A DNA stretch of 64,000 nucleotides, from assembly GCA_964446825.1 (NCBI GenBank), contig CAYUQR010000003.1:69971-133970 (forward strand). The letters are read 5' to 3'. Position numbers and translations under genes: made by a program. The notes under the pieces are model-generated. The model was not told where the DNA came from. It saw only the letters and a list, made by a program, of their open reading frames with translations, and ran no database searches. Below, piece after piece: positions 1 to 64,000 of the stretch. Numbering within the stretch: position 1 is the first letter of the stretch; every line of letters begins with the position of its first letter. This stretch comes from an uncultured Rikenellaceae bacterium (GTDB taxonomy: Bacteria > Bacteroidota > Bacteroidia > Bacteroidales > VadinHA17).

Positions 1-298
1 TTTCTGTTGCCTCACCCAGACAGTCATCAGCGAACATGACTTTCCTGCCAAGAAGCTTCTCAAGAACAGGTAATACAGGCTTAAGGGAATATTTTTCCAT
101 TCGACCCTCAGGCCTTCCGAGATGCGACATAAGGATCAATGATCCGCCATCGTTAATGATCTTGTTGATAGTTGGTAATGCCCCCCTTATGCGGGTATCA
201 TCGGTTACAACAAAAGTTTTTTTGTCGAGGGGAACATTGAAATCAACCCTGACTATTGCTTTCTTTCCCTTGAAATTAAAGTCCTGAATCATTTTCAT
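1..298 (-). CDS. pgk: phosphoglycerate kinase, N-terminal fragment (gene continues beyond left edge)
   Basis: Own minus-strand translation from ATG at 296-298 gives [65 protein letters not shown], the canonical PGK N-terminus. It is absent from the ORF track because no stop lies in the window. Confidence 0.9.
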
Positions 299-336
299 AT
301 ATCTTATATTTTATCGGGTAAATAATATTTCTTCCA

Positions 337-344
337 CAAACCTA
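337..344 (-). promoter_or_regulatory. -7 box TAGGTTTG (pgk)
   Basis: CAAACCTA on the plus strand, 38 nt upstream of ATG 298. Matches the Bacteroidota TAnnTTTG consensus. Confidence 0.4.
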
Positions 345-410
345 CTGCTTTTTTGGAAATATTTAAATGCAATAAATCAACTTAATATCATAAAATATTA
401 AGCCGCTTTG

Positions 411-517
411 CACTCTGCTCTGTGATCCTCTGTGCTTCTTTGTGTTTCTCTGTGTAACTAAAAACCATAAAAACTTACACAGAGTTGCACAGAGGAGGCA
501 CAGAGTTACACAGAGAA
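411..517. repeat. inverted array of phased heptamers: 4x CTCTGTG then 4x CACAGAG
   Basis: CTCTGTG-type copies start at 418, 428, 438 (CTTTGTG) and 448. CACAGAG copies start at 478, 488, 499 and 509. Central perfect 10-bp stem 448-457/475-484. Confidence 0.85.
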
Positions 518-583
518 TGATAAACATGTAACGGACTGAACCATTCACTTCTGAAAAATGTTTCCACTTCATAAAAGATTAAC

Positions 584-591
584 TAAATTTG
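584..591 (+). promoter_or_regulatory. -7 box TAAATTTG (tpx)
   Basis: 11 nt upstream of ATG 603. Confidence 0.4.
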
Positions 592-602
592 GAAAAAAAG
601 TT

Positions 603-1100
603 ATGGCAAATTTTACACTTCAAGGCGTCCCGACACATTTATCCGGACACTTACCAAAAGCAGGAAGCAAAGCTCCTGATTTTAACCTGGTCAAATCTGA
701 CCTGTCAAATCTGAAACTCTCAGACCTGAAAGGGAAAAAAGTGATACTAAGTATATTCCCCAGTCAGGAAACCGGGACCTGCTCTGCCCAACTCCGCAGG
801 TTCAATAAGATCGCTGCCGGAAAGAAAGATGTAATAGTTCTTGGCATCTCGAAAGACCTTCCTTTTGCCCACAAGCGTTTCTGTGCATCAGAGGGGATCA
901 CCGACGTTATCACGCTATCAGGTTACAGGGATCATGAATTTGGAAAATCTTATGGCATTGATGTGCTTGACGGAGCTTTTGGAGGCCTCTATGCACGTAC
1001 CGTTATAATCATTGATGAAACCGGGAAGATAGTCTATACTCAGCAAGTTACAGAGATGTCCAATGAACCCGACTACGATGAGGTTCTTGCTGCCCTGTGA
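603..1100 (+). CDS. tpx: thiol peroxidase (atypical 2-Cys peroxiredoxin)
   Basis: ORF 558..1100 with APDFNLV, KVILSIFPSQETGTCSAQ and FCASEGI motifs. Start moved to ATG 603 (MANFTLQG) because a TAAATTTG -7 box lies at 584-591 inside the longer ORF. Confidence 0.88.
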   Translation: MANFTLQGVPTHLSGHLPKAGSKAPDFNLVKSDLSNLKLSDLKGKKVILSIFPSQETGTCSAQLRRFNKIAAGKKDVIVLGISKDLPFAHKRFCASEGITDVITLSGYRDHEFGKSYGIDVLDGAFGGLYARTVIIIDETGKIVYTQQVTEMSNEPDYDEVLAAL

Positions 1101-1146
1101 GACCCGATTCCCGAAAATACTCTTTCCCTTAAAGAATTAGCAAAAG

Positions 1147-2274
1147 ATGAATTTCTCGCAGATACCGGGTCAGAAAGAGATAATTGAAAGACTTCTGAGG
1201 TCAGTCCATGAGGAACGAGTGAGCCATGCACAGATCTTTGTCGGTAATGAAGGATGCGGCAGTCTGGCTCTGGCTCTTGCCTATGCCCGGTATATAAGCT
1301 GTGAGAACAGGTCGGAGCATGACTCCTGCGGCACATGTAAATCGTGTGTCAAATATGAAAAAATGATCCATCCCGATCTGCATTTTGTTTTCCCCGTTAT
1401 CAAAGGGAAAAAAGCGACTGACCCTGTCAGCGATCACTACCTGGAGGAATGGCGGGAGTTTGTAATAAGCTCCCCTTATTTTACTCTTAATAACTGGCTC
1501 GATACAATTGAAGTAGGGAATGCCCAGGGAATGATATTTGCATCGGAAGCTTCCGAGATTATAAAAAAACTCAGTCTTAAAACATTTGAATCGGACTTTA
1601 AGATAATGATCATCTGGCTTCCGGAAAAGATGCACCAGGCAACTGCCAACAAGCTTCTTAAGATGATTGAGGAACCACCTGAAAAGACACTGTTCCTGCT
1701 GGTTTCGGAGGAGTCCGATAAGGTGATCCCTACCATTCTTTCGCGATGCCAGATGGTAAAAATCCCGGCATTCAAACCCGGTGATATTGAAATATACCTG
1801 GTTCAGCGCTTTGGTATATCACACGAAAAAGCATCCGATATTGCTCGTGTTTCAATTGGCAGTATCACCAGGGCTGTTGAGCTTTGCGAGTATGAGGAAT
1901 CATCCCTTTCCAATCTCGATAATTTTAAAAAACTTATGCGATTTGCATGGAAACGCGATATAATCTCATTAATCAACTGGTCGGAGGAAATTGCTACTAA
2001 CGGGAGGGAAGCACAGAAGAATTTCATCTCCTTCGCGCTGAGACTACTCAGAGAAAACCTTATGCTTACTCTCGGCCAGATGAAAAATAACCTGGTGTTC
2101 CTTGCAGGTGAAGAAGTAACTTTTTCAGGAAACTTTCATTCTTTCATCAACCAGCAAAATATCTATAAGCTTACCGACGAATTTAACACCGGCTATTCAC
2201 ATATCGAAGCCAACGGTAATCCAAAGATCATTTTTCTTGATCTGGCATTAAAAGTTACAAGGCTGATCAGATGA
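1147..2274 (+). CDS. holB: DNA polymerase III subunit delta-prime
   Basis: 375 aa. AAA+ clamp-loader N-terminus SHAQIFVGNEGCGSLALALAYARYISC, zinc module CGTCKSCVKYEK, SRCQ motif. Confidence 0.85.
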   Translation: MNFSQIPGQKEIIERLLRSVHEERVSHAQIFVGNEGCGSLALALAYARYISCENRSEHDSCGTCKSCVKYEKMIHPDLHFVFPVIKGKKATDPVSDHYLEEWREFVISSPYFTLNNWLDTIEVGNAQGMIFASEASEIIKKLSLKTFESDFKIMIIWLPEKMHQATANKLLKMIEEPPEKTLFLLVSEESDKVIPTILSRCQMVKIPAFKPGDIEIYLVQRFGISHEKASDIARVSIGSITRAVELCEYEESSLSNLDNFKKLMRFAWKRDIISLINWSEEIATNGREAQKNFISFALRLLRENLMLTLGQMKNNLVFLAGEEVTFSGNFHSFINQQNIYKLTDEFNTGYSHIEANGNPKIIFLDLALKVTRLIR

Positions 2275-2312
2275 ACATTAACCTTAATTGTTGATATAAT
2301 ACTTTTATTCAC

Positions 2313-2320
2313 TAATTTTG
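2313..2320 (+). promoter_or_regulatory. -7 box TAATTTTG (PSP1-gldH-trmB block)
   Basis: 29 nt upstream of ATG 2350. Confidence 0.45.
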
Positions 2321-2349
2321 CGAAGTAAATTCGACAGGATAGAAATATT

Positions 2350-3486
2350 ATGATAGATAACGAAGATATACAGGGACAGACAGGTGAAGAACCCATTATG
2401 CCCGATATTACATATAAGCCGGGCTATAACAAACTTGACTCATTCAACTGGCTGAAAGATATTCCGGATGTTCCGGATGAAAACGATATTGTTGAAATCC
2501 GTTTCAAAAACACAAGAAAAGGATTCTACAGGAATGTTAACGGACTCAGGCTTGAAACAGGTGATGTGGTTGCAGTTGAAGCTTCTCCCGGCCATGACAT
2601 TGGAAGAGTATCGATGGTTGGACACCTGGTAGCTGAACAGTTGAAAAAGACCAAGGCTTTTCCCTCCCTTGAGGATATGAAAAAAGTTTACCGCAAGGCA
2701 AAAGCTGTAGATATTCAAAAATGGGAGGAGGCCAAAAAACTCGAGATCACTACCATGCTCCGTTCACGCAAAATTTCTGAAGAGCTTAACCTGAACATGA
2801 AGATAGGTGATGTTGAATACCAGGGTGATAAAACAAAAGCCATATTCTATTACATAGCAGACGAGCGGGTTGATTTCAGGCAACTGATAAAAGTACTGGC
2901 CGATGAATTCAGGGTAAGGATAGAAATGCGGCAGATAGGCGCAAGGCAGGAGGCAGGAAGGATTGGAGGAATTGGTTCCTGCGGAAGGGAATTATGCTGC
3001 TCAACATATATAACCAATTTCATATCAGTTACAACAACGCATGCCAAATACCAGGAACTATCTCTTAATCCCCAGAAACTGGCAGGGCAATGCAGTAAAC
3101 TTAAATGCTGCCTTAACTTTGAACTCGACTGCTACGTGGAAGCACAAAGATCATTCCCCCCACGGGAAATCCCGCTTGAAGCTCTCGACTGTACCGCATG
3201 GTTTCAGAAGATGGAAGTTCACAAAGGTATTTACTGGTATTCCACAGATCAGCATTCATCAGCCAATATGATTGCGTTGCCGGTTGAAAGGGTCAGGGAG
3301 ATACAGGCACTGAACAAAAAAGGGAAAAAGGTTGAGAAGCTAAAGCTTATTGAAGAATCATGGGAAATAACTCCTGTATCTCATGATCTTTTAAAAAATA
3401 ACAGCCTGACCCGCTTCGATCCTCCTGACCAAAGAAATCAGCACAAAAGAAAAAACAGAAGATTCAATGATAAAAGGAATAGATAA
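2350..3486 (+). CDS. PSP1 domain protein (YaaT/RicT-like)
   Basis: 378 aa. VDFRQLIKVLADEFRVRIEMRQIGARQEAGRIGGIGSCGRELCCSTY is the PSP1 signature. holB-PSP1 synteny. Confidence 0.85.
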   Translation: MIDNEDIQGQTGEEPIMPDITYKPGYNKLDSFNWLKDIPDVPDENDIVEIRFKNTRKGFYRNVNGLRLETGDVVAVEASPGHDIGRVSMVGHLVAEQLKKTKAFPSLEDMKKVYRKAKAVDIQKWEEAKKLEITTMLRSRKISEELNLNMKIGDVEYQGDKTKAIFYYIADERVDFRQLIKVLADEFRVRIEMRQIGARQEAGRIGGIGSCGRELCCSTYITNFISVTTTHAKYQELSLNPQKLAGQCSKLKCCLNFELDCYVEAQRSFPPREIPLEALDCTAWFQKMEVHKGIYWYSTDQHSSANMIALPVERVREIQALNKKGKKVEKLKLIEESWEITPVSHDLLKNNSLTRFDPPDQRNQHKRKNRRFNDKRNR

Positions 3487-3949
3487 ACAGTCATTCATTT
3501 TAATATTGGCATCTTTGATTTTGCTGTCTTCATGCAGCAGTAAAATCGTTTTCACCGATTCGCACGACATGCCCCGAAATACCTGGAAACTGATGGATAT
3601 TCCGACGTTTGAGGTTCCCGTCAATGATACTGTTACCAGGGATAATGTCTTTTTTACTATCCGTACAGGTTCTTCATACCCTTTTCGAAACATTTACCTT
3701 TTTGTGACAACTACTTCACCTGACGGCAAAAAATTAACTGACACTCTTCAGTATAATCTTGCCGACGACAAGGGAAAACGGTACGGAAAAGGATTTGGGG
3801 ATATTCGTGAGTTAAATCTCCCTTATAGATCAAATATCTTCTTCCCTGTAAAAGGAACATATCAGTTTAAGATTCAGCATGGCATGCGTGTTGAAGATCT
3901 TAAAGGGGTCTATGATCTCGGTATAAGGATAGAAAAGTTCAGTAAATAA
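3467..3949 (+). CDS. gldH: gliding-motility / T9SS lipoprotein GldH
   Basis: 160 aa with lipobox LLSSC. Size, sequence style and the PSP1-gldH neighbourhood match what I recall for Bacteroidota GldH. Overlaps the upstream gene by 20 nt. Confidence 0.65.
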   Translation: MIKGIDKQSFILILASLILLSSCSSKIVFTDSHDMPRNTWKLMDIPTFEVPVNDTVTRDNVFFTIRTGSSYPFRNIYLFVTTTSPDGKKLTDTLQYNLADDKGKRYGKGFGDIRELNLPYRSNIFFPVKGTYQFKIQHGMRVEDLKGVYDLGIRIEKFSK

Positions 3950-3959
3950 TGCTTTAGTT

Positions 3960-4736
3960 GTGGGAAAGAATAAACTCGCAAGATGGACTGAATTGGGATC
4001 TTTTGCCAATGTAATACAACCCGAAACAGACGAGATATCCGGAAAAGATCATCCTGTAAAAGGATCGTGGAAAGATAAAATCTTTAAGAACAATAATCCA
4101 CTGGTTCTTGAGCTTGGATGCGGGAAAGGAGAATATACCACAGGACTTGCTGCCAGGTTCCCGATGAACAACTATATAGGAATCGATATTAAAGGTGCAA
4201 GAATGTGGAGGGGAGCAAAAACATCCCACGAAAAAAAAATGTTAAACGTTGCTTTTCTCAGAACAAGAATTGAGTTTATTAATTCATTCTTTGCCAATGA
4301 TGAAGTAGATGAAATATGGATAACCTATCCCGATCCTCATCCGGGCGGCAGAAACTCAAATAAAAGACTTACTTCTTCACGATACCTTAATGTTTATCGC
4401 CAGTTCCTGAAAAATAACGGACTGGTGCATCTTAAAACAGATAATACCGAACTTTACAACTTCACAAAAAACCTTGTAAGTCACAATAACCTGGAACTTG
4501 TTTTTTCCACAAATGATCTGTATTCCGGAAATAACACATTTGATTCCCTTTCTTCGTATTTTAAGACGAGGCAAATGGATTCAGAAGGTAAAAGCGCTTC
4601 CATAGATGATGTACTTTCAATCCGAACCCATTATGAAAACATCTTCCTGAACGAAGGATCAAAAATCAACTTCCTCTCTTTCAGACTGAACAAAGAAAAG
4701 ATGATAGAAGATGCCACACCAAAAACAAAAAAATAA
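3960..4736 (+). CDS. trmB: tRNA (guanine-N7)-methyltransferase
   Basis: 258 aa, GTG start. SAM motif VLELGCGKGEYT and DEIWITYPDPHP motif. Confidence 0.85.
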   Translation: MGKNKLARWTELGSFANVIQPETDEISGKDHPVKGSWKDKIFKNNNPLVLELGCGKGEYTTGLAARFPMNNYIGIDIKGARMWRGAKTSHEKKMLNVAFLRTRIEFINSFFANDEVDEIWITYPDPHPGGRNSNKRLTSSRYLNVYRQFLKNNGLVHLKTDNTELYNFTKNLVSHNNLELVFSTNDLYSGNNTFDSLSSYFKTRQMDSEGKSASIDDVLSIRTHYENIFLNEGSKINFLSFRLNKEKMIEDATPKTKK

Positions 4737-5061
4737 TAATGATTTTTTCTCAAGGGTTTATGAAGTTACCAGGCTCATCCCTTTTGGAAGAATAACGTCA
4801 TACGGCGCAATTGCCCGTTATCTTGGCTCGGGAAGGTCGGCACGAATGGTAGGATGGGCTCTGAATACATGCCACAGCAATCCTGATTTCGTCCCTGCCC
4901 ACAGAGTGGTAAATCATAAAGGTCTTCTTACAGGGAAACATCATTTTGGCAATTCCAACACTATGGAACAGCTTCTTGAAAATGAAGGCATAATAGTGGA
5001 AGATGACAAAATTGTCAATTTCCATGAAAAATTCTGGGATCCGCTAACGGAACTAATGTAG
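4711..5061 (+). CDS. MGMT-family DNA-binding protein lacking the acceptor cysteine (alkyltransferase-like, ATL)
   Basis: 116 aa with RITSYGAIARYLG...RMVGWAL...VPAHRVVNHKG. The PCHR active-site motif reads PAHR. Confidence 0.75.
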   Translation: MPHQKQKNNNDFFSRVYEVTRLIPFGRITSYGAIARYLGSGRSARMVGWALNTCHSNPDFVPAHRVVNHKGLLTGKHHFGNSNTMEQLLENEGIIVEDDKIVNFHEKFWDPLTELM

Positions 5062-5105
5062 AAATTTTGCAATCTGCTGGAAAATTGGTAAAATTGCATC
5101 TTATT

Positions 5106-5113
5106 TATATTTG
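5106..5113 (+). promoter_or_regulatory. -7 box TATATTTG (apbC-nifU)
   Basis: 62 nt upstream of ATG 5176. The leader contains the small hairpin CCCC-TGAC-GGGG (5131-5142). Confidence 0.4.
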
Positions 5114-5175
5114 ATTTAAATAAAAATAGACCCCTGACGGGGCAGTTGATAAATGACATTAAATAAGAATTTGAG

Positions 5176-6279
5176 ATGATTTCAAAAGAACAAATATCAA
5201 AAGCACTTACCAGGATAGTACACCCCGATAAAGGAAAAGATATAGTTACTCTGGGTATGGTTACTGAAATTGATGCAGGGAAAAATGGTATATCAATAAC
5301 TTTAACCCCTGAAAAGTCAAATGACCCGTTCATTTCATCAATAAAGAGCATAATAGTCAAAACTTTAAAGGAAGAATTTGGTCCTGATACCGTTATCAGT
5401 GAGATAAAGGTTGAACCAAAGGTCGTTGTCGGGAAATACAAGGAAAAACAGCGGGAAATCCTACCAGGAGTTACTAATATTATTGCAGTATCATCCGGCA
5501 AAGGAGGTGTCGGAAAAACGACGATCGCCGTTAACCTGGCCATTTCACTTGCACGCAAAGGTTTTAAGGTAGGATTGCTGGATGCTGATGTATTCGGACC
5601 TTCCGTTCCTAAAATGTTAAACGAGGAAAAATACAGGCCCGAAGTGATAAGGGAAAATAATACAGACTATATCGTACCCTTATTAAAACATGGTGTTAAG
5701 GTTCTTTCGACAGGCTTTTTTGTAGATCCGTCAGATGCTGTAATCTGGAGAGGCCCTATGGCATCTAATTTCCTTAAGCAGCTAATCACACAGGGGAAAT
5801 GGGATATCCTCGACTATCTTCTTGTAGATCTCCCCCCCGGAACCAGCGATATACATCTTACTCTTGTCCAGGAGGTACCCGTTACAGGGGCAATAGTCGT
5901 AACCACTCCACAGGATGTTGCGCTTGCAGATGCAATAAAAGGAATATCAATGTTCAGAAGCGATAAAATTGATGTTCCGGTAATTGGGCTGGTCGAAAAC
6001 ATGTCGTGGTTTACGCCTGCTGAATTACCTTCAAACAAGTACTATATTTTCGGGAAAGACGGTGGCAAAAACCTGTCTGAGAAAATGAATGTTCCTTTGC
6101 TTGGACAAATACCATTGGTTCAGAGTATATGTGAGAGCAGCGATAATGGTCAGCCTGTTGCTCTGACTGATTCGCTTACGGGGAATGCATTTATGGATCT
6201 GGCCACTCAGCTGGTCGAAAAGACAGAACAGAGAAATAATGACCAGAAACCTACAATAAAAGTTGAAATGACAAAATAA
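5176..6279 (+). CDS. apbC: Mrp/NBP35/ApbC-family iron-sulfur cluster carrier ATPase
   Basis: 367 aa. P-loop IAVSSGKGGVGKTTIAVNLA, LLVDLPPGTSD, N-terminal DUF59-like segment. Confidence 0.9.
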   Translation: MISKEQISKALTRIVHPDKGKDIVTLGMVTEIDAGKNGISITLTPEKSNDPFISSIKSIIVKTLKEEFGPDTVISEIKVEPKVVVGKYKEKQREILPGVTNIIAVSSGKGGVGKTTIAVNLAISLARKGFKVGLLDADVFGPSVPKMLNEEKYRPEVIRENNTDYIVPLLKHGVKVLSTGFFVDPSDAVIWRGPMASNFLKQLITQGKWDILDYLLVDLPPGTSDIHLTLVQEVPVTGAIVVTTPQDVALADAIKGISMFRSDKIDVPVIGLVENMSWFTPAELPSNKYYIFGKDGGKNLSEKMNVPLLGQIPLVQSICESSDNGQPVALTDSLTGNAFMDLATQLVEKTEQRNNDQKPTIKVEMTK

Positions 6280-6292
6280 TCATTCAAATAAT

Positions 6293-6532
6293 ATGACAAA
6301 TACACTTAGCGTAAAGGAACGTGTTGCAAAGGCCCTTGAAAGAGTCAGACCCTATTTACAGTCGGATGGCGGTGATATCGATCTTATAGAGGTTACTGAC
6401 GATATGACTGTTAAGGTCAAGCTTACCGGAGCCTGCTATGGTTGCCCCTATAGTATGCAGACATTAAAAGCTGGAGTCGAACAGGCAATAATGAAGGAAG
6501 TGCCTGAAATCAGAAGAGTTATTTCAGCCTGA
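6293..6532 (+). CDS. NifU C-terminal-domain Fe-S assembly protein
   Basis: 79 aa. GACYGCPYSMQTLK CxxC motif of the NifU/Nfu domain. Confidence 0.85.
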   Translation: MTNTLSVKERVAKALERVRPYLQSDGGDIDLIEVTDDMTVKVKLTGACYGCPYSMQTLKAGVEQAIMKEVPEIRRVISA

Positions 6533-6557
6533 GAAAGCACTTCATCTCATTTTTATT

Positions 6558-6565
6558 TACCTTTG
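6558..6565 (+). promoter_or_regulatory. -7 box TACCTTTG (porW-porX)
   Basis: Within TTATTTACCTTTG, 47 nt upstream of TTG 6613. Confidence 0.5.
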
Positions 6566-6612
6566 AAATACTATACACAAATTTAGTCAGTTATAGTATA
6601 AAAAGTCACTTA

Positions 6613-9267
6613 TTGGCTCCAAAGAAAACACTATATAAATATCTGTTGATAATTGTAATATCAGTTATCGCGGCAGATTGTTCCGTAGAAAAAAACACTG
6701 ATGCAAGCAGGTTTTATAATAGCATGACCGCTAAATATAACATCTATTTTAATGGCTATGAGAGTTTTAAAGCAGGCCTGAATAAAATAGAAAATAATTA
6801 TCGCGATGATTATGCGGAACTTCTTAAAGTCTTTGAATTCAGCGATCCTTCTACTGCTTCACTATGTTCTTCCGATATGGAAAGAGCTATTCAGAAGGCA
6901 TCAAAGCTGATCTCTTTAAAATCAATTACGGCTAAACCTGAACTAAAAGTAAAGCACGATCTTACGGAAAATGAGAAGGAACTGCTGAACAGAAAAGAAT
7001 ACAATGAATGGGTGGACGACAGTTACCTGCTTATTGGCAAAGCACGGTTTTATAAACATGAATTAAAAGAAGCGCAGGCTGTATTCAGTTACTGTATAAC
7101 TGAGGCAAACGACCCCGAAATAAAAGCAGAGGCAACCATCTGGCTTGCCAGAATCGATAATGAAACCGGCAATTTTATTGAATCGTCAAGGTTACTTAAC
7201 GGGCTCGAGCTTACTAAAGATTTCACAAAATACTTAAAATCAATGTACTATACTACCATGGCAGATATGTACATTAAACAAAAAAAATATTCGGAAGCAA
7301 CAGAACCGCTCAGTAAATCGATTGAATTAATCAGTGGCAAAAGGAACAGGTACAGGCTCACTTACCTGCTGGCACAGTTATATGAGAAAACAGGTGATGC
7401 AGCCAGGGCCACATCACTTTATCGCCAGGTTGTTAAGATGAATCCTCCATATGATGTTGAATTTAATGCCAGGATAAATATTGCAGGAGTATTCGATGTC
7501 AACTCGGGAAATCCGAAAGAGATAAGGAGAGAGCTCGAAAAGATGCTGAGAGATTCGAAGAACAAGGATTACCGCGATCAGATCTACTATGCCCTGGGCA
7601 ACTTATCGATGAAAGAGGGTAATAAAACAGAAGCTCTCGGATTCTACAGGAAATCTGCCTCTGCCAGTTCACAGAATCAGAATCAGAAAGGCCGGTCTTA
7701 CCTGGCTATGGCAACATATTATTATGAGAAACCTGATTACATGAAAGCAGGAAAGTATTATGACAGTACCATTTATTTTCTCGATCAGAAGAATCCCGAT
7801 TACCTGGCATTAAAAGCTAAATCACAAAATCTTAATGCTCTTGTTTCCCAGCTCTTCATTGTACAAAGGGAAGACAGTCTTCAGCGCATAGCCAAGATGC
7901 CTGAAGCTGACAGGAACCGTTACATTTCATCAATTATTGATAAAATAATAAAGGACGAAAGTGAGGGAAAGACTTCCGAATATGCCGACAGGTATAATAT
8001 GGGTCAATTCTATGAGAATGAGAGGCGGAACCAGGGAAATATAAGCCAGGAAGGAAAATGGTACTTCTATAACCAGACAGCCCTTACATTTGGCCGTACA
8101 GAATTCCGAAGGCGCTGGGGTGACAGAAAGCTTGAGGACAACTGGAGAAGGTCTAATAAAGCAAGAGTTAATATCCTACAAACATCAGCTGTGCCTCCTG
8201 ATGGTTCACAGCAGGGAACTGATACATCTGCAGCAGTAATGGATTATAAAAAACCCGAATTCTACCTTAAGAACCTGCCGCTGACTGACTCACTTATGGC
8301 TCTTTCCAATGACCGGATCGCTACAGCACTGCTTAATGCAGGAAAAGCATATTCTGAAAAAATAGCTGAACCGGCGAAAGCTACCGAGACATATGAATCG
8401 CTGATCGATCGTTACCCATCCAGTGACCTGATACCTGAAGCACTGTATGATCTTTACAATATCAATAAAGACATAAACAGTACCAAAGCAGAAACATACA
8501 GGCAAAGACTGCTGGAAAAATATCCTGACAGCGAGTATGCAAAAATTCTTTCAGATCCGACTTATTACGAAAAAAAGATAGCTGATCTGAAAAAGAATGA
8601 ACATCTTTACGAGGATGCATATAATGCTTTTAGCAGCGAAAACTTCAGTGAGGCTCTTTCATTATGCGACAGCGCTCTGAAAAAAGACCCGAAAAACAGC
8701 CTCGCTCCTAAATTTATGCTGCTTCATGCCTATTCAACAGCAAGGGTAAGTGATGAAAGGACCTTCAAACAGGATCTTAATAACCTCATCAAAAAATGGC
8801 CTGAAACAAATGAGAGCAAAAGAGCCACAGAGCTGATTGCTTATCTGAATCAGAAAGTTCCTGAGCTTAAGGTTGAAGAGGACAAAAAAATTGCAGCAGA
8901 TCTATATGTTGCGGATACAACGGCTACTCATGTTTTTGCCCTTGTAATAAACGATCCCGCTTTCAATATCAACCAGGCTACATTTGACGTAATAAGCTAC
9001 AATATTGATAATTTTACAAACAGCAATTACAAAACAGAAGGAACTCTTGTTAACAATAAATATATAATTATTACTGTTTCGGGCTTTAAGAATTTTACCG
9101 CAGCAATGAATTACTACAAATTATTCAAAGCCGGAAACCCGGTCAGAAATCCGACTGGATCCCCAACGATGTCTTTCGTCATAAACAGTAGTAATCTGAG
9201 AGTTCTCAACAACGATAAGGATCCTGAACGCTACAGATTGTTCTTTATGGAGAACTACATAAAATGA
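6613..9267 (+). CDS. porW: TPR-repeat lipoprotein, probable T9SS component PorW/SprE
   Basis: 884 aa, TTG start, lipobox AADC, TPR-like repeats throughout. The N-terminal NSMTAKYNIYFNGYESFKAG motif resembles what I recall for SprE/PorW. Its stop overlaps the porX start (ATGA). Confidence 0.55.
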   Translation: MAPKKTLYKYLLIIVISVIAADCSVEKNTDASRFYNSMTAKYNIYFNGYESFKAGLNKIENNYRDDYAELLKVFEFSDPSTASLCSSDMERAIQKASKLISLKSITAKPELKVKHDLTENEKELLNRKEYNEWVDDSYLLIGKARFYKHELKEAQAVFSYCITEANDPEIKAEATIWLARIDNETGNFIESSRLLNGLELTKDFTKYLKSMYYTTMADMYIKQKKYSEATEPLSKSIELISGKRNRYRLTYLLAQLYEKTGDAARATSLYRQVVKMNPPYDVEFNARINIAGVFDVNSGNPKEIRRELEKMLRDSKNKDYRDQIYYALGNLSMKEGNKTEALGFYRKSASASSQNQNQKGRSYLAMATYYYEKPDYMKAGKYYDSTIYFLDQKNPDYLALKAKSQNLNALVSQLFIVQREDSLQRIAKMPEADRNRYISSIIDKIIKDESEGKTSEYADRYNMGQFYENERRNQGNISQEGKWYFYNQTALTFGRTEFRRRWGDRKLEDNWRRSNKARVNILQTSAVPPDGSQQGTDTSAAVMDYKKPEFYLKNLPLTDSLMALSNDRIATALLNAGKAYSEKIAEPAKATETYESLIDRYPSSDLIPEALYDLYNINKDINSTKAETYRQRLLEKYPDSEYAKILSDPTYYEKKIADLKKNEHLYEDAYNAFSSENFSEALSLCDSALKKDPKNSLAPKFMLLHAYSTARVSDERTFKQDLNNLIKKWPETNESKRATELIAYLNQKVPELKVEEDKKIAADLYVADTTATHVFALVINDPAFNINQATFDVISYNIDNFTNSNYKTEGTLVNNKYIIITVSGFKNFTAAMNYYKLFKAGNPVRNPTGSPTMSFVINSSNLRVLNNDKDPERYRLFFMENYIK

Positions 9268-10817
9268 GAAAGATAAGAATACTATGGACCGATGATGAAA
9301 TTGAAGGGCTTAAACCTCATATATTTTTCCTGCAGGAAAAAGGTTATGAGATTGATACCTGTTCAAACGGAAATGATACGATCGACCTCGTAAGACAAAA
9401 CAGGTATGATCTTATATTTCTTGATGAGAACATGCCCGGATTAAGCGGTATAGAAACACTCAGGCTAATTAAAGAGGCAAGAACAGATATCCCGGTGGTG
9501 ATGATAACAAAGAGTGAGGAAGAGAATATAATGGAAGCCGCAATAGGATCTGAAATAGCCGATTATCTTATCAAACCTGTCAAACCCAACCAGGTCCTTC
9601 TTGCAATAAAAAAAATACTTGACCAGCGAAGACTGATAACAGAAAAAACCACATCAGATTACAGGCAGGAGTTTAACCGGATCAGCAGTTTGATATCATC
9701 TGCATCAACATTCAGCGACTGGTCGGAATTGTATAAAAAGATAGTATTCTGGGAATTGGAACTTGAAAAGTCGACCGATTCAGGGATGGATGAGATTCTC
9801 AACATGCAGGAGAATGAAGCCAATAATGCCTTTTCGAGGTTCATCATGAATAACTACCTCAACTGGTTAAGTCCTGAAAACAAGGTAAAACCCCTGATGT
9901 CACCCTCCTTATTCTCAAAAAAAATATTCCCGCAAATACATTCTCACAAGCCTCTCTTTTTTATACTTATTGACAATATGAGATACGATCAGTGGAAAAC
10001 AATTTCCGCTGAACTTACCGGTTTGTTCAGAATCATCGAAGAAGAAATTTATTTCAGTATTCTCCCTACGGCAACCCAGTTCAGCCGTAATGCTATTTTT
10101 GCAGGCATGATGCCGTCAAAGATAGCTGAGACAATGCCGGATCTTTGGATTAATGACGATGAAGAGGGCGGAAAAAACACTTTTGAAGATGTCTTATTCA
10201 GGAATCAGTTAGATCGCAACGGATTAAAATACAAATGGTCGTATAATAAGATAGCCAACAGCGTTGAAGGTAAAAAGATAAATGATAAGATACATTCGCT
10301 GCTCGATAATGATATAAATATCCTCGTTTTCAATTTTGTCGATATGCTTTCCCATGCAAGGACGGATGTAGGACTGATACGCGACCTTGCCAACGATGAA
10401 CGTGCTTACAGGAGCGTAACACGTTCATGGTTCCTGCATTCCTCTCTGTTTGAACTTCTCAAAACCATCTCATCTCAGCCTGTTAAAGTGATATTCAGTA
10501 CCGACCATGGTACAATAAGGGTACAAAATCCGGTTAAAATTGTCGGCGACAGAAAGACATCATCAAATTTGAGATATAAGATGGGCAGAAATCTCGACTA
10601 TGATCCCAAAAAGGTTTTTGAGCTGACAAATCCCGAAAAAGGCATGTTACCGAAAACAAATATAAGCTCAAGATATATCTTTGCCCTTAACAAAGATTAT
10701 CTGGTGTACCAGAATAACTTCAACCATTACGCAGCCTATTACAAAGAAACCTTTCAGCATGGCGGAATTTCAATGCAGGAGATCATGCTTCCCGTTGCCA
10801 CGCTGGAGCCTGTTTAA
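9264..10817 (+). CDS. porX: T9SS response regulator PorX (CheY receiver + PglZ domain)
   Basis: 517 aa. Receiver with WTDDE acidic pocket and LIFLDENMPG phospho-acceptor Asp. The C-terminal PglZ/alkaline-phosphatase-like part has FILIDNMRYDQW and FSTDHGT. Confidence 0.85.
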   Translation: MRKIRILWTDDEIEGLKPHIFFLQEKGYEIDTCSNGNDTIDLVRQNRYDLIFLDENMPGLSGIETLRLIKEARTDIPVVMITKSEEENIMEAAIGSEIADYLIKPVKPNQVLLAIKKILDQRRLITEKTTSDYRQEFNRISSLISSASTFSDWSELYKKIVFWELELEKSTDSGMDEILNMQENEANNAFSRFIMNNYLNWLSPENKVKPLMSPSLFSKKIFPQIHSHKPLFFILIDNMRYDQWKTISAELTGLFRIIEEEIYFSILPTATQFSRNAIFAGMMPSKIAETMPDLWINDDEEGGKNTFEDVLFRNQLDRNGLKYKWSYNKIANSVEGKKINDKIHSLLDNDINILVFNFVDMLSHARTDVGLIRDLANDERAYRSVTRSWFLHSSLFELLKTISSQPVKVIFSTDHGTIRVQNPVKIVGDRKTSSNLRYKMGRNLDYDPKKVFELTNPEKGMLPKTNISSRYIFALNKDYLVYQNNFNHYAAYYKETFQHGGISMQEIMLPVATLEPV

Positions 10818-10837
10818 GAATTAGCCGACTTTCCCTT

Positions 10838-11251
10838 ATGAAAATTATTATTAAAGACAAGAGGCATCTTCATTCAGCTGCAAAACAGCTTCTGGAATAT
10901 TGCAGGGACAGAAAGATTGTTGCTTTCTATGGTTCAATGGGAGCAGGAAAGACAACCATAATAAAGACCATCTGTGAAATCATGGGTGCGGTTGATATTG
11001 TCAGCAGTCCCACTTTCACTCTTGTGAACGAGTATAAAACATCTAAAGGAGACAGCCTGTATCATATTGATTTTTACAGAATAAAAAAGACTGAAGAAGT
11101 ATTTGATTTTGGTGTGGAAGAGTACCTCTACAGCGGTTCATACTGCTTTCTGGAATGGCCGGAACTAATTGAAGATCTTCTTCCGCTCAATACTGTCAGA
11201 GTAAGAATTTCTGTTGATGAAAAAGAACATCGTATTCTGTCGATATCCTGA
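10838..11251 (+). CDS. tsaE: tRNA t6A biosynthesis ATPase TsaE
   Basis: 137 aa. FYGSMGAGKTT P-loop, SPTFTLVNEY, DFYR motifs. Confidence 0.9.
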   Translation: MKIIIKDKRHLHSAAKQLLEYCRDRKIVAFYGSMGAGKTTIIKTICEIMGAVDIVSSPTFTLVNEYKTSKGDSLYHIDFYRIKKTEEVFDFGVEEYLYSGSYCFLEWPELIEDLLPLNTVRVRISVDEKEHRILSIS

Positions 11252-11286
11252 AAAATATCTGATTTTGCTCTGTGTCCCAAATTATT

Positions 11287-11294
11287 TACCTTTG
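11287..11294 (+). promoter_or_regulatory. -7 box TACCTTTG (ald)
   Basis: Identical 13-mer TTATTTACCTTTG, 19 nt upstream of ATG 11314. Confidence 0.5.
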
Positions 11295-11313
11295 AGAAAA
11301 TAACCCTGACCCT

Positions 11314-12537
11314 ATGATGAACAACAAAGGTAAGAGCGGAAATGTCACTTTTGGCAATACAGCGTTCATGCCAAAAGAAGAGCTTCTGGAGACTGCTGTT
11401 AAAAACCGGAAAATTTCAATCGGTATCCCATGCGACAAAAAAGATGATGAAAAAAGGGTGGCCCTGACACCTGAAGCTGTTAATTTACTGCTGGCAGGAG
11501 GCAATGAGGTAATTGTTCAGAAAGGTGCCGGACACGGAGCTAATTATACCGATAAGGATTACAGTGAAAACGGGGCTATAATAAGTGATTCTCCTGCAAG
11601 GGTGTACAGTGCAGATGTTGTTATAAAAGTTGCGCCCTTCTCCGAGAAAGAAACTGATTATCTGAAAGGAAACCAGCTGGTCATATCTTATCTGAACGTC
11701 CTGAAGCTCAGTGAAGAGACTCTTGCTAAACTGATAAGGAAAAAAGTAACTGCTATAGCTTTTGAAAAGATCCGCGATAATGACGGTGAATTTCCTGTTG
11801 TTGAATCAATGAGCGAGATAGCCGGTATCACCTCTCTGCTGATCGCTTCTGAATACCTGAGCAATATGCATGGCGGCAAGGGTGTTATGCTGGGAGGAAT
11901 CACAGGAGTTACACCGACTGAAGTGCTTATTCTTGGCGCCAATACTGCGGGAGAATGTGCTGCGAGAGCAGCTCTCGGACTGGGATCGACTGTGAAAATC
12001 TTCGACAGCTCCCTTAACAGGCTCAGAAGATTCCAGAATCTCCTCGGAAGACGCCTGCAGACATCCGTTTTTCATCCCCAGGTTTTAACCAAAGCTCTTA
12101 AGTCTGCCGATGTACTGATAGGAGCTATTGAACTTGAGGACCTTCGTCCATGGTACTATATCACTGAGGATATGGTACGTAACATGAAAAAAGGAGCCGT
12201 TGTTATTGACCTCAGCATCGATCGCGGAGGCTGCATAGAAACGACGGAATGCAGGGCTCTTAAGGATCCTGTCTATGAGAAACATGGAGTTATTCATTTT
12301 TCAGCCTGGAATCTGCCTTCACGGGTTGCACGTACAGCGTCTATAGCGCTCAGCAATATCTTCACCCCATTACTTCAGAGCCTGGCTGATGCAGGGGGAA
12401 TTACTCAGCTGCTGAAGAGTGATCTGGGTGTCAGGAATGGTGCTTATTTATATACCGGGATACTTACAAATGAAACATTGGGACAAAAATTTGGTATCCT
12501 CTCAAAAGATCTTGACCTTCTTCTCACAGCCTTCTGA
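11314..12537 (+). CDS. ald: alanine dehydrogenase family protein (AlaDH/PNT fold)
   Basis: 407 aa. N-terminal EKRVALTPEAV and NAD-binding VLILGANTAGECAARAALGLG. Confidence 0.75.
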   Translation: MMNNKGKSGNVTFGNTAFMPKEELLETAVKNRKISIGIPCDKKDDEKRVALTPEAVNLLLAGGNEVIVQKGAGHGANYTDKDYSENGAIISDSPARVYSADVVIKVAPFSEKETDYLKGNQLVISYLNVLKLSEETLAKLIRKKVTAIAFEKIRDNDGEFPVVESMSEIAGITSLLIASEYLSNMHGGKGVMLGGITGVTPTEVLILGANTAGECAARAALGLGSTVKIFDSSLNRLRRFQNLLGRRLQTSVFHPQVLTKALKSADVLIGAIELEDLRPWYYITEDMVRNMKKGAVVIDLSIDRGGCIETTECRALKDPVYEKHGVIHFSAWNLPSRVARTASIALSNIFTPLLQSLADAGGITQLLKSDLGVRNGAYLYTGILTNETLGQKFGILSKDLDLLLTAF

Positions 12538-12578
12538 AAATCAATCATATATAAGGACCAATTCCCCTTCTTCAATCC

Positions 12579-13124
12579 TTATTTCTGCATCCTGTCAATA
12601 TGATAATAATGTTCCCCTGTCTCTTCAATGAACAAGATCTTTCCCTTTGCTGTAAACTCTGCATGCGTACCTGTCAGACTATAAATAAGTGAAAATTTTC
12701 CACCCGTCACTTCTTCCCCGGTATTGCCCGGCCTGTAAACTGAACCCTCCCGTTCACAGCTCTTAAGACCACTAAATAATGCATCTTTTAATGTGCTGAA
12801 GGTTTCTATTGTCTTTTCTGGATTATTAAAATTCAGAGGCATTTCACAATGCAGAGTAACCAGTTGACATACCCTGTTCAGCCACATATGAAGTACGGTA
12901 ATGTCGCTGAAACCGGTAAACCATTTGGGATTTTCTTTCAGCGCTGAAAAATCAACCCGGGCAATAATTTTTGAAACGCCATATCCTCCCCTCGAACAGA
13001 TGACGGCCTTAATATCATGGTCATTAACCATCTTCTGGAGATCAGATAGCACGGATTGCAAATCCACGTTATCATGCGGTTCTTCAGTTTCGGGATTACA
13101 CCCCCCTCTGCCGCTGCGCGGCAT
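12579..13124 (-). pseudogene. ldcA: LD-carboxypeptidase (peptidase S66) remnant, truncated at both ends
   Basis: 181 aa core with AVICSRGGYG, nucleophile motif GFSDITVLH and LFIEETGEHYYHIDRM. The ORF stops 41 nt from the ald stop, so the His-bearing C-terminal part is absent. The N-terminal residues MPRSGRGGCNPE are read-through of a GC-rich repeat. Confidence 0.6.
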
Positions 13125-13145
13125 CTCCCCCTAAAGGGTGGAGAG
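13098..13145 (+). repeat. GC-rich two-hairpin element, copy A
   Basis: ACACCCCCCTCTG + hairpin GCCGC-TGC-GCGGC + imperfect hairpin TCTCCCCC..GGGTGGAGA. Confidence 0.8.
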
Positions 13146-13186
13146 AAGACGGTTTCATCTGGTTAAATTTCACTTATTTGCAGCTA

Positions 13187-13231
13187 TTTCTCCCCCTCCC
13201 AGGGGGAGTGCCCGAAGGGCAAGGGGGGTGT
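13187..13231 (-). repeat. GC-rich two-hairpin element, copy B (inverted)
   Basis: CTCCCCCT-CCC-AGGGGGAG and TGCCC-GAA-GGGCA then AGGGGGGTGT. The reverse complement aligns with copies A and C. Confidence 0.8.
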
Positions 13232-13275
13232 ATCGAACAGCAGGGTTTTTCTTTAGCATACTGTTTCGGAGAGGA

Positions 13276-13323
13276 ACACCCCCTCTGTCCCGCAGAGCGG
13301 GACATCTCCCCCGGAGGGGGAGA
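13276..13323 (+). repeat. GC-rich two-hairpin element, copy C
   Basis: ACACCCCCTCTG + GTCCCGC-AGA-GCGGGAC + TCTCCCCC-GGA-GGGGGAGA (perfect 7- and 8-bp stems). Confidence 0.85.
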
Positions 13324-13350
13324 AATCTCTGGAAGTAAGTGAATTTTTCT

Positions 13351-13358
13351 TATCTTTG
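13351..13358 (+). promoter_or_regulatory. -7 box TATCTTTG (metG)
   Basis: 39 nt upstream of ATG 13398. Confidence 0.45.
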
Positions 13359-13397
13359 TTCGGTTTAAAAAATTGCTAACACCTCATTATCAGAATC

Positions 13398-15431
13398 ATG
13401 AAGAATTTCAAAAGATATCTTATAACATCTGCACTTCCTTATGCAAATGGGCCAATCCATATCGGGCACCTGGCAGGAGTTTATGTTCCATCCGATATAT
13501 ATACAAGGTACCTGAGAATGAAAGGTGAAGATGTGATATCAGTTTGCGGATCAGATGAACATGGTGTCCCCATAACTCTGAAAGCCCGTAAAGAAGGTGT
13601 TACTCCTCAGGAAATTGTAAACAGGTATCATGCCATAAATAAAAAAGCTTTTGAAGATTTTGGAATAGCTTTCGATATATATTCACGAACATCCAATAAG
13701 GTACATTATGATACGGCTTCTGAATTTTTCAGGACACTTTATGATAAAGGCAAATTCACTGAAAAATCTTCCGAACAGTATTATGATGAAGAAGCCGGTT
13801 GTTTTCTGGCTGACAGGTATATTACAGGTACATGTCCGCATTGCGGAAACGAGGATGCCTACGGCGACCAGTGCGAAAAGTGCGGAACATCGCTGAGCCC
13901 GAACGAACTCATCAATCCCCATTCGATGGTAAGCGGAAGCAAACCGGTGCTGCGTGAAACATTGCACTGGTACCTTCCTCTCGAAAAATATGAGCCCTGG
14001 CTTAAGGAATGGATCCTTGAAGGCCATAAGGAATGGAAGGCAAATGTTTATGGACAGTGCAAGTCGTGGATAGACCAGGGTCTTCAACCGAGAGCTGTCA
14101 GCCGCGATCTCGACTGGGGTGTTCCTGTGCCGGTTAAAGGAGCAGAAGGAAAGGTACTTTATGTGTGGTTTGATGCCCCTATAGGTTATATTTCAGCCAC
14201 AAAAGAACTTACTCCTGATTGGGAAAAATACTGGAAAGACGTAGAGACAAAGATGATCCATTTCATCGGGAAAGACAATATTGTTTTTCATTGTATAATA
14301 TTCCCTGCAATGCTCAAGGCAGAAGGAAGCTTTATACTTCCGGAAAATGTTCCTGCAAACGAATTCCTCAATCTCGAAAATGACAAGATATCCACCTCAA
14401 GAAACTGGGCGGTATGGCTGCATGAATACCTGGTGGACTTTCCGGGGAAACAGGATGTTCTGAGATATTCCCTTTGTGCCAGTGCTCCTGAAACGAAAGA
14501 TAATGATTTCACATGGAAGGATTTCCAGGCCAGGAACAACAATGAACTGGTTGCTATTCTGGGGAACTTCATTAACAGAGCCCTTGTACTAACAAATAAT
14601 TATTACAACGGGAAGGTGCCTGAAAGAGGAATAACCGATGAAAATGACGACAGTGTTCTGGCTGAAATAAAACGCATAAGAGAAAATGTTGAGACCAGTC
14701 TTGAGGCATTCAGGTTCAGAGAGGCCCTCAAAGAAGCAATGAACCTGGCCAGACTTGGCAATAAATATCTTGCCGATGCTGAGCCTTGGAAAGTTATTAA
14801 AACCGATCCGGAAAGGGTAAAGACAATAATGAACATCGCCTTACAGATAACCGCCAACCTTACAATCATCTGTGAACCTTTCCTTCCTTTTTCCATGGAA
14901 AAACTTGGCAGCATGATCAATTTCCGCGAGATGAACTGGAACAACGCCGGCAGAACTGATCTTCTGCCTTCCGGCCATATTATCAATAAACCGGAGTTGT
15001 TGTTTGAAAAGATTGAAGATAAAGAGATCGCGCGACAGATAAATAAGCTTCTTGCCACGAAAAAAGCCAATGAATCGACTAATACACAATCTGTCCCAGG
15101 TAAAGAAATGATAACCTTTGATGATTTCAGTAAAATCGATATCAGAACCGCCACTATCCTTGAAGCTGAAAAAGTCCCAAAAACAACTAAACTTCTTAAG
15201 CTCACCATTGATACGGGTCTCGATATACGCACCATAGTTTCCGGCATTGCCGAATACTATGAGCCGGAGACTATCATTGGCAGACAGATATCCATTGTGG
15301 CCAACCTTGAGCCCCGCAAGATAAAAGGCATAGAGTCAAAAGGGATGATACTGATGGCTGAGGATAAAGACGGGAAACTGGTTATGGTAATCCCTGCTGA
15401 TAAAGTCAGTAACGGCAGTATGATAAAGTAA
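13398..15431 (+). CDS. metG: methionine--tRNA ligase
   Basis: 677 aa. PIHIGHLAG, zinc knuckles CPHCG/CEKCG, KISTS, C-terminal tRNA-binding domain. Confidence 0.95.
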
Positions 15432-15432
15432 T

Positions 15433-16416
15433 TTATTGTTTCCTGGAGATCCAGGCGCCGGGGAATTTTTTTGCGATGCTGTCTTTTTTTGAAAGAGCAG
15501 CATTCATATTATTACATCCCATGGCACATACCCTGTAAAATCCATTAGGAGCAGGCATTACTTCAGGATCGAAGCCTTCTTCCTTTAATATCTTCACCTG
15601 GGAGAGTGCGTTTTCTTCCGATTTGAAGCTTCCGGTTATAATAAAAAAATAATTAATCTCAGAAGGAGTTTCCGTTATAGCAGGCGCCGTTTCAGTTACT
15701 ATTACCGCCGGTACTTCAGCAACAGGTTTACTATTCTCTTCAGCTACTGCCGATGCATTCTTAACACTCTCATCAATAGCCTTTTTATTATGTTCGAATT
15801 CAGCTGAAACGAGCGGATTCATTGTTGTTGTCTCCACCTTCGCCTTAAAGAGGTCCGTTGTAAGAGGTACGGCCAAAACAACAGCGAGGAGAGGAATAAA
15901 AATTGCTGCCCTCCACAATATCTTTCTCCTGAAAGCCTGTTTCACAGGATCCTTGTCGATATGCCTTGTAATTCTCTTTCTTACATCATACCCTTCGAGC
16001 GGCATGCACTGAAAAGACTCAAGTCCGTATGAATCGAGGTGATAATTAACGTTCCTGTCTGGCTCAAACTGGATATTTCCTTCATGGTTATTAACAAAGC
16101 TTCCGATCTTATCGAAGGTTACCTTCTCCCCTTTCTCAAGCTTTTTCTTTATGCCTGAAACGAACTCATCAACCAGCGTCCTGGCATCGCCATAATTAAT
16201 TCCTGCTGTACCCGAGATTCTTCCTAATAAAAGGCCGTCATTATGATTCAGGTTCCTGTTGAACGATATCTGCTTGACAGGCGGGTAAAAAGTCCCCGTA
16301 CTCTTGTCAATCTGTGCCGGTGTATAGTTTCCAATGAAACCGCCAAAACCCGGAACAATAACACAGTCGTGCCCGAACAATAATTCCCGTATGAAAGCAG
16401 TAATATCCAATTTCAA
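15433..16416 (-). CDS. HU-CCDC81-like N-terminal domain / SPOR C-terminal domain protein
   Basis: 327 aa, TTG start. N-terminus FIRELLFGHDCVIVPGFGGFIGNY, one TM segment, C-terminal SPOR-like FFIITGSFKSEENA...GFYRV. Confidence 0.7.
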   Translation of the reverse strand: MKLDITAFIRELLFGHDCVIVPGFGGFIGNYTPAQIDKSTGTFYPPVKQISFNRNLNHNDGLLLGRISGTAGINYGDARTLVDEFVSGIKKKLEKGEKVTFDKIGSFVNNHEGNIQFEPDRNVNYHLDSYGLESFQCMPLEGYDVRKRITRHIDKDPVKQAFRRKILWRAAIFIPLLAVVLAVPLTTDLFKAKVETTTMNPLVSAEFEHNKKAIDESVKNASAVAEENSKPVAEVPAVIVTETAPAITETPSEINYFFIITGSFKSEENALSQVKILKEEGFDPEVMPAPNGFYRVCAMGCNNMNAALSKKDSIAKKFPGAWISRKQ

Positions 16417-16435
16417 TTCATTTTTTTTACAAATA

Positions 16436-16443
16436 CAAATTTA
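16436..16443 (-). promoter_or_regulatory. -7 box TAAATTTG (SPOR gene)
   Basis: CAAATTTA on the plus strand, 19 nt upstream of the TTG start at 16416. Confidence 0.4.
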
Positions 16444-16621
16444 ATAAAAAATTATTGATTGCAATAAAGAATAGATCCCTCATGGTTTTCCAATAAATTT
16501 TCCCCGCCTGTTTTCTTAAGAGCACAGGGTGATGTTATTTTTTAATAGCCACTGTACTATGGATAAAGGGGAAAAAGTCTGGTAAAAATATTATCTTCGT
16601 ATTTCAAAAATTTCGCCAGGA

Positions 16622-17758
16622 ATGAGAGAAATACAGATGGTCGACCTGAGAGCCCAGTATGATAAGCTCGGATATGAAATTGACAATGCCATTAAATCGG
16701 TGCTGGAATCCACCGCCTTTATAAAAGGACCTGATGTCAGGCTATTTGAAGAAGAGTTAGCCGAATATATGGGAGTAAAGCATGTTATTTCCTGTGCAAA
16801 CGGCACAGATGCTCTGTATCTTGCTATGATGGTCCTGGGACTCAGACCGGGTGATGAGGTTATTACCACAAACTTCACATTCATAGCAACAGTGGAGGTG
16901 GTTGCTCTTCTGGGATTAAAGCTGGTTATTGTTGATCCTGATCCGGGGACCTTTAATATTTCAGTGGAAGCTGTAAAAAAAGCCATTACACCCCGGACAA
17001 AAGTTATTGTACCTGTACATGTTTTCGGTCAGTGTGCAGATATGGAAAGCCTGATGGAGCTCGCCAAAGCCCATAACCTGTTTATAATCGAAGATGCCGC
17101 ACAGGCAACCGGAACTGACTATCTTTTCCGTGACGGCACCATCAAAAAGGCCGGTACAATAGGACACATAGGAACAACTTCTTTTTTCCCGTCCAAAAAC
17201 CTCGGTTGTTATGGTGACGGAGGGGCTTTATATACAAACGATGATGCTTTCGCAAAAAAACTGAGAAGCATTGCAAATCATGGCATGAAGGTGAGATATC
17301 ATTACGATGATATCGGAATTAACTCGCGGCTTGATACTATTCAGGCTGCAATATTAAGGGTGAAGCTGAGATACCTGGCTCAGTTTAACAAGGCAAGGCG
17401 TACGGTCGCCGATTTTTATGATGAAGCATTTACCGGTTGTACTTCAATAATCGCTCCGGAAAGGGCAGATTATTCTTCTCATATATTTCATCAGTATACA
17501 ATAAAGGTTAAAAGCGGACTGAGGGATGACCTGAAGAGATTTCTCGAGACAAAGAAGATACCGTCGATGGTATATTATCCCGGACCTCTTCATATGCAGG
17601 AAGCTTACAGGTACCTTGGATACAAGGAGAATGATTTCCCCGTTACCAATTCGCTGTGCAAAGAAGTTCTGTCATTACCTATTCACCCCGATATGGAAAC
17701 GGAGCAGCTTGATTATATTGTGCTTAATGTTCTTGAATTCTTCGATAAACAAGTATAA
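16622..17758 (+). CDS. wbpE: DegT/DnrJ/EryC1 PLP-dependent sugar aminotransferase (WbpE-like)
   Basis: 378 aa. MVDLRAQY start region and [16 protein letters not shown] carrying the PLP lysine. Confidence 0.8.
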
Positions 17759-18336
17759 TGGAGAAAAAATATTTTGCTCACGAAACAGCTGTTATTGATG
17801 ACGGCTGCAAAATTGGAAAAGGAACAAAAATATGGCACTTCAGCCATATTATGACTGGTTCGGAAATAGGTGAAAACTGCAACATCGGACAAAATGTGGT
17901 TATATCTCCCGAAGTAAAACTGGGGAATAACGTAAAAGTACAGAATAATGTTTCCGTCTATACCGGAGTTATCTGCGAGGATGATGTTTTCCTGGGACCT
18001 TCAATGGTATTTACGAACGTTATTAATCCACGGAGTGCCGTGATCAGGAAAGATAAGTATATGAAGACAGTGGTTGAAAAAGGGGCCTCAATAGGGGCTA
18101 ACTCAACTATCATATGCGGAAATACAATAGGCAGCTATTCTTTCATTGGTGCCGGAGCCGTCGTTACAAAAGATGTAAAACCGTATGCTCTTGTTGTGGG
18201 CAACCCGGCTCGTCAGACAGGATGGATAAGTGAATTCGGACATAAGCTTTCCTTTGACAGCAATGGCATTGCCACGTGCCCTGAAAGCGATGAGAGATAC
18301 CGGCTTGAAAACGGCACTGTTTCTAAAATAATTTAG
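17758..18336 (+). CDS. wbpD: hexapeptide-repeat N-acetyltransferase (WbpD-like)
   Basis: 192 aa left-handed beta-helix repeats, [26 protein letters not shown]. Start overlaps the wbpE stop (TAATG). Confidence 0.8.
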
Positions 18337-18360
18337 TATTTTTATGCTCCGATAAAGGAT

Positions 18361-19323
18361 ATGCAGATGATGGAAAAACCAAAAAATTTTGGGATAATTG
18401 GAGTCGCAGGTTATATTGCCTTAAGACATCTCCATGCAATAAAGGAGACGGGGAATAACCTGCTGGCAAGCCTTGATAAATTTGACAGTGTTGGCCGGAT
18501 AGACAGTTACTTTCCTGAAAGCGATTTTTTTGTGGAATTTGAAAGATTCGACAGACATTTTGATAAACTGAAGCGTACCGGTACAAAAATTGATTATGTG
18601 AGCATATGTTCTCCAAATTATCTACACGATTCCCATATCAGGTTTGCTTTAAGGCAGCAGGCTGAAGCAATTTGCGAAAAACCCATTGTACTCAATCCCT
18701 GGAATGTAGATGCCCTTCAGGAGATCGAAAAAGAAACAGGACGAAACATTTATACTGTTCTTCAGCTCAGGCTCCATCCAAAATTGCTGGAGCTTAAGGA
18801 AAAGATCCGTACCGGCCCGAAAGATAAAATATACGATATTGACTTAACCTATATAACCAGCCGTGGTAACTGGTATTCTTTTTCATGGAAAGGAGATATC
18901 CAGAAATCCGGTGGTGTTGCCACAAATATCGGGATTCATTTTTTCGACATGCTTAGCTGGATATTCGGACCAGCCAGAAATAATATTGTTCATGTTTCCG
19001 TATCAAACAAAGCTGCCGGGTACCTGGAACTTGAAAAGGCAAGGGTAAGATGGTTCCTCAGTATCGACTATAACGATATCCCCGCTTCAGTGAAAGCCAG
19101 CGGACAAAGAACATTCAGGTCGATAGTTGTGGATAACAAGGAGATAGAATTCAGTGACGGATTTACCGATCTTCATACACTTACATACAAAGAGATACTG
19201 GCAGGGAGGGGCTTTGGGCTGAAGGAAGCCAGGCAGTCAGTCGAAACAGCTTATATAATTAGAAATGCCAAACCTGTTGGTTTACAGGGCGATTATCACC
19301 CCATACTTAAATCAATTAAATAA
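18361..19323 (+). CDS. wbpB: Gfo/Idh/MocA oxidoreductase (WbpB-like UDP-sugar 3-dehydrogenase)
   Basis: 320 aa. Rossmann N-terminus FGIIGVAGYIALRH and EKP motif (AICEKPIVL). Confidence 0.75.
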   Translation: MQMMEKPKNFGIIGVAGYIALRHLHAIKETGNNLLASLDKFDSVGRIDSYFPESDFFVEFERFDRHFDKLKRTGTKIDYVSICSPNYLHDSHIRFALRQQAEAICEKPIVLNPWNVDALQEIEKETGRNIYTVLQLRLHPKLLELKEKIRTGPKDKIYDIDLTYITSRGNWYSFSWKGDIQKSGGVATNIGIHFFDMLSWIFGPARNNIVHVSVSNKAAGYLELEKARVRWFLSIDYNDIPASVKASGQRTFRSIVVDNKEIEFSDGFTDLHTLTYKEILAGRGFGLKEARQSVETAYIIRNAKPVGLQGDYHPILKSIK

Positions 19324-19324
19324 T

Positions 19325-20614
19325 ATGTATAATAAACTAGTAAATAAGAAGACAAGACTTTCTGTCGTTGGTCTCGGCTATGTTGGACTGCCTATTGCGC
19401 TTGAGTTTGCTAAACAAATTAAAGTGGTAGGATTTGATATTAAGCCCGACAGGGTTGAACTTATGAAAAAAGGCATAGACCCAAGCGCCGAACTGAAATC
19501 TGAAGCATTTACGGGAACAGATATTATCCTTACCAGCGATCCGGCTGACCTCAAAACAGCTTCGTTCCATATTATTGCAGTTCCCACTCCTACCAACAGG
19601 AATAATCTTCCCGATCTTACCCCTGTTCTGGGGGCATCCGAAACTGTCGGAAGAATCCTGAAGAAAGGTGATTATGTTGTTTATGAATCAACTGTCTATC
19701 CCGGCTGTACCGAAGATGATTGCATACCGATACTGGAAAGGTATTCAGGTTTAAAATGCGGCAGGGACTTCAAGGTGGGATTTTCTCCTGAAAGAATTAA
19801 CCCGGGTGATACAAACCATACACTGACAAAAATTGTCAAAGTTACAAGTGGCTGCGATGCAGAATCTGCTGAAAACATAGCCAGGGTCTATGAACTGATA
19901 ATCAAAGCAGGAGTGCACCGCGCCAGTTCAATAAAGGTTGCAGAGTCTGCAAAAATCATCGAAAATACCCAGCGCGATATCAATATCGCCTTCATGAATG
20001 AGCTCTCAATTATATTTAACAGACTGGGAGTCAATACATATGAAGTGCTTGAAGCAGCCGGCACAAAATGGAATTTCCTTAAGTTTTACCCGGGCCTGGT
20101 TGGCGGACATTGTATAGGCGTTGACCCATACTATTTGTCATACAAAGCAAAATCGCTGGGTTATCACCCTCAGATAATCGATTCAGGAAGATTTGTAAAT
20201 GACAGTATGGGAAGGTATATCGGAAAACAGACTGTCAAAAAAATTATTGCTGCAGACAAAAACCTGAAGGGAGTCCGTGTGCTTGTTATGGGAATCACTT
20301 TTAAGGAAGATGTTACCGATATCCGTAATTCAAAAGTAGCTGATGTTATCAGTGAACTTGATGATTTCGGGATTGCAGTTGACGTAATTGATCCTGGCGC
20401 CGGGTTCCATGAAGTGAAAGAGGAATATGGAATTGAAATGAAAAAACAACCTTCCGGAAAATACGATGCTGTTATTTTGGCTGTATGCCACAAAGAATAC
20501 TTAAAGCTGGATGAATCTTTTTTTACCTCTCTTCTCAATAAGGATGGTATCGTGGTAGATGTAAAAGGAGTATTACGCGGAAAAATTAAGAATCATGCCT
20601 ACTGGAGCCTCTAG
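19325..20614 (+). CDS. wbpA: UDP-N-acetyl-sugar 6-dehydrogenase (WbpA/TviB-like)
   Basis: ORF 19265..20614 trimmed to ATG 19325 (MYNKLVNKKTRLSVVGLGYVGLPIALEFA). Catalytic GGHCIGVDPYY. Confidence 0.8.
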   Translation: MYNKLVNKKTRLSVVGLGYVGLPIALEFAKQIKVVGFDIKPDRVELMKKGIDPSAELKSEAFTGTDIILTSDPADLKTASFHIIAVPTPTNRNNLPDLTPVLGASETVGRILKKGDYVVYESTVYPGCTEDDCIPILERYSGLKCGRDFKVGFSPERINPGDTNHTLTKIVKVTSGCDAESAENIARVYELIIKAGVHRASSIKVAESAKIIENTQRDINIAFMNELSIIFNRLGVNTYEVLEAAGTKWNFLKFYPGLVGGHCIGVDPYYLSYKAKSLGYHPQIIDSGRFVNDSMGRYIGKQTVKKIIAADKNLKGVRVLVMGITFKEDVTDIRNSKVADVISELDDFGIAVDVIDPGAGFHEVKEEYGIEMKKQPSGKYDAVILAVCHKEYLKLDESFFTSLLNKDGIVVDVKGVLRGKIKNHAYWSL

Positions 20615-21643
20615 ATGAAAAAGAAGATCCTTGTAACCGGGGGAACGGGATATATAGGTTCGCATACTTCCGTTGAACTGATAGAAGAAGGTTTCGATGT
20701 TATAATCGTTGATAACCTCTACAACTCTGAAGCTGAGGTTGCTGACAGGATCAAAATGATAACCGGTACCCGGCCTGCCCTGGAAGTATTCGATCTGTGC
20801 GACAACAAAAAGCTGGACAGATTTTTCCAAAAACATAAAGATATCACTTCAATAATCCATTTTGCAGCTTATAAGGCTGTAGGGGAATCCGTTAATAAAC
20901 CGCTTGAGTATTACCGGAATAATATTTTATCGCTTATTAATCTGTTGGATGCCATGAAACGTTTTGGCATTTCTGACTTTGTTTTTTCATCTTCATGCAC
21001 TGTTTACGGGCAACCTGAGAAACTGCCTGTGACTGAAGACTCACCTCTTCAGCCTGCTACTTCGCCTTATGGAAATACTAAGCAGATAGGTGAAGCAATC
21101 ATCAGGGATACAACTGTTGCCGACAAAAAAATAAAAGCTGTTTCATTAAGGTATTTTAACCCTATAGGTGCACATCCGTCTGCCCTGATAGGGGAACTCC
21201 CCAGGGGTGTTCCTGAGAATCTTGTGCCATATATAACCCAGACGGCATCCGGCATAAGAGATGAGTTAAAAGTATTCGGCGATGATTACGATACACCCGA
21301 CGGTTCATGTATAAGAGACTATCTGCATGTTGTAGATCTCGCAAAAGCTCATGTTGTGGCTGTAAAAAGGCTTATGGAGAACAGAAACAGGGACAACTTT
21401 GAAGTATTTAATCTCGGAACCGGCAAGGGAGTCTCTGTACTTGAAGCCATCAATTCATTTGAACGGGTTAGCGGAGTTAAGTTAAAGTACAGGATCACAG
21501 AGAGAAGGGCCGGGGATATTGAAAAGATCTGGGCCGATCCTTCATATGCAAACAGGGAACTGGGCTGGAGAACACTAAGTTCTCTCGATGAAGCTATGAA
21601 AACTGCGTGGGAGTGGGAAAAGAAAATCAGGAACAAGAAATGA
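20615..21643 (+). CDS. galE: UDP-glucose 4-epimerase
   Basis: 342 aa. ILVTGGTGYIGSHT, SSSCTVYG, YGNTK. Confidence 0.9.
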   Translation: MKKKILVTGGTGYIGSHTSVELIEEGFDVIIVDNLYNSEAEVADRIKMITGTRPALEVFDLCDNKKLDRFFQKHKDITSIIHFAAYKAVGESVNKPLEYYRNNILSLINLLDAMKRFGISDFVFSSSCTVYGQPEKLPVTEDSPLQPATSPYGNTKQIGEAIIRDTTVADKKIKAVSLRYFNPIGAHPSALIGELPRGVPENLVPYITQTASGIRDELKVFGDDYDTPDGSCIRDYLHVVDLAKAHVVAVKRLMENRNRDNFEVFNLGTGKGVSVLEAINSFERVSGVKLKYRITERRAGDIEKIWADPSYANRELGWRTLSSLDEAMKTAWEWEKKIRNKK

Positions 21644-21648
21644 TTATC

Positions 21649-22704
21649 ATGAAAAAAACAATTCTTATAACCGGGGGCGCCGGATTTATCGGTTCGCATG
21701 TAGTCAGAAGGTTCGTAAACAATTACCCCGATTATCTTATTGTAAATGCAGATAAGCTTACCTATGCCGGCAATCTCGAAAACCTCACTGAAATTGAGAC
21801 AAAGGCGAATTACAGGTTTGAAAAAATCGATATAGTGCATAAACAGAATGTCCTCGATCTCTTTAATAAATATGATTTCGACGGGGTGATCCATCTTGCT
21901 GCGGAATCGCATGTTGACCGGTCCATCACAGGTCCCGATGAATTTGTGTTTACAAATATTGTCGGAACTGTTAACCTGCTGAATGTTTCTCTGAACAGCT
22001 GGAAAAATGCCTTTAAAGGAAAGCTGTTCTATCATATATCTACCGATGAAGTTTACGGGTCGCTGGGAAAAGAGGGCTTGTTCACGGAAGAGACCGCCTA
22101 CGATCCGAAAAGTCCCTATTCAGCATCCAAGGCGAGTTCTGATCATATGGTAAGAGCATATAATCATACCTTCGGACTCCCCGCAGTGATCTCAAACTGC
22201 TCAAATAATTACGGGCCTAACCAGTTCCCCGAAAAGCTCATACCTCTTGCAATTAATAACATTAAGAACAATAAGCCTGTTCCCGTTTACGGAAAAGGCG
22301 AAAATATTCGCGACTGGCTTTATGTTGAAGATCATGCCTCTGCAATCGACCTGATATTTCATCGCGGGAAAATAGGTGATACCTATAATATAGGAGGTAA
22401 TAACGAATGGAAAAATATTGACCTGATAAAACTTCTCTGCACTATTATGGATAAAAAGCTTAACCGGGCATCAGGCAGTTCGGAAAAACTTATTTCATTT
22501 GTTACAGACAGGCCGGGACATGATATGAGATATGCCATCGACTCTTCCAAGTTACAAAATGAACTGAGCTGGTCGCCCATACCCGAATTTGCCGAAGGCC
22601 TTGAAAGAACAGTGGAATGGTATCTTGCCAATACAAAATGGATGGACAGGGTTTTGTCGGGCGATTACAGTAAGTATTATGAAATGATGTACTCGGGCAG
22701 GTAA
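21649..22704 (+). CDS. rfbB: dTDP-glucose 4,6-dehydratase
   Basis: ORF 21607..22704 trimmed to MKKTILITGGAGFIGSH. HISTDEVYG, YSASKASSD. Confidence 0.9.
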   Translation: MKKTILITGGAGFIGSHVVRRFVNNYPDYLIVNADKLTYAGNLENLTEIETKANYRFEKIDIVHKQNVLDLFNKYDFDGVIHLAAESHVDRSITGPDEFVFTNIVGTVNLLNVSLNSWKNAFKGKLFYHISTDEVYGSLGKEGLFTEETAYDPKSPYSASKASSDHMVRAYNHTFGLPAVISNCSNNYGPNQFPEKLIPLAINNIKNNKPVPVYGKGENIRDWLYVEDHASAIDLIFHRGKIGDTYNIGGNNEWKNIDLIKLLCTIMDKKLNRASGSSEKLISFVTDRPGHDMRYAIDSSKLQNELSWSPIPEFAEGLERTVEWYLANTKWMDRVLSGDYSKYYEMMYSGR

Positions 22705-22708
22705 TCCC

Positions 22709-24709
22709 CTATTTTGTTATCTTCCTCATCCTTTCAATTAACTCATCACCAAGAGCCGTCTTATTTTTTATATGCTGTCTGATTGCAGAAACGACGGTGT
22801 TAGATTCAAATTCACCCCTGACCTGCTCAAAATCCTGCCGCTTTATGTCATCACCACCGTCTATACCAAATCCTGTCATCGACGATAATGTAAATTCTTT
22901 CCTGGCATCTTCATAGAGAAGGTTATCCAGATCAACAACACTTTTTTTCCATTTTTCAACGATCTCAATCACATTTTCAGCCGTCAGCCTATCAATTGAG
23001 ATCCCCGATTCCTCTTCAATCCTCTCACATGCCCATGTCCATTCCCACTCGTAATAGGACTTTTGCATAAATGCAAATGCTTCCCAAAGCCTGCTGATTG
23101 GATCAATCCTGCCTGATTCAATTTCATCAAGCAGCCCGTCCACTTCTGCCTTTGGTGTAATCAGGCCCGCAAGATCAATCCACTCTCCCTTTCCGGTATC
23201 ATTATCGGGGGCAAGTCTTTTCCTGAGCTCTTCATTGGTCTTAAAATCAGTATTTTCAAGCCGCTTAATTAATGAATTGCCAAGGAATTTATTTATACCG
23301 GTCTGGTAAAGGGCTATTCCCCTTTCGAGTGATGAGGCTGTTATTTTCATACTATTGTAGGAGAAGACAGAAGTTCCTTCAGAGGCGCTGCTCCTGATTT
23401 TTTGCAACAGCTCCCTCCCTTCCAGCATTTTACGGATTGTATATGGGCTTAAGAGGTTAAAATTTACCTGGTCTATCTTTACCGGGTCTTTTCTTCTGTC
23501 GCGTACAGGCCATTTCTGAGCATCCCTGATAGTACCGACACTCCGGAGATTAATTCCCGGCACCAGAATGCTTTCATCATTACTCTCAATAAGGTATGAA
23601 AAAGGCAGGGAAGAAGTGTCAAGGTTTTTATAATGGCGTCCCATAACCAGGGTATACGGACCAATACGTGCGGGCCATAACAGGTATGAGTCGCTGGTAG
23701 TCTTGGAGCCCCTTTCCATGATTCCCTGGTGGATAGGACCAAGTTTGTACATATGATTACTCTGGTTGGAACCACTGCCGGCATTCATAAATGAAAATAT
23801 TCCTGCAATAAGAAGTGTTGATTTATGATGAGTTACGGTGTAAGGGCCTGCGAATATTGAACATGCTTCACCGTGATAACCTCCGCAGTTGGCAAAAAAC
23901 AGTGAATTCTCGGCTGAATAATGTTTTGAAAGGACGCATCCCTGTCCAATAAAACATTTATCTATAAGAGTGGATTCCGAGACAACTGATCCCGAACAGA
24001 TAATAAAATGTTCCATTATTACACCGGGCCCTATGAAAACCGGATCCTCACTGCAACTGTTAACAGATCCCTCATTCAGAGTTATTGCTCCGTCGGCATG
24101 GCTGTAAGGGCTAAATCTCACATTGCGTATATTGCTGCAGTTAAATATCCGTGAATTATGTCCTATTCTGCCTTTATCTGACCTCAGTGTGGCAGCATAA
24201 TCGTCCACCATCTTCTCTATGATATTAACTGCCGCACTCCGGTGCCGGTAAAGTGCAATTATGTATGCTTCGTGAGCCGATAGCCTGTCCCACATTTTAA
24301 CGGCCCGTCCTCCTGTTTCATTAAGTACTGAAATGGAAAGACCATTGCCAAAAGTAGTAATGCCATCAGTATGAATCTTTCCGCAATTCTTTATAACAAC
24401 CCTGTCTTCAATAAGGTAATTCGCAATATAATCGCCTATATTACTGATTATCACATCTGATCCCACAATGCAGTTATGAAGCCGTGCGTTATAAATTCCG
24501 GCGGGCATCATTACGCCTGACTCATCAGTATAAGGATCTTTAAAAATGCCAAGGAAGATATCCCCTGAAAATATGACATTAATGCAATGAGCCGGATTAA
24601 AGCCGTCGAGAACCATAACTTTTTCCCAGTCGTCGCATCGGCAATTATTAAGTTTCAGGTGTTCAGTTTCCGATTTAGTTAAATTGCGATATTCTCCTTT
24701 TGATGCCAT
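22709..24709 (-). CDS. large beta-helix-like protein of unknown function (DUF4954-like as recalled)
   Basis: 666 aa. N-terminus NLTKSETEHLKLNNCRCDDWEKV, a long stretch of short hydrophobic/Gly/Asn periodic segments, helical C-terminal third. Co-directional with glmS. Confidence 0.5.
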   Translation of the reverse strand: MASKGEYRNLTKSETEHLKLNNCRCDDWEKVMVLDGFNPAHCINVIFSGDIFLGIFKDPYTDESGVMMPAGIYNARLHNCIVGSDVIISNIGDYIANYLIEDRVVIKNCGKIHTDGITTFGNGLSISVLNETGGRAVKMWDRLSAHEAYIIALYRHRSAAVNIIEKMVDDYAATLRSDKGRIGHNSRIFNCSNIRNVRFSPYSHADGAITLNEGSVNSCSEDPVFIGPGVIMEHFIICSGSVVSESTLIDKCFIGQGCVLSKHYSAENSLFFANCGGYHGEACSIFAGPYTVTHHKSTLLIAGIFSFMNAGSGSNQSNHMYKLGPIHQGIMERGSKTTSDSYLLWPARIGPYTLVMGRHYKNLDTSSLPFSYLIESNDESILVPGINLRSVGTIRDAQKWPVRDRRKDPVKIDQVNFNLLSPYTIRKMLEGRELLQKIRSSASEGTSVFSYNSMKITASSLERGIALYQTGINKFLGNSLIKRLENTDFKTNEELRKRLAPDNDTGKGEWIDLAGLITPKAEVDGLLDEIESGRIDPISRLWEAFAFMQKSYYEWEWTWACERIEEESGISIDRLTAENVIEIVEKWKKSVVDLDNLLYEDARKEFTLSSMTGFGIDGGDDIKRQDFEQVRGEFESNTVVSAIRQHIKNKTALGDELIERMRKITK

Positions 24710-24728
24710 TTTATCAGCGATTTGCTCT

Positions 24729-24766
24729 CCTTCCCTTAGCCTTAAGGGAAGGGGTTGGGGGATGGG
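24729..24766. repeat. GC-rich hairpin plus G-run, resembling half of the 13.1-13.3 kb element
   Basis: CCTTCCCTTA-GCCT-TAAGGGAAGG (10-bp stem 24729-24738/24743-24752) followed by GGTTGGGGGATGGG. Confidence 0.6.
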
Positions 24767-26602
24767 TTATTCAACCGTTACAGATTTTGCAAGGTTCCTG
24801 GGCTGATCCACATCGCATCCTCTCAAAACAGCAATATGATAAGAGAGCAGCTGAAGAGGTATAACTGCAAGCAAGCCTGAAAAGACAGAAAGTGTTTCCG
24901 GTACCTCAAGAACATAATCAGCCATTTTCCTGATTATCTCATCCCCTTCGGTAACGATAGCTATAACCTTTCCTTTCCTTGCTTTAATCTCCTGTATATT
25001 ACTGATTATCTTTTCGTAAGTATCATCTTTAGTTGCAACCACCACAGCCGGCATATTATCATCAATCAGCGCAATGGGACCATGTTTCATTTCAGCTGCG
25101 GGATAACCCTCAGCATGAATATATGAGATCTCCTTAAGTTTAAGTGCGCCTTCCAGCGCAACCGGGAAGAGATAACCTCTTCCAAGATACAGAGCATTAT
25201 GAGTGTTTTGAAATACCTTTGCAAGTTCAAGAGCCTGGTCGTTAACTGCCAGTGCTTTTTCTATCTTACCCGGTATTGATGCCAGCTCGGTTATCAGGCT
25301 TTTATATGCAGCATCGGAAATGATCCCTTTTTTATGTCCGATAACAAAAGCCATCATTGCAAGTACGGTGACCTGTGTGGTAAAAGCTTTGGTTGACGCA
25401 ACGCCTATTTCGGGTCCGGCGTGAGTATAAACTCCTGCATCTGTTTCCCTGGGTATACTGCTGCCAACCACATTGCATATTCCAAGCACTTTTGCATCTT
25501 TTTCCTTTGCAAGCCTGACGGCGGCCAGGGTATCTGCTGTTTCTCCACTCTGGCTTATGGCGATAACAATATCCCCTTTCTTAATAACGGGGTTTCTGTA
25601 CCTGAATTCCGAGGCATATTCCACCTCAACCGGAATACGGGTGTACTCCTCAAACATATATTCACCAAGAAGGCCGGCATGCCATGAGGTACCACACGCT
25701 ATAATTATTATTCTCTCAGCTTCGGATATTGTATCGAGGAGGTCGTGAAGTCCGCCCAGCATTATCCCTGAATAATCAGGCAATACCCTGCCCCTGAAAG
25801 TATCGTGTATAGCTCTTGGTTGCTCAAATATTTCCTTTAACATGAAATGAGCATATCCTTCTTTATCTATCTCCCCGATCTTAAGGTCCAGTTCCTTTAC
25901 TTCCGGCTGGAACTTTTCGGTTCTGATCGTTTTAAGAACAAGCTCATCTTTTTTAATTATAGCAATATCGTCATCCTTAAGGTAAATAACCCGCTGGGTA
26001 TACTCAACAATGGGAGTGGCATCAGAAGCAACGAAGTTTTCACCTTCTCCCACACCTATTACCAGGGGGCTTCCTTTTTTTGCAGCAAATAGTTTCTCGG
26101 GTTCGCGGGTACAGATTATGACCAGACCATATGCCCCTTCAACCCTGTTGAGGGCGAGCGTTATTGCCTGTTCTGCTGTGAGGTCTCCTTCAAGGTACAT
26201 ATGTTCCATAAGATTGGCAAGAACTTCCGTATCTGTCTGGCTTGAGAATTTTACATTACGGCTTTCGAGATGTTTCTTCAGAGTAGAATAATTCTCAATG
26301 ATCCCGTTATGTACAACAACAAAATTACCATGTTGTGAAGCCTGGGGATGAGCATTAAGTTCATTAGGTTCTCCATGAGTGGCCCACCTGGTATGCCCCA
26401 TTCCGGTTGTGCCGTCAAAACTCGACTTCTCAACCATTGCTTCAAGATCTTTCACTCTTCCCGCACATTTAAAGATCCTGGTTTCCCCGTTAACGAGAGC
26501 CATTCCTGCAGAGTCATATCCACGATATTCCAGCCTCTTCAGACCATTAATAATTATCTCGCGGGCAGGCTTTGATCCTATATAACCAATTATTCCACAC
26601 AT
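24767..26602 (-). CDS. glmS: glutamine--fructose-6-phosphate aminotransferase
   Basis: 611 aa. MCGIIGY N-terminal nucleophile Cys, two SIS domains, C-terminal AKSVTVE. Confidence 0.95.
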   Translation of the reverse strand: MCGIIGYIGSKPAREIIINGLKRLEYRGYDSAGMALVNGETRIFKCAGRVKDLEAMVEKSSFDGTTGMGHTRWATHGEPNELNAHPQASQHGNFVVVHNGIIENYSTLKKHLESRNVKFSSQTDTEVLANLMEHMYLEGDLTAEQAITLALNRVEGAYGLVIICTREPEKLFAAKKGSPLVIGVGEGENFVASDATPIVEYTQRVIYLKDDDIAIIKKDELVLKTIRTEKFQPEVKELDLKIGEIDKEGYAHFMLKEIFEQPRAIHDTFRGRVLPDYSGIMLGGLHDLLDTISEAERIIIIACGTSWHAGLLGEYMFEEYTRIPVEVEYASEFRYRNPVIKKGDIVIAISQSGETADTLAAVRLAKEKDAKVLGICNVVGSSIPRETDAGVYTHAGPEIGVASTKAFTTQVTVLAMMAFVIGHKKGIISDAAYKSLITELASIPGKIEKALAVNDQALELAKVFQNTHNALYLGRGYLFPVALEGALKLKEISYIHAEGYPAAEMKHGPIALIDDNMPAVVVATKDDTYEKIISNIQEIKARKGKVIAIVTEGDEIIRKMADYVLEVPETLSVFSGLLAVIPLQLLSYHIAVLRGCDVDQPRNLAKSVTVE

Positions 26603-26657
26603 AATGTTAAGGCATTAAATCATTATGCGCGAATTTAGTAATTTTGGTTCACAAAAT

Positions 26658-28049
26658 CTAGAACTTAGTATAGGTAAATTCGAATTTAATGGGCGTTTTG
26701 CTGTTATTAGCCTTCAGAATCCCATTTTTTGTTCCTCCTCCAAGAAACAATTCAAGTTCAGGTTTAATAGTATCTGCAGTATCGCTAAAGTACTTCTGGA
26801 CAAACGCAGCAAGGTTGAAATTATACACATAGTTTAAAGTGTCAAGAGTTCCGTCATAGAATGAATGGTACGAATCAAGATTATAATCAGGAACCAGATA
26901 TTTATTACCTTCTGTTGTCTTATACCTGATATAGATAGGAGAAGGTGCTGTGGACATAATATACCGAACCCCGTCGAAAAATGCGGGAACGGTCAGTTTT
27001 GCCCTGTTGACGGCAATATTATTAAAATATGAATCACTTTTAAGAATGGCAAGACCGGATAAAGTGATTTTTGTAAAAGCACCGTTCATGGCCTGCACAT
27101 AGGAAAGAGTATCGCGGTATCCGTCATTTATATGTCCGATCTTAAGATCCGCGGTGGCAGTTGAAAAATTAAATGAGAACTTATTAAACGCAGCATTTTT
27201 GTTTGAAGCATCCAGAATTAAGTAGTATTGTTTAGCAAGACCATCAGGATCGTGCAAAAATATGACAAAATAATTTGAGTAATACCCAAGAGAACTGGGA
27301 GCGACACTTAACGAGATAAGCAGTGGATCCTCGTCGGGATCCATCTGGAAAAGCAATCCTTTAAAAAAGGCCCTGAAATCGGGTTTGGTGTTACTGTAAA
27401 ATAACTGTGTGGTGTCGCGTAAAAGATAATTACCAAATTCTATTCCGTTTTCAGGCAGCATAATACCAATATCATTTATTGTATCAGACTGCAGCTGCGG
27501 AAGTTCAATATCCGCCACTTCATAACCTGTAATATTAACAGGGGTATTTGAATAGTACGGCTGATTGGTATAAATCTCATCGGCTATCTCTGAAATCTTT
27601 ATTTTATGCAATATTCCAACACCGCCGCCCTTTACATCAAGCAGATGCAGGAATAATTTCACTGAATCCACAACAAAAGGCTGACCGTCCCATGCACCGC
27701 CCAGTCTCACCTGTGAAACAAATTCAGCTGTGGTGGTACCAAAATAATCATCATACAGGTGTCCGAGGAAAGAGGTAGCCGGATTATCAGTTTGTACCGA
27801 ATCTGTAAACATAGTATATGACCTTGCACTCAGGGTATCGATTGATTTGATTGTTACAAAATCACTTCCCGGCAGAAGGGAATTCCCTATTTTTGTCGGG
27901 TCTTCCAGACAGGAGGTTACAAAAAAAGCCACCAAAGAAAAGATTGTAAGGCGGATTATTTTATTTATTGTGTGAGATACAGAATAGAATCTGTGTGTAT
28001 ATCGGGAATTATAATAATATCTTGTCATAAAAATCATTATAGGCATCAA
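26658..28049 (-). CDS. lipoprotein of unknown function (DUF4270-like as recalled)
   Basis: 463 aa with lipobox FFVTSC. Start uncertain: several in-frame Met between 28028 and 28049, all overlapping the upstream gene. Confidence 0.45.
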   Translation of the reverse strand: MMPIMIFMTRYYYNSRYTHRFYSVSHTINKIIRLTIFSLVAFFVTSCLEDPTKIGNSLLPGSDFVTIKSIDTLSARSYTMFTDSVQTDNPATSFLGHLYDDYFGTTTAEFVSQVRLGGAWDGQPFVVDSVKLFLHLLDVKGGGVGILHKIKISEIADEIYTNQPYYSNTPVNITGYEVADIELPQLQSDTINDIGIMLPENGIEFGNYLLRDTTQLFYSNTKPDFRAFFKGLLFQMDPDEDPLLISLSVAPSSLGYYSNYFVIFLHDPDGLAKQYYLILDASNKNAAFNKFSFNFSTATADLKIGHINDGYRDTLSYVQAMNGAFTKITLSGLAILKSDSYFNNIAVNRAKLTVPAFFDGVRYIMSTAPSPIYIRYKTTEGNKYLVPDYNLDSYHSFYDGTLDTLNYVYNFNLAAFVQKYFSDTADTIKPELELFLGGGTKNGILKANNSKTPIKFEFTYTKF

Positions 28050-28815
28050 TATATTCGGTTTCGTCTTTGTAAGGGAGAACCGGTTTATTAATTGTACTGA
28101 TATAATTGGTCAACTCCTCATTTATTTTTTCGCTCCCGATAATGATCCCGTCAGAATATTTAATAGCCAGTTTTGACACATTGATAAAATCGGGGTTCTT
28201 TACCATCTTAATATTTTCCCCGTCTATCCCGTCGAAACGCAATTTGTCAGCGAATGTTGATCTAAACGGAGTTTTAAAATCATTATTGTAAATGGAATAG
28301 ATTATTTTATAATTATGAAACAGGGGATCATCATTGTAAATGCTGCGAAGGTAAACCGGCACCAGGGCTGACATCCATCCATGGCAATGAACAATATCCG
28401 GAGCCCAGCGCAGTTTCTTTACCGTTTCAATTACACCGCGGGCAAAGAATAATGCACGTTCATCATTGTCTTCAAATTCACGTCCCGAAGCATCGCTGAT
28501 AATATGTTTCCTCTGAAAATAATCGTCATTATCAATAAAATAGACCTGCATGCGGGCCGACTGAATTGAAGCAACTTTTATAATAAGGGGATGATCGGTA
28601 TCGTCAATTATAAGATTCATCCCTGAAAGACGGATGACCTCATGAAGCTGATTTCTTCTTTCATTAATACAACCATACCGTGGCATAAAAGTCCTGATCT
28701 CTTTACCCCTTTCCTGGATTCCCTGCGGGAGAAACCTTCCGATCTTCGACAACTTCGTTTCACCTAAGTATGGAGTGATCTCTTGAGAAATGAATAATAC
28801 CTTCCTGCTTTCCAT
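28009..28815 (-). CDS. short glycogen/starch-synthase-like protein (GT5 N-terminal half only)
   Basis: 268 aa. KVLFISQEITPYLGETKLSKIGRFLPQ aligns with the GlgA N-terminus but lacks KTGGL. No C-terminal GT domain. Confidence 0.7.
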   Translation of the reverse strand: MESRKVLFISQEITPYLGETKLSKIGRFLPQGIQERGKEIRTFMPRYGCINERRNQLHEVIRLSGMNLIIDDTDHPLIIKVASIQSARMQVYFIDNDDYFQRKHIISDASGREFEDNDERALFFARGVIETVKKLRWAPDIVHCHGWMSALVPVYLRSIYNDDPLFHNYKIIYSIYNNDFKTPFRSTFADKLRFDGIDGENIKMVKNPDFINVSKLAIKYSDGIIIGSEKINEELTNYISTINKPVLPYKDETEYIDAYNDFYDKILL

Positions 28816-28850
28816 TTACCTTCCTGGATATACCATTTCGATTCAAGGTG

Positions 28851-28858
28851 CAAAGATA
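28851..28858 (-). promoter_or_regulatory. -7 box TATCTTTG (glgA-like / DUF4270 / glmS / DUF4954 block)
   Basis: CAAAGATA on the plus strand, 35 nt upstream of ATG 28815. Confidence 0.45.
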
Positions 28859-28939
28859 GTAAAAAATAATAAGATTATGAAAATGCATAGAATCACCATA
28901 ATCTCTGCTGTCCCCGCATAAAGTGGCGAAAAATCATGT

Positions 28940-28947
28940 TAAGTTTG
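28940..28947 (+). promoter_or_regulatory. -7 box TAAGTTTG (panC)
   Basis: 14 nt upstream of ATG 28962. Confidence 0.45.
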
Positions 28948-28961
28948 TAAAAAAGATAAGA

Positions 28962-29819
28962 ATGAAGATTGTAAGTACAGTTAAAGAGATACAAAAACAG
29001 ATCCGTGAAAGGAATCAGTTTCCTCTGGGCTTTGTTCCGACCATGGGAGCGCTTCATGAAGGACATATGTCACTTGTTAAAGATGCTGTGGCTCAATGTC
29101 CACTGGTAGTAGTAAGCATTTTTGTGAATCCTACTCAGTTCAACGATAAAAATGATCTTAAGAACTATCCTCGGAACATCGATGGTGATCTCGCATTACT
29201 TTCATATTTTCTCAGGGAGAATGATCTGGTATTTACACCGGGTACTGAAGAAATATATCCTGAAGAAGATACCAGAAAATTCAATTTCGGGAATCTCGAT
29301 TCTGTAATGGAAGGCCTTCACAGGCCGGGTCACTTTAACGGAGTGGCACAGGTCGTCAGCAGGCTCTTTGAGATAGTTACTCCCGATATTGCCTGGTTTG
29401 GACTCAAGGATTTTCAGCAGGTTGCAGTTATAAAAGAACTTTGCAGACAAACAGGAAGTAAAGTAAAGATTATCACCAGCCCGATCATCCGTGAAAAGGA
29501 CGAACTGGCAATGAGCAGCAGGAACCAGCTTCTTGAACAGGATATCAGAAAACGTGCCCCGGTAATATATAAGACTATCCGTGAAGCATCAGAAATGATA
29601 AATCAGAAAGACATACCTGAGATTAAATCCTTCGTTGAAAAAAGGATAAAAAATGAGGACGGATTCAGTGTTGAATATTTTGAAATTGTAGACGACACAG
29701 AATTGATACCTGTTATACGGAAAGCCGAAATGAATAAAGAGAAACGCTATTTTGGATGCATTGCCGTGAAAACCGGAAATATCCGTTTGATAGATAATAT
29801 TGAATTTAAATTGGCCTGA
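28962..29819 (+). CDS. panC: pantoate--beta-alanine ligase
   Basis: ORF 28923..29819 trimmed to ATG 28962 because a TAAGTTTG -7 box lies at 28940-28947. GFVPTMGALHEGH motif. Confidence 0.9.
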   Translation: MKIVSTVKEIQKQIRERNQFPLGFVPTMGALHEGHMSLVKDAVAQCPLVVVSIFVNPTQFNDKNDLKNYPRNIDGDLALLSYFLRENDLVFTPGTEEIYPEEDTRKFNFGNLDSVMEGLHRPGHFNGVAQVVSRLFEIVTPDIAWFGLKDFQQVAVIKELCRQTGSKVKIITSPIIREKDELAMSSRNQLLEQDIRKRAPVIYKTIREASEMINQKDIPEIKSFVEKRIKNEDGFSVEYFEIVDDTELIPVIRKAEMNKEKRYFGCIAVKTGNIRLIDNIEFKLA

Positions 29820-29833
29820 AACAAAAGGTTAAT

Positions 29834-29841
29834 TACCTTTG
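29834..29841 (+). promoter_or_regulatory. -7 box TACCTTTG (panD)
   Basis: Within TTAATTACCTTTG, 32 nt upstream of ATG 29874. Confidence 0.45.
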
Positions 29842-29873
29842 CATATTAATTAACATTAACAGGATATTATTAA

Positions 29874-30224
29874 ATGTTAATAGAGGTATTAAAATCGAAG
29901 ATCCACAGGGTAACAATAACGGGTGCCAATCTTAATTATATTGGAAGCATTACAATTGATGAGGATCTTATGGATGCAGCCAATATTATTGAAAATGAGA
30001 AGGTACAGGTTCTGAATTTAAATAACGGAGAACGACTCGACACCTATGTTATAAAAGGAAAGAGAGGATCAGGAGAGATATGTCTTAACGGTGCAGCTGC
30101 CAGAAAAGTTATTGTGGGCGATTTAGTACTTATAGTCTCCTTCGCCATGCTTGACTTTCAGGAGGCAAAATCATTCAGGCCGGCTGTTATATTCCCCGAT
30201 ACAAAAACAAATAAACTGATGTGA
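29874..30224 (+). CDS. panD: aspartate 1-decarboxylase
   Basis: 116 aa. [29 protein letters not shown] with the pyruvoyl-forming Gly-Ser site. Confidence 0.95.
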
Positions 30225-31240
30225 CGTTGAGAAAAGGTGTTCTGCAAACTCTCAAGTTTTTAGCTTTCCTTGCTGTCGGAATTGCACTTCTCTGGGCTGC
30301 GTTTCATGATGTTAATTTTAAGAAGCTGGAAGTCGATCTGAAGCAGGCTAATTATTCCTGGCTTTTTTTGTCGCTGCTTTTCGGCCTTTTTGCTTATGTC
30401 AGCAGAGCCCGGAGATGGGTACTCCTTATAAATCCACTCGGATTCAGGCCTTCATTGAAAAACTCCTTTTATGCATTGATGACCGGATACCTTGCAAACA
30501 TAGCACTCCCCAGGGTAGGAGAAATAACACGTTGTGTCGCCCTGGGCAAAAAAGAAAAAATTCCGGTCGACCAGCTTATAGGGACTGTAGTAGTTGAAAG
30601 AACCGTAGACTTCATTTCCCTCCTTTCAATAATGATATACCTGATCTTTACCAGCAGTGGGGAAATTAACATTTTTCTCAAAGAAAGTATCTATTTGCCA
30701 ATACAGGAAAAAATATTTTCAGTATTTGGTGTAACCTGGATACTGTGGGTTATACTGTTTACACTGATGGTAATTGCGCTTTTCCTGATGATCCGTTATA
30801 AAAAGAATCTCCGGAAAATAAGGTTTTTCTCGAAAATGTTCGACCTTGCCAGGGGTGTTATCAACGGACTTAAAACTATAACCAACCTGGAAAGGAAGTG
30901 GGAATTTGTCTTTCATACCATTTTCATATGGATCAATTATGCACTTATGACCTGGGTAGTGGTATTTTCCATAAAAAGCACATCTGACCTGACTTTTTCT
31001 GACAGCATATTTTTACTGGTGATCGGTGGCCTTGCAATGTCGGCTCCGGTTCAGAGCGGGCTCGGAGCATTTCATTACATTATTTCAAGGGGACTTCTTT
31101 TTGTAAAAGGCATTCCCCTTGAGGACGGACTGGTTTATGCATTGCTGACCCATGAATCTCAGCTTATATTTGTTATGATAGTGGGGACCATTTCATTCTT
31201 TATTATTTTCAAAAAAGACAAGAAGGAAGGAAAGACCTGA
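30221..31240 (+). CDS. UPF0104 / lysylphosphatidylglycerol-synthase-TM-like (flippase-like) membrane protein
   Basis: 339 aa, GTG start, about 8 predicted TM segments. RARRW and LPRVGEITR motifs. Confidence 0.65.
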
Positions 31241-31248
31241 GTATATTC

Positions 31249-31256
31249 TATTTTTG
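31249..31256 (+). promoter_or_regulatory. -7 box TATTTTTG (radA)
   Basis: 18 nt upstream of ATG 31275. Confidence 0.45.
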
Positions 31257-31274
31257 CATTTTCTTACAATAATC

Positions 31275-32636
31275 ATGGCTAAGAGTAAAACAGTATGGGT
31301 TTGTCAGAACTGCGGTGTTGAATCGGCAAAATGGATAGGCCGGTGCCCATCGTGCAAAGAGTGGAATACCTATCACGAAGAGATCATAGCTCCTGCTTCT
31401 ACGCGCGATACCGGCTTTATTATGAACCAGGAAAAAAGGAAACCGATGCTCCTCGATAATATCGAAGCCAGTGAAAATGGCCGCATGAAAACCGGGATAT
31501 CGGAACTTGACAGGATACTTGGCTCCGGTATCGTTAACGGTTCTCTTATTCTTCTGGGGGGGGAGCCCGGGGTAGGCAAATCAACTCTTGCCCTTCAGCT
31601 TGCTCTGGCCCTGAAAGGGAAAAAGATCCTGTATGTATCAGGCGAAGAAAGCGAAGAACAGATCAGCCTCAGAGCACAAAGAATGAAGAATTCAAATCCT
31701 CAGTGCTATATACTCAGCGAAACAGATCTGGAGAGTATTATTAATCATGCAGAGAATATTAAGCCGGGATTAATAATTATCGATTCAATACAAACAATGA
31801 ATAATTCGGCGCTTGAGTCATCAGCCGGTTCTGTTACCCAGGTAAGGGAATGTGCCGCACAACTGCTGAAATATTCCAAAATAACCGGGACCCCGGTCTT
31901 CCTGATAGGTCATATCACGAAGGATGGAACACTTGCAGGTCCTAAGGTACTTGAACATATTGTAGATGTAGTCCTTTATTTTGAGGGCGATAACAATTAT
32001 GTGTACCGTATACTGCGATCGGTCAAAAACAGGTTTGGCTCAACATCTGAAATAGGCATTTTTGAAATGATTGAAACCGGTTTAAGGGAAGTCGATAATC
32101 CTTCGGAAATGTTTATAAATCAGCATGATGAACCTCTGAGCGGCATTTCCATCGCCGCTACGGTTGACGGCTTGAGGCCATTTCTGATTGAAACACAGGC
32201 TCTTGTCAGCAGCGCTGTATACGGAACACCTCAGAGAAGCTCCACCGGGTTTGACATCCGCAGGTTGAATATGCTCCTGGCAGTACTTGAAAAAAGAGCC
32301 GGATTCAGACTTGGCGTAAAAGATGTTTTTCTGAATATCGCAGGTGGTATAAAAGTAAGTGACCCGGCAATAGATCTTGCCATAATAAGTTCAGTTCTGT
32401 CGTCCAACCTCGATATCCCCATAGCAAGAGATACCTGTTTTTCAGGGGAGGCCGGACTTTCGGGAGAGATAAGGCCCGTTTCGCGAATTGAACAGCGTAT
32501 AGGTGAAGCCGCCAAGATGGGGTTCAAAAAAATATGTATTTCGAAATATCACAGGAATATCCAGCTGAAAAGATTGAATATTGAAGTTATACCTGTTGCC
32601 AAGATCGAGAACCTGGTACGGGCGTTGTTCGGCTAA
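31275..32636 (+). CDS. radA: DNA repair protein RadA
   Basis: ORF 31254..32636 trimmed to ATG 31275 because the TTG 31254 lies inside a TATTTTTG -7 box. Zinc ribbon CQNCG...CPSCKEW, GGEPGVGKST, KNRFG. Confidence 0.95.
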   Translation: MAKSKTVWVCQNCGVESAKWIGRCPSCKEWNTYHEEIIAPASTRDTGFIMNQEKRKPMLLDNIEASENGRMKTGISELDRILGSGIVNGSLILLGGEPGVGKSTLALQLALALKGKKILYVSGEESEEQISLRAQRMKNSNPQCYILSETDLESIINHAENIKPGLIIIDSIQTMNNSALESSAGSVTQVRECAAQLLKYSKITGTPVFLIGHITKDGTLAGPKVLEHIVDVVLYFEGDNNYVYRILRSVKNRFGSTSEIGIFEMIETGLREVDNPSEMFINQHDEPLSGISIAATVDGLRPFLIETQALVSSAVYGTPQRSSTGFDIRRLNMLLAVLEKRAGFRLGVKDVFLNIAGGIKVSDPAIDLAIISSVLSSNLDIPIARDTCFSGEAGLSGEIRPVSRIEQRIGEAAKMGFKKICISKYHRNIQLKRLNIEVIPVAKIENLVRALFG

Positions 32637-32640
32637 AAAG

Positions 32641-32668
32641 ACACTAGACGCTAGACACTAGGCGCTAG
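32641..32668. repeat. four tandem RCRCTAG heptamers
   Basis: ACACTAG ACGCTAG ACACTAG GCGCTAG. A degenerate fifth copy CCACTTAG lies near 32674-32681. Confidence 0.85.
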
Positions 32669-32707
32669 GTAAGCCACTTAGGAACAAAAGTATATTAATT
32701 ATTGACT

Positions 32708-32753
32708 CCGGGAGCCGGTCGCCGGGAGCCTTGAGTCGTGCGTCGTGCATCGT
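32708..32753. repeat. short GC-rich direct repeats (CCGGGAGCC x2; GTCGTGC x2 plus partial)
   Basis: CCGGGAGCC at 32708-32716 and 32722-32730. GTCGTGC at 32735-32741 and 32742-32748, then ATCGT. Confidence 0.8.
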
Positions 32754-32754
32754 T

Positions 32755-35094
32755 TTAGTATTTCACCCTGCGGGAATTGTCACTGCCTGACACGTTTTTT
32801 TTCGCTTTATCGCAATCGAGCTCAATATTAAAGTTAGCCGGGCGTTCAAATTCATCTGCTTCCATGATTCCCAGCACGGGATCATCATAAATCTTTCTGA
32901 GGAATATAGCCATAATCGGGAGAGCCATATTGGCACCCTGTCCTTCGCTGATTGTCTCAAAATGGATAGCCTGATCTTCCCAGCCGCTCCAGACCCCCCC
33001 CACAAGATTTGGTGTTACGCCCATAAACCATCCATTTGAATGATTCTGGGTTGTTCCTGTTTTACCACCGATCTGGTTCCAGAGGTTATAAGGTTCCAAT
33101 CTCATCCTTATTGCCGTCCCTCTTTTAACAACATTCTGAAGAAGATTCAGCATAAGATATGCCTGATCTTCGCTCAGCACCTCTTCAACCCTGGGAGTGA
33201 ACCTGGAAATAACGTTGCCGTTCTTATCCTCAATCCTGGTAACATACATCGGCCTGGTATATACTCCTTTATTTGCAAATGTTCCATAAGCACCTACCAT
33301 TTCTTCGAGCTTCACATCGGAGGTACCCAAAAATATTGAAGGCACAGGGTCTATAAAACTCCTTATACCCATTCTGTGCATCAGATCAACCACTGCCGAA
33401 GGTTTGAATTGCTGCATCAGCCATGCGGATATATAGTTTTCCGACTGGGCCAGTCCCCATGCCAGGGTCACCATTTTACCATGGTATTCCCTGGGTCCGG
33501 AACTTCTTGGAATGTATGGAACAGAATCGCCCGGGATATCAAATGATCTTGGAATATCCTCCACTTCATAACATGGAGAATATCCATTCTGCATGGCAAT
33601 GGTATAAAGAAAAGGTTTTATTGTACTTCCTATCTGTCTTTTTTGCTGTGTTACGCCATCCCATTTGAAATACTTGAAATTAGGGCCTCCCACATATGCT
33701 TTTACATAACCATTATGGGGATCCTCTACCATGAAAGCAGACCGTATGAAATACTTATAATACCTTATGGAATCAAGAGGTGTCATAATGGTATCCCTCT
33801 CTCCTTTCCAGGAGAAGACTCTCATTTTTACCTTTGTATTAAAAGCCAGCATAATGGAATCATCGGAAACGTCCCTGGCCTTCATTAAATAATATCTGTC
33901 ACTCTGTTTAAGTGATGCCATTAACAGTTCATCCACTTCCTTTTTGGTAATATCGTTGGAATAGGGAGGATTTCTAAAACCCCTGGCCCGCCTGTAAAAA
34001 TCGGGTTGCATCTCTTTTGACAGATGTTCCGTTAAAGCCTCCTCGGCGAATAATTGCATCCGGGAATTTATAGTTGTATAAATTTTCAATCCATCCCTGT
34101 AAAGATCATAATTGGATCCATCAGCCTTTTTATTCTTATTACACCAGCCGTACAACTGATTGTTCTGCCATTCCCATAATGCATCATCATATGATGATTG
34201 CTGGATATATTTGTTCCTGTCGGGTTCAGGTCGCCCCATAGTGTTTCTGATATATTCCCTGAGATAAGTTGCCAGACCTGAATTATGATCCTCAATTTTA
34301 AAATCGGTGTCCAGTGGCAATTTCATTACCGAGTCGGCGACAGAAGATGTCAGAAAACCGTATTTCTCCATCTGTGAGAGAACAACATTACGGCGCTGAG
34401 TCATAATATCAGGATTTCTGACAGGATTATATTTTGTTGATGCCTTAAGCATTCCAATCAGCACTGCAGCCTGCTGCAGATTAAGAGAATCAGGTGTGGT
34501 ATTAAAATAAACTCTTGCGGCAGTTCTTATTCCGATGGCATTATAATTAAAATCAAACTTGTTCAGGTACATCGTTATGATCTCATTTTTGGTATAGCTC
34601 CTTTCAAGCTTAACGGCAGTTTCCCACTCCTTGAATTTAGCTATTCCAAGCTTGACCTTTCGCATGAAAGCAGAATTTCTGGTCGTATCTCGCGGATAGA
34701 GCTGTTTTGCAAGCTGCTGGGTAATAGTACTGCCTCCGCCGGTGCTCTGCCCAAGCAGAATTGTACGGATAGCTGCACGTCCCAGGCCGCGAAGATCGAT
34801 GCCTGAATGCCTGTAATACCTTATATCTTCGGTAGCAATGAGTGCCTGGGTCAGATATGGTGAAATCTCCTTATAGTCTGTCCATGTACGATTCTCCACG
34901 CTTATTTTTCCAAGCAGGACGCCATCTTCTGAATAGACTTCTGCTGCCAGGTAATATTCAGGGTTTTCAAGTTCCTTGAAAGATGGCATGGGACCAAGCT
35001 TTTCCCTTGATATTAATATGAACAATGTTATAACAACAACGAATGGTAAACTGAATATGGACCAGAACCATATGAGATATTTTTTGTTGTTCAT
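32755..35094 (-). CDS. mrcA: penicillin-binding protein 1A (bifunctional transglycosylase/transpeptidase)
   Basis: ORF to 35127 trimmed to ATG 35094 because the TTG at 35125-35127 lies inside a -7 box. GT51 motifs EDIRYYRHSGID and GGSTITQQLAK, transpeptidase GSTIKPF and KTGTT. Confidence 0.9.
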   Translation of the reverse strand: MNNKKYLIWFWSIFSLPFVVVITLFILISREKLGPMPSFKELENPEYYLAAEVYSEDGVLLGKISVENRTWTDYKEISPYLTQALIATEDIRYYRHSGIDLRGLGRAAIRTILLGQSTGGGSTITQQLAKQLYPRDTTRNSAFMRKVKLGIAKFKEWETAVKLERSYTKNEIITMYLNKFDFNYNAIGIRTAARVYFNTTPDSLNLQQAAVLIGMLKASTKYNPVRNPDIMTQRRNVVLSQMEKYGFLTSSVADSVMKLPLDTDFKIEDHNSGLATYLREYIRNTMGRPEPDRNKYIQQSSYDDALWEWQNNQLYGWCNKNKKADGSNYDLYRDGLKIYTTINSRMQLFAEEALTEHLSKEMQPDFYRRARGFRNPPYSNDITKKEVDELLMASLKQSDRYYLMKARDVSDDSIMLAFNTKVKMRVFSWKGERDTIMTPLDSIRYYKYFIRSAFMVEDPHNGYVKAYVGGPNFKYFKWDGVTQQKRQIGSTIKPFLYTIAMQNGYSPCYEVEDIPRSFDIPGDSVPYIPRSSGPREYHGKMVTLAWGLAQSENYISAWLMQQFKPSAVVDLMHRMGIRSFIDPVPSIFLGTSDVKLEEMVGAYGTFANKGVYTRPMYVTRIEDKNGNVISRFTPRVEEVLSEDQAYLMLNLLQNVVKRGTAIRMRLEPYNLWNQIGGKTGTTQNHSNGWFMGVTPNLVGGVWSGWEDQAIHFETISEGQGANMALPIMAIFLRKIYDDPVLGIMEADEFERPANFNIELDCDKAKKNVSGSDNSRRVKY

Positions 35095-35124
35095 ATTGCC
35101 TTCCATTAACTTTAAAATTTGAAC

Positions 35125-35132
35125 CAAAAATA
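35125..35132 (-). promoter_or_regulatory. -7 box TATTTTTG (PBP1A)
   Basis: CAAAAATA on the plus strand, 30 nt upstream of ATG 35094. Confidence 0.45.
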
Positions 35133-35224
35133 GTAATTATTAAAGAATCTTAACGGTTTATTTTGAAGTTTGGTACCTAATTGATTTACTTTGTCGTCTG
35201 ATAAAAGAACAAATATCTGCTTTA

Positions 35225-37528
35225 ATGAACGAAAATCTTGTTATTGTTGAGTCTCCGGCGAAAGCTAAAACTATTGAGAAGTTTCTTGGAAAAGGTTTCC
35301 GTGTAGTCTCCAGTTTCGGGCATATAAGGGACTTGTCGAAAAAGAACCTTGGTATAGATGTTGAGAAGGATTTTTCTCCTACCTATGAGATCCCTAAAGA
35401 AAAGGCCAGGGTTGTAAGCGAGTTGCGAAAAGCTGCTGCTGATTCTAAAAATATATGGATTGCCTCTGATGAGGACCGTGAAGGGGAAGCTATAGCATGG
35501 CATCTTGCAAGTGTGCTGAATCTTGATCTTTCCACAACAAAAAGAATTGTTTTTCATGAAATAACAAAGGAAGCAATCTCAAATGCCATTGAGAACCCCC
35601 GGCAGGTTGATATGAATCTTGTCAATTCGCAACAGGCTCGTCGCATACTTGACAGACTGGTCGGATTTGAGATTTCCCCGGTTCTTTGGAAAAAAGTCCA
35701 GCCATCTTTATCCGCAGGCCGGGTACAGTCAGTAGCTGTTCGTTTGCTGGTGGAGAGGGAAAGAGAGATCATTGCTTTTAAGGCTGAATCAGCATTCAGG
35801 GTTTCTGCTATCTTCAGGATAGATTCTCCCAAAGGCGAAAATGCGACTCTGAGAGCGGATGCCTCAAAAAGGTTTCCCGACGATAAAGAGGCCATGAAAT
35901 TTCTTGAGATATGCAATGTTTCAAAATATTCCATAGGCAGTATAACCATTAAGCCAGGTACCCGTTCACCGGCGCCGCCATTCACCACATCCACCCTGCA
36001 GCAGGAAGCTTACCGCAAGCTTGGATTTTCTGTTGCCCAGACAATGGCTGTAGCCCAGAAGCTGTATGAAGCCGGAAAAATTACCTATATGAGGACCGAC
36101 TCTACCAATCTTTCAAAGCTTGCGCTTTTTAAATCGCGTGAAATGATTGTTTCAGAGTTTGGTGAAAAATACTCAAAGACCAGGCAGTTTAAAACAAAAT
36201 CGAAAGGAGCCCAGGAGGCACATGAGGCTATCCGTCCTGCTTACCTCGATCATCCGACTACTGCCGGCAGCCAGAATGAGAAGAAATTATATGAACTTAT
36301 CTGGAAGAGAACAGTTGCCTCCCAGATGGCAGATGCCGAAATAGAAAAAACCACCATTTCAATTGATATGAATAACTCCCCCGTTACATTCCAGGCAAAT
36401 GGGGAAGTAATAAAATTTGACGGGTTTTTGAAAGTATATACAGAATCTACCGACCAGGAAAACGGTGACGAAGAGAGGTATGTTATTCCCCCGGTTGTAA
36501 AAGGAATGCCGCTAAGTTACGATAGCATCACAGCAACACAAAAATACACCTCCCCTCCGCCCAGGTATACAGAAGCCAGCCTTGTTAAAAAACTTGAAGA
36601 GCTGGGTATAGGCAGGCCTTCAACTTATGCTCCGACAATTTCAACGATACAGAACAGGGGATATGTATCGCGCGAAGACCGATCCGGTGAAAAAAGGCAG
36701 ATAAAGATCATTTCACTTAACAACGGGGAGCTTGCATCAACAACAAAAACTGAAATTGCAGGAAAAGAAAAATCAAAACTCTTCCCCCTGGATATTGGTA
36801 TGATAGTTAATGATTTCCTTCTTGAAAATTTTTCAGAGATCGTTGATTACCACTTTACAGCAGAGATTGAAGAACAGTTTGATGAGATTGCTCTCGGAAA
36901 ACTCAAGTGGACAGGTATGCTTGACAGTTTCTATTCTCCGTTTCATAAAACAGTTACAAATACTCTCGAGAAAAGAGAAAGAAAAACCGGAGTAAGATTG
37001 CTGGGGAACCATCCGGAGACCGGGGAACCGGTTACTGTGAGGATGGGAAGGTTCGGACCCGTTGCACAGATAGGTGAATCGGGTAATGGAGAAAAACCAA
37101 GGTTTGCCAGTCTTTCAAAGAGTCAGCTTCTTGAAACGATAACTCTGGCTGAAGCGCTTGATCTTTTCCGTCTTCCCCGCTCATTAGGCGATTATGAAGG
37201 AGGAGAAATGGTAGTAGGAATAGGCAAGTTCGGACCCTATATCAGGTATAATAATAAATTTTATTCGCTTAAGAAAGGAGTGGACGATCCTTATATCATT
37301 ACTTTTGAAAGAGCCGTAGAGATTATTCTTGAAAAAAACGAAACCGATAAGAAGAAAGTCATTAAAGACTTTGGAGATCTTATGCTCCTCAACGGCAGGT
37401 ATGGACCTTACCTGGTTAAGGATAAGTCAAATTACAGGCTTCCAAAAGGTACTGATGCCGAAAAGCTTACCAGGGAGGATTGCATCAGGATAATCGAAAA
37501 CAGTGATAAAAACAAAAAGAGTTCTTAA
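35225..37528 (+). CDS. topA: DNA topoisomerase I
   Basis: 767 aa. TOPRIM LVIVESPAKAKTIEKFLG and active-site Tyr region ITYMRTDS. Confidence 0.95.
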   Translation: MNENLVIVESPAKAKTIEKFLGKGFRVVSSFGHIRDLSKKNLGIDVEKDFSPTYEIPKEKARVVSELRKAAADSKNIWIASDEDREGEAIAWHLASVLNLDLSTTKRIVFHEITKEAISNAIENPRQVDMNLVNSQQARRILDRLVGFEISPVLWKKVQPSLSAGRVQSVAVRLLVEREREIIAFKAESAFRVSAIFRIDSPKGENATLRADASKRFPDDKEAMKFLEICNVSKYSIGSITIKPGTRSPAPPFTTSTLQQEAYRKLGFSVAQTMAVAQKLYEAGKITYMRTDSTNLSKLALFKSREMIVSEFGEKYSKTRQFKTKSKGAQEAHEAIRPAYLDHPTTAGSQNEKKLYELIWKRTVASQMADAEIEKTTISIDMNNSPVTFQANGEVIKFDGFLKVYTESTDQENGDEERYVIPPVVKGMPLSYDSITATQKYTSPPPRYTEASLVKKLEELGIGRPSTYAPTISTIQNRGYVSREDRSGEKRQIKIISLNNGELASTTKTEIAGKEKSKLFPLDIGMIVNDFLLENFSEIVDYHFTAEIEEQFDEIALGKLKWTGMLDSFYSPFHKTVTNTLEKRERKTGVRLLGNHPETGEPVTVRMGRFGPVAQIGESGNGEKPRFASLSKSQLLETITLAEALDLFRLPRSLGDYEGGEMVVGIGKFGPYIRYNNKFYSLKKGVDDPYIITFERAVEIILEKNETDKKKVIKDFGDLMLLNGRYGPYLVKDKSNYRLPKGTDAEKLTREDCIRIIENSDKNKKSS

Positions 37529-37534
37529 AATATT

Positions 37535-38704
37535 ATGGTAGACCTGAATGATTATTTCAATCCTGTAAGCATTGAGGGACCTGATTTTGAGCAAATGACT
37601 GCACAGGCCGGGTTTCCTCATAATATTACCATACATACAGAAAACAATCGCCTGAAGGATTTCAGTAAATTCAGGATAGCGATTCTTGGTGTACCTGAGG
37701 GCAGGAATTCTCCCAATATGGGTTCGGTAAAAGGACCTGACATGATCAGGAGCCAACTCTACAGGCTGGCAAAGATACCCGGGAAATTAAAAATTATTGA
37801 TCTTGGCAATATGAAACAGGGTATTACCTTCAATGATACCCTGGCGGGACTGACCGACATTCTCTCCTTTCTGATGAATGAAAATCTTTTCCCGGTAATA
37901 ATAGGAGGAAGCAGTGCGCTAATACCTGCAATAGACAGGGCAATGTCGCAGAATAAAACTAAATATACACTTACAGCGGTTGATCCAAGAATAGATTACA
38001 GCGCTGAAAGAAAAGAGCCTGATTCCTTTAATTATCTCAATTCAATCATTAATAACCATAAAAGTACTTTTGATCACTATATTAATATAGGCTACCAGAC
38101 CTTTCTTAATGATCAGCAAGTCCTTAACCGGTTTCTTAAACAGAAATCAGAACTTGTCAGGATTGGAGATGTAAGGCAGTCGATTCATCTTACGGAACCT
38201 CTTTTCAGGGATTCGGAGGTTGCAATATTTGATATTTCATCTGTAAGGCAATCTGACGCTCCGGGGACAATAAGTCCTTCTCCCAATGGTTTTTATGGCG
38301 AGGAGATCTGCCTTTTATCGAGGTATGCGGGAATATCCGATAAGCTTAAGATATTTGGTCTGTTCGATGTTAATCCTGAATTTGATATCAGATCGCAGAC
38401 AACCGGACTGGCTGCTCAGATAATATGGTTTTTCCTTGAAGGTTTTTCACAAAAACAGTACGAGACTCCTGTTCTCAATGTCAGCAATTCAGGGCGCTTC
38501 ATTAAATATCATGTGAGGCTTACTGATCTTGAGGATGATCTTATCTTTGTTAAAAGCAATCTGACTGACAGGTGGTGGATTGAGCTTCCGTCTGAAGAAG
38601 ATCAGAATCATTATATTGCCTGCTCGCATGAAGATTACCTTCAGGCTAATCACAATGAAGTGCCTGAAAGATGGGTAAGCGCAATGGAAAGGCTGAAGCC
38701 ATGA
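37535..38704 (+). CDS. arginase/formiminoglutamase-fold protein with degenerate metal-binding motifs
   Basis: 389 aa. Family-like layout, but GGDHS reads GGSSA, DAHxD reads DPRID, and SxDxDxxDPxxAPG reads FDISSVRQSDAPG. Confidence 0.65.
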   Translation: MVDLNDYFNPVSIEGPDFEQMTAQAGFPHNITIHTENNRLKDFSKFRIAILGVPEGRNSPNMGSVKGPDMIRSQLYRLAKIPGKLKIIDLGNMKQGITFNDTLAGLTDILSFLMNENLFPVIIGGSSALIPAIDRAMSQNKTKYTLTAVDPRIDYSAERKEPDSFNYLNSIINNHKSTFDHYINIGYQTFLNDQQVLNRFLKQKSELVRIGDVRQSIHLTEPLFRDSEVAIFDISSVRQSDAPGTISPSPNGFYGEEICLLSRYAGISDKLKIFGLFDVNPEFDIRSQTTGLAAQIIWFFLEGFSQKQYETPVLNVSNSGRFIKYHVRLTDLEDDLIFVKSNLTDRWWIELPSEEDQNHYIACSHEDYLQANHNEVPERWVSAMERLKP

Positions 38705-38776
38705 GGCTGACTTTTTCGTCTAAAATAAAGGCACACTCGTCAAAATAGATATTCGAACCGGTTAAATAAATACCGG

Positions 38777-38784
38777 TAAATTTG
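38777..38784 (+). promoter_or_regulatory. -7 box TAAATTTG (porP-gldKLMN operon)
   Basis: 67 nt upstream of ATG 38852. It is the only perfect TAnnTTTG match in the 147-bp spacer. Confidence 0.45.
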
Positions 38785-38851
38785 TTTGCGATATATAATT
38801 TTATTTATTTTACTAATTCAATGAAAGTGCAAAGCACCATTAATTAAAGAG

Positions 38852-39796
38852 ATGAAAAAGTTCAATGTCGCATTTCTTTTTTTAGTAATTGTAATACAAC
38901 AGGGATTTTCGCAGCAGGACCCTGTGGCTAGTCATTATATGTTTAATACATTGACATATAACCCTGGTGTGGCCGGTACTTCCGGTATGATTTGTGCTAC
39001 TGCCCTTAGCCGCCAGCAATGGGTTGGTTTTAAAGGAGCGCCCACCACGACAGTTTTTAATATCAGCGCCCCTGTATCTCCATTTAAAATTAGCAGCGGG
39101 GTTGGATTGCTTGTTGAAAGCGATAATATAGGTTTCGATAAAGACATTAATCTTTCTGCTTCTTATTCCTATATCATGAATTTAGGATCGGGGAAACTGG
39201 GAATAGGCATAAACCTGGGCATGCTTGATAAATCACTTGATCCCACCTGGGAAATTCCGTCGGGAGATGTCCATACGCCTGTTTCAGGGGATCCTCTTAT
39301 ACCTGAAAACAAAGAGAGTTATGTCGCTTTCGATGCCGGATTAGGCTTTTACTACAGTACAGATAAGTATTATGCCGGGTTATCTGTGACTCACATTAAC
39401 CAGCCGGTAATCAGGTATACCAAAGGATCTCCCTATGTAAGCAGAAACTATTATCTTACAGCCGGTTATTCGCTTCAGCTTCCCAATCCGTCGCTCGAAT
39501 TGTTGCCATCTGTTTTTGCCTATAGCGACGGCAAGGTTATTCAGTTCTCTGTTACATCTTTAATCAGATACAATAAAAAAGTATGGGGCGGCGTTTCATA
39601 CAGAGCCGGGGATGCCCTGATCGGCATGATTGGATTGGAACTGTATAACGGACTCCGGCTTGGTTACTCTTATGACTTTACATTATCGGACATAGGGAAG
39701 AGCAGTGGTGGCTCCCATGAATTCATGGTAAACTATTGTTTCGATCTGAGCCTGGGCAAAAGTTCTATGAAATATAAAAGTATCAGATTTTTATGA
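38852..39796 (+). CDS. porP: T9SS outer-membrane protein PorP/SprF family
   Basis: 314 aa with signal peptide. Signature QQDPVASHYMFNTLTYNPGVAG. Immediately upstream of gldK. Confidence 0.85.
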   Translation: MKKFNVAFLFLVIVIQQGFSQQDPVASHYMFNTLTYNPGVAGTSGMICATALSRQQWVGFKGAPTTTVFNISAPVSPFKISSGVGLLVESDNIGFDKDINLSASYSYIMNLGSGKLGIGINLGMLDKSLDPTWEIPSGDVHTPVSGDPLIPENKESYVAFDAGLGFYYSTDKYYAGLSVTHINQPVIRYTKGSPYVSRNYYLTAGYSLQLPNPSLELLPSVFAYSDGKVIQFSVTSLIRYNKKVWGGVSYRAGDALIGMIGLELYNGLRLGYSYDFTLSDIGKSSGGSHEFMVNYCFDLSLGKSSMKYKSIRFL

Positions 39797-39843
39797 ATAT
39801 TAAAAAAATTTAACTTACTTGCATTATAAAATTCTAAAGTATT

Positions 39844-41190
39844 ATGAAAAAGATAAGCTTATCTGCTCTAATATTGATATTCCTTTTAACTGGTTGTGGC
39901 TCTTCAAATAATGGAGAGCTTACCGGAGTTCCGGGGCGAAAGAAATTTTTTGAACCTGAACCTCTTGAGATGGCATTCATTCCTGCCGGGAATTTTATGA
40001 TGGGACCCAGCGACCAGGATGCAGTATTTGCGATGAACAGCATATCAAAATCTGTTACAGTTGAAGCATTCTGGATGGATCAGACAGAAATCACAAATAA
40101 TAAATATCGTCAGTTTGTATATTATGTCCGCGATTCTATTCTCAGAACCAAGCTTGGAGATGCTGGCATTGCAGACAGGGATTATTTCGTGGTAGACAAG
40201 GAAAAAAATGTTATTGAACCGCATGTAATCAACTGGGAAGAAAAGATCGATTCCAGAGATGAGGATACAAAAACAATAATTGATGAGATGTATTATCCCC
40301 CTGAAGAGAGATTCAACGGGAAAAAACAGGTGGATGTAAGAAAACTTAATTATTCATATTTCTGGGTTGACTACCAGCAGGCTGCTAAGTCAAGATATGT
40401 TTACAACGATTTTGAAAAGACATCAGGCAAATATGAAGGACAGGTTACAAATCTTGATGGTACACGCACCGATGTTAAGGACCGTTCTTCATACATCAAG
40501 CACAATGTCATAAATGTATATCCTGATACTCTATGCTGGATAAGGGATTTTACATATTCCTTTAATGATCCTCAGGCTTCGCTATATTTCTGGCATCCTT
40601 CATTTGACAACTATCCTGTTGTGGGTGTATCGTGGGTTCAGGCAACGGCATTCAGTATCTGGAGAACCGATTATATGAACACAGCTCTGAGAAAAAACGG
40701 GGTTGCCGATGTACAGGAATACAGGTTACCTCTTGAGACAGAATGGGAATATGCTGCCAGGGGCGGACTTGATCTTTCGATGTACCCATGGGGCGGCCCT
40801 TATACCCGTAACTATAAAGGATGCTTCCTTGCCAACTTCAAACCATTGCGAGGCAACTATATCGACGATGGCAATGTATATGCAGGGAAAGTCGGATCAT
40901 ATGAACCTAATGAATTCGGCCTTTATGATATGTCGGGAAATGTGTCGGAATGGACTCGCTGTGCTTATCATCCCTCAGCTTACATTTTCGAGCACGATCT
41001 TCAGCCAAACTATGAATATAATGCGACACCGCAGGATCCTCCGGTTATGAAGAGAAAAGTTATCCGTGGCGGTTCATGGAAAGATATTGCTTATTTCCTG
41101 CAAACCAGTGCAAGAGATTATGAATATCAGGATTCTACAAAACCATATGTTGGTTTCCGTAACGTAAGATCTTATATTGGTGTAAATTAA
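39844..41190 (+). CDS. gldK: T9SS ring lipoprotein GldK/PorK (FGE-sulfatase fold)
   Basis: 448 aa. Lipobox LLTGC, SUMF1-like WEYAARGG...RGGSW motifs. Confidence 0.9.
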   Translation: MKKISLSALILIFLLTGCGSSNNGELTGVPGRKKFFEPEPLEMAFIPAGNFMMGPSDQDAVFAMNSISKSVTVEAFWMDQTEITNNKYRQFVYYVRDSILRTKLGDAGIADRDYFVVDKEKNVIEPHVINWEEKIDSRDEDTKTIIDEMYYPPEERFNGKKQVDVRKLNYSYFWVDYQQAAKSRYVYNDFEKTSGKYEGQVTNLDGTRTDVKDRSSYIKHNVINVYPDTLCWIRDFTYSFNDPQASLYFWHPSFDNYPVVGVSWVQATAFSIWRTDYMNTALRKNGVADVQEYRLPLETEWEYAARGGLDLSMYPWGGPYTRNYKGCFLANFKPLRGNYIDDGNVYAGKVGSYEPNEFGLYDMSGNVSEWTRCAYHPSAYIFEHDLQPNYEYNATPQDPPVMKRKVIRGGSWKDIAYFLQTSARDYEYQDSTKPYVGFRNVRSYIGVN

Positions 41191-41223
41191 AAGTTTTGAA
41201 ATAACCCTAAAATAATCAGGTAT

Positions 41224-42189
41224 ATGAGCCTAGCAGAATTAGTACAAAGCAGCGGGTGGAAAAATTTCATCGCTAAACTTTACGGTTTAGGTGCTTCAGT
41301 AGTTATCGTTGGCGCCTTGTTTAAAATACAGCACTGGCCACTGGCAGGAACCATGCTTACTATTGGCCTTCTTACCGAATCAGTAATCTTCTTCTTTTCA
41401 GCTTTTGAACCATTACACGAGGAGGTTGACTGGTCGCTGGTATATCCTGAACTTGCAGGAATACCTGAAGATGAAACACCCGAGCTTGCTGCACAGGGAG
41501 GAGGATATTCCGGTGGTGTCGCCGGCGGCGGCGGCGGTGGCGGCTATGGCGGTACAGGCATTGGCGGTACAGGCACCGGCTCCGGACATGGCGGCGGTGG
41601 TTATGGCGGCGGAGGATTTGGCGGCGGCGCCGGTTCTGCTGCCCTGGCAAAATTTGATGAAATGCTTGAAAAAGCAGAGATCACTCCCGAACTGTTCCAG
41701 AAACTGGGTGTAGGCATGAAAAAGCTCGGCGAGTCAACTGCTAACATGAATACCATGGGTGATATTTCTGCTGCTTCCTCAAGGTATATGAATACTGTCA
41801 ACAATGCAACAGATTCGCTCGGCCAGTTATCTGAATCTTATCAGTCTACTGCCAAGCTGATCAATGAGACCAGTTCCACGTATCGTAACATGGCTGATTC
41901 TTTTTCAATTATTGAGGTAGGAGGGAAATCCTATCAGCAACAGCTTGAAGTGCTTAATAAAAACCTGTCCGCTCTGAATGCAGTTTATGAACTTCAGAGA
42001 AAAGGAGCAGATGACCATATAAAAGAATCTGAGAATCTCTATAAAGGTATTCAGGGTATTATAAAAGATCTTGCATCATCAGCTGATGATACTCAGAAAT
42101 ATCGCGAACAGATAACTAAACTCAACGATAATCTGTCAGCATTAAATAATGTTTATGGAAATATGCTTGCTACAATGAATGTTAAATAA
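41224..42189 (+). CDS. gldL: T9SS motor protein GldL/PorL
   Basis: 321 aa. Two TM helices, KLYGLGASVVIVGALFKIQHW and GTMLTIGLLTESVIFFFSAFEP, with an intramembrane Glu. Coiled C-terminal part. Gly-rich insert at residues 91-138. Confidence 0.85.
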   Translation: MSLAELVQSSGWKNFIAKLYGLGASVVIVGALFKIQHWPLAGTMLTIGLLTESVIFFFSAFEPLHEEVDWSLVYPELAGIPEDETPELAAQGGGYSGGVAGGGGGGGYGGTGIGGTGTGSGHGGGGYGGGGFGGGAGSAALAKFDEMLEKAEITPELFQKLGVGMKKLGESTANMNTMGDISAASSRYMNTVNNATDSLGQLSESYQSTAKLINETSSTYRNMADSFSIIEVGGKSYQQQLEVLNKNLSALNAVYELQRKGADDHIKESENLYKGIQGIIKDLASSADDTQKYREQITKLNDNLSALNNVYGNMLATMNVK

Positions 42190-42226
42190 CGTGGCATTTT
42201 TTTTACCAAACTAAACAACCTATAAA

Positions 42227-43831
42227 ATGGCTCACGAAAGGCTATCTCCAAGGCAAAAAATGATCGGTATGATGTACCTGGTGCTTACCGCCATGCTTGC
42301 ACTTAACGTATCAAAAGAAGCCATTGAAGCATTTAAAAAAGTTGATAAAGGACTCACTCAGACTGTCGAAAATTATGTTGCCAAAAATAACATTATTTAT
42401 AAAGATTTCGACAGAGCTGATGCTGAAAACCATGTAAAAGCAGGGAAATACAAGGCTGCAGCTTATGCAGTGAAAGAAAGAGCTGATGAGGCATCCGATT
42501 ATATTCAGCAACTAAAGATCGAAATAATCAAAAAAGCTGAAAAAGATCCGGAAACTCCTGCTGTTAATGGAAATCAGATTCTTATTGATAAAGTTGAAAA
42601 ACATATTGATGATACTAATGTACCATCAGAAATTCTTCTCGGAGCCAACGAAAACGGGAAAGCATACGCCCTCAAAAATGTTATTAACGAATATCGGGAC
42701 TTCCTTCTAACCACGCTTGAAGGTAAAAATCCGACAGCCGAGGAAGCCCTTAGGAATAGTCTGAATACTGATGATGGAAGAGATCCGGATGGTCAGCCAT
42801 CGCCCTGGGCAAATCTGACATTCCAGACAATGCCCCTGATTGCTGTAATCTGTATCCTTTCGGAAATGCAGGTCAATGTAAGAAACGCCGAGACAGAAGT
42901 TCTTAATTACCTCTATACCCAGATTGATGCCTCTTCTTTTAAGTTTACTAAACTGGATGCAATTGTCATGCCTGTTAGTTCAAATTACGTGACACAGGGA
43001 AGCGATTATGAAGCACGTGTATTTATTTCTGCTACAGATTCGACTCTGTTTCCGGTAATTACAGTAGGTGATACCAAGCTCCCTCTTGACGAAACAGGAA
43101 AAGGAATATATAAAGTCCGTGCCAGTTCAGTAGGTCCCAAAAAATGGGGAGGTATAATAGCTCTTAAAGCTCCTGACGGAACAATGAGGGACTTCCCGTT
43201 CAATGCATCTTATGTTGTTGGTGAACCCAATGTTGTTGTATCTCCAACTGCAATGAACGTGCTTTATTATGGTATTGACAATCCTATCGATGTATCTGTT
43301 CCTAATGTAAGCCCTGATAAGATTAAGATAAGGGTCGTTAATGGTGATTATAGAATAGGAAAAGTAAAAAACTCAAAAGGTGAAAGCTTCAGAGGCAACT
43401 GGGTAATAAAGCCACGTTCTCAAAGCCAGAATGTACAGGTTATAGTTACGGCCGACATAGGCGGTAAACCAATGCAGTTTGCTCCTCTTGATTTCAGGGT
43501 TAAGCCGGTTCCTCCTCCAACAGCAGTTTTTGGCGGAAAGAGTACCGGAAGTATTCCAAGGGCAACGGCCGCAGCACAGCAGGGGGTTTTTGCCATAATG
43601 CCCGATTTTGATTTCGACCTGAGTTACCAGGTTACCGGATTTACGCTGTTTTACACCGATAAGGGAATGGACCAGGAAGAAGCAAGCAACGGCAGCAATC
43701 TTACGGCGAAACAAAAGCAGATGCTTGACAGGATTACACGAGGAAAGAACCTGATCATAAAAGATATAAAGGCTAAGGGTCCTGATGGCATAACTAGAGA
43801 TTTAAATTCAATAATTTTGAAAATTGACTAA
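42227..43831 (+). CDS. gldM: T9SS motor/periplasmic shaft protein GldM/PorM
   Basis: 534 aa. N-terminus MAHERLSPRQKMIGMMYLVLTAMLALNVSKE with Arg9 in the GldM TM signature. Confidence 0.85.
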   Translation: MAHERLSPRQKMIGMMYLVLTAMLALNVSKEAIEAFKKVDKGLTQTVENYVAKNNIIYKDFDRADAENHVKAGKYKAAAYAVKERADEASDYIQQLKIEIIKKAEKDPETPAVNGNQILIDKVEKHIDDTNVPSEILLGANENGKAYALKNVINEYRDFLLTTLEGKNPTAEEALRNSLNTDDGRDPDGQPSPWANLTFQTMPLIAVICILSEMQVNVRNAETEVLNYLYTQIDASSFKFTKLDAIVMPVSSNYVTQGSDYEARVFISATDSTLFPVITVGDTKLPLDETGKGIYKVRASSVGPKKWGGIIALKAPDGTMRDFPFNASYVVGEPNVVVSPTAMNVLYYGIDNPIDVSVPNVSPDKIKIRVVNGDYRIGKVKNSKGESFRGNWVIKPRSQSQNVQVIVTADIGGKPMQFAPLDFRVKPVPPPTAVFGGKSTGSIPRATAAAQQGVFAIMPDFDFDLSYQVTGFTLFYTDKGMDQEEASNGSNLTAKQKQMLDRITRGKNLIIKDIKAKGPDGITRDLNSIILKID

Positions 43832-43852
43832 TAATAAAATAAATATCCCATC

Positions 43853-44677
43853 ATGAATAAGAAAATTCTTTTTGGCATTATCGCTCTTACTTTTGCAGGG
43901 ATGGCCAGTGGTCAGACAATTGGCGATATTTACCGGAAATCGATTCCGGATGCAAAGAAGATCGATTATCCGTATCTCAGGGAAGCAGATGTTATATGGT
44001 CCAAGAGATATTATCGTTTGATCGACCTGCGAGAGAAGATGAACCAGCCGTTGTATTATCCAACGGTTCCGACACTGGATGGAAGAGAGAGTTTCATCAA
44101 TATAGTTCTTGATGAGATCAAGGCCGGGCATCTGAATGCCTACGACCCCAATAATATTAATGTTAGTACCACCTATTCTGATATTGAGGTAAAAATGGGG
44201 GCCGTCACCAAACTTGTCCAGGTACAGATAAATGCCTCAGGAGCCATGAGAGAAGATTCTGTTAAACAGGATGCAAAGCCTGAAGAGGTCAAAGAACTTA
44301 TGCTGTATGAAGAGTGGTATTTCGACAAAAAACTTTCGAAACTTGACGTGAGAATAATAGCCATCGAGCCTATCTATATGGGGTTTGATGAACAGATTGG
44401 AAGAGCGAAAAAAATAGGATTGTTCTGGGTCAAATTTGACGAACTAAGGGATGCCCTTGCAAAGAAGGAAGTTTTCATGAGTAATAACGATGCCCAGAGA
44501 CTTTCATATGACGACCTGTTCATGCAGAGAAGATTCGAGAGTGTTATTGTCGGAGAATCCAACGTATATAACGACAGGAAGGTCAGTGAATATGAGCTTG
44601 GGAAATCTGCTATTTTTGAGGCCGACCGCATTAAAACCGAGCTTTTCAACTTTGAACACGACCTCTGGGAATATTAA
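43853..44677 (+). CDS. gldN: T9SS ring protein GldN/PorN
   Basis: 274 aa with signal peptide. Position after gldM, and motifs [24 protein letters not shown] typical of GldN. Confidence 0.8.
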
Positions 44678-44713
44678 CATTATTTAAAATTAGAAACATC
44701 ACATAATAATTAT

Positions 44714-44743
44714 TGTAGAGGCGGGTCGCGACCCGCCTCTACA
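44714..44743. terminator. bidirectional intrinsic terminator between convergent gldN and manC
   Basis: Perfect 30-nt palindrome TGTAGAGGCGGGTCG/CGACCCGCCTCTACA, followed by TTTTAAT on the plus strand and an A/T-rich run on the minus strand. Confidence 0.75.
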
Positions 44744-44758
44744 TTTTAATATCCGCAT

Positions 44759-45844
44759 TTACAGGTATTCATCACCTGTTGATTTTTTTACATCATCGAG
44801 GTATTGTTTTATGTTTTGTTCTTCCTCCTTTCTGACTATCAGGAGAACATCATCGGAATCTACAACAACATAGTCTGTCAGTCCCTGAATTACGGCTATC
44901 TTTCCGGGAGAAATATTAAAAATTGTTCCTTTGTTGTCATATGAAAAAACATCGCCCCTCACCTTGATATTTCCCTTTTTATCGGCGGATGAATGTTCGT
45001 AGAGAGAGCTCCAGGTTCCAAGGTCGGACCAGCCGATATCTGTACACATAACATATACATTATCGGCTTTTTCCATAATACCGTAATCAATAGATATGCT
45101 TTTGCATTCGGCATATGTCTTCCCTATGAAGTTCTTCTCCTGGTTTGTACCGTAAAGATCTCTACCTTCACCAAAAACATTGAAAATATCGGGTACATAC
45201 TTTTCGAACGCTGCCATAATTGTTTTCATATTCCAGATAAATATGCCTGAGTTCCAGTAAAAATCACCGCTTTCGATGAAAATTCTGGCGAGGTCGATAT
45301 CGGGTTTCTCAGTAAATGTCTTTACCTTAAGTAGATTTTCAAATCCCTTAACCGGCTTTTTCTGATCTGCCTGTATATAACCATAGCCGGTCTCAGGCCT
45401 GTCGGGCTTTATCCCAATTGTGACAATATTATCATTTTTATCTGCAAACTCATAACACTTCTTTATAGCCTCACAAAATTTTTCCTCTTTAACAATCAGG
45501 TGATCAGCAGGAGTAACGGCTATAACAGCTTCAGGGTTTTCCGTTAATATCCTGAATGTCCCATAAGCGATACATGGGGCAGTATTGCGGCGAAAAGGCT
45601 CTCCCAGGACACGGGAAGGATCAATACCCAGCTGTTCAATTACCAGGTTGGTATGATCGGCATTTGTAACAACAAAAATATTCTTTTCGGGGCACACTTT
45701 TTTGAACCTCCTGAATGTTTGCTGGATAAGAGTTTCACCATTTCCCGTAATATCGAGGAATTGTTTTGGTTTTTCACGACGACTCAGCGGCCAGAACCGG
45801 CTGCCGACTCCTCCTGCCATAATTATAACATACCTGTTATTCAT
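44759..45844 (-). CDS. manC: mannose-1-phosphate guanylyltransferase
   Basis: 361 aa. IIMAGGVGSRFWPLSR nucleotidyltransferase motif. Confidence 0.85.
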   Translation of the reverse strand: MNNRYVIIMAGGVGSRFWPLSRREKPKQFLDITGNGETLIQQTFRRFKKVCPEKNIFVVTNADHTNLVIEQLGIDPSRVLGEPFRRNTAPCIAYGTFRILTENPEAVIAVTPADHLIVKEEKFCEAIKKCYEFADKNDNIVTIGIKPDRPETGYGYIQADQKKPVKGFENLLKVKTFTEKPDIDLARIFIESGDFYWNSGIFIWNMKTIMAAFEKYVPDIFNVFGEGRDLYGTNQEKNFIGKTYAECKSISIDYGIMEKADNVYVMCTDIGWSDLGTWSSLYEHSSADKKGNIKVRGDVFSYDNKGTIFNISPGKIAVIQGLTDYVVVDSDDVLLIVRKEEEQNIKQYLDDVKKSTGDEYL

Positions 45845-45874
45845 AAGAAAAGCTGGTTTTTGTTACAGATTATA

Positions 45875-45882
45875 CAAATATA
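45875..45882 (-). promoter_or_regulatory. -7 box TATATTTG (manC)
   Basis: CAAATATA on the plus strand, 30 nt upstream of ATG 45844. Confidence 0.4.
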
Positions 45883-46000
45883 TAATTAATTAAATCAAAT
45901 CAACTTTCATGATTTCTTTAATTATCATTCCGGAATCCACTTTCATGCCGGAATAATTGAAATCATTGTAATTTAGCTTAACAACTGTAAATTGAATGTC

Positions 46001-46135
46001 TCAGCCCTGAAGGGGCTGAATATTAGACTGGTATAATGAGCTCGTTATTCAACCCCTCCAGGGTTGCCGGAGGGCGTTCTTATCTTTACCGTGGGTTGCA
46101 CCCACGGTTATTGAAATTAAACCCCTTCGGGGTTA
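46001..46135. repeat. cluster of four different GC-rich stem-loops in an AT-rich 454-bp spacer
   Basis: TCAGCCC-TGAAG-GGGCTGA (46001-46019); CCCTCC..GGAGGG (46054-46074); ACCGTGGG-TTGCA-CCCACGGT (46088-46108); AACCCC-TTC-GGGGTT (46120-46134). Confidence 0.8.
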
Positions 46136-46298
46136 ACAGATCAAATCAATATAACAAAGAACGCTTATATTTTACTTATTATCAATAATATATAAACACT
46201 TATATCAGGTTGATGAATCACCAGTATTTGTGCATCAAAAAAGGGTGGTCGGAAATTTGGTAAATATTAGTAATTTTAGGCTTTAATAATTTAATATC

Positions 46299-47042
46299 AT
46301 GTTTAAGTTCCTGACTCAATTGGGAAGTTACTTCCTCCTGCTTAAGAAGGTCTTTTCAAAACCTGAGAAGCCATCTCTGTATTACAAGCAAACTATGCGC
46401 GAATTTGTATCTCTGGGGCTGAACTCAATAGGAATTATTGCCATTATATCTTTTTTCATGGGCGCAGTTATTACTCTGCAAACGGCGTATAATACCGAAA
46501 ACCCCATATACCCTAAATATCTTATAGGGCTTGGATGCCGCGATTCCATGATACTGGAATTTTCATCTACCGTTGCTGCACTTATTCTGGCTGGTAAAGT
46601 CGGATCCAGTATTGCTTCAGAAATAGGGACAATGAGGGTTACCGAACAAATTGACGCACTCGAGATAATGGGCGTCAATTCTGCTTCATACCTTATTCTT
46701 CCAAAAATAATTGCAACAGTTATTTTTAATCCTTTCCTAACCCTGCTCGCTATTATCATTGGGATATTCGGGGGTTGGATAGCAGGCACTCTTTCGGGTG
46801 TTATTACCTCAGAGAATTTTATTTATGGCATTCAATATGCCTTTATCCCTTATTATATTACCTATTCATTAATTAAAACCCTGTTTTTTGCATTTATAAT
46901 ATCGAGTGTGTCAGCATTCCAGGGATATTATGTTGATGGAGGATCGCTTGAAGTTGGCCGGGCCAGCACGAAAGCTGTTGTATACAGCAGCGTGCTGATT
47001 TTGATGTTCAACGTTATACTCACTCAACTTCTTCTGTCATGA
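46299..47042 (+). CDS. mlaE: MlaE-family ABC transporter permease
   Basis: 247 aa multi-TM protein. EIGTMRVTEQIDALEIMGVN motif. Confidence 0.85.
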   Translation: MFKFLTQLGSYFLLLKKVFSKPEKPSLYYKQTMREFVSLGLNSIGIIAIISFFMGAVITLQTAYNTENPIYPKYLIGLGCRDSMILEFSSTVAALILAGKVGSSIASEIGTMRVTEQIDALEIMGVNSASYLILPKIIATVIFNPFLTLLAIIIGIFGGWIAGTLSGVITSENFIYGIQYAFIPYYITYSLIKTLFFAFIISSVSAFQGYYVDGGSLEVGRASTKAVVYSSVLILMFNVILTQLLLS

Positions 47043-47794
47043 TAAATGTTAAAAACCTTAATAAATCATTTAACGGGAAGAAGGTCCTGACTGATATCTC
47101 GGTGACCTTCGACAGCGGTATAACCAACCTCATAATCGGGAAAAGCGGATCAGGGAAAACCGTTCTCCTGAAATCCATTGTGGGCCTGCATGAAATAGAC
47201 AGCGGAGAAATATGGTTCGAAAACACACTTTTTAATAAGCTCGCCTTTAAAGACAGAAAAGAGATACGCAGCGAGATGGGAATGCTTTTTCAGGGCAGTG
47301 CTCTTTTCGATTCTCTTACTGTTGAACAGAATGTCCGTTTCCCTCTTGATATGTTTACTGACAAAAGCAATGAGGAAAAAGACGACAGGGTAAATTTTTG
47401 TCTTAACAGGGTTAATATACTGAATGCTAACAAGCTTTTCCCGGCAGAATTATCGGGAGGAATGAAAAAAAGGGTGGCCATAGCCAGGGCTATTGCCTTA
47501 AATCCAAAATACCTTTTCTGTGATGAACCGAATTCGGGTCTTGATCCCATCACCGCAATACTGATTGATGCACTTATCAAAGAGCTGACTGAAGAGTATA
47601 AAATGACAACGATAGTGAATACTCACGACATGAATTCAGTTATGGAAATCGGAGAGAAGATCGTATTTATCAGCGATGGTGAAAAATGCTGGGAAGGGAA
47701 TAAAAATGAAATACTCAATTCAGATTGTGAAATACTGAATCATTTTGTATTTGCAAATTCCCTGGCTAAGCAATTGAAGTCAACAAAAAAATAA
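47039..47794 (+). CDS. mlaF: MlaF-like ABC transporter ATP-binding protein
   Basis: 251 aa. GKSGSGKT Walker A, LSGGMKKR signature, FCDEP Walker B. 4-nt overlap with mlaE. Confidence 0.85.
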   Translation: MINVKNLNKSFNGKKVLTDISVTFDSGITNLIIGKSGSGKTVLLKSIVGLHEIDSGEIWFENTLFNKLAFKDRKEIRSEMGMLFQGSALFDSLTVEQNVRFPLDMFTDKSNEEKDDRVNFCLNRVNILNANKLFPAELSGGMKKRVAIARAIALNPKYLFCDEPNSGLDPITAILIDALIKELTEEYKMTTIVNTHDMNSVMEIGEKIVFISDGEKCWEGNKNEILNSDCEILNHFVFANSLAKQLKSTKK

Positions 47795-47806
47795 TATCCC
47801 CTGACC

Positions 47807-47989
47807 CTATTTGTCAACTTCTTCGTAATCGACATACTCTCCTATCTCTTTAGAGACCTTCTTATTTCTTTTTGTCTGATTACCCGGGTCATGTCTCACT
47901 GGCTGATTATCTTCCGCAGCGTATCTTATAAATGACCTTATTATAAGATAAATTATCAGACCTATTAATAAATAACGAATTAAAAGCAT
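47807..47989 (-). CDS. small membrane protein (DUF4834-like as recalled): one TM helix plus acidic tail
   Basis: 60 aa, LLIRYLLIGLIIYLIIRSFIRY then GEYVDYEEVDK. Lies 14 nt downstream of the preceding gene, as last gene of the operon. Confidence 0.6.
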   Translation of the reverse strand: MLLIRYLLIGLIIYLIIRSFIRYAAEDNQPVRHDPGNQTKRNKKVSKEIGEYVDYEEVDK

Positions 47990-48003
47990 AAAGCATTAAA
48001 TAA

Positions 48004-49470
48004 TTATTGAACCGATATCATCGGTGTATCGTTTTTTGCCCTGGTATGGTTCCCAAATACAAGGTTCATACCTAATCTGAAATTCAATGTATTCCAGTTT
48101 GCAGGAAGGACAATATTATTATTATCCGATACTATTTTATTCCAGTATACCGGAATCCTGTCGGTCATGATGTAAAACTGCCAAAATCCCCCCCTGACAG
48201 CCAGTCCGGCACCAAAGTTGTCATAACGGTGGTTGGTCATCGTATAACTTAAGCTTGCTGACAATACATTGCTCAGATTAGCATTCCCTGACACAGTTAC
48301 TGCTTCCCGTATTTGTTTTCCTATAAACCTGGTATATGATAACAGACCAACCGATAATTTTGAGTTGATAAGATAACTGCCACCTACGGACACACCAAAT
48401 GGAAGAAAAGTGGTGAAGGATTTATTGGTGTTAGAAATATTCACGGAGTTCTTTAATGAATCACCCATCTCCGAAGCAAGTTCGTCAAATGTCTTCGTGC
48501 CATTAATAACGTCGAGCAAATCAAAACCGCTGAAATCAAACTGGCTGTTTAAAGCTAAATTGGTAACATCTCTCTTCCATCTTATATAGCCAAGGTCAGT
48601 TATTGCAGCCGACAGTACTATATTGTCAGTAAGATCGTAAGTAGCGCCAATATCTATGCCAAGGCCAATATTCTTAGATCCGGTAAAAAACTTTGCATTT
48701 ATCCTCTTATCATCAAAAACGACACTGTCGATAATATTTTCATTACTTGTGTAAAAATCAGCAGGAGCACTTGCATTGAAAGTCATATCAGCATTAAGTG
48801 TATGAGAATAATCGTCGTTAACAGTTATTCCCATCGATTTGTTACTCAATGAAGCAGATGCAATGCCAAACAGCAATTTCCCCTTTACTCCAATCCTTAA
48901 TCTGTTAGTGAAGTTCCTTGAAAAGCCCAGTCCAATTTCGTGATAATACATCATACTTGCCCTTAACGACGACATGTCGATGGTTTTTCCGACAAATCCT
49001 TCATTCCCGTTCAGGGCAAGCTTGAAGAAATCGCCAGGAATCACAATATTTCCTTCAATGCGTTCATTGATATCAAGAAAAACATAAGTATTGTTCCCGA
49101 CAGATAGTCCGAAACCCAGGAGTTGTGTCATAACTTCAGGCTCAAAAGAGTTAAGGTCCTTTATCTTCGAAAGAAACTTATCGATAGAGGCATTATTATT
49201 GTCTTTATGAAGAAATGTAAATATCGAATCCGATGACTGGTTTTTAAGAAAGACATCCGAGAAATTAACGAAGTTGTTATTTACGTTCAGATTAATACCT
49301 GACAAAACCGGCAATCCTATATATAAAGAATTGGAGGGCCTTAACGCAGGATTTAGAAGATGATTCTGCGGCAGGTTCATGAAGTACATTACCTGGCTGT
49401 TCTGTGAAGATGCATCAGCAAATATCATCGCCAATATCAGAATCAGAAAATATTTTGTTTTCCCGCTCAT
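48004..49470 (-). CDS. secreted beta-barrel-like outer-membrane protein of unknown function
   Basis: 488 aa with signal peptide ...IFADASSQ. N-terminal SQVMYFMNLPQNHLLNPA resembles the PorP/SprF signature. Alternating-hydrophobic strands and Gly/Asn-rich turns. Confidence 0.7.
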   Translation of the reverse strand: MSGKTKYFLILILAMIFADASSQNSQVMYFMNLPQNHLLNPALRPSNSLYIGLPVLSGINLNVNNNFVNFSDVFLKNQSSDSIFTFLHKDNNNASIDKFLSKIKDLNSFEPEVMTQLLGFGLSVGNNTYVFLDINERIEGNIVIPGDFFKLALNGNEGFVGKTIDMSSLRASMMYYHEIGLGFSRNFTNRLRIGVKGKLLFGIASASLSNKSMGITVNDDYSHTLNADMTFNASAPADFYTSNENIIDSVVFDDKRINAKFFTGSKNIGLGIDIGATYDLTDNIVLSAAITDLGYIRWKRDVTNLALNSQFDFSGFDLLDVINGTKTFDELASEMGDSLKNSVNISNTNKSFTTFLPFGVSVGGSYLINSKLSVGLLSYTRFIGKQIREAVTVSGNANLSNVLSASLSYTMTNHRYDNFGAGLAVRGGFWQFYIMTDRIPVYWNKIVSDNNNIVLPANWNTLNFRLGMNLVFGNHTRAKNDTPMISVQ

Positions 49471-49489
49471 ATTAATTTCTTTAAAATAT

Positions 49490-50638
49490 TCAATTCAGTT
49501 CTATACTAGGTTTCACTACAAGGGAAGCTTTAAAATCAATCCTGTAGTCGGAATATATTTTAACATCTTTTGTACCGCCGTCAGTTGTATTGACACTAAA
49601 AATGAAAATTATCCTGTCAGCTTTGTCAATTGAACTGAAAAACTCCTGTGTGAATTCAATTTGAGTTGTCGTATTGGTAACCCCTGTAGCTTTTTCATTT
49701 CCATCAACCGGCGCGGGTTGAAGAAGGTCTGTGGCACTCACTGTTTTTAATATTGTATTTGATTGAGAATCATAAAGACTCATACTAAGAGAAACTCCCA
49801 GGGGGAACCCGTTATCGGCATTGATGTCGATTCTTAGCAATTCAAAATTTTCAGGTTTGACAGCATCATTATTATCGTTATCATTTTTCAGAAAATTATC
49901 TGTAGTATCGGCAAACTGCAGGTTGCTCATTCTTAATTCCATTGGCACACTCAGCTCAAATGAACCTTCAAGCTGATCGATCCCCAGGTCTTTTGCAGCT
50001 ATTTCTCCTTTTTTCCCAGGAGGATTCAGAGTAGCTAATCCTGAATAATGTATCATTTCAGGAGGCAGCGATATAAGCTCAGGCAGTGAGGAGTTGGTCT
50101 TATCGATGATATAAGAAGCTGAAACAACCTGGCCCGGGGTATCAGGACCGGTCAGCACAAAGGGTGTGGCTCCAAGATCGACAGATTCATTTTTTCTTAC
50201 TCCGGTCACATCCAGACTTATTTCCAGTGGCGCTGAAAATGAGTTCAAATAATTAAATTTTAATGTCGGACTTGAAATCAGGAAATCTCCCGAAATATGA
50301 TTTAAAACTTTGTCAATACCGAGATCAAAAGTGCCTGGTTCAATAGTTGCAGTCATCTCATCAAGAGGTCCCTTTGTAGAAAAGTCATCCATTGTCAGAG
50401 TGACAACAGTGTCTTTTTTGAAAACCAGTATCATTAGTTTATCCTGATCATAAACAACAGTATCAGTCGGTTTAAGCATATCGAGAAGAGAAACATCACC
50501 TTTTACGGCTGAAACAGCCCAGGTAGGTGACAATCTGTTGTTTTTGTCAAGCCTGTTCATGTCGTACTTTTCCTTTATGCAACTGCTGACCAGGAGAGCT
50601 GTGACAATAAGAATTAACAGTAATGGTCTACTTTTCAT
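49490..50638 (-). CDS. lipoprotein of unknown function
   Basis: 382 aa with lipobox LLVSSC. No family recognised by eye. Confidence 0.7.
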   Translation of the reverse strand: MKSRPLLLILIVTALLVSSCIKEKYDMNRLDKNNRLSPTWAVSAVKGDVSLLDMLKPTDTVVYDQDKLMILVFKKDTVVTLTMDDFSTKGPLDEMTATIEPGTFDLGIDKVLNHISGDFLISSPTLKFNYLNSFSAPLEISLDVTGVRKNESVDLGATPFVLTGPDTPGQVVSASYIIDKTNSSLPELISLPPEMIHYSGLATLNPPGKKGEIAAKDLGIDQLEGSFELSVPMELRMSNLQFADTTDNFLKNDNDNNDAVKPENFELLRIDINADNGFPLGVSLSMSLYDSQSNTILKTVSATDLLQPAPVDGNEKATGVTNTTTQIEFTQEFFSSIDKADRIIFIFSVNTTDGGTKDVKIYSDYRIDFKASLVVKPSIELN

Positions 50639-50646
50639 ATCCTTCC

Positions 50647-53328
50647 TTATTTAACATCTGTTTCTATTTTATAATTATACAGGAACCTGTCTGTGCCTCC
50701 GACGATCAGATGCCAGCCGCTTCTGTCTGATAGTTTCCCTATTGAGAACATCGATGCTCCTTTAAGCGGAAATCCTTTCATTGTCTCACCTTTTTTCCCA
50801 ATAAGATATATCAGGTTCCTTGCTGTGTCAAAAACTCCGATTTTCCTGTCAGAACCGGAAAAGATGAAATTGATCGGTCCCCCCAGATCATCGGATTCAA
50901 AATCTCTTTTAAATATCTCAGCCCTGTTATGGTTATAAAGATACAATATACCTTTATCAATAAAAATATATTCACCAAAACCATCGCCATCTATGTCAAA
51001 AATATCGAATGAATGGTCAGCAGAAAACTTTTTCATGCTGAATTTCTTAACTGTTCCGTCGAAATAGATGTACTGAACCGTGCCATCGGGAGATGAACAT
51101 ATTACTGCCTGTTCCGAACCGGGTGTCAGCCTCATGGCCGATCCTTTTGCCCGCGTAACAGGTTCCTTAAGGTTAACCCTTTTGTTGCCTCTTCTGTCGA
51201 GAAAATATATTGATGTTTCATCAGCCGCTACAATATAATCTTTCCCTGATACTCTGAAATAATTTATTTCTGAATTAACAACACCTGCTGTCCTGAATAT
51301 ATTCCATCCCTTAACAACATTCCCTGTTTTATCATAAGAATAGATCTTTTTGTCTTCTCCGGCAATAAAAAGCCTGTAATTCAGGTTATTATCATAGTCA
51401 AAGAGAGCCAGGGAGTTTGTTGCAGGCGATCTTAATTTAACCGGGTATCTTTCTACATAATTGCCATTCCTGTCGAGTATATGCAGATAGTTATGTCCGG
51501 AAAATAGTAACTGATATTTCCCGTTCCGGTAATAATCAATCATATAAATGAAACCTTTAATTCTTTCGTTAAGCGGTACTTTCCACAATACACGTCCGGC
51601 TGCATTAATCAGGTAAACATTGTTTCTCAGGTCCTGAATGAATATTTCCTTTGCGCCCGTAATATGATTTGTGAAAAAGAAAGGTTTTATGCACGCAGTA
51701 GTATCCAGCAGAGTTTCCCATTCAGTATTGGATTCTTCCCTGGCCACCTCTTTATACCTGACTGACAGGCTGTTATACATCATCCCGTTACTTGAGGCTA
51801 TCTGGTATCCGATTGCCTGAATTTTGCCCAGAGTTTTTTTATTTTCATTAAGTGATTTGATCAGGTTTTCATTTAAGAAGCCGGCAAGGTAGTTTATAAT
51901 ACGCGACGGGACACAGAAGAAGAAATAGCCTGCACGGCTTGGAAGAGTACTTTCAAAATCGCGATATACAAGATCATTTGACAGTGTCTTGCTTAAAATA
52001 TTGTCGTACAACAGCCGCGATATTGTAGTAAATGAATTTCCTGAAATCAAATAATTATCATAAAAAGCAAAAAAGGTATCGTTGAAGCGGGGAACAAAAC
52101 CCGGAAGAATTATTCCTGACAGTCCGCTAAAAGATGTCTTATAAACGGGAATCTTTGTCTGGTCGTCGGGCTGAAAATATAAAACCTGCTTTCCGGGACC
52201 GATATTTTCAAGGAAAATTCTTTCAGCCTCAACACGGTTGTTCAATTCATATATAACCAGTGTATTATCAGCCACAGGATTGTCTTTTATATCAATATAT
52301 GCCCTGGTGATCTCCCCGTCTGTAAATGCCCTGAGCTTGTATGCGAGATCAGCGGCATTTTGCGAAGATGCATCCTTTTCCGACACTTTGAGATCATTAT
52401 TTTCGGGAAGCAGAAGTGTTTCAAAAAGCACGGTTGAAGAAGGAAGTATTTTATAAGTATGAAACTCTTTCGGCTGAACATTTTTATACCTGTAAAGCAA
52501 ATCAAGAGAATCTTTAGTTTCGGTATAACCGCTGAGTGCCAGGCCATCTTCATTTATATAGATATCTCCGCTCGCTGTTTCTGCCAGCTTTGAAATCTTT
52601 GGGATCAGTTTCTTCCCTTCTCCTGCCATAATATTGCTAAATAAGGGAGCGAGGTTTTTAAAAACCACAAATATTTTGTCCTCGTTTTTCCCTGAAGCAA
52701 TCAATACCCTGGAAAAACCCGGGAGGTTCTTTATATCATTCTGCTGACCTAACTGGTCAACAGCTTCGGTTAAAAGATCTTCGGCATTGCCGCAAAGCAT
52801 TAAACCTGAAATAAGCGATAAATAGACTGTGTCTTTTAACGAATTGATGGTGTAAGGGATCTTAAAAACAGGATAGTCGTTCAATTTAGCATCAATTATC
52901 TCCCTTACACCCGAGTTCCTCAGCATTTCTTTAATATGCCTGCTTCTGAGCTCTCCCGTTACAGCCATAGAAAGAAGGAGGCCGGATTTACCTTTCGATT
53001 CGGGAAAAAAGGAAATGATTGCGGGGCCATCTGTTTTTAACCTGCTAAAGGCTGACTTATTAAGCTGATCGGCAATAAATTTTAGTTTCTGATTAAATCC
53101 GTCAAACTCTTTAATTGCAGCGACTTCACCAAATAATCCTTTTCCTGTTGCCAGAGAATTTATAAAGCTCTGAAGATCTACTGTTTCAATAATTATGGCA
53201 GCTTTGGGGCTGATTGCTTTATAAGGATCGGTAAATAAGGTCTTTCTACCCATCTGTAAGAAATAGACCATAATTGCAAGGCCCGCAACCAGTGCAATAA
53301 TCAGAAATATTGTTAATTTTTTCCCCAC
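50647..53328 (-). CDS. N-terminally membrane-anchored protein with C-terminal beta-propeller-like repeats, unknown function
   Basis: 893 aa, GTG start, TM LTIFLIIALVAGLAIMVYFL. The C-terminal roughly 370 aa hold at least 7 blades of type xxIYxxDxxGNxxxGxP (NVYLINAAGRVLWKVP, LHILDRNGNYVERYP, IYSYDKTGNVVKGW, IYLIGKKGETMKGFP) and an FG-GAP-like DIDGDGFGEYIF. Confidence 0.7.
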   Translation of the reverse strand: MGKKLTIFLIIALVAGLAIMVYFLQMGRKTLFTDPYKAISPKAAIIIETVDLQSFINSLATGKGLFGEVAAIKEFDGFNQKLKFIADQLNKSAFSRLKTDGPAIISFFPESKGKSGLLLSMAVTGELRSRHIKEMLRNSGVREIIDAKLNDYPVFKIPYTINSLKDTVYLSLISGLMLCGNAEDLLTEAVDQLGQQNDIKNLPGFSRVLIASGKNEDKIFVVFKNLAPLFSNIMAGEGKKLIPKISKLAETASGDIYINEDGLALSGYTETKDSLDLLYRYKNVQPKEFHTYKILPSSTVLFETLLLPENNDLKVSEKDASSQNAADLAYKLRAFTDGEITRAYIDIKDNPVADNTLVIYELNNRVEAERIFLENIGPGKQVLYFQPDDQTKIPVYKTSFSGLSGIILPGFVPRFNDTFFAFYDNYLISGNSFTTISRLLYDNILSKTLSNDLVYRDFESTLPSRAGYFFFCVPSRIINYLAGFLNENLIKSLNENKKTLGKIQAIGYQIASSNGMMYNSLSVRYKEVAREESNTEWETLLDTTACIKPFFFTNHITGAKEIFIQDLRNNVYLINAAGRVLWKVPLNERIKGFIYMIDYYRNGKYQLLFSGHNYLHILDRNGNYVERYPVKLRSPATNSLALFDYDNNLNYRLFIAGEDKKIYSYDKTGNVVKGWNIFRTAGVVNSEINYFRVSGKDYIVAADETSIYFLDRRGNKRVNLKEPVTRAKGSAMRLTPGSEQAVICSSPDGTVQYIYFDGTVKKFSMKKFSADHSFDIFDIDGDGFGEYIFIDKGILYLYNHNRAEIFKRDFESDDLGGPINFIFSGSDRKIGVFDTARNLIYLIGKKGETMKGFPLKGASMFSIGKLSDRSGWHLIVGGTDRFLYNYKIETDVK

Positions 53329-53351
53329 AAGCGGACCATTAAAAATAAATC

Positions 53352-53359
53352 CAAAAGTA
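53352..53359 (-). promoter_or_regulatory. -7 box TACTTTTG (unknown four-gene envelope operon)
   Basis: CAAAAGTA on the plus strand, 23 nt upstream of GTG 53328. Confidence 0.45.
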
Positions 53360-53411
53360 GCAAATAAAAGCTAAAAAGGCTAAACGACAGATTGTATTAA
53401 AAATTCACCTG

Positions 53412-53439
53412 ATCTTAAATTTTAATAAAAATTTAAGAT
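53412..53439. other. AT-rich perfect hairpin / palindromic site
   Basis: ATCTTAAATTTT-AATAA-AAAATTTAAGAT (12-bp arms). A third ATCTTAAAT copy lies at 53500-53508. Confidence 0.7.
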
Positions 53440-53463
53440 TTAAAAAGATGAAAGAGTAAAGTT

Positions 53464-53478
53464 TGGCACACAATTTGA
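53464..53478 (+). promoter_or_regulatory. sigma-54-like -24/-12 element (TGGCAC-N5-TTGA)
   Basis: TGGCACACAATTTGA versus consensus TGGCACG-N4-TTGCW. The -12 GC reads GA. rpoN is present in the window. Confidence 0.25.
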
Positions 53479-53488
53479 AATACTAATA

Positions 53489-53560
53489 TTACACAGGCAA
53501 TCTTAAATATATCCCTGAAGAATCAGGGCAGCCAGGTCAAAAACCTGGCTTTTATTTTTT
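53489..53560 (+). ncRNA. candidate small RNA (orphan plus-strand transcript between two minus-strand genes)
   Basis: Bounded by the sigma-54-like site and the plus-oriented intrinsic terminator. Contains hairpin CCCTGA-AGAA-TCAGGG (53513-53528). Confidence 0.2.
53530..53560 (+). terminator. intrinsic terminator oriented for the plus strand
   Basis: AGCCAGGT-CAAAA-ACCTGGCT followed by TTTATTTTTT. On the minus strand the T-run precedes the stem, so it reads as a canonical terminator only on the plus strand. Confidence 0.6.
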
Positions 53561-53561
53561 A

Positions 53562-54551
53562 CTAAAATGGCCTGTACCCTATTATCTCTCTCACGTCCCG
53601 TACGGTTTTGGAAGCGCTTGCCCTTGCTTTTTCAGCGCCTTCGGAAACAACTTTGGAAAGATATTTATTGTCGGCGAGAATATCATTGATCCTGATCCTG
53701 ATTGGTTCCGTGAACTTAATAATATCTTCTGCAAGCTGTTTTTTCATGTCACCGTATCGTATTTCACACGATGCAAATTTGTCTTTGAAATATTTAACAG
53801 TATCAGGTTCGGAAACGACTTTCATTATTGTAAAAAGGTTCTTCACAGGCTCTGAGGGTTCCTGACCTAAGGTGGTCGGACCTGTATCAGTTACTGCTCT
53901 CATGACCTTTTTCCTTATCACCTGGGGTGTATCAGCCAGGAAAATACCATTCCCTTCACTTTTACCCATTTTTCCGGTGCCATCCAGTCCGGGAATTTTA
54001 ACAAGTCGTTTTCCAAAGTTATATGCGTCGGGTTCCGGGAAATAGTTTACTTCATACATCATGTTAAACCGTCGTGCAAATCTCCTGGTCATTTCGAGAT
54101 GTTGTTCCTGGTCCTTTCCCACAGGTACCTTATTTGCCCTGTGAATTATAATGTCAGCAGCCATAAGCACCGGATAAGTCAACAGCCCGGCATTAATATT
54201 ATCAGGCTGTTTCCTGATTTTCTCCTTAAAAGAGGCGGTTCTCTCGAGTTCACCCACATAAGCATTCATATTCAGTAGAAGGTATAACTCCGACACTTCC
54301 GGAACATCACTCTGGATAAACACCGTGGCTATTTCCGGATCTATACCGCATGCGAGGTATTCAGCCAGTACCTGCCTGATATTAACATGAAGATCTTTGG
54401 ATTTAGGATGAGTTGTAAGTGCGTGATAATCTGCTATAAAAAAATAGCAATTATTTTCGGTCTGCATTTTCAGAAAATTCTTTATTGCCCCGAAATAATT
54501 TCCCAGGTGCAGGTTTCCTGTTGATCTGATGCCGCTCACAACTGTGTCCAT
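53562..54551 (-). CDS. trpS: tryptophan--tRNA ligase
   Basis: ORF to 54563 (TTG). ATG 54551 (MDTVVSGIRSTGNLHLGNYFG) preferred. KMGKS motif. Confidence 0.95.
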   Translation of the reverse strand: MDTVVSGIRSTGNLHLGNYFGAIKNFLKMQTENNCYFFIADYHALTTHPKSKDLHVNIRQVLAEYLACGIDPEIATVFIQSDVPEVSELYLLLNMNAYVGELERTASFKEKIRKQPDNINAGLLTYPVLMAADIIIHRANKVPVGKDQEQHLEMTRRFARRFNMMYEVNYFPEPDAYNFGKRLVKIPGLDGTGKMGKSEGNGIFLADTPQVIRKKVMRAVTDTGPTTLGQEPSEPVKNLFTIMKVVSEPDTVKYFKDKFASCEIRYGDMKKQLAEDIIKFTEPIRIRINDILADNKYLSKVVSEGAEKARASASKTVRDVREIIGYRPF

Positions 54552-54574
54552 CGTGTTATTCAATTAAAATTCAA

Positions 54575-54693
54575 CGCAAAGGTAATAAAAAGGCACATTG
54601 GCACAAGGGCTCTACGGCTCAAAGGTTAATTATTCCCTTGCCGTTGTGCCTATGCGCCGTTATGCCGTTGCGCCATTTTTTATTACCTTTGCG
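54575..54693. promoter_or_regulatory. mirror-image divergent promoters: perfect 17-bp inverted repeat, each arm carrying a TACCTTTG -7 box
   Basis: CGCAAAGGTAATAAAAA (54575-54591) and TTTTTATTACCTTTGCG (54677-54693). The arms flank an 85-nt spacer with GCCGTT x3 (54640, 54656, 54664). Confidence 0.6.
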
Positions 54694-54712
54694 GGATTAA
54701 ATAAAACTGGCC

Positions 54713-55051
54713 ATGGAATCGACACGACAGAAAAAAGTATCACGCCTGATCCAGAAAGAACTGGCCGACATCTTCCTGAAAAGAGGCAATGAATTTAATC
54801 ACGGGAAACTGGTTTCCATCACAAGAGTAAGAATAAGTCCCGATCTTTCCTATGCAAAAGTATATATAAGCATCTTCCCTGCTATAAATCAGAATGATAC
54901 ATTAATTGCCATACAGGAACACACATCAAAGATCAGGTTCGATCTGGGGCAGAAGGTAAGATCGCAGCTTCGGATAGTCCCTGATATCGCATTCCATATC
55001 GATGACAGTCTTGACTATATTGACAAGATAGACAAATTGTTGAAATCCTGA
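54713..55051 (+). CDS. rbfA: ribosome-binding factor A
   Basis: 112 aa. RQKKVSRLIQKELADIF...VSITRVRISPDLSYAKVY. Confidence 0.9.
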   Translation: MESTRQKKVSRLIQKELADIFLKRGNEFNHGKLVSITRVRISPDLSYAKVYISIFPAINQNDTLIAIQEHTSKIRFDLGQKVRSQLRIVPDIAFHIDDSLDYIDKIDKLLKS

Positions 55052-55056
55052 TATAT

Positions 55057-55866
55057 ATGCAGTACGAACCGATAAAAAGATCGCTGGGGAAGTTTTTTGC
55101 AAAATCAGGGTTTATGAGAAAAACCCTTTATTTTTTACTCGACCTTCTTCTGCTTCGCACATGGCATGTAAAAAAAGCGCTGCGAAAGATTGCAAGGCAA
55201 TTTCCCGGATCTGCTTCCGTGCTTGATGCCGGGTCAGGTTTGGGACAATACACGTGGCGCATGAGCAGAATGAACAGAAAATGGAATATTAATGCCGTTG
55301 ATATCAACTCTGAGCAAATAAGCGATTGCAATAATTTCTTCGAAAAACAAGGTCTGGCAGACAGGGTAAAATTCAATACCGGCGATCTCACTGAATTATC
55401 CGATCTGAACTGTTATGACATTATTCTTTCGGTAGATGTGATGGAACATATTGAAGAGGACGTAAAAGTATTTAAGAACTTTTACAACTCACTGAAGGAC
55501 AATGGTATATTACTTATTTCGACGCCTTCTGACCAGGGGGGGTCGGATGTTCACAACGACACAGATGAGTCATTTATAGACGAACATGTGAGGGATGGCT
55601 ACAGCATTAAAGATATTACCGGGAAACTTACCATGGCAGGTTTCAGGACCACAGAGGCAGTGTATACCTATGGAAAACCAGGTAATATTTCATGGCGGCT
55701 GTCAATGAAATATCCCATTAAGATGCTGAATATATCTTATCTCTTTTTTATTTTTCTTCCCTTTTATTATCTGGTTTTCTTCCCTGTTTCAATAATTCTT
55801 AACATTTTTGATCTCATATTAAACCACAAAACAGGAACCGGTCTCCTGGTTACGGCGAGAAAATAA
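55057..55866 (+). CDS. class I SAM-dependent methyltransferase with C-terminal membrane hairpin
   Basis: 269 aa. Motif I VLDAGSGLGQY, DIILSVDVMEHI, C-terminal ISYLFFIFLPFYYLVFFPVSIILNIF. Confidence 0.75.
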   Translation: MQYEPIKRSLGKFFAKSGFMRKTLYFLLDLLLLRTWHVKKALRKIARQFPGSASVLDAGSGLGQYTWRMSRMNRKWNINAVDINSEQISDCNNFFEKQGLADRVKFNTGDLTELSDLNCYDIILSVDVMEHIEEDVKVFKNFYNSLKDNGILLISTPSDQGGSDVHNDTDESFIDEHVRDGYSIKDITGKLTMAGFRTTEAVYTYGKPGNISWRLSMKYPIKMLNISYLFFIFLPFYYLVFFPVSIILNIFDLILNHKTGTGLLVTARK

Positions 55867-55871
55867 GAATA

Positions 55872-57095
55872 GTGCGACTATCATTATATATAGCAAAGAG
55901 GTATCTTTTCGCAAAAAAATCGCGGAATGCCATTAACGTTATTTCTGCTGTATCGGTGGCCGGGGTTGCGGTTGGCACAATGGCACTCATTATAATCCTT
56001 TCCGTTTTTAACGGACTGGAGACCATGGTAACTGCTATCTTCAACACATTTGATCCTGATCTGAAGATAGCTGCAGCTGAGGGCAAGACCTTCATTGCTG
56101 ATACTGCACGCCTGAAACTCCTGTCAAGTGTTGAAGGAGTATCATGTTATTCTCTCACCATTGAAGAGAATGCCCTCCTGAAATATGGCGACAGGCAGTA
56201 CATTGCAACCATTAAAGGTGTCGATAACAACTACGCTATGGTGACAAACATCGACAGTTCAATGTGGGAAGGGGAATTTACGCTGAAAAACGAAAAAGGA
56301 CGACCATATGCCATACCGGGTATCGGGGTGGCTCAATACCTGGGCATCAGGATCAATTTTATCAATCCTCTTATAATTATCTTCCCTAAAAAGGCAGGAA
56401 GCAGCACATTAAACCCCGAAGATGCTTTAAATAAAAAATACATTTTCCCCTCCGGCATCTTTGAGGTTGAAAAAGAATACGATTCCAAATATGTATATGT
56501 CCCTCTCGATTTTGCCCGTGAGGTGACACAAATTGATAAAGGAGTCAGTTCAATCGAGATAAAATTCAGGAATGATGCTGATCCGCGGTTAGTTCAGAAA
56601 AAGGTTACGAAGATATTCGGCAAGGGATTTGTTGTTCAGAACAGGTATGAACAACAGGAGATCTTTTATAAGGTAATGAAATCTGAAAGACTGGCTATCT
56701 TTTTTATACTGACACTTATACTTATTATAGCTTCATTCAATATAATCGGTTCTCTCACAATGCTTATAATTGAAAAAGAAAGGGATATTGAAATATTAAA
56801 GAGCCTGGGAGCCGATAATAACCTGATAAGAAAAGTATTCATATTTGAAGGATGGCTGATCTCAATAATAGGAGCCCTCACAGGTATTATTCTGGGCTTT
56901 CTGGTATGCTGGCTTCAGCAAAGATACGGTTTGGTCAAGCTTCAAAGCGAATCGCTCATTATGGATTCCTACCCGGTAGTTCTGAAGCTTAAAGATTTTA
57001 TTATTGTCCCGGGAACTGTTCTGTTAATAGGGTACTGGGCAGCATGGTACCCTGTAAGATTTCTGACAAAGAAATTCCTTAATAAGGATGTTTAA
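55872..57095 (+). CDS. FtsX-like (LolE-type) ABC transporter permease
   Basis: 407 aa, GTG start. LYIAKRYLFAKKSRNAINVISAVSVAGVAVGTMALIIILSVFNG and a C-terminal FtsX domain. Confidence 0.8.
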   Translation: MRLSLYIAKRYLFAKKSRNAINVISAVSVAGVAVGTMALIIILSVFNGLETMVTAIFNTFDPDLKIAAAEGKTFIADTARLKLLSSVEGVSCYSLTIEENALLKYGDRQYIATIKGVDNNYAMVTNIDSSMWEGEFTLKNEKGRPYAIPGIGVAQYLGIRINFINPLIIIFPKKAGSSTLNPEDALNKKYIFPSGIFEVEKEYDSKYVYVPLDFAREVTQIDKGVSSIEIKFRNDADPRLVQKKVTKIFGKGFVVQNRYEQQEIFYKVMKSERLAIFFILTLILIIASFNIIGSLTMLIIEKERDIEILKSLGADNNLIRKVFIFEGWLISIIGALTGIILGFLVCWLQQRYGLVKLQSESLIMDSYPVVLKLKDFIIVPGTVLLIGYWAAWYPVRFLTKKFLNKDV

Positions 57096-57180
57096 TAATC
57101 AATAAGTATATTTACAGTTAAGAAATAATGAATCTGCTGTCTTTCATAAAAATGGAAAAAACATCAAATACCGGGATATT

Positions 57181-57939
57181 ATGACCAGGTTTACTCTTCT
57201 CATACTTATCCTGTTTTCATTAATTACAGGGTCATGTTCAAGCCGTAAGAATAAACTTGACAGGAGTGGCATGATACCTGAACAGGACCTGACTTCAATA
57301 ATAAAAGACATTTATATCGCCAACGGGCTTCTGAGCCTTCCTGAAGTGCATGCATTGTATGTTCCGCCTGATTCCCTTTCAACATATAAAGAAGTGATAG
57401 GAAAATATGGCTACACAAAAGAGGCCATGGACAAAACAATGAAATACTATTTCATTAAGAAACCTAAAGAACTTGTTAAGATCTTTGATCATGTTCTTGG
57501 TACATTCAGTGCAATGGATTCAAGAATTGAAAAGGAGCTTTTGCTTGCAGAGAGCCGGGCTTCTAATTTATGGAAAGGAAAGGATCTCTACCTTTACCCG
57601 GAGTCTGCAGACAGTGATTCCACTTTTTTCAGCATTATAATCAAACCCGGTGTTTACACGCTTACATATACCCTTGCCCTGTTCCCTGATGATTATTCTG
57701 TCAACCCCCGTTTAAGCGCCTGGTATTGTCACCCCGACAGCATTGAAACAGGGAAGAGACACTGGATAAAAACTATCAACTATGTGAAAGACGGTCATCC
57801 TCATATATATACCAACTATATAACCATCCCCCAAAAATCATTTGTTCTTTTCAGAGGCTGGCTTTATGATTTCGATGAATATCCTGCTGATTTCAGCAGG
57901 CACCTGAGAATTGAAAAAATCTCAATGACAAACCCCTGA
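57181..57939 (+). CDS. lipoprotein, N-terminal DUF4296-like region (as recalled) with extra C-terminal domain
   Basis: 252 aa. Lipobox LITGSC and MIPEQDLTSIIKDIYIANGLL. Confidence 0.45.
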   Translation: MTRFTLLILILFSLITGSCSSRKNKLDRSGMIPEQDLTSIIKDIYIANGLLSLPEVHALYVPPDSLSTYKEVIGKYGYTKEAMDKTMKYYFIKKPKELVKIFDHVLGTFSAMDSRIEKELLLAESRASNLWKGKDLYLYPESADSDSTFFSIIIKPGVYTLTYTLALFPDDYSVNPRLSAWYCHPDSIETGKRHWIKTINYVKDGHPHIYTNYITIPQKSFVLFRGWLYDFDEYPADFSRHLRIEKISMTNP

Positions 57940-57942
57940 AAG

Positions 57943-59118
57943 ATGAAACGTTTGTCAGCACAATACATTATAACAAATACCGGACCTGCTCTTAAAAGAG
58001 CAATAGTAAATACAGAGGACGACGGGACTATTATCAGCATCGAGGAGACAGAAGGTGAACTTACTGAAAAACATACCGTTGAGTTTTATAATGGTATCAT
58101 TATTCCAGGTTTTGTCAACTGCCACTGCCACCTTGAGCTTTCGCACCTGAAAGGGGCTATTGCAGAAAGCGGGGGCCTGGGCTTTTTTATAGAACAGGTA
58201 AGAGGGACACGTGAAAACAACAAGGAGAATATAATAAAATCTGTTTACCTGGCCGATAATGATATGTACCAGGCAGGAATAGTGTTATGTGCTGATGTAT
58301 GTAATACTACCGATACTTTCAATTTAAAAAAGGAGAGCAGAATAAGGTACCTCAACCTGCTTGAAGCTTTTGGTATTGATCCGGATAAAGCCCGCCGCAG
58401 GATAGATGAAATAACCGATGTGGCAAAAACAGCCGGAAAAATGAACCTTCTTTATTCCTTTGTTCCGCATTCCACATATTCAATGTCGTTAAGCCTTTTA
58501 CGGCTTCTTAAAGAAATAACCAACAATAACAAGGTAACATCCATTCACTTTCTGGAAACGCCCGCGGAAAAATCTTTTCTGGAAGATCATTCGGGAACAC
58601 TTATGTTATCATATATAAGATCGGGATTGCTTCCGGCAAGGCTTGAAACAGTCAAAAGTCATGCTGATGCAGTGCTCAATGAGATAACCCCATCAGGAAA
58701 TCTTATACTGGTCCATAACACTTTTGCTGACAGGGAAACCATCTCGTTGGTTAAGAGGAGAGAAAATACCTACTGGTGTCTGTGTCCCAATTCCAATTAT
58801 TATATTGAAAAAGAGGTACCTCCTGTAACCCTGTTGCTTGAAGAAGGCTGTGAAATAGTAATCGGTACCGATAGTCTTGCTTCGAATACAAAACTTGATA
58901 TCCTCGCGGAACTTATTACTCTCCAGATGCATTATCCTTCTCTCGCTATCGAAGATCTGGTAGCATGGGGGACAATAAATGGAGCCAGGGCACTTGGGGC
59001 GGATAAAGATTTCGGGAAGATCGAGGCCGGGAAAAAACCGGGATTGCTGCTACTGCAGAATGTCGACCTGATAAATATGAAGCTTCTGCCGGAGAGTTAT
59101 GTGACAAGGCTTTTATGA
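57943..59118 (+). CDS. amidohydrolase-superfamily metallo-hydrolase
   Basis: 391 aa. HCHLELSH metal-binding motif near the N-terminus and GTDSLASN near the C-terminus. Confidence 0.75.
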   Translation: MKRLSAQYIITNTGPALKRAIVNTEDDGTIISIEETEGELTEKHTVEFYNGIIIPGFVNCHCHLELSHLKGAIAESGGLGFFIEQVRGTRENNKENIIKSVYLADNDMYQAGIVLCADVCNTTDTFNLKKESRIRYLNLLEAFGIDPDKARRRIDEITDVAKTAGKMNLLYSFVPHSTYSMSLSLLRLLKEITNNNKVTSIHFLETPAEKSFLEDHSGTLMLSYIRSGLLPARLETVKSHADAVLNEITPSGNLILVHNTFADRETISLVKRRENTYWCLCPNSNYYIEKEVPPVTLLLEEGCEIVIGTDSLASNTKLDILAELITLQMHYPSLAIEDLVAWGTINGARALGADKDFGKIEAGKKPGLLLLQNVDLINMKLLPESYVTRLL

Positions 59119-59178
59119 CCCCCCAGGCTGTTTAATCCATCCCCAAAAAATAAAAAAAGGCTTTTCTGCAAATAATGC

Positions 59179-59186
59179 TAATTTTG
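59179..59186 (+). promoter_or_regulatory. -7 box TAATTTTG (radical SAM / glycosyltransferase pair)
   Basis: 22 nt upstream of ATG 59209. Confidence 0.45.
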
Positions 59187-59208
59187 AAGCCTGAAAAAGT
59201 AATCTGAA

Positions 59209-59991
59209 ATGGCCACATTCCTGTTTGATGAAATAATATTCGGACCGGTGAAAAGCAGAAGGCTGGGTGTTTCTCTTGGTATAAATCTTTTACCCACAAA
59301 GAGAAAGATCTGTAATTTCAATTGTATCTACTGCGAATGTGGCCTGACAAGGAATATTGAAAAAGCTGTATCCCATCTGCCTCATCGTGAGGAGGTTTAT
59401 AAAGCTCTTGAGAACAAACTGGCAGAGATGAAAATCAATAAGCAGTCTCCCGATGTAATTACATATGCCGGCAACGGAGAACCCACTCTTCACCCGGAAT
59501 TCCCGGGAATAATAGATGACAGCATAATTCTGAGGAACAAATATTTCCCGGAAGCAGAGATAGCAGTGCTATCGAATGCAACCACGATAACACAGCCTTT
59601 GATAAAAGCTGCTCTTCTTAAGGCAGATAAAAACATCCTTAAGCTTGATTCAGCCTTTGATTCAACAATTAAATTACATAATCAGCCAAGAGTAAATATC
59701 AATGCGAAAGAACTTATTGAAAACCTTGCCGCATTCGACGGGAAGCTGATTATTCAGACCTTATTTCTTCAGGGGGAGTATAAAGGAAAGATTATTGACA
59801 ATACAACCAATGAAGAAATTGAAGCCTGGCTGAAGGCCATAAAGAAGATAAACCCCTCTGAAGTAATGATCTATACTATTTCGAGGGACACACCGTATGG
59901 TAATAAACTAAAAAAAGTACCTGTGACACGACTCAGGGAGATAGCTTCGATGGTTGAGAACCTGGGTATCAAAACACAGGTTTCCGGTTAA
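59209..59991 (+). CDS. radical SAM protein
   Basis: 260 aa. GPVKSRRLGVSLGINLLP then CNFNCIYCECG (CxxxCxxC). Confidence 0.8.
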   Translation: MATFLFDEIIFGPVKSRRLGVSLGINLLPTKRKICNFNCIYCECGLTRNIEKAVSHLPHREEVYKALENKLAEMKINKQSPDVITYAGNGEPTLHPEFPGIIDDSIILRNKYFPEAEIAVLSNATTITQPLIKAALLKADKNILKLDSAFDSTIKLHNQPRVNINAKELIENLAAFDGKLIIQTLFLQGEYKGKIIDNTTNEEIEAWLKAIKKINPSEVMIYTISRDTPYGNKLKKVPVTRLREIASMVENLGIKTQVSG

Positions 59992-59993
59992 GA

Positions 59994-61106
59994 TTGATTA
60001 AAAACAGAAACATACTGATTTGTCCCCTGGAATGGGGATTGGGTCATGCAGCCCGTATGATCCCTGTTGCCAGAGAGCTTCAGCAGATGAACTACAATGT
60101 TTTCATCGGTTCGGGGGAGAAGCATATGTCGCTTTTCCGGACTGAACTGCCAGGGCTAAGCTATATTGATTTCAAAGGATTCCGTCCGGAGTATTCCCGT
60201 TATCTGCCCCAGTATGCTGCAATGTTTTTTAAAATCCCCCTGCTTCTTTATCATATAATAAGAGAACACTACAGGCTGAAAAATATCATTCGTGACCATG
60301 AAATAGACATTGTGATCAGCGATAACCGTTTCGGATTATGGAACAGGGATATAACCACAGTATATGTGACCCATATGCCTAAGATACCGTTCCCTAAGCC
60401 TTTCCGGTTCCTCGAATTCGCAGGTGTTCTGTTGCACAGGGCGATAATAAACAGGTACACTTTATGCTTTATCCCCGATCTCCCGGGAGAGGATAATCTT
60501 ACCGGAAGATTATCTCACGGTTTAAAGCTACCCGGAAATGTAAGGTTCACTGGCATCCTTTCCAGGTTTATTTCTGACTTAACACCCCCGGGAGAGATAA
60601 AGGATATCATAAGACATAACACTATTATCCTGTCGGGACCGGAGCCACAGAGGACAATCCTAAAGTATGAACTGGCCAGTCTTCTTAAAGACTCTGAGAC
60701 AGTCAGTATCTTTCTTGAAGGAAGACCGGAAGAACCCCGGGCAACGGCCAGGTCAGGAAACATAATTTTTCACAACCATCTTCCTGCACCTGAAATGAAA
60801 AACTTGCTGATACAAAGCAACAGCATAATATGCCGGAGCGGGTACACCACAATCATGGACCTGGTAAGCCTGAATTGCAGCGCCTTACTCATTCCCACAC
60901 CGGGTCAGACCGAGCAGGAATACCTGGCTGAATATCTTTCCGGAAAAGGCTGGTTCAGTTCAATTCCCCAGAAAAAAATCAAAAAGGGGATCATCCTGCC
61001 AGCAAACGAAGCAATATGGCCATCTTCCGAAATTGTGTCGAAGAGCAAAGTGCTTCTGAAGGCTGCACTGGGTGAATTATCAGATAACCGTCATAAAAAG
61101 GGATAG
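59994..61106 (+). CDS. GT-B glycosyltransferase (MurG/GT28-like)
   Basis: 370 aa, TTG start. N-terminus ILICPLEWGLGHAARMIPVAREL and C-terminal CRSGYTTIMDL...PGQTEQEYLA. Confidence 0.55.
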   Translation: MIKNRNILICPLEWGLGHAARMIPVARELQQMNYNVFIGSGEKHMSLFRTELPGLSYIDFKGFRPEYSRYLPQYAAMFFKIPLLLYHIIREHYRLKNIIRDHEIDIVISDNRFGLWNRDITTVYVTHMPKIPFPKPFRFLEFAGVLLHRAIINRYTLCFIPDLPGEDNLTGRLSHGLKLPGNVRFTGILSRFISDLTPPGEIKDIIRHNTIILSGPEPQRTILKYELASLLKDSETVSIFLEGRPEEPRATARSGNIIFHNHLPAPEMKNLLIQSNSIICRSGYTTIMDLVSLNCSALLIPTPGQTEQEYLAEYLSGKGWFSSIPQKKIKKGIILPANEAIWPSSEIVSKSKVLLKAALGELSDNRHKKG

Positions 61107-61712
61107 TCCGAGAAGTCCCGTCAGAAACCCGAACCATACCTGCCGCGGGTTATGATAATCAAGACGCAATCGTGATGAAAGAACACCACCACCGATGATA
61201 ACTGCTGCTACAAGGTACCATATTAACGGAGTATACATTCTGAAGGAGAGTATCAAAATAACAGCCACAAGCGCTCCGGAGGCTATTGCGTGGAGCGATA
61301 TCTTCCACCAGTAATTGACTACAGTCGCGATCAGGGAAAGAAAAAATGCTGAATAAATAAATGACTTCAGGAAATAAGGTATCGGGAGGCGAAAAACAAT
61401 ATATGAACTGGCTGCATAAAGCACAGTTGCAATAATGAGAGGTATCTTTCTTTCTTCCCTGTTATTGATGGTCCACGATGAAATAATATTCCTGTGCATG
61501 AAAAACGGCAATAATGAAAGAGGCAGGAAAACATTGTTTACTATGACGACCAGCAATAATAGTTTCTTTATATCGTAAGGCATATAACCGAACAGGGTGG
61601 GTGCTGAAAAAATTATTGCCAGGCCATAGACAGGCATTAACAAAGGGTGAAATAGTATTGAGAGTATTCTTGCTGCAGAACCCCAGAAATCTCCGTATTT
61701 ATCAGTACTCAT
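61080..61712 (-). CDS. PAP2-superfamily-like integral membrane protein
   Basis: 210 aa with about 6 TM segments. KISLHAIASGA (C2-like) and SSRLRLDYHNPRQV (SRx5Hx3Q, C3-like). Its 3' end overlaps the convergent glycosyltransferase gene by 27 nt. Confidence 0.55.
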   Translation of the reverse strand: MSTDKYGDFWGSAARILSILFHPLLMPVYGLAIIFSAPTLFGYMPYDIKKLLLLVVIVNNVFLPLSLLPFFMHRNIISSWTINNREERKIPLIIATVLYAASSYIVFRLPIPYFLKSFIYSAFFLSLIATVVNYWWKISLHAIASGALVAVILILSFRMYTPLIWYLVAAVIIGGGVLSSRLRLDYHNPRQVWFGFLTGLLGLSLFMTVI

Positions 61713-61730
61713 AAATTTACATTTTTTATT

Positions 61731-63185
61731 TTATATCTCTCTTCTCAGCCTGGCAACCGGTATATTAAGCTGTTCCCTGTATTTTGCGACTGTACGGCGG
61801 GCTATCTGATAACCTTTTTCCTGCAGTATCTCTGTCAGTCTCTCATCGGTCAGCGGCCTTCGCTTTTGCTCATTATCGATACAATCCTGCAGTATCCTCT
61901 TGATCTCACGCGTGGACACTTCTTCTCCGCTGTCAGTCTGCAGGCCTTCGGAGAAGAAAAATTTCAAAGGCAGGATCCCGAAATGAGTCTGAATAAACTT
62001 ACTGTTAGCCACCCTTGATACCGTTGAAATATCGAGCCCGGTCATCTCAGCAACATCTTTAAGGATCATCGGTTTTAATCTCGTTTCATCGCCATCGATA
62101 AAGTATTCCTGCTGGTACTCCAGGATCGCATTCATTGTAAGAAGAAGTGTGTTCTGTCGCTGTTTAATTGCGTCGATGAACCATTTAGCAGAATCAATTT
62201 TCTGTTTAACAAACATAACAGCATCCTTCATCTCCTTTTTCTGACTTCTGTCCCTGCTATAGGATTGCAACATTTCGCTGTATGCAGAGCTAAGCCTCAG
62301 CTCCGGCAGGTTTCGCGAGTTAAGGTGCAGGTCGAAACCATCTTCAGACAGTTCCAGGATAAAATCAGGAATTATTGGCTGGGAGGTTTTACTGAACGGA
62401 TCATTAAAAACACCGCCCGGTTTCGGGTTAAGTTTCAATATCTCCTCAATAGCCTCTTTAAGCTCGTTTTCCGTGATCCCCAGCCTGGCAACTATCTTAT
62501 CATAATGTCTTTTACTGAACTCCTCAAAATATAAATCGAGAATTGTATATGCAAGATTCAGATCAGGTTCCATCTTCCCCCGCTTTTCAATCTGAAGCAT
62601 AAGACATTCCCTGAGTGATCTTGCACCGACACCAGACGGCTCGAGATCCTGAATGATCTTAAGTACCTCTAACAGCTCGCTTTCTGTTGTCTCAACATTC
62701 TGAAGAAAGGCAAGGTCATCAACAATGTTTGCAAGCTCTCTCCTCAGGTATCCATCCTCATCTATATTACCAAGGATGTATTCCCCCAGGACTTTTTGCT
62801 TATCGGTCAGATCGCGTAAACTGAGCTGAGATTCCAGATGTTCATGAAATGAAAAACCTACAGAGAAAGGAATTTCGCTCCTTTTTTCCTCATCTTTGCT
62901 CTGATTCTTCGTCTGAAGGCGATATTCAGGAATTTCGTCATCCTCGATATAATCATCGATGGTGAATTCTTCCTCGTCTTTATCCGTCTCCTCAAACTGT
63001 TCTTCTTCTTCTTCCGGTCGTATCTCCTCTTCCTCCTGTCCTTCCTCGAGTGCAGGATTATCTTCAAGTTCCTTTTTTATTCGCTGTTCAATCTGCAAAG
63101 TAGGTATTTCCAGCAGCTTAATCATCTGAATCTGCTGCGGTGAAAGCTTCTGAAGCAACTTCTGCTGTAACCTTTGTTTTAACAT
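61731..63185 (-). CDS. rpoN: RNA polymerase sigma-54 factor
   Basis: 484 aa. Gln/Leu-rich N-terminus, acidic region, HTH, RpoN box ARRTVAKYRE. Confidence 0.95.
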   Translation of the reverse strand: MLKQRLQQKLLQKLSPQQIQMIKLLEIPTLQIEQRIKKELEDNPALEEGQEEEEIRPEEEEEQFEETDKDEEEFTIDDYIEDDEIPEYRLQTKNQSKDEEKRSEIPFSVGFSFHEHLESQLSLRDLTDKQKVLGEYILGNIDEDGYLRRELANIVDDLAFLQNVETTESELLEVLKIIQDLEPSGVGARSLRECLMLQIEKRGKMEPDLNLAYTILDLYFEEFSKRHYDKIVARLGITENELKEAIEEILKLNPKPGGVFNDPFSKTSQPIIPDFILELSEDGFDLHLNSRNLPELRLSSAYSEMLQSYSRDRSQKKEMKDAVMFVKQKIDSAKWFIDAIKQRQNTLLLTMNAILEYQQEYFIDGDETRLKPMILKDVAEMTGLDISTVSRVANSKFIQTHFGILPLKFFFSEGLQTDSGEEVSTREIKRILQDCIDNEQKRRPLTDERLTEILQEKGYQIARRTVAKYREQLNIPVARLRREI

Positions 63186-63224
63186 CTTTCCTTCTCAACA
63201 AGAATATTTATGTTCAGGGGTTTA

Positions 63225-64000
63225 TTAAAATTCAGCATTCCTGGGGGTCCTTGGAAACGGAATCACATCCCTGATATTCGACATCCCCGTAACAAACAAT
63301 ATAAGTCTCTCAAACCCCAGTCCAAAGCCGCTGTGCGGGGCGGTCCCGAATTTCCTTGTATCGAGATACCACCAGAGATCTTTTTCGGGCATCTTCATTT
63401 CTCTAATACGGGCAATAAGCCTGTCATATTGTTCTTCCCTCTGCGATCCGCCAATTATTTCACCTATTCCCGGGAATAAAACATCCATTGCCCTGACTGT
63501 TTTCCCGTCGTCGTTCTGCTTCATATAAAAAGCTTTGATCTCTTTCGGATAATCAATAAGGATAACGGGCCTTTTGAAATGCTCTTCGACCAGATACCTC
63601 TCGTGTTCCGCCTGCAGGTCGCGACCCCATCCGACCGGGTACTCCCATTTTTTCCCTGAAGCAGTCAGGATTGAGACAGCTTCAGTATAAGTTATTCTGA
63701 CAAATTCATTATCAAGAACGAATCTAAGCCGTTCAAGCAGACCTTTTTCGATCATATTATTAAGGAACTCCAGGTCTTCCCTGCAATTATCAAGAGCATA
63801 TTTTATCAGGTACTTGACAAATTCCTCGGCAAGATCCATATTGTCATTAAGGTCGTAGAATGCCATCTCCGGCTCTATCATCCAGAATTCGGCAAGATGC
63901 CGTGGGGTATTTGAGTTTTCTGCCCTGAAAGTTGGTCCGAAGGTATAGATGTCGCCAAGGGCAAGGGCTCCCAATTCTCCCTCAAGCTGCCCTGAAACAG
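63225..64000 (-). CDS. asnS: asparagine--tRNA ligase, C-terminal part (gene continues beyond right edge)
   Basis: [21 protein letters not shown] and GFGLGFERL class II motifs. The frame stays open to position 64000. Confidence 0.9.

Follow-up and report, generated by a model that had tools for sequence, protein, structure and literature searches.

What function is served by four adjacent genes lying 3.1 kb from gldN in a Rikenellaceae genome? The window, i.e. the whole stretch of 64,000 nucleotides that was analysed, carries them as a minus-strand cluster encoding proteins of 893, 382, 488 and 60 residues, called here g1, g2, g3 and g4. [quoted passage not shown] We tentatively favour an envelope-bridging or outer-membrane-stabilising module of the class Bacteroidia, which would not be a core part of the T9SS.

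Organization of the gene cluster

The four open reading frames were confirmed on the minus strand, to which all coordinates of the cluster refer, together with the gaps of 8, 19 and 14 nt that separate them: g1 (50647-53328), g2 (49490-50638), g3 (48004-49470) and g4 (47807-47989). All the sequence features quoted earlier for the four proteins and for the N-terminus of PorP were also found. Dozens of genomes carry homologues of all four with their order unchanged, which shows that these are real genes.

A Bacteroidetes-type -7 promoter box, TACTTTTG, was located by inspection of the sequence and by a pattern scan at 53352-53359, 24 nt upstream of the g1 start codon. Across the whole window the TAnnTTTG pattern is not enriched (63 occurrences found, 61 expected), and a second minus-strand match lies inside g1 (50997-51004), so that the box announced as single is present but only approximately single. 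Among relatives, such a box lies 15-60 nt from the g1 start in 53 of 79 cases (30-38 nt in the rows inspected), and this retained position supports a real promoter. Upstream of it, a hairpin and T-run following trpS (53530-53550) probably form the trpS terminator, which likely sets the cluster apart from the upstream gene. The four genes are, as proposed, very likely co-transcribed.

On the other side of the cluster, the distance of 3.1 kb between g4 and the end of gldN (position 44677) was verified. Three differently oriented genes, manC, mlaE and mlaF, occupy it; only 12 nt lie between the end of mlaF and g4, and mlaEF is convergent with the cluster.

The four proteins and their families

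No functional literature was found for g1, g2, g3 or g4. Searches returned no papers on DUF3352 or DUF4834 and passing mentions only of DUF5723, and comparison of the single proteins with the PDB gave no sequence relatives; the genes are thus uncharacterised, as had been stated. The novelty did not extend to the protein families, as three of the four proteins fall in catalogued DUF families: g3 is a full-length DUF5723 protein, g1 belongs to a DUF3352-containing family and g4 is a short DUF4834 member, while g2 remotely resembles DUF4621. These four families are catalogued without an assigned function. The co-occurrence of the cluster genes, the DUF3352-propeller fusion and the adjoining DUF5723-OmpA fusions were absent from the papers retrieved by DUF name.

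The g1 reading frame has a GTG start, and at E < 1e-30 its family counts 1683 representatives, each standing for a cluster at 50% identity. The sequence contains one N-terminal transmembrane helix at about residues 5-25 (53254-53316), flanked by KK and GRK, and the first structure model placed a helix at residues 2-29. The N-terminus would accordingly be cytoplasmic and the remainder periplasmic, making g1 a putative inner-membrane-anchored periplasmic protein. Residues 31-530 (51739-53238) form a DUF3352-type domain, assigned from PF11832 matches in homologues and from an AlphaFold model (pLDDT 82.9, pTM 0.77). PF11832 was matched in 25 of 43 diverse g1 homologues (best E 8e-20) and is also the precomputed annotation of relatives at 54-63% identity. 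The domain consists of alpha/beta modules with local Mog1/PsbP/DcrB-like similarity. Foldseek against the PDB gave no match at E <= 1e-3, only weak local ones of about 110 residues to DcrB, EagT6, BT_1490, PA94 and PsbP (E 0.04-0.1, TM 0.24-0.38).

From about residue 535 to 893 (50650-51726), weak Pfam propeller/FG-GAP matches and the strand pattern of the model point to a C-terminal beta-propeller of roughly 8 blades, which includes a DxDGDG loop, the repeated blade motif and DIDGDGFGEYIF. This is the most conserved part of g1, with 19 of the 20 invariant columns of a 43-sequence alignment falling in it. Foldseek returned generic propellers for it, with BamB ranked below designed propellers and WD40 proteins of eukaryotes, and PQQ_2/BamB Pfam matches were obtained for 3 of the 43 homologues. 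The full-length g1 model was poor (pLDDT 60).

The g3 product is an outer-membrane beta-barrel protein with a signal peptide and the mature end SQNSQVMYFMNLPQNHLLNPA; it matches PF18990 over its full length (E 3.9e-96, 323 bits). A Pfam scan found no OmpA domain in it. Fourteen g1-adjacent g3 genes, however, exceed 700 residues, 13 of them in a clade of metagenome-assembled genomes (MAGs) labelled Flavobacteriales. All eight long genes that were scanned encode DUF5723-OmpA fusions, seven with TSP_3 repeats, and the fused genes often begin 4-55 nt after g1. The resemblance of g3 to PorP/SprF proposed earlier holds for a short N-terminal motif, defined post hoc, that g3 and PorP have in common and that no other open reading frame of the window contains. 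Homology is not supported: the PorP_SprF Pfam family gave no match at E <= 0.1, hhalign probability was just 2.7-12%, and BLASTP gave E = 0.23.

The lipoprotein g2, with its lipobox LLVSSC, is the fastest-evolving member of the cluster and a short form of a family that elsewhere spans 380-720 residues; the lipobox Cys20 is invariant in 34 homologues. It had no match in Pfam, NCBIfam or a single-sequence PDB search, and its family profile matched PDB entry 4H3W, a DUF4621 protein (E 3e-4, hhalign probability 49%), which suggests a remote resemblance. Finally, g4 is a protein with a single transmembrane segment and a PF16118 (DUF4834) match below cutoff (22.4 bits against 27.8); with longer orthologues the score rises to 46.9 and 38.7 bits. 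The C-terminal GEYVDYEE motif, part of the tail GEYVDYEEVDK in the window, is kept in 19 orthologues.

Conservation of the cluster

Co-occurrence was counted in 180 evaluable loci related to the g1 locus of the window, which are phylogenetically related, so the adjacency counts are not independent evidence. As g1 was the search query, it is present by construction in all 229 non-redundant related loci. Directly downstream of it, g3 adjoins g1 in 130 of the 180 loci (72%). Adjacent g2 was found in 100, never without g3, and g4 lies near g1 in 83. These counts define g1 and g3 as the conserved core, to which g2 is added as a facultative companion of g3.

The g1-g3 adjacency is seen in relatives with identities between 99% and about 25%, among them MAGs labelled Bacteroidales and Flavobacteriales as well as cultured Marinifilum and Ancylomarina. 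Furthermore, the g1-g2-g3 block outlasts the loss of the surrounding synteny, as in locus L052 and in 17 loci with g2 and g3 and without gld genes (e.g. L089-L102), and intergenic gaps are tiny in distant clades too.

Relationship to the type IX secretion system

The location of the cluster raises the possibility that g1, with g2, g3 and g4, is an accessory module serving the PorP-GldKLMN core, for instance by providing the secretion/gliding apparatus with a scaffold in the periplasm or outer membrane, or with an anchoring station. When the presence of gld genes was scored within the fetched locus around g1, they were found in 85 of the 180 loci and were absent from 95. Near relatives account for most of the positive cases (69/78, made up of 50/58 and 19/20 in the two clades nearest the window). 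At greater distance the association is mostly lost while g1 and g3 persist, gld genes being absent from 54 of 70 distant loci (present in 16) and from all 32 loci of the Flavobacteriales-labelled clade. In favour of the link, g1 stands beside the T9SS core in three different layouts, and in L097 and L240 it is directly upstream of, and co-directional with, porP-gldKLMN. Each alternative layout could however be derived from that of the window by one local inversion, which would keep the proximity automatically. In addition, genes for a methyltransferase and an FtsX-type permease, along with trpS, belong to the same conserved block, an argument for general synteny, and with manC, mlaE and mlaF in between, the cluster is not co-transcribed with gld.

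The N-terminal motif common to g3 and PorP speaks for an accessory role, and the lack of detectable homology between them against it. Also in its favour, a published vesicle-protein table lists a Porphyromonas gingivalis DUF5723 paralogue right next to a T9SS cargo protein, with consecutive UniProt accessions, and the two genes are presumably adjacent in the genome. Against it, DUF5723 also occurs in Brachyspira, a spirochaete, and spirochaetes are not known to possess a T9SS. Altogether, the claimed T9SS link is weak: its one basis is a neighbourhood shared with trpS, mlaEF and manC, and confined to the closer relatives of the window. We therefore regard an accessory T9SS function as unlikely.

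In the known T9SS protein PorE (PG1058), too, a propeller is joined to an OmpA_C domain, which counts in favour of an accessory role; with PorP, PorE forms a Bacteroidota envelope assembly of propeller, OmpA-type domain and barrel, the same three elements as in the clade with OmpA-fused g3. In the cluster, however, it is a DUF3352 protein anchored in the inner membrane that bears the propeller, and any OmpA domain belongs to the barrel; the NCBIfam PorE model matched neither g1 nor the g3 of the window. PorE is proposed to be a compact outer-membrane-to-peptidoglycan tether (PMC12204202; PMC12773672).

Other interpretations of the cluster

A role in outer-membrane biogenesis or in lipid/lipoprotein trafficking appears quite improbable. 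Here g1 would be an inner-membrane-anchored chaperone or adaptor, with a BamB-like propeller and DcrB/PsbP-like modules, that hands substrates to g2-g3 or regulates them, possibly with MlaEF. DcrB has been linked to the maturation of lipoproteins, and EagT6 chaperones hydrophobic segments; both are among the best local matches of the N-terminal domain, which are weak and short. BamB, an eight-bladed periplasmic propeller working with an outer-membrane barrel, is among the propeller matches, below the designed and WD40 propellers. It differs in being a small outer-membrane lipoprotein, whereas g1 is inner-membrane-anchored and has a 500-residue extra domain, and the cluster contains no BamA-type POTRA barrel. 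A lipoprotein and barrel pair beside an inner-membrane-anchored periplasmic protein also recalls LptC/LptDE, in which such a pair is served by such a protein; yet no sequence similarity to Bam, Lpt, Lol, Tam or Mla periplasmic components was seen. The mlaFE genes lie beside the cluster in most near relatives, and they are convergent with it, not co-transcribed, and missing near g1 in most distant loci.

We likewise give little credence to the view that g1, the g2-g3 pair and g4 are functionally independent envelope genes sharing a transcript in some lineages, because g3 adjoins g1 across wide divergence, even after synteny loss, with tiny gaps in the window and in distant clades, and because at such distances Bacteroidia otherwise retain little of their gene order. 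The observations behind this view do show that the four genes do not form an obligate unit, since g1 may stand by itself, be joined by just g4 or just g3, or have the full set beside it. In 35 of the 180 loci g1 has no adjacent partner at all, g4 alone accompanies g1 in 15, and g2, g3 and g4 come and go even among close relatives. In L184-L187, from Vicingaceae/Flavobacteriales-labelled MAGs, g2-g3 lie 5-6 kb off on the opposite strand. The loosely associated g4 sometimes adjoins trpS instead (L096, L102). From the 50 loci without adjacent g3 and the 35 without any partner, g1 may work alone or with partners encoded elsewhere.

A putative envelope-bridging module

In the bridging reading that we tentatively prefer, g1 would be the core. 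Its single helix would sit in the inner membrane, the roughly 500-residue DUF3352-type domain and the roughly 8-bladed propeller would reach into the periplasm, and the propeller would dock onto an outer-membrane partner, the g3 barrel, usually with the lipoprotein g2. Together, g1 and g3, with or without g2, would build a physical bridge or scaffold between both membranes, and g4, a frequent yet dispensable neighbour, may associate with the g1 anchor in the inner membrane. The trans-envelope parts list drawn up earlier (inner-membrane anchor with periplasmic domains, lipoprotein, outer-membrane barrel) would fit such an arrangement. The suggested outer-membrane tethering gains from one large clade in which the orthologous barrel carries a periplasmic, peptidoglycan-binding OmpA-type domain; such fusions point to envelope architecture rather than to substrate secretion. 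The tethering reading does not gain from the g3 of the window itself.

Bridging is thus favoured by the operon-like packing, the kept -7 box, the g1-g3 adjacency, the absence of g2 wherever g3 is missing, the OmpA fusions, the invariant propeller residues, the combination of anchor and periplasmic domains, and the survey cited below, which expects more outer-membrane-stabilising systems in Bacteroidetes. Against it count the unfused g3 of the window, the 50 loci without adjacent g3, the poor full-length g1 model and an N-terminal domain without a significant structural relative.

Tol-Pal offers a comparison, as it likewise has an inner-membrane-anchored arm, TolB combines an N-terminal alpha/beta domain with a C-terminal propeller, and Pal is an OmpA-type, peptidoglycan-binding outer-membrane partner. 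TolB is however six-bladed and soluble, whereas g1, with about eight blades, carries a transmembrane anchor of its own, and the outer-membrane partner here is a barrel instead of a lipoprotein. No TolQR/ExbBD motor genes adjoin the cluster, and TolB/Pal families were not among the family matches for g1-g4. A survey found no tol-pal loci in Bacteroidetes, leaving that function open there, and further outer-membrane-stabilising systems are expected in the group (PMC12204202). The role of the g1-g3 module would lie in envelope architecture: it may keep both membranes and the cell wall in register with one another, or stabilise the outer membrane.

Organization of the cluster and its surroundings

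The four open reading frames of the preliminary description were all recovered on the minus strand: g1 (50647-53328; 893 aa, GTG start), encoding a TM-anchored propeller protein; g2 (49490-50638; 382 aa), a lipoprotein; g3 (48004-49470; 488 aa), an outer-membrane barrel protein; and g4 (47807-47989; 60 aa), a small single-TM protein. Consecutive genes are separated by 8, 19 and 14 nt, and the sequence motifs that had been quoted for their products were all found.

Upstream of g1 lies trpS (53562-54563, minus strand), followed by a hairpin with a T-run at 53530-53550. A Bacteroidetes-type -7 promoter box (TAnnTTTG), TACTTTTG, is located at 53352-53359, 24 nt before the g1 start. TAnnTTTG is not enriched over the whole window (63 matches for 61 expected). 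Of 79 relatives, 53 have a box 15-60 nt from the g1 start, at a distance of 30-38 nt in those rows that were inspected; this position-conserved box, a phylogenetic footprint, supports a real promoter. It had been presented as single; the box upstream of g1 is indeed there, but a second minus-strand match occurs within g1 itself (50997-51004).

On the downstream side of the cluster, mlaF is encoded on the opposite strand and ends 12 nt short of g4, and beyond it come mlaE, manC, gldN-M-L-K and porP. No mlaD (MCE) gene follows mlaE and mlaF (46299-47794), the next gene being the convergent g4; mlaFE accompany the cluster in most near relatives. The gldL homologue (41224-42189) encodes 321 aa, of which the GldL_N model matches the first ~80 residues only, and its long C-terminal part gave no family match. 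In many relatives, a TonB-dependent receptor of ~800 aa is encoded between trpS and g1 on the opposite strand (L011 5420-7831, L081 5431-7881, L071 5433-7847, L132 177-2675 and others; L-numbers designate g1-bearing loci from related genomes); in the distant set, this receptor makes up a cluster of 22 loci. No such receptor is present in the window, where the trpS-g1 spacing is only 233 nt.

Assignment of the four products to protein families

With Pfam, only weak propeller matches were obtained for the window g1, and PF11832 (DUF3352) was not matched at E ≤ 0.1. PF11832 was found in 25 of 43 diverse full-length g1 homologues (best E 8e-20), relatives at 54-63% identity carry it as a precomputed annotation, and several homologues are named 'DUF3352 domain-containing protein' at NCBI. 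Transitive homology through these proteins would place the window g1 in DUF3352. At E < 1e-30, the g1 family numbers 1683 representatives (50%-identity clusters), which are typically full length at 890-940 aa. Look-ups of its clusters returned the labels 'hypothetical' or 'DUF3352 domain-containing protein' only, and a third homologue search, with a diverse g1 profile, largely recovered the close relatives already known and added no named protein.

Single-sequence searches of g1, g2 and g3 against the PDB returned nothing useful, and the g1 profile matched designed propellers only. The full-length g1 model was poor (pLDDT 60), with a strand pattern that suggests about eight blades, and Foldseek related it to generic propellers only, BamB being one of many; functional inference from these matches was therefore dropped. 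Residues 31-530 were modelled well (pLDDT 82.9, pTM 0.77) and had no PDB match at E ≤ 1e-3 with Foldseek. Local matches of ~110 residues to Mog1/PsbP-like proteins (DcrB, EagT6, BT_1490, PA94, PsbP) give a weak hint that the modelled N-domain may be built from alpha/beta modules of this type. In the alignment of 43 g1 sequences, 19 of the 20 invariant columns fall within the propeller, which marks out the propeller as the probable functional end of the protein.

For g2, neither Pfam, NCBIfam nor single-sequence PDB searches gave a match, forms of ~700 aa included, and Pfam was equally negative over 34 members of the family. The profile built from 34 sequences matched PDB 4H3W, a DUF4621 (PF15414) protein, at E 3e-4 (hhalign probability 49%, E 1.7e-4). 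The lipobox Cys is invariant and is followed by K, then D/E, which matches only partially the published lipoprotein export signal of K-(D/E)2 type, so that g2 is at most a candidate for surface exposure. The family falls into length classes of ~380, 530 and 700 aa, which differ by a middle region gained or lost (compare 49490-50638 in the window with L004 10684-12798 and L066 6097-7668). Of the four proteins g2 evolves fastest, with 76% identity where g1 has 86%, and 53% where g1 has 68%.

The g3 product is a full-length DUF5723 protein (PF18990; E 3.9e-96, 323.4 bits for a cutoff of 26.8, model positions 1-376 of 376), and its profile matched nothing in the PDB even at E ≤ 10. The preliminary description had heard in its N-terminus an echo of PorP/SprF. 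Four homology tests of this kinship were negative: PF11751 (PorP_SprF) had no match in g3 at E ≤ 0.1, while the window's own PorP matches it at E 2e-66; two hhalign runs of g3 profiles against PorP gave 12% and 2.7%; and BLASTP aligned the two proteins at E 0.23, outside their N-termini. What survives of the echo is a short N-terminal motif. Among the 70 ORFs of at least 100 aa in the window, the loose pattern Q..Y.M..NP[AG] occurs directly behind the signal peptide in PorP and g3 only, and it takes in residues conserved within DUF5723. As the pattern was drawn up after viewing both sequences, it offers a lead, not an argument for kinship.

The window g4 scored 22.4 bits against DUF4834 (PF16118), below the cutoff of 27.8 and over its C-terminal part only. 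Longer syntenic orthologues scored above it (46.9 and 38.7 bits), and the window protein has in common with its orthologues the TM helix and a C-terminal GEYVDYEE motif.

Conservation of the cluster in related genomes

Contigs representing one genome per species were scanned three times with increasingly distant g1 relatives as seeds. The 243 loci obtained were reduced to 229 non-redundant ones, of which 180 were evaluable, with 4.5 kb or more of sequence beyond g1 on its downstream side. To locate g2, g3 and g4, HMMs were derived iteratively from the proteins of the window. In 130 of the 180 loci g3 comes directly after g1; g2 stands between the two in 100, and never without g3. A g4 gene was nearby in 83. 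Only g1 and g4 were present in 15 loci, and 35 had none of g2, g3 and g4.

The g1-g2-g3 block was kept where the wider synteny is lost, as in the complete chromosome of L052 and in 17 loci with g2 and g3 and no gld genes (e.g. L089-L102). The full set is carried by cultured Marinifilum and Ancylomarina; g1 was alone in the fetched locus of Sunxiuqinia and Mangrovibacterium isolates and of a Saccharicrinis MAG. The cluster is real and widespread. The taxon labels of many MAG records look unreliable ('uncultured Rikenellaceae', 'Bacteroides sp.', 'Chitinophaga pinensis', 'Chlorobiota'; a 'Bacteroides sp.' record, for instance, has gldNM beside g1), and clades are therefore described by sequence identity.

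In L184-L187 (MAGs labelled Vicingaceae or Flavobacteriales), the g2-g3 pair is displaced yet still near g1: it lies 5-6 kb upstream on the opposite strand in L184-L186, and only its g2 falls within the fetched stretch of L187. In L061, two tandem DUF5723 genes (12748-14241 and 14543-16060) follow g1-g2 with g4 between them, a sign that the barrel gene was duplicated locally. In 10 distant loci, a gene for a FadL/TodX-family outer-membrane protein follows g3 closely and in the same orientation (L101, 15184-16902, 572 aa, Pfam Toluene_X at E 1e-12, and nine others). The additional conserved neighbours of the distant loci (TonB-dependent receptor, UDG, Na/Pi transporter, the FadL-like protein and sulfur-metabolism genes) offered no hint of function.

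In the clade of MAGs labelled Flavobacteriales, Vicingaceae, Crocinitomicaceae or Cryomorphaceae, a gene of ~820-950 aa often begins 4-55 nt after g1. Fourteen such long g3 genes adjacent to g1 were found, 13 of them in this clade, and all eight that were scanned encode DUF5723-OmpA fusions, seven with TSP_3 repeats. According to Pfam, the window g3 has no OmpA domain.

Relationship with the gldKLMN genes

An association of the cluster with the T9SS had been proposed from its proximity to gldKLMN. Co-location with gld genes, scored within 20-kb loci as a proxy for genome-wide T9SS co-occurrence, was observed in 85 of the 180 loci and was strongly clade-dependent. Where g1 is at least 50% identical to that of the window, gld genes were present in 50 of 58 loci, and at 34-50% identity in 19 of 20; the figure drops to 16 of 70 in more distant Bacteroidales-type loci and to 0 of 32 in the Flavobacteriales-labelled clade. 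As the conserved block also includes trpS, a methyltransferase, an FtsX-type permease, mlaEF and manC, this pattern reads as a regional synteny signal.

Two alternative layouts occur, with porP-gldKLMN upstream of g1 (L138, L231, L241) or g1 directly upstream of porP-gldKLMN (L097, L240). In the latter two loci (L097 7620-14023, L240 9016-20796), g1 precedes the co-directional porP-gldKLMN by ~300 nt, and g2, g3 and g4 are missing. Starting from the window arrangement, one local inversion suffices to produce either layout, so that selection for proximity is not demonstrated, and these layouts were set aside as evidence of it. No relevant literature was found for a role of g1-g4 in CTD-cargo secretion or gliding. 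The proximity looks like lineage-specific synteny rather than evidence of membership, and an accessory role in the T9SS seems unlikely.

Comparison with known envelope systems and interpretation

A TolB-Pal-like tether was considered in its strict definition. TolB has a six-bladed propeller, whereas g1 shows about eight blades in a low-confidence model. The families matched by g1-g4 include neither TolB nor Pal, and no ExbB/TolQ-type genes of a TolQRA motor were found among the cluster neighbours. The OmpA-type partner of TolB-Pal has no counterpart domain in the window g3, although one clade's g3 orthologues possess it. Because of the blade count, the absence of motor genes and the lack of OmpA in the window g3, this strict identification was abandoned. 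BamB, an outer-membrane lipoprotein, consists of an eight-bladed PQQ-like propeller alone, whereas g1 has a TM anchor, no lipobox and an extra 500-aa domain; as the fold similarity is also generic, g1 was not equated with BamB.

Our preferred reading, to which we would give somewhat less than an even chance, is that the cluster is an envelope module stabilising the outer membrane or the envelope architecture; its topology, the contact between g1 and g3 and its function are our inferences. The constant part would be the DUF3352-propeller protein g1, presumably anchored in the inner membrane, and its usual partner, and putative contact, the DUF5723 barrel g3. The lipoprotein g2 would be an optional member dependent on the barrel, and the small DUF4834 membrane protein g4 a loose associate. 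In one clade, the OmpA fusions would tie the barrel to peptidoglycan, and they suggest a role in the architecture of the envelope or in stabilising the outer membrane. The stabilising module also fits a published survey which found no tol-pal loci in Bacteroidetes, proposed PorE as one outer-membrane tether and expected further stabilising systems (PMC12204202).

A more specific proposal, which we consider doubtful, is that g1-g3 with g2 and g4 form a hitherto unrecognised trans-envelope system of Bacteroidia replacing the missing Tol-Pal. An inner-membrane-anchored arm, made of the alpha/beta domain and the propeller, would engage the outer-membrane barrel, itself fused in some lineages to a peptidoglycan-binding OmpA domain, and would hold the outer membrane stable or in position. 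The system might, in some Bacteroidales, have become coupled spatially or functionally to the neighbouring PorP-GldKLMN secretion/gliding core.

A role of the cluster in biogenesis or trafficking appears improbable, and equally so a functional independence of its genes.

As to novelty, the protein families are already catalogued DUFs. Searches by DUF name found no papers on DUF3352 or DUF4834, an unrelated plant-gene paper as the only match for DUF4621, and for DUF5723 only two mentions in passing, one of a vesicle protein from P. gingivalis and one of a barrel modelled with 16 strands in Brachyspira. The conserved g1-g3 pairing, the combination of DUF3352 with a propeller, the reliance of g2 on g3 and the OmpA-fused barrels beside g1 are absent from the papers retrieved.

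Four anonymous ORFs have thus become a defined and widely conserved pair, a DUF3352-propeller protein and a sometimes OmpA-fused DUF5723 barrel, with optional partners. Three DUF families gain a joint hypothesis that is testable, with Marinifilum and Ancylomarina as cultured carriers. The module bears on the question of how the outer membrane of Bacteroidota is attached to the cell wall and the inner membrane and, if it is truly a tether, it would fall among the trans-envelope connectors.
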